From a virus (lineage: Duplodnaviria > Heunggongvirae > Uroviricota > Caudoviricetes), in the IMG/VR virus record IMGVR_UViG_2541047758_000009: a stretch of DNA of 4,359 nucleotides; one strand, 5' to 3'. The notes beneath the pieces were generated by a model that saw nothing but the letters and a program-made list of their open reading frames with translations, did not search any database and had not been told where the DNA came from. The position numbers were made by a program, and so were the translations under genes. This document shows positions 1-4,359 of this stretch, one piece after another (position 1 is the first letter of the stretch; every line of letters starts with the position of its first letter).

Positions 1-519
1 CTGCGCCTCATCCGTAAACAGCGATTCTTTTTCGCCATGCGCATCCACCCAGGCATCGCAGAGTTCCTCATACATCATGAAAAGCTGCGATGAGATACGG
101 GCAGCAAACTTTTTCAGCTCCTTGTCATTCATTCCCGGTAGGCGCGCATAGTGGTCACGCTCTGCCAGAAACAGCAACGACGCGTCGGTGTTCATTTCAT
201 GGCGCTGATTCACACGCTCAATGCGCGGCCATAAACGACGCTGAAAAGTGGATGTGAGGAAATAAAACCCGTGCACCGGGCTTTTATTGCGCCGGATGTA
301 GTCATAGCGTGAAGTAAACAGCGAGCGCAAAAAGTAAGGCAGGCGGTTAATCGTGGATAAAACACCTTGCACCTGACGCATCTCGTCACGTGTAAGAGGT
401 CTTTCTCGCCCGACGGCCTCACGTGGCGCGTTCCATGCATAAGCACCGGTAAACGTCTTACCGGTGCCTGCGGCAAATGCTGACGAAGGGACAAAACGCC
501 CGGAGGCTTTAACGGCCAT
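1..519 (-). CDS. A: Replication initiation endonuclease, P2 gpA-like; N-terminal 173 codons only, gene continues beyond the window start
   Basis: Minus-strand frame is open from ATG at 519..517 to position 1 with no stop; it is absent from the ORF track only because it is truncated by the window edge. My translation begins MAVKASGRFVPSSAFAAGTGKTFTGAYAWNAPREAVGRERPLTRDEMRQVQGVLSTINRLPYFLRSLFTSRYDYIRRNKSPVHGFYFL..., which I recognise as the N-terminus of P2-type A protein. Its position downstream of B and the small early ORFs matches P2 gene order. The start overlaps the stop of the upstream ORF by 11 nt. Confidence 0.85.
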   Translation of the reverse strand, partial: MAVKASGRFVPSSAFAAGTGKTFTGAYAWNAPREAVGRERPLTRDEMRQVQGVLSTINRLPYFLRSLFTSRYDYIRRNKSPVHGFYFLTSTFQRRLWPRIERVNQRHEMNTDASLLFLAERDHYARLPGMNDKELKKFAARISSQLFMMYEELCDAWVDAHGEKESLFTDEAQ

Positions 520-784
520 GTGAGCCAAAAGCCTCTGAGCAACGCTTGCTGAGTTGCTCAACCTGCGCGTTTAAATCGGCAAAAGATTTTGCGCTTCCGG
601 TCAGAATATCGTGATGCATCAGGCCGGAAACGAGCTGGCTTAATTTCGGGTAATAACCAACCACCGCCAGCCACTCCTGACCGGCGTTTTTACCGCTTTC
701 CGCTCTCTTTTTCTCGTGGAGAATAAACTGGAAGCTGTCACTGGTAACCACATAACGTTCGCCAATTTCAATACGAATGCTCAT
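509..784 (-). CDS. Small conserved early protein of unknown function, 91 aa, at the P2 orf83 position immediately upstream of A
   Basis: ORF track 509..784. ATG at 784..782 is preceded by GGAG with a 6-nt spacer. The start overlaps the stop of the TraR-like gene as ATGA (781..784) and the stop TAA at 509..511 lies inside the A start region. GC is about 50%, like its neighbours. No named motif recognised. Confidence 0.7.
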   Translation of the reverse strand: MSIRIEIGERYVVTSDSFQFILHEKKRAESGKNAGQEWLAVVGYYPKLSQLVSGLMHHDILTGSAKSFADLNAQVEQLSKRCSEAFGSHGR

Positions 785-1005
785 GCCATTCTCCGGTAAT
801 GTTTGTTTTTTGCTTCAAAGACTGACTGACAGGAAACACAACGCGTGGCTGACGGATAGGCCGCACGACGGGCAGCAGGTATTGGCGCATCACACTCTTC
901 GCAAACCAACGCAGAAACACCGCAATGTTTTACCCTTGCCGCGTTAATCTGGCGCTCCAGTAATTCAGCCTGTTGTTCCTGAATAAAATCCACGTTGTCC
1001 GGCAT
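781..1005 (-). CDS. TraR/DksA-family C4-type zinc-finger protein, 74 aa
   Basis: ORF track 781..1005. The protein contains CEEC-(17 aa)-CVSC, i.e. the C-x2-C-x17-C-x2-C spacing of the DksA/TraR C4 zinc finger. ATG at 1005..1003 is preceded by AAGGAG with a 6-nt spacer. The stop TAA of the upstream ORF overlaps this ATG as TAATG. Hand-counted GC is about 50%. Confidence 0.85.
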   Translation of the reverse strand: MPDNVDFIQEQQAELLERQINAARVKHCGVSALVCEECDAPIPAARRAAYPSATRCVSCQSVFEAKNKHYRRMA

Positions 1006-1295
1006 TACCAGCTCCTTTTGTCGTTCAGTTTCTTAAATTCATCAGCGCAATAGCTGGCGATTTCTGTCGTTAATTTTGTCAGTTCATCCACGGATGAAAT
1101 TTGCTTATGAAATACAGCGCGTTTAACAAGTAAATTAACCACATCAGACAGGAGATTTAATTTATCCGCATAAATGGCTATAGTTGATTCCACCATATCC
1201 CCAGTGTTTTTATCGCGTTTAATATCAGCTAGCGACAAATCACCATTTTTCATGACTGAAATCTTCAGCCAGTTATTAAGCAATATATTTTTCAT
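1005..1295 (-). CDS. Hypothetical protein, 96 aa, low GC, unrecognised family
   Basis: ORF track 1005..1295. ATG at 1295..1293 overlaps the stop of the upstream ORF as ATGA, so it is translationally coupled inside the operon. Hand-counted GC is about 36% against about 50% for flanking genes. Predicted helical and fairly acidic; no hydrophobic segment long enough to span a membrane and no motif I can name. Confidence 0.6.
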   Translation of the reverse strand: MKNILLNNWLKISVMKNGDLSLADIKRDKNTGDMVESTIAIYADKLNLLSDVVNLLVKRAVFHKQISSVDELTKLTTEIASYCADEFKKLNDKRSW

Positions 1296-1537
1296 TCGCT
1301 ATATGCTCTCTCCGCAGAATCAATCATTTCCCGGCCATTATCGGTAATACAGAAACCTTCTCTTGATTTGGTCACAAGCCCCCATTTCCCCATTGCTATA
1401 AATGCTTTTTCCACACGACTAGGACAGGAGCGGAAGACATCGCTTGAAGGATGTAGTGGAGTCTTGTCATCTAATTTTTTAAGTAATGAAAGTTGATAAT
1501 CTGTTAAGCGTTTCCTGAACCATTTTGTATTTGTCAT
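1292..1537 (-). CDS. Hypothetical protein, 81 aa, low GC, unrecognised family
   Basis: ORF track gives 1292..1543 with a TTG start. I prefer the first ATG at 1537..1535, which is preceded by AGGAAA with a 7-nt spacer. Product starts MTNTKWFRKRLTDYQLSLLKKL...; the N-terminus is basic. Hand-counted GC is about 40%. Stop TGA at 1292..1294 overlaps the next start. Confidence 0.6.
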   Translation of the reverse strand: MTNTKWFRKRLTDYQLSLLKKLDDKTPLHPSSDVFRSCPSRVEKAFIAMGKWGLVTKSREGFCITDNGREMIDSAERAYSE

Positions 1538-1551
1538 CTCCAACTTTCCTG

Positions 1552-1764
1552 TTATTTATTGAGTCCTAGATTATGGAATTTGGCAGATTCCTGACTGAGC
1601 AACTCGACTATCTCCACGCGGGATAACTCCGCCTTTGTGATGTGGCGAATCATGGCGTCAAGATGAGAAGAGAAGCGCGTCGCTGCGTCGGCCTGTGCTT
1701 CGGTTCTGGCCTGTTGCAGCAGTAATGCGTATTTACCGCACTGATTTTCAGAAACTGTATGCAT
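1552..1764 (-). CDS. Small early protein of unknown function, 70 aa, at the P2 orf80 position downstream of B
   Basis: ORF track gives 1552..1797 with a TTG start. The ATG at 1764..1762 is preceded by GGAG with a 6-nt spacer and is the more credible start ([15 protein letters not shown]...). It is separated from B by a 63-bp spacer that contains a small hairpin. Confidence 0.65.
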
Positions 1765-1827
1765 GACTTTCTCCAGGCAAAAAGAAGCCCCGCACAATTA
1801 AGTGCGTTAAAAACTCTGGTTAATTAC

Positions 1828-2328
1828 TTAATGCAGATATTGCTCTGGTTTTACCGACGTCAGAATTGTCGGTGCATACTCAAACAGACTGAATAATTCA
1901 CGTAATGCACGGAATAAAGCATCACGCCAGTAACATGATTCTTCATTAATTCGCCAGTATGGCTGGTTAAATTCTTTTTCTGTCAGTCGTGCGTGCATAA
2001 ATAAAGTGCGACGCTGACTGACGGTTAAAAAACTAATATATGCATACTCACTTGCGCCAACCTGACGGCGTTTTGAGAATGCCCCACGCAATTCATCAAT
2101 TGCACATACCAGTCGTTCACGTTCGACATCATTCATTTCTTCAAAACGCATCGTTGCGTGACGCTGTTTTAACTGAGCATGGAAGCAAACCGTTAGTCGT
2201 TCGCGCTCCATCATCTGATTATAATAATCGCATGTCTCCTGCCAGCGAGGGACGGCCAGATGCTTACCAATTATCCGGCGCATAGTTGCTGGCTGTTTTT
2301 CAACGAGATTGAGCGTCATCACTGTCAT
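1828..2328 (-). CDS. B: Phage replication protein, P2 gpB-like, 166 aa
   Basis: ORF track 1828..2334 (MEMTVMTL...). The second ATG at 2328..2326 has GGAGG 8 nt upstream, whereas the first ATG has only a 2-nt spacer, and it forms an ATGA overlap with the stop of the upstream small ORF. The resulting 166 aa and its position between cox/orf78 and the small ORFs preceding A match P2 gene B as I recall it. Homology is recognised by reading, not verified by search. Confidence 0.75.
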   Translation of the reverse strand: MTVMTLNLVEKQPATMRRIIGKHLAVPRWQETCDYYNQMMERERLTVCFHAQLKQRHATMRFEEMNDVERERLVCAIDELRGAFSKRRQVGASEYAYISFLTVSQRRTLFMHARLTEKEFNQPYWRINEESCYWRDALFRALRELFSLFEYAPTILTSVKPEQYLH

Positions 2329-2495
2329 TTCCATACCCTCCGGCTTTTCAGAAAGGTCAGAGCCTTTTTTAACGGACTCTGTTTTTTGGTGCGGATAATG
2401 ATTCCCTTACGCCCCTTACCGTGGGTGATGGTGAAGTCAATCGCCCTGGGGCTTTCGTTACGCAATAACTGAGCAATACAACGAGGCTCGTTCAT
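2325..2495 (-). CDS. Small basic protein, 56 aa, at the P2 orf78 position between cox and B
   Basis: ORF track lists a longer ORF 2325..2615 that overlaps the cox 3' end in another frame. The internal ATG at 2495..2493 lies 10 nt after the cox stop TAA (2506..2508), inside TAAGGTGGAAAGGATG, which provides an SD. The product MNEPRCIAQLLRNESPRAIDFTITHGKGRKGIIIRTKKQSPLKKALTFLKSRRVWK is strongly basic. Stop TGA overlaps the B start as ATGA. Confidence 0.5.
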   Translation of the reverse strand: MNEPRCIAQLLRNESPRAIDFTITHGKGRKGIIIRTKKQSPLKKALTFLKSRRVWK

Positions 2496-2505
2496 CCTTT
2501 CCACC

Positions 2506-2877
2506 TTAAGCCGCACGGCCATGTCTTGATTTGCTGTAACTAATGCGATTTTTCCAGTCATGCCATTCTGTCGGAGCTTCATCAACCAGTTGGGCTGCGT
2601 ACTTGTCCCACTCACGGCGATTAATCCATAATTCAGCTTTCCCTCTTGGTTTTAATGGGTCTGTCATGTAGAAGGCTGGCAGCTTTCCTGCTTTAGCCAT
2701 TTCAGCCACCGCGCGTGGTGTCTTACCGATGTAAAGAGCAAAACCCTCTTTCGACAGCAAATCTGATGGGCGCTCTGAAATCTGAATGCTTTTACGTTTG
2801 GCTTCATTTTCGAAACTTGCCTCATCGCTAGTTGGACAAGAAATTTCTACATTTGTCGTCACTTTGCTATCCTCCAT
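2506..2877 (-). CDS. cox: Cox-like excisionase / early-promoter regulator, 123 aa from ATG or 118 aa from the alternative GTG at 2862
   Basis: ORF track 2506..2877. The segment EGFALYIGKTPRAVAEMAKAGKLPAFYMTDPLKPRGKAELWINRREW resembles the P2 Cox DNA-binding core as I recall it. It is the first gene of the leftward operon and divergent from C, as in P2. The ATG at 2877 has no SD; a GTG at 2862..2860 lies 7 nt downstream of GGAGGA and is an equally plausible start. The conserved core is preceded by about 40 residues that P2 Cox (91 aa) lacks. Confidence 0.75.
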   Translation of the reverse strand: MEDSKVTTNVEISCPTSDEASFENEAKRKSIQISERPSDLLSKEGFALYIGKTPRAVAEMAKAGKLPAFYMTDPLKPRGKAELWINRREWDKYAAQLVDEAPTEWHDWKNRISYSKSRHGRAA

Positions 2878-2970
2878 AAGATTTGCGATTCACCAACTGG
2901 AGCCATCTAGAGCCTTTTTGAGTGAATCGCAAATTGCCAAGTAACAATATAATTGGAGATTAGCAAAATT
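2878..2970. promoter_or_regulatory. Divergent immunity switch region between cox and C, expected to hold the early and lysogenic promoters and the operator sites
   Basis: 93-bp intergenic spacer between divergent regulatory genes. It contains a perfect 13-bp inverted repeat, a central TCTAGA palindrome (2906..2911) and an AT-rich block with TATAAT at 2948..2953. TTGCGA, a -35-like hexamer, sits in each repeat arm pointing inward, consistent with face-to-face promoters. Exact promoter positions cannot be fixed from sequence alone. Confidence 0.5.
2881..2934. repeat. Perfect 13-bp inverted repeat, ATTTGCGATTCAC (2881..2893) and GTGAATCGCAAAT (2922..2934), separated by 28 bp
   Basis: Read directly from the sequence: the two arms are exact reverse complements. 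They are the only copies of this 13-mer in the window. Candidate operator pair or RNA stem. Confidence 0.9.
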
Positions 2971-3270
2971 ATGTCAAGTGAACAAAGTGAAAAACTAAAG
3001 CTCATCCGTGAATCCGAACGCCTTAAAACTAAGGAACTTGCTGAATTAATTGGAATTAATTACTACACATATCATGGATATGAATCAGGAAAATCAAAAA
3101 TGCCTATGGAAGCAGGTATGAAGCTGTTTAAGCATCCACGCTTTCGCAAGTATCGTGACTGGTTCATGTTTGATGAAACAGATCCAGCAGCTGGACAAAT
3201 AGCCCCGGCTCTCGCACACATTGGGCAAGACTCAACAACCTTGCACCACTCAGACCAAAAGACTGGCTGA
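2971..3270 (+). CDS. C: Immunity repressor, P2 C-type, 99 aa, helix-turn-helix
   Basis: ORF track gives 2953..3270 from a TTG. I prefer the ATG at 2971, which gives 99 aa and has GGAG at 2955..2958. The N-terminal region has an Xre-like HTH (TKELAELIGINYYTYHGYESGK). The C-terminal AGQIAPALAHIGQDSTTLHHSDQKTG matches the P2 C repressor tail as I recall it. It lies directly upstream of and co-oriented with int, as in P2. Confidence 0.85.
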   Translation: MSSEQSEKLKLIRESERLKTKELAELIGINYYTYHGYESGKSKMPMEAGMKLFKHPRFRKYRDWFMFDETDPAAGQIAPALAHIGQDSTTLHHSDQKTG

Positions 3271-3363
3271 CGATTTATTCAGCATATGTGTGCAGTAAAT
3301 GTACGAAAGAAAATTGCATTAATTTTCAAGTAGTAGAAGTAAACAGCGTCATCGGAGGGCTTT

Positions 3364-4359
3364 ATGTCTATTAAAAAGCTCGATGATGGTCGTTATGAAG
3401 TGGACGTCAGACCGCAGGGTGCAGATGGAAAACGTATCAGGCGGAAATTTAAAACTAAAGGTGAAGCTCAAGCATTCGAACGTCATGTCCTGGTTAACTA
3501 CCACAACAAAGAGTGGTTGGAGAAGCCGGCCGACCGCCGAACTCTTACAGAGTTGTTAGGCAGATGGTGGATATATCACGGAAAATCACATGAGCGTGGA
3601 GATATTGAACGAGGGCGTTTGACGACAATAATCGCCAAATTTGCCGAGATGGGAGTGTCCAGGGCGGACCAGCTAACAAAGAAAACGATAACTGATTATC
3701 GCGTTGTAATGATGAACGATGGCCTAAAACCAGCCAGCGTAAATCGGCATCTGGCAATAATGAGCGGGATGTTCACCAAGTTAATTGACGCCGGTGAATA
3801 TCACTCTCACAACCCGTTCCGTGAGGTTAAGCGGTTACGTGAAGCTGTTACGGAAATGGCTTTTTTGTCCAGTGAAGAGATTACGCGGCTGTTATCCATG
3901 CTTGATGGTGATGAGTTAAATGCAACTCTGGTCTGCCTTTCTACTGGTGGACGCTGGAGTGAAGTGTCTAATTTGAAAGCTGAACACATCATTAACCAGA
4001 TGGTTACGTTTATGAAAACTAAAAACGGAAAGCGCAGGACAATTCCCGTTTCGCAGGACCTGATTAAACGGATCAAGACCAAAAATTCAGGCAGGCTTTT
4101 TAATGCCAGTTACTACAAAGTGCGCAACGCTCTCAGGGAAGTAAAACCCGATTTACCTGACGGACAGGCAGTGCATGTTTTGAGGCATACATTTGCCACA
4201 CATTTTATAATGAATGGAGGTAACATAATCACATTGCAGCGCATCCTGGGTCATTCTAACATTCAGCAAACTATGACCTACGCACACTTTGCACCGGATT
4301 TCTTACAAGATGCTGTGACTCTTAACCCGGTGTCAAGAATGTCCATAATGCGTCCATAA
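3364..4359 (+). CDS. int: Tyrosine site-specific integrase, P2 Int-like, 331 aa, complete
   Basis: ORF track 3364..4359. GGAGG lies 5 nt upstream of the ATG. The N-terminus MSIKKLDDGRYEVDVRPQGADGKRIRRKFKTKGEAQAFE is typical of P2-family integrases. The C-terminal catalytic signature is present: LSTGGRWSE (Arg), HVLRHTFATH (His-x-x-Arg ... His) and TMTYAHFAP (nucleophilic Tyr). Stop TAA occupies 4357..4359, the last bases of the window. Confidence 0.95.
   Translation: MSIKKLDDGRYEVDVRPQGADGKRIRRKFKTKGEAQAFERHVLVNYHNKEWLEKPADRRTLTELLGRWWIYHGKSHERGDIERGRLTTIIAKFAEMGVSRADQLTKKTITDYRVVMMNDGLKPASVNRHLAIMSGMFTKLIDAGEYHSHNPFREVKRLREAVTEMAFLSSEEITRLLSMLDGDELNATLVCLSTGGRWSEVSNLKAEHIINQMVTFMKTKNGKRRTIPVSQDLIKRIKTKNSGRLFNASYYKVRNALREVKPDLPDGQAVHVLRHTFATHFIMNGGNIITLQRILGHSNIQQTMTYAHFAPDFLQDAVTLNPVSRMSIMRP

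Follow-up and report, generated by a model that had tools for sequence, protein, structure and literature searches.

Between the replication genes B and A, phage P2 has four small open reading frames (orf80 to orf83, AF063097 annotation), and the prophage DNA analysed here has five. This raises the question of where the additional gene came from and what its product may do in the early operon of the phage. The DNA in question, hereafter the window, is a stretch of 4359 bp that covers the early region, int–C–cox–B–A, of a P2-like (Peduovirus) prophage. About 30% of the complete E. coli genomes contain a P2-like prophage, the P2-type operon, as scored by its orf81-3'/orf82 segment, being present in 1603/5426 of them (1839 places). 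A sequence-only reading of the window had counted the four and five ORFs correctly and had deduced that at least one of the five was acquired; it is the ORF at 1292-1537 that is extra with respect to P2. The same reading had joined this ORF with its neighbor at 1005-1295 into an acquired two-gene cassette of low GC content, and it is this part that required revision.

The features of the window are collected in Table 1. The pair of minus-strand ORFs, of 81 aa with an ATG start and of 96 aa, is present as had been claimed, and so are the overlaps, ATGA at 1295-1292 within the pair and TAATG at 1007-1003, where the stop of orf81 meets the start of orf82. The GC contents of the 81-aa ORF (40.2%), the 96-aa ORF (35.7%), and the TraR-like gene (50.2%) also agree with the earlier estimates, but the value of about 50% that had been given to the remaining operon was too high, as B has 44.0%, cox 46.0%, orf78 48.0%, and the orf80-like gene 48.4%. 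Whole-window GC is 45.4%, and the region of C and the operators is equally AT-rich, with a minimum in windowed GC of 33% at 2901-3100. A TTG at 1543, two codons upstream of the ATG at 1537, is the less likely start of the 81-aa ORF; the ATG is favored because an AGGA lies 9 nt upstream of it. Antisense ORFs on the plus strand (1174-1347 and 1368-1496) were considered and set aside, having no family matches. B homologues score against PF26815 (Phage_RepB), the hairpin downstream of B corresponds to what the P2 annotation lists as a putative rho-independent terminator, and the part of gene A in the window is near-identical to P2 gpA and continues beyond the window.

Table 1. Features of the P2-like early region in the 4359-bp window
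Feature	Position	Strand	Basis or remark
Replication initiator A (nicking protein), 5' part	1..519	minus	phrog_91 'nicking at origin of replication', E=8e-48
orf83 homologue, second DUF5405 paralogue, 91 aa	509..784	minus	PF17399, 51.8 bits; phrog_154
orf82 homologue, TraR/DksA-type zinc finger, 74 aa	781..1005	minus	PF01258, E=2.4e-11; phrog_54
orf81 homologue, DUF5405, 96 aa, core	1005..1295	minus	PF17399, 94.7 bits
Recombinant patch relative to P2	about 1163..1588	unassigned (.)	Alignment and windowed identity
ORF of 81-aa basic protein, predicted winged helix, accessory	1292..1537	minus	phrog_11056; no Pfam family
Shine-Dalgarno-like AGGA	1547..1550	minus	Read from sequence, AACAGGAAAGTTGGAGATG; 9 nt upstream of ATG at 1537
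orf80 homologue, DUF2732, 70 aa	1552..1764	minus	PF10809, E=2e-9; phrog_128; alignment with P2 Orf80
Stem-loop and T-run between B and orf80	1791..1806	minus	Terminator-like; sequence identical to P2
B homologue (replication, lagging-strand synthesis)	1828..2334	minus	phrog_235, E=3e-104; P2 annotation
orf78	2325-2495	minus	
Cox-family gene, 123 aa	2506-2877	minus	Phage_Cox match; phrog_1831
C repressor	about 2971-3270	plus	
Integrase	3364-4359	plus	

Some further variation was noted on the integrase side of the operon. The intergenic region between cox and C, which in P2 is the site of Pe, Pc, and the operators, contains a perfect 13-bp inverted repeat (2881-2893 / 2922-2934, ATTTGCGATTCAC / GTGAATCGCAAAT, arms 28 bp apart) that is probably the operator pair of a non-P2 immunity type; the O1 and O2 sites of P2 are annotated on one strand only. 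The Cox-family protein is longer than the 91-aa protein of P2, with about 30 extra N-terminal residues, and early operons that are near-identical elsewhere fall into several Cox/C immunity types. Yersinia phage vB_YpM_115 has an additional small ORF on each strand between its cox-like gene and orf78 (L002:5109-5474). These two are absent in the window and mark another variable spot of the int-to-A region.

Comparison with P2 and its relatives shows the ORF at 1005-1295 to be the P2 core early gene orf81 (DUF5405), a resident of this operon that was not acquired. Its match to PF17399 is far above the cut-off of 21.6 bits and covers profile positions 1-88 of 88, and it matches the orf81 counterparts at the same position in P2 and in 75/75 matching phage records. 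As in P2, it has orf80 (DUF2732) on one side and orf82 (TraR-like) on the other. Nucleotide identity to P2 orf81 is 81% overall and about 97% from codon ~45 onward. The protein (DUF5405, PF17399; phrog_265) has 96 aa against the 100 aa of P2 Orf81; its C-terminal half is ~100% identical to the P2 protein, and its first ~44 residues form a second allele that is, by eye, roughly 55% identical to that of P2. The low GC content of orf81 is native and no sign of acquisition, since P2's own orf81 has a GC content of 37.3%. The 96-aa ORF is thus a conserved core gene of similar composition in P2, an outcome that the sequence-only reading had itself named as refuting, and this removes it from the supposed cassette. 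It also has a family, and the statement that neither product matches one fails for this DUF5405 protein and homologue of P2 Orf81 and stands, as far as Pfam is concerned, for the 81-aa protein. Product names given to orf81 in the databases include 'hypothetical', 'replication initiation protein', 'minor tail protein', and 'DUF5405 family protein'; they are mutually inconsistent and therefore should not be taken as functional evidence. A search of the DUF5405 profile against the PDB gave no match.

What sets this interval apart from that of P2 is not the ORF pair but a 426-bp patch. In a three-way alignment of the window, P2, and Yersinia phage vB_YpM_115, the patch takes the place of 193 bp of P2 (net +233 bp), has a GC content of 37.5%, and is flanked on both sides by DNA that is ~97-98% identical to P2. 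It extends from about codon 60 of orf80, replacing the last ~10 codons of that gene, to about codon 45 of the 96-aa ORF, with the breakpoint inside P2 orf81 at codon ~49. The whole 81-aa ORF lies within it, preceded by the 3' end of orf80 and a 14-nt spacer and followed by a diverged allele of the first ~44 codons of orf81. The breakpoints are identical in 19/19 carriers compared (the window and 18 loci), at ~3430-3433 and 3624 of the P2 locus, and the distance from the orf80 start to the A start is 1245 bp in carriers and 1012 bp in the P2 form. This alignment shows that the 81-aa ORF was brought into a P2 backbone on the patch, with breakpoints in orf80 and orf81. Because the sequences adjoining the extra gene are diverged and the breakpoints are fixed, the exchange is best described as one homologous-recombination event and not as a clean insertion. 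The structure of the patch indicates that its donor was a P2-like phage of more distant relationship in which the order orf80-X-orf81, X being the extra gene, was already present; the patch has since spread among P2-like phages by way of its conserved flanks.

The two alleles of orf81 follow this event closely. Among 79 IMG/VR relatives only two forms of the Orf81 N-terminus occur; the 96-aa form is invariably accompanied by the extra gene, and the 100-aa P2 form never is. The orf81 5' allele is present in 54 complete E. coli genomes, the same number as the extra ORF, and every match is annotated beside the same hypothetical gene. The junction in the E. coli clade is essentially dimorphic, with a P2 form and a winged-helix form, and not hypervariable. 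Horizontal acquisition of both ORFs as a two-gene cassette has in its favor the low GC content and the translational coupling of the two, and the fact that the extra gene is accompanied by a particular allele of the first ~44 codons of orf81. We consider this extremely improbable, as orf81 occupies this position in P2 and all matching phage records, with a similarly low GC content in P2, and ORF 1005-1295 matches P2 at ~97% identity in its 3' half. We also asked whether the module is tied to one immunity (C/cox) type and rejected this; it is enriched in cox_win-like types but not exclusive to them, is found in phages of several C/cox immunity types, and the same types also occur without it.

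The extra gene is rare. The module was found in 54/5426 complete E. coli genomes (56 places), that is, in about 3% of P2-type early operons, and is absent from P2 and ~97% of these operons. Of the 75 phage records matching the interval two have the module, and as both are isolated, plaque-forming Yersinia pestis phages, it is compatible with lytic growth. In IMG/VR it is present in 19 of the best 80 Orf80 relatives (356 relatives in all). The exact 81-aa protein is found on at least 1000 contigs, where nearly all sources name it 'hypothetical protein'; the name 'ribosomal protein S19E', given by one source, results from a spurious transfer on the basis of the winged-helix motif and was disregarded. 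The family forms five clusters among 5.8e9 clustered proteins. An exhaustive scan of 1.84e9 representatives gave one convincing distant relative, and with a profile search the total rose to eight; these searches returned the Escherichia type and one Lelliottia type only, with no informative annotated homologue among them.

The distant relative is a protein of 74 aa, 45% identical, from Lelliottia-type P2-like prophages. Its carriers have the gene order B, DUF2732, X, DUF5405 (orf83-like), A, in which X again comes directly after the DUF2732 gene; these carriers have no orf81. In the Lelliottia clade the gene is present in 1/79 IMG/VR loci, the default order being DUF2732, DUF5405, A, and its GC content is 35-36% against 42-54% for its neighbors. 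An antisense ORF of the Lelliottia-type loci spans another stretch and looks unrelated to those of the window. Two Lelliottia-type variants have a dN/dS of 0.22, which points to purifying selection. Together, the 45%-identical homologue at the same junction and this dN/dS value show the 81-aa ORF to be a real, constrained, and rare accessory gene. Copies in E. albertii (L003:5995-6247 and L018:3228-3471) are frameshifted to ORFs of 68 and 59 aa, and database proteins P0004-P0006 (41, 59, and 66 aa) are fragments resulting from the E. albertii frameshifts. In one prophage the gene is interrupted at about codon 12 by IS1 (768 bp, with an InsB-like ORF and a 9-bp target duplication; L014:2874-3641). 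Since such frameshifted and disrupted copies exist, the gene is dispensable for prophage carriage. A deletion in the same interval was seen in L089:3029-3434, where orf82 (codon ~46) is fused to A (codon ~82), with loss of orf83 and the start of A; this prophage is presumably defective.

Of the profile and structure searches that had been recommended on the basis of the sequence, those with profiles returned DUF5405 for the 96-aa protein and phrog_11056 for the 81-aa protein, and structure modeling gave a winged helix for the latter. AlphaFold2 models the 81-aa protein as a winged helix with a pLDDT of 82.8 (very shallow alignment, 2/5 models confident), the elements being H13-24, a bridge at 27, H33-37, H39-51, a hairpin at 55-64, and H66-80; the H1-S1-H2-H3-S2-wing-S3 topology is present in this model. 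The Lelliottia homologue is modeled with the same topology (pLDDT 71.4, again from a very shallow alignment). Sequence searches against the PDB, with the single sequence and with a profile, gave nothing significant (E about 1), and Pfam gave no curated winged helix-turn-helix match above cut-off (PF24409, 15.5 vs 27; PF14947, 14.4 vs 25.5). NCBIfam returned only S19e, at E=0.021. The sub-threshold matches are all to winged-helix families and fall in residues 40-80 (HTH_45, wHTH-PRTase-associated, S19e, SSO2273, and a MotA-like PHROG). We infer from the models that the 81-aa product is a minimal winged helix-turn-helix protein.

The positions conserved in both subfamilies are the hydrophobic core, the H2-turn-H3 motif F35-R36-S/T-C38-P39-S40-x-V42-x-K44-A45, and a basic N-terminal arm. 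Both subfamilies have a pI of 9.3-9.8; in both, the arm contributes a net charge of +4 and the putative recognition helix one of +2. The E. coli type has a basic wing and the Lelliottia type an acidic one, so any contacts between wing and DNA are not conserved. Two cysteines are invariant between the two 45%-identical subfamilies, C38 where the putative recognition helix begins and C63 in the wing strand. Given the winged-helix fold, the basic charge, and the conserved helix-turn-helix face, the protein most likely binds nucleic acid, and probably a specific DNA site. A search of the window sequence identified no DNA target or partner, and no operator-like or module-specific repeat in it stood out as a candidate site.

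The placement of the gene bears on when it would be expressed. It lies within the early operon, separated from orf80 upstream by 14 nt and overlapping orf81 downstream as ATGA. A simple sigma-70 consensus scan, of a kind that could miss a weak or activator-dependent promoter, found no promoter-like site on either strand in 900-1900; no terminator was found flanking the ORF, and there was no Rfam match or unusual RNA structure in or next to the module. In P2, the Pe early operon is shut off by the C repressor in lysogens (AF063097 annotation). As no promoter or terminator of its own was found and the gene overlaps orf81, it is most likely driven by Pe and expressed early in lytic growth. Transcripts starting at Pe would read through the terminator between B and orf80, the protein would be translated together with orf81-orf82-orf83-A, and a repressed prophage would not express it. 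For the same reasons, namely the lack of a detected promoter or terminator and the coupling of the gene within a C-repressed operon, superinfection exclusion from the prophage state and lysogenic conversion are disfavored as functions.

Taking these results together, we think it fairly probable that the locus holds a resident orf81 and a rare accessory winged-helix gene that arrived on the recombinant patch, is driven by Pe, and encodes a nucleic-acid-binding modulator, and that it does not hold an acquired pair. The protein would then be a dispensable modulator of early transcription, of replication, or of phage-host conflict. No functional data on P2 orf80-83 or on the carrier Yersinia phages were found in the literature, and the annotations and profile libraries examined give no demonstrated function for the small genes between B and A.

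A role as replication accessory, in which the protein binds at or near the P2 origin or contacts gpA, gpB, or Orf81 and thereby aids rolling-circle initiation, would fit the position of the gene, which in both clades always lies between B and A beside DUF2732 and DUF5405 genes, as well as its co-inheritance with a specific Orf81 N-terminal allele. Winged helices are also common in replication initiators and helpers. P2 and ~97% of P2-type operons replicate without the gene, however, the Lelliottia-type carriers have no orf81, and a single recombination event with fixed breakpoints is a full explanation for its linkage with that allele of Orf81. Where DUF5405 is labeled 'replication initiation protein', the label is an unverified automated transfer, and the same gene is called 'minor tail protein' elsewhere. 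We regard this role as very unlikely.

The modulator that we favor is not the only kind of cargo found in this interval. Other P2-like phages have a PAPS-reductase-domain protein of 315 aa (PF01507, phrog_424; L120:270-1214 and L127:2739-3683), whose gene sits exactly at the DUF2732/DUF5405 junction occupied by the winged-helix gene. In one P2-like viral contig a C5 cytosine DNA methylase (PF00145; L111:2975-3841) lies between the orf83-like gene and A. A TGT/DpdA-like protein of 272 aa (phrog_887 'queuine tRNA-ribosyltransferase', E=9e-87) is encoded between orf83 and A at L026:3877-4695, also in L027, and probably in L068. It may be 7-deazaguanine DNA-modification cargo; L026 and L027 carry the winged-helix gene too.

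Such DNA-modification cargo, and the rare, patchy, AT-rich, and narrowly distributed character of the 81-aa gene, would suit an early counter-defense or inter-element conflict function, directed for example against host restriction or defense or against a P4-like satellite, with the junction as a minor cargo slot. A 2026 survey also places 8% of P2 defense systems between integrase and primase (PMC13586616). This argument is one of location, and neither winged-helix homologue matches the PADLOC defense profiles at E<=1. Moreover, the junction has two states in the E. coli clade and is no hypervariable hotspot, and a basic winged helix-turn-helix is atypical for an anti-defense protein of the DNA-mimic or enzyme type. 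We consider such counter-defense or conflict cargo unlikely. None of the published P2 hotspots, which are gpA-gpQ (old/tin), Z/fun, and tail-to-cI or int-att, lies at the DUF2732/DUF5405 junction. The 81-aa protein might represent a new kind of early effector, either directed at RNA polymerase or sigma or active in counter-defense or against satellites, in a cargo slot at this junction that has not been described; to this we assign a low probability.

The analysis separates core from accessory genes in this interval. The genes orf80-83, including the AT-rich orf81, are core, and the fixed 426-bp module is accessory. The early replication operon of P2-like phages occasionally holds in-operon cargo, at a position that differs from the old/tin and Z/fun hotspots. 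Because the flanks with and without the module are ~97-98% identical, carriers and non-carriers would form a natural plus/minus pair for early P2 biology if the 81-aa protein is a regulator or counter-defense factor. As things stand, it is one further uncharacterized small phage DNA-binding protein, binding being predicted.

The 81-aa protein matches phrog_11056 end to end (E=1e-59), but this is an unannotated phage family without function or description, and membership gives no mechanism. In comparison with the MarR-, PadR-, and ArsR-type winged helix-turn-helix DNA-binding domains, no Pfam model reached its cut-off, and the protein has no known ligand pocket or operator. MarR proteins have about 140 aa with N- and C-terminal dimerization helices, whereas the 81-aa protein has a single short helix after the wing, shorter still in the 74-aa homologue; membership in MarR was rejected for the short length and the missing dimerization helices. 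The gene also does not qualify as a classical phage moron, as no promoter or terminator of its own was found and it is joined to its neighbors by the 14-nt gap and the ATGA overlap.

The best Foldseek match in the PDB is the N-terminal (activation) domain of T4 MotA (TM 0.74, 24% identity), and MotA is a phage early protein, as is predicted for the 81-aa protein. The MotA-like phrog_1345 gives a weak match to residues 42-80, the helix-wing region, at E=0.0034, hhalign gives 58.8% for MotA over 27 columns only, and BLASTP is not significant. The MotA-box DNA-binding domain that forms the C-terminus of MotA is absent, the ORF ending at 81 aa with orf81 as the next gene, and no AsiA-type partner of the MotA system is encoded in the window; the protein was not placed in the MotA family. 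Winged helices can also serve as protein-binding modules, and with the MotA N-terminal domain among its best structural matches the protein might dock in the manner of that domain on sigma70 or RNA polymerase and redirect host transcription early, possibly together with the TraR-like Orf82. The charge of the two proteins is opposite, however (pI 9.3 vs 5.3 for MotA), which argues against the same interface, and we judge docking of this kind decidedly unlikely.

For the accessory nucleic-acid-binding modulator that we prefer, the nearest parallels in position are the regulators of the P2 Cox and 186 Apl type, small proteins that bind DNA and come from the same Pe operon as the 81-aa protein with its predicted binding. 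There is no sequence or profile similarity between these regulators and the 81-aa ORF, and the Phage_Cox family is matched in the window by the protein encoded at 2506-2877. With its modeled fold, the 81-aa protein joins the small phage winged-helix DNA-binding proteins, its function here being a predicted one.

Follow-up and report, generated by a model that had tools for sequence, protein, structure and literature searches.

The stretch of DNA that we analysed, called the window from here on, is 4359 nt long and comes from a P2-like (Peduovirus) prophage, where it spans the immunity and early region. Its minus strand carries part of gene A, five small ORFs (four of which match orf80-83 of phage D8), B, an orf78-like gene and cox, and its plus strand carries C and int. 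The 801 nt from 2500 to 3300 are 99% identical to phages D8, 11W, 12W, P24E6b, pro483 and vB_YpM_46, and a search of 5426 complete E. coli genomes found the switch segment in 143. The two divergent genes of the switch are the following.

2506..2862, minus strand: cox, a Cox family regulator/excisionase of 118 aa when read from GTG 2862 (Pfam Phage_Cox)
2971..3270, plus strand: C, the immunity repressor gene, 99 aa (match to P2 C)

Residues 26-106 of Cox match Pfam Phage_Cox with an E-value of 2.7e-29. The C protein is only 50.5% identical to P2 C, and this similarity (tblastn) runs across residues 1-99, that is, over all 99 residues; its match to Pfam HTH_19, at 24.6 bits, falls short of the curated threshold of 30.2 bits. 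With Cox, C and integrase, the window is a lysis-lysogeny switch of the P2 type: a divergent gene of the Cox family heads the early operon (cox-orf78-B-...-A), the repressor is a helix-turn-helix protein of about 100 aa belonging to the P2 C family, and, judged by sequence, an early promoter Pe points towards cox with its -35 hexamer at the C start codon. We found no experimental operator mapping for the immunity class of the window; up to 2007, experiments had located the operators of P2, P2 Hy dis and Wphi only (PMC1904268).

The first-pass annotation had described a mirrored block at the beginnings of cox and C, matching at 13 of 18 positions and forming an outer inverted repeat around the switch. 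Counted by eye, the 13 identical positions are indeed there, the reverse complement of 2860-2877 being ATGGAGGATAGCAAAGTG and 2953-2973 reading TTGGAGATTAGCAAAATTATG. In a repeat search the match could be extended, ungapped, to arms of 33 nt, and a second, inner repeat was recovered.

2844..2876, minus strand: cox-side arm of the extended outer inverted repeat (repeat search; no variable site among 32 same-class sequences)
2954..2986, plus strand: C-side arm of the extended outer inverted repeat (repeat search; one variable site among 32 same-class sequences)
2881..2934, no strand: inner perfect 13-bp inverted repeat with arms 2881-2893 and 2922-2934, enclosing cox-box-like repeats at 2897-2925

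The outer arms are identical at 24 of 33 positions (73%) around a centre at 2915, and the same search places the centre of the inner repeat at 2907.5; the two centres are offset from each other, as had been described. Two nulls were used to judge the outer match. When 2830-3000 was subjected to 500 dinucleotide shuffles and the inverted repeats were scored, 22% of the shuffles reached at least 13/18, 3.6% reached at least 14/18 and 0.2% reached at least 24/33. Because start regions resemble one another anyway in their Shine-Dalgarno sequences and A-rich codons, the second null consisted of the 820 pairs of start regions (-25..+25) from 41 genes of the sister phage D8. A score of 13/18 was reached by 3.7% of these pairs, and C-cox was the best of the 820 at the level of 33-mers, with 24 matches against 21 for the next best pair and a mean of 14.8 (sd 1.8), which puts it about 5 sd over the mean. 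We rejected the short match as significant, since it is common both in shuffles and in start-region pairs. The extended 24/33 match is beyond chance and the reported 13/18 match is not; the observation is thus stronger than first reported once it is extended, and weaker than was implied in its short form. As an outlier among start-region pairs, the 24/33 match makes coincidence an uncomfortable account of the whole 33 nt. Within the class, both arms together have one variable site in 66 nt, vs densities per 100 nt of about 7 overall and 13 in the centre, and this near-invariance fits roles in translation initiation, promoter and operator.

To see what each arm is made of, we compared the window with about 20 heteroimmune relatives (including pro147, S164, vB_YpM_115 and the IMG/VR loci L048-L094). 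On the cox side the relevant features are these.

2870..2875, minus strand: cox Shine-Dalgarno sequence GGAGGA (sequence reading; GGAG(G/A)A in most classes, GAGGA in several)
2863..2869, minus strand: cox spacer TAGCAAA, between the Shine-Dalgarno sequence and GTG; the cox-side copy of the heptamer
2875..2877, minus strand: upstream in-frame ATG giving a 123-aa form, the start chosen in PGAP and in the D8 record; probably not the main start

Public records give four starts for cox, corresponding to 123 aa (D8, PGAP), 118 aa (pro147, vB_YpM_115), 65 aa (RefSeq P24E6b) and 128 aa (S164). The codon aligned with GTG 2862 is ATG in pro147, vB_YpM_115, L051, L061, L062, L067, L071 and L074, GTG in L057 and L077, and TTG in L048-L050, and the cox start codon of the relatives always lies 6-8 nt 3' of GGAG(G/A)A. 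The upstream ATG 2877, which overlaps the cox Shine-Dalgarno sequence and is itself preceded by no such sequence, is missing in most classes (L051, L057, L061, L062, L067, L071, L074 and L079). Read from GTG 2862, cox has the 118 aa annotated in pro147 and vB_YpM_115, and this comparison makes GTG 2862 the likely start, which would be of use where the records conflict. For C, the protein read from ATG 2971 is colinear with P2 C from Met1, residues 1 to 99, and the in-frame TTG 2953, which falls within the Pe -10 region, is not conserved as a start. The first-pass annotation had left two alternatives, upstream codons from which both proteins would begin alike or downstream starts preceded by a leader containing the Shine-Dalgarno sequence. 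The upstream codons are in frame and would give MEDSKV... and MEISKI..., as it said. They were rejected as starts by the relatives in the case of cox and by the alignment of C to P2 C at residue 1, and the shared M-E-x-S-K N-termini are not supported, given that neither ATG 2877 nor TTG 2953 is conserved as a start; the alternative that likely stands is the downstream pair, GTG 2862 and ATG 2971, each with its Shine-Dalgarno leader.

The cox initiation block, GGAG(G/A)ATAGCAAA followed by the start codon, is kept in about 14 classes, across which the identity of the C proteins is 78-100%, and the spacer is TAGCAAA or TATCAAA in nearly all heteroimmune classes, whatever the type of C. The flanking N-terminal codons of cox and the intergenic centre diverge while the block stays. 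One locus, L051, has helix 3 of C and the operator slot as in the window, yet TATCAAA at the cox-side spacer. In these alignments the cox-side arm behaves as a conserved translation-initiation region and not as an immunity-specific site.

The C-side arm holds a larger number of elements, which overlap.

2955..2958, plus strand: C Shine-Dalgarno sequence GGAG, 12 nt 5' of ATG (the GGAGAT/GAGAT framework is kept across classes and in P2)
2972..2977, minus strand: Pe -35 hexamer TTGACA, over C codons 1-3 (geometry as in the annotated P2 Pe)
2949..2954, minus strand: Pe -10 hexamer AATTAT, 17-nt spacer (promoter scan and P2 geometry)
2959..2968, plus strand: predicted C operator half-site O1, ATTAGCAAAA, containing the C-side copy of the heptamer (in the Pe spacer, at the position of the annotated P2 O1)
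2940..2949, plus strand: candidate half-site O2, AGTAACAATA (AGTAGCAATA in the common allele), 19 bp from O1

With a position weight matrix (PWM), TTGACA-17 nt-AATTAT was the top minus-strand match in all 18 switches scanned, and the annotated P2 Pe was recovered. In the P2 GenBank record, the Pe -35 coincides with C codons 1-3 and is followed by O1, the -10 and O2, in that order. Because the offsets of the Pe hexamers match P2, the C Shine-Dalgarno sequence at 2955-2958 and TAGCAAA at 2961-2967 fall in the Pe spacer, at the position of P2 O1. The plus strand also has a perfect TATAAT at 2948-2953, 18 nt 5' of the C ATG, where it overlaps the complement of the Pe -10; a transcript from it would be without the C Shine-Dalgarno sequence, and it is probably a by-product of the near-palindromic Pe -10.

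We compared the slot occupied by O1 across 80 IMG/VR loci whose C proteins range from 100% down to 78% identity. The framework CATATAATTGGAGAT ... ATGTCAA is kept across these loci, and the 8-9 nt inside it vary from class to class. Structure and alanine scanning have shown that P2 C recognizes its DNA through helix 3, residues 31-39 (PMC2995052), and P2-type C proteins bind direct-repeat half-sites, as known for P2, P2 Hy dis and Wphi (PMC1904268). Across classes the O1 slot follows the helix-3 residues of C: NYYTYH pairs with GATTAGCAA in five lineages and NYVTY with GATCTGAT in two, NYNTYA pairs with GATACGACAA, NYSSY with GATATGCGA and NYYSY with GATCTTCCAA. We infer that C binds 2959-2968. 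A direct repeat of the slot stands 19 bp upstream and is class-specific across 12 classes (loci L016-L079), with 5.08 matches of 10 within the own class vs 3.82 across classes (permutation p = 0.0006); in the window this partner of O1 matches at 7 of 10 positions, and in the common allele at 8 of 10. The resulting candidate O2 at 2940-2949 borders on the Pe -10, like O2 of P2, and such a pair is in line with the known operators. A half-site spacing of 19 bp is thus predicted for this clade of C proteins, vs 22, 26 and 34 bp in P2, P2 Hy dis and Wphi. We had also considered the right arm of the inner repeat (2925-2934) as O2, 34 bp from O1 as in Wphi. It matches O1 at 7/10 in the window and at 6/10 in the common allele, and at this spacing the class-specific signal is absent (2.83 own vs 2.75 cross), so that the 19-bp partner was preferred. 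These comparisons would provide predicted operator half-sites for the immunity class found in 143 of 5426 complete E. coli genomes, and the link between helix-3 residue 32 and the O1 slot in about a dozen classes offers a set of natural repressor/operator pairs on which changes of specificity in direct-repeat binders could be studied. With the cox start, these are the practical gains, which are modest overall.

The organization of the switch can be set beside those already described. With P2 the window shares the gene order (int-C / cox-orf78-B), a C protein of 99 aa, a Cox-family protein, the TTGACA of Pe at C codons 1-3, and a 17-nt spacer with the C Shine-Dalgarno sequence inside it; the half-sites of P2, one within this spacer and the other across the Pe -10, have putative counterparts in the predicted O1 and the candidate O2 of the window. 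It differs from P2, besides the low identity of C, in the half-site (predicted ATTAGCAAAA here vs ATCTAAAC in P2), in the spacing of the half-sites (19 bp as predicted here vs 22 bp) and in its Cox, which is longer at the N-terminus by about 25 aa than P2 Cox and Pfam Phage_Cox and probably has a GTG start; no mirror exists between the start regions of P2, where the best score is 17/33. In Wphi, as predicted for the window, direct-repeat half-sites span the Pe -10 and TTGACA adjoins the C start (PMC1904268, PMC1904263), and Pc lies near the cox start, as the first of the two Pc candidates given below would in the window. The half-sites of Wphi are 10 bp long (GTCACCAATA) and 34 bp apart, the interval from the cox to the C start codon is about 150 bp vs about 108 bp in the window, and a mirror is again absent (17/33). 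More generally, operators of two half-sites span the Pe -10 in P2 and Wphi and the -35 in P2 Hy dis (PMC1904268). The heteroimmune Peduovirus relatives share with the window the cox initiation sequence GGAGGATA(G/T)CAAA and the CATATAATTGGAGAT, ATGTCAA framework, and differ in the O1 slot and in helix 3 of C, with a mirror that is absent or weak.

To score the mirror across relatives, we reverse-complemented the region upstream and took its highest 33-mer match to the C start region. The score is 24 in the class of the window, 22 and 23 in its two nearest relatives (L048 and L049), and 16-20, which is background, in all other classes, including P2, Wphi, L-413C, YenM_42.18 and a Klebsiella phage. 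In this sample the mirror is confined to one immunity lineage and is effectively a single evolutionary observation. Among the heteroimmune relatives compared, we found neither joint conservation nor joint change of the two copies. The first-pass annotation had regarded the block as a duplicated 5' element allowing coordinated translational control, and had named its conservation in homologous switches as a check. The cox-side copy is kept across classes and the C-side copy is class-specific; as the copies are neither kept nor changed together and the mirror is at background elsewhere, the idea of a duplicated element under coordinated translational control finds no comparative support.

Every element of the mirrored region is of an already known kind, and we favour the explanation that the resemblance comes from stacked, separately constrained elements of these kinds rather than from any common control element. 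On the cox side, the Shine-Dalgarno sequence GGAGGA, the 7-nt spacer TAGCAAA, GTG 2862 and the first A-rich codons would form an ordinary initiation region. On the C side, the initiation region of C would be nested on the opposite strand within the core of Pe, so that C codons 1-3 are covered by the Pe -35 TTGACA, the C Shine-Dalgarno sequence directly adjoins the Pe -10, and the 17-bp Pe spacer carries the repressor half-site O1. The O1 of this immunity group would then simply happen to read TAGCAAA, the same as the cox spacer, and this identity, together with two Shine-Dalgarno sequences and A-rich early codons, could add up to 24/33. In the coding part of the arms the match is 12/19, for which A-richness is the sole explanation offered. 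We further infer that the identity of the heptamers has no function of its own. This explanation is probable, and our confidence in it goes no higher because coincidence accounts only loosely for the 24/33 outlier. We take the gene identities, the geometry of Pe, the conservation of the cox block and a class-specific C-side slot that varies with the recognition helix as established, at the level of sequence comparison.

Of the alternatives, one starts from the location of Pc, the weak convergent promoter that tandem cox-boxes overlap in P2-type switches, and for which the following candidates were considered.

2853..2882, plus strand: first candidate Pc, TTGTCG (2853-2858), 18 nt, TAAGAT (2877-2882), inside the cox arm (PWM score 9.4)
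2883..2913, plus strand: second candidate Pc, TTGCGA, 19 nt, TAGAGC, overlapping the cox-box-like repeats

The cox arm may hold Pc as the C arm holds Pe, each promoter spacer encoding the Shine-Dalgarno sequence and start of the other gene. We think this unlikely, and hold the corollary, that the similarity reflects the same stacked constraints on both sides, to be doubtful to the same degree. The first candidate is the best plus-strand sigma-70 match by PWM in the switch region of the window (9.4; the annotated P2 Pc scores 6.2), and the order of elements (-35, complement of the start codon, heptamer, complement of the Shine-Dalgarno sequence, -10) is the same in it as in Pe. The overlap of the Wphi transcripts is 82 nt, and 60 nt separate O2 of Wphi from the Pc start (PMC1904263); counted by us on the Wphi sequence, these distances put the Pc core beside the cox start. 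However, the -35 of the first candidate is lost in L049 and L050, its TAAGAT is missing from most classes, L057 and L061 among them, and the candidate as a whole is not kept outside the closest classes; a simple consensus promoter scan did not report it, and the annotated P2 Pc lies outside cox. The second candidate, with its -35 at 2883, is common to more classes, its position fitting TTGGCT/TTGATG ... TAGAGT in L071 and L074. Consensus and PWM scans gave no Pc position consistent across classes, and two candidates remain. Mirror promoters, even if real, would leave the identity of the heptamers unexplained.

That identity is central to another alternative, in which C, besides binding O1/O2 at Pe, also binds an inverted pair (2863-2869/2882-2888) over the cox initiation region and the Pc area. 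We consider this quite improbable, and no less so the suggestion that C, as the common factor which the first-pass annotation had imagined, would further block cox expression or autoregulate Pc. Four of the five TMGCAAA heptamers in the window fall within 2863-2967, the cox-side copy is an exact match to the O1 core, and from it to the inner left copy (2882-2888) is 19 bp, the spacing predicted for O1-O2. Both arms of the outer repeat are nearly invariant in the class, as a second operator would allow; for P2, four C molecules on the region have been considered, and the proximity of C to the polymerase at Pc has been linked to C autoregulation (PMC1904263). Against this, the left sites are kept in classes where O1 and helix 3 differ, and binding of C therefore does not explain their conservation. 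Moreover, L051, with helix 3 and O1 as in the window, has TATCAAA and GGCAAA on the left, L057 is without the inner left copy, and the known P2-type operators are direct repeats and not inverted sets (PMC1904268, PMC2995052). The full arrangement would be a C with two mirror-image operators, O1/O2 at 2940-2968 and the TAGCAAA-type pair at 2862-2890, each with 19-bp spacing; its chances are as slim as those of the pair itself, and we met no description of such an arrangement in the papers on P2-type C proteins that we consulted. If it were true, one repressor could clamp both ends of a switch of about 110 bp, by looping, as a roadblock to cox or through Pc autoregulation. The comparisons gave no signal for one common factor (C) on both copies, though C could bind both, and the mirror itself would matter only if C binds the cox-side copy.

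Common descent would treat the similarity as the trace of a short inverted duplication or gene-conversion tract in the ancestor of the lineage, since eroded and functionless. The similarity does pass through non-motif positions into both coding regions (the 12/19 given above) and is confined to one lineage, with 24 in the class of the window, 22 in L048 and 23 in L049. An independent trace of conversion is absent, however, with neither flanking homology nor intermediate forms, and as the cox block predates the lineage, any conversion must have taken place on the C side. We regard this origin as very unlikely. Scarcely credible is the proposal of the first-pass annotation that GGAG-NN-TAGCAAA in both mRNAs is bound by one factor for coordinated translational control: the two leaders would share near-identical RNA segments of 13 nt and the C-cox similarity is a statistical outlier by shuffles and by D8 start-region pairs, but the pairing is not kept, heteroimmune relatives retaining the cox block with unrelated sequences on the C side, and the C-side block is accounted for at the DNA level by operator and promoter. 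No Rfam family was matched in 2700-3100. Pairing of the outer arms as RNA was set aside, because with the predicted Pe start at about 2942 the C arm lies outside the cox mRNA; in either leader, folding was confined to the inner repeat.

Several smaller features were recorded in and around the switch. Folding of either predicted leader gave a hairpin at the inner repeat (z about -2.9). Its perfect 13-bp form is a minority allele, the right arm being polymorphic among 34 same-class sequences: position 2929 is G in 4 of the 34 and A in 30, and position 2923 is T in 22 and C in 12. Between its arms lie three tandem repeats (2897-2925) with 10-bp spacing, CTGGAGCCA / CTAGAGCCT / TTTGAGTGA. The P2 cox-box consensus is TTAAA(G/C)NC(A/C), spaced 10-11 bp (PMC3936717); by their resemblance to it, the repeats are likely to be Cox binding sites. 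Related repeats are also found in other classes. In the Yersinia phage vB_YenM_42.18 (locus L007, about 470-610) the gene at the cox position and C both start with ATGTCAATC, so that TTGACA stands on the opposite strand at both start codons, and L048 has TTGTCAA at the cox start. Within C, codons 2-8 contain a tandem direct repeat of 9 nt, AAGTGAACA / AAGTGAAAA (2976-2993), and a terminator-like stem with a T-run at 3003-3020 on the minus strand, in the coding region, is probably due to chance.

Follow-up and report, generated by a model that had tools for sequence, protein, structure and literature searches.

An inverted repeat around candidate Cox boxes in the switch region of a P2-like prophage: a possible stem-loop in the switch transcripts

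Organization of the switch region

The window, meaning the whole stretch of DNA analyzed (4,359 nucleotides; IMG/VR record IMGVR_UViG_2541047758_000009), is the int–C/cox–B region of a Peduovirus (P2-like) prophage (Table 1). The original prediction had placed the cox/C switch of a P2-like phage here, and this was borne out by the Cox-family protein (PF10743), the homolog of P2 C and the position of int in the gene order. Between 2400 and 3400 the window is 99% identical to the Peduovirus phages P24E6b, D8, 12W, 11W, pro483 and vB_YpM_46. A 161-bp segment carrying the switch was found at 93.8% identity or higher in 143 of 5,426 complete E. coli genomes, with no identical copies. The locus is an ordinary switch of the P2 type, with an immunity class other than that of P2; its one unexplained structural feature is a perfect inverted repeat between cox and C.

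Table 1. Features of the switch region (positions in the window)
Feature	Position	Strand	Sequence	Details
cox (PF10743)	2506..2862	-		118 aa with GTG 2862 start; Shine-Dalgarno GGAGGA 2873-2868
Left arm of inverted repeat	2881..2893		ATTTGCGATTCAC	3' half of stem on early transcript
Predicted stem-loop, early (Pe to cox) leader	2881..2934	-		13-bp stem, 28-nt partly structured loop
Three candidate Cox boxes, 10-bp phase	2897..2926	+	CTGGAGCCAT, CTAGAGCCTT, TTTGAGTGAA	Starts 2897, 2907, 2917
Right arm of inverted repeat	2922..2934		GTGAATCGCAAAT	Overlaps 3' end of Cox box 3
Candidate C operator half-site O2	2942..2950	+	TAACAATAT	19 bp from O1; straddles Pe -10
Predicted early promoter Pe	2949..2977	-		-35 TTGACA 2977-2972, 17-bp spacer, -10 AATTAT 2954-2949
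Candidate C operator half-site O1	2961..2969	+	TAGCAAAAT	P2 O1 position, between Pe -35 and -10
C immunity repressor, 99 aa, HTH	2971..3270	+		ORF and alignment to P2 C
Integrase, tyrosine type	3364..4359	+		Downstream of C in lysogenic operon; its stop codon ends the window

The C repressor (WP_001389238.1) gave weak Pfam matches to HTH_19 and HTH_3. It could be aligned end to end with P2 C, with about 51% identity as counted by hand and a common C-terminal GQIAPALAH...QKTG, and this level of identity places it in a different immunity class. Immunity classes I–VII were reportedly defined by Karlsson (2006).

The cox product (WP_000390230.1) matched PF10743 (Phage_Cox) with an E value of 3e-29 and 101 bits against a cut-off of 27.5, and in phages D8, 12W and 11W the homologous protein carries a Cox annotation. 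Beyond cox, the list of open reading frames and Pfam matches revealed homologs of orf78, B and orf80–83; orf78 and B are of the P2 type, and no cII-like gene was found. Translation of cox probably starts at GTG 2862 and not at the annotated ATG 2877, as judged from alignment with a sister type. The GTG lies 7 nt past GGAGGA and aligns with the ATG of sister immunity types, while the ATG used in RefSeq and GenBank annotations (123 aa) has no Shine-Dalgarno sequence.

Cox consists of a P2-like winged-helix core and an N-terminal extension. In this group (the window and the related types L043–L116) the extension is 30–45 aa long; it is missing from the Cox proteins of P2 and WPhi. In the window it is encoded by 2740-2862 on the minus strand; its variable, acidic tail leads into a conserved basic/beta motif, K(R/K)K-x-[IV]-x-[IL]-[SA]-E-x-P-[SG]-[DN]-LLSKEGF.

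Some further features of the region were observed. An 83-aa open reading frame without a Pfam match (1292-1543, minus strand) sits between the homologs of orf80 (DUF2732) and orf81 (DUF5405); these are adjacent in P2, WPhi and D8, and the frame looks like an inserted extra gene. Positions 2844-2876 and 2954-2986 form a 33-nt imperfect inverted repeat (73%), so that cox and C have ribosome-binding and start regions that mirror each other (GGAGGATAGCAAA-GTG and GGAGATTAGCAAAATTATG). The motif TAGCAAA upstream of cox is kept in nearly all switch types, whatever their C type.

Geometry of the inverted repeat

Both reading of the sequence and a repeat finder gave two arms of 13 nt each, 100% complementary and separated by a spacer of 28 nt. 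Among all perfect inverted repeats in the window with spacers of up to 100 nt, this pair was the longest; 30 shuffles of the window gave maxima of 8–11 bp. When the 78-nt intergenic segment was subjected to dinucleotide shuffling, 13 bp was reached in 0 of 300 shuffles (p = 0.003). The perfect 13-bp repeat with a 28-bp core that had been predicted is thus real, at exactly the predicted coordinates and beyond all shuffles. The palindrome TCTAGA was likewise found at 2906-2911; it is centered on 2908.5 and the repeat on 2907.5, an offset of 1 bp. The left arm contains TTGCGA at 2883-2888, and its complement lies at 2927-2932 in the right arm.

With up to three mismatches allowed, the only further copy of an arm in the window and on the attP side of phage D8 was a distant three-mismatch match at window position 881. 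Rfam 15 gave no match up to E = 1 on either strand of the region 2700-3100. A reading as a rho-independent terminator was rejected because the terminator scan gave no result at 2881-2934, the loop is long (28 nt) and neither arm is followed by a T-run. A likeness of the arms to a CRP site (TGTGA-N6-TCACA) or to a PurR box was also dropped, the order of the half-sites and their spacing being wrong.

Position of the promoters

A consensus scan of 2700-3100 returned Pe as the sole promoter-like site, with 10 of 12 consensus matches. Its -35 hexamer overlaps the start codon of C, in the window as in P2. When P2 (NC_001895) was scanned in the same way, the annotated Pe was recovered exactly and the annotated weak Pc was missed. 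By its hexamers, Pe would lie outside the repeat, with the early transcript predicted to start near 2942. Since Pe is to the right of the repeat, the predicted early transcript would carry both arms in its cox leader (about +9 to +62), the right arm occupying about +9..+21 and the left arm about +50..+62.

The TTGCGA hexamers, which face inward, had been proposed as -35 elements of face-to-face early and lysogenic promoters. For the early promoter this proposal was not supported, given that Pe is predicted at 2977-2949, is homologous to the annotated P2 Pe and leaves the right arm in the leader. For Pc the case is less one-sided. By the geometry of P2, the Pc -35 element maps to about 2880-2888 (18–23 nt from the cox start), where the left arm has TTTGCG/TTGCGA, and related switch types often have a TTG motif there. 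Yet TCTAGA and TAGATG, the hexamers at 17 bp from the two TTGCGA copies, lack the key A2 and T6, the right arm is free to vary in relatives, and other types keep a repeat whose arms have no TTG-type hexamer. We consider it very unlikely that the hexamers are the -35 elements of both promoters.

No consensus-grade Pc was detected in 2700-3100 by the scan, which also misses the annotated P2 Pc, and consensus matching combined with conservation across about 20 switch types yielded no convincing hexamer pair. Two weak candidates were noted, TTGCGA(2883)-17-TCTAGA and TCTACA(2846)-16-TATCCT(2868). If the second of these (2846-2873) is taken as Pc, the left arm would begin with the first transcribed base.

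Candidate Cox boxes in the core

On the basis of its sequence motifs, the 28-bp core between the arms is a predicted Cox operator. Related switch types have a semi-conserved core made up of three 10-bp units with the consensus YTRGAGCC. A weight matrix was built from 21 units taken solely from other immunity types, and it ranked the units starting at 2897, 2917 and 2907 among the top six matches in the window. The published P2 cox-box is TTAAA(G/C)NC(A/C) with a spacing of 10–11 bp (PMC3936717), and the 10-bp unit resembles the P2 box. TCTAGA straddles the junction of boxes 1 and 2. Its reading as a central palindrome was not supported: it belongs to candidate Cox box 2, and the palindrome is not kept in related switch types. 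The arms were also considered as extra inverted Cox boxes, a reading that was rejected because their weight-matrix scores were too low.

In phage D8, the top matches of the same matrix include three phased units directly past the int stop codon. These Cox-box-like units (CCAGAGTTAA, CTAGAGCCAA and TTGAAGCGAT; D8 3462-3491) lie just outside the right end of the window. Their sequence and position suggest that they are likely the attP Cox site of this phage group; P2 has an annotated attP Cox site at the matching position.

The arms as protein-binding sites

A collection of 24 switch types was gathered from GTDB genomes and IMG/VR; a pattern scan of metagenomes gave mostly chance matches, and only matches with full switch context were kept. 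In P2 C, the specificity positions are residues 31, 35, 36 and 41 (PMC2995052). The C recognition helix INYYTYHGYESGK is identical in the window and in types L083, L089 and L102, and their arms are unrelated: ATTTGCGATTCAC in the window, ATTTGCCGAACAC in L083, a TCCAGA-type arm in L089 and a TGTCTTT-type arm in L102. The same was seen among phages sharing the Cox winged-helix domain (the window, L043, L102, L105, L114 and L116), the arms of which are unrelated as well. As the arms differ completely under the same C helix or the same Cox domain, they are unlikely to be operator half-sites. An HTH-dimer palindromic operator of the lambda/P22 style, with half-sites about 10 bp apart, was not found in the repeat; the arm centers are 41 bp apart and the arms are not conserved with the protein.

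The statement in the original prediction that P2 C operators are direct repeats proved correct (PMC2995052, PMC1904268), and direct-repeat binding has been found for all described C proteins of the P2 C family (PMC2995052). An operator search that recovered the known operators of P2 (repeats 22 bp apart) and WPhi (34 bp apart) gave the candidate pair O1/O2, in which 7 of 9 positions match in the window and 8 of 9 in the commonest relatives (O2 = TAGCAATAT). The pair is not kept in all phages sharing the C helix. Type L102, which has the same C helix with G28E in the turn, carries a perfect 9-bp direct repeat, AAGACACAT, with copies 21 bp apart at -50 and -29 relative to the C start. One copy is the right arm of the inverted repeat of L102 and an inverted copy is the left arm, giving a three-copy layout.

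The repeat might still act as DNA, as a symmetric protein site whose arms are secondary C sites or outer Cox contacts. With C bound, the right arm (Pe +9..+21) would be a roadblock and the left arm, over the Pc -35, would serve autorepression; with Cox bound, the arms would be outer inverted contacts bounding a Cox filament. Of the right arm, the outer half (TCGCAAATT, 2927-2935) agrees with the sequence at the O1 position in 7 of 9 bases at a distance of 34 bp, which is the spacing of the WPhi operator, and Cox box 3 is overlapped by the right arm. P2 Cox protects at least 70 bp and its box orientation differs between targets (PMC3936717), and at high concentration P2 C is reported to act as a repressor of Pc (PMC3448106). 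Against this, besides the unrelated arms under the same proteins and the direct-repeat binding of described C proteins, most relatives carry TCACAAATT, which matches O1 in only 6 of 9 bases, and the left arm is poor as a Cox box on either strand. The 41 bp between arm centers is far past a single HTH-dimer operator. Across 23 types, the O1-position sequence did not match its own arm region better than those of other types (mean 6.26 vs 6.02; median rank-p 0.72). With neither a Cox-box score nor covariation with O1, the proposal that the arms are half-sites for C or Cox was not upheld, and we regard a DNA site of either kind as rather improbable.

Conservation and covariation of the pairing

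The repeat was compared in 53 loci of the same switch type. All 13 pairs are formed in 6 of them, 12 in 24 loci (G2929A) and 11 in 13 loci, which have T2923C besides G2929A; the rest form 10–11. The perfect form is therefore found in 11% of relatives. The outgroups L080 and L081 have G at 2929, indicating that the window keeps the older state. Among close relatives, no part of the switch is more polymorphic than the right arm, which varies at 2923, 2924, 2925, 2928 and 2929. With the first bases of the predicted Pe transcript added, the most polymorphic stretch runs from 2923 to 2946 and also varies at 2936, 2942, 2944 and 2946. In near-identical relatives there is hardly any variation in the left arm and the Cox boxes. 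A perfect stem in only 6 of 53 loci, together with the variability of the right arm, argues that any constraint on pairing is loose.

Some of the changes are compensated. The pair C2886-G2929 has become C.A in most relatives and T-A in the group of L010, L017 and L034, and G2887-C2928 is A-T in L080/L081. Among nine haplotypes, 92% of cells pair and two pairs are changed on both sides; the covariation score was reached by 17 of 500 shuffles. In the commonest haplotypes, all positions that are not Watson-Crick are G.U on the Pe-strand RNA, and their stem was calculated at -20.9, -20.5 and -17.7 kcal/mol on the Pe strand vs -16.6, -12.7 and -8.5 kcal/mol on the other strand. In an overall tally, the strand bias of G.U pairs was not significant, with about 5–6 events for the Pe strand and about 5 for the other strand (L141, two OU784746-type variants and two P2 variants).

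A second instance of covariation was found in the P2 class (P2, at 1933-1958, and types L265, L217 and L230), where a hairpin of 8–9 bp lies between the annotated Pc -10 and O2. Its arms beside O2 change from TTTAGTGC/GCACTAAA to TTTGATGTT/AACATCAAA in L265 with three compensated pairs, and C and Cox of L265 are still P2-type despite the changed arms. The covariation score of this class was reached by 0 of 500 shuffles. The start site expected from the annotated Pc -10 coincides with the beginning of the hairpin.

Of the 24 switch types collected, six have a perfect repeat that is individually significant (Fisher p 9e-5); the mean fold z over types was -1.6 and -1.9 on the two strands. Many of the 24 types reach no more than 5–7 bp in their best perfect repeat, whose position varies. 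Pairing recurs among related phages and the paired sequence does not.

These data also bear on whether the repeat has any function of its own. It could have arisen by chance or as a template-switching quasi-palindrome in a hypervariable, recombination-prone segment. The rarity of the perfect form fits such an origin, as do the 7 of 12 variable non-coding positions that fall within the arms and the 18 of 24 types in which the best perfect repeat is not individually significant. On the other side, the 13-bp perfect repeat exceeds all shuffles, compensated pairs occur in two independent classes, and self-complementarity is enriched over types by both the Fisher test and the mean z (about -1.6 to -1.9). 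A repeat without function appears unlikely to us on balance.

A possible stem-loop in the switch transcripts

It had also been suggested that the arms could pair into a 13-bp stem on a transcript, and folding calculations for the leader bore this out. The 83-nt leader gave -25.9 kcal/mol (z -3.2) for the minus strand and -25.4 kcal/mol (z -4.1) for the plus strand. On the Pe leader, the complement of the Cox boxes is enclosed by the stem, and 7 nt separate the end of the stem from the cox Shine-Dalgarno sequence downstream. Because pairing is maintained independently of sequence and falls in a stretch transcribed from Pe, nucleic-acid structure is indicated, with an RNA stem-loop as its most likely form. 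The repeat is probably structural, though loosely constrained. The earlier promoter and operator readings are largely unsupported, and the stem is the best of the options. Judged from sequence comparison, an RNA stem-loop in the switch transcripts is our tentative interpretation, to which we give slightly less than even confidence.

According to this model, the arms would be the two halves of a transcribed stem that encloses the Cox operator between the convergent promoters, and the element would act as RNA on the switch transcripts and not as a protein-binding palindrome. Its likely role would be to set the stability or the translation of the leader. Alternatively, it may keep self-folded a stretch that is complementary to the opposing Pc transcript. 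With a Pc start near 2880, as expected for the candidate -10 TATCCT at 2868-2873, the stem would cap the 5' end of the C-int mRNA, a role that would parallel the position of the shorter P2-class hairpin relative to the annotated P2 Pc -10. With a loop of 28 nt, the hairpin is a modest one.

The P2 switch is the textbook case of convergent promoters under two repressors, and to our knowledge it has so far been described purely by protein–DNA contacts. In the literature searched, neither a description of a hairpin in the Pe–Pc region nor a mention of the P2-class hairpin was found. A more speculative idea, for which the chances seem modest, is that P2-type switches (P2, WPhi, the class of the window and others) share an unremarked covarying stem-loop in the doubly transcribed stretch, next to or around the Cox operator, that adds an RNA-level layer to the lysis/lysogeny decision. 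Such an element might cap and stabilize a weakly expressed C-int mRNA, tune the translation of cox, or block sense–antisense pairing of the Pe and Pc leaders.

A functional stem would amount to additional control at the RNA level, shared by many immunity classes. If the stem has no function, the result is a cleaner map of a common E. coli prophage switch (143/5,426 complete genomes). This map shows where Pe and the Cox boxes are predicted to lie, corrects the start of cox and adds a candidate direct-repeat operator.

Comparison with known systems

According to Emory, Bouvet and Belasco (1992), 5' stem-loops reportedly stabilize bacterial mRNAs such as that with the ompA leader. In common with the ompA-type leader, the window has a predicted stable leader hairpin shortly before a ribosome-binding site, and the hairpin of the P2 class begins at the start site expected from the annotated Pc -10. 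The difference is that the stem of the window begins about 9 nt from the predicted 5' end of the Pe transcript, which leaves about 8 nucleotides unpaired, too far for the classical effect of a 5'-terminal stabilizer.

Phage 186 is a P2-like phage with convergent promoters and inverted repeats in its switch region (PMC1904263, PMC1904268). Its pR–pL switch is built on a two-domain CI of about 190 aa with inverted-repeat operators, together with cII and Apl, whereas the window has a 99-aa P2-type C and no cII-like gene. A 186-type switch was rejected for the window on the size of the repressor (99 aa), on the presence of orf78/B instead of cII and on arms that vary independently of the repressor helix.

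The closest parallel in layout is P2 itself (NC_001895). Both have the order int-C and then cox-orf78-B in a divergent layout with convergent promoters, a Pe whose -35 TTGACA overlaps the start of C and is spaced 17 bp from the -10 element, an HTH C protein of about 99 aa and a PF10743 Cox. Both also have Cox boxes, candidate ones in the window, that are phased at 10 bp and placed between Pe and cox, with another set next to int/attP, seen for the phage group of the window in D8 (PMC3936717 for P2), and P2 also has a short inverted repeat beside O2 in the region where the transcripts overlap. The window departs from P2 in its C protein, only about 51% identical, and in a Cox with an N-terminal extension of about 30–40 aa. 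The best box reading in the window, YTRGAGCC, runs toward C, and that of P2, TTAAAGNCA, runs the opposite way. The repeat of the window (13 bp, 28-bp spacer) brackets the boxes, while that of P2 (8 bp, 10-bp spacer) lies beside them. The window has no perfect 8-bp direct-repeat operator, its best candidate pair matching at 7/9 (8/9 in relatives) with 19-bp spacing.

In WPhi (AY135739), the arm and box sequences are unrelated to those of the window, Cox is short (90 aa) and the C proteins have clearly diverged. The C operator of WPhi is the direct repeat GTCACCAATA, present twice, 34 bp apart, flanking the Pe -10. WPhi Cox is reported to recognize 12-nt repeats (PMC5009727), and we take the direct repeat between Pe and Pc to be the repeat described there. 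Around it, WPhi has a perfect 9-bp inverted repeat, CCAGTCCCT/AGGGACTGG, with a 23-bp spacer, the same layout as in the window.
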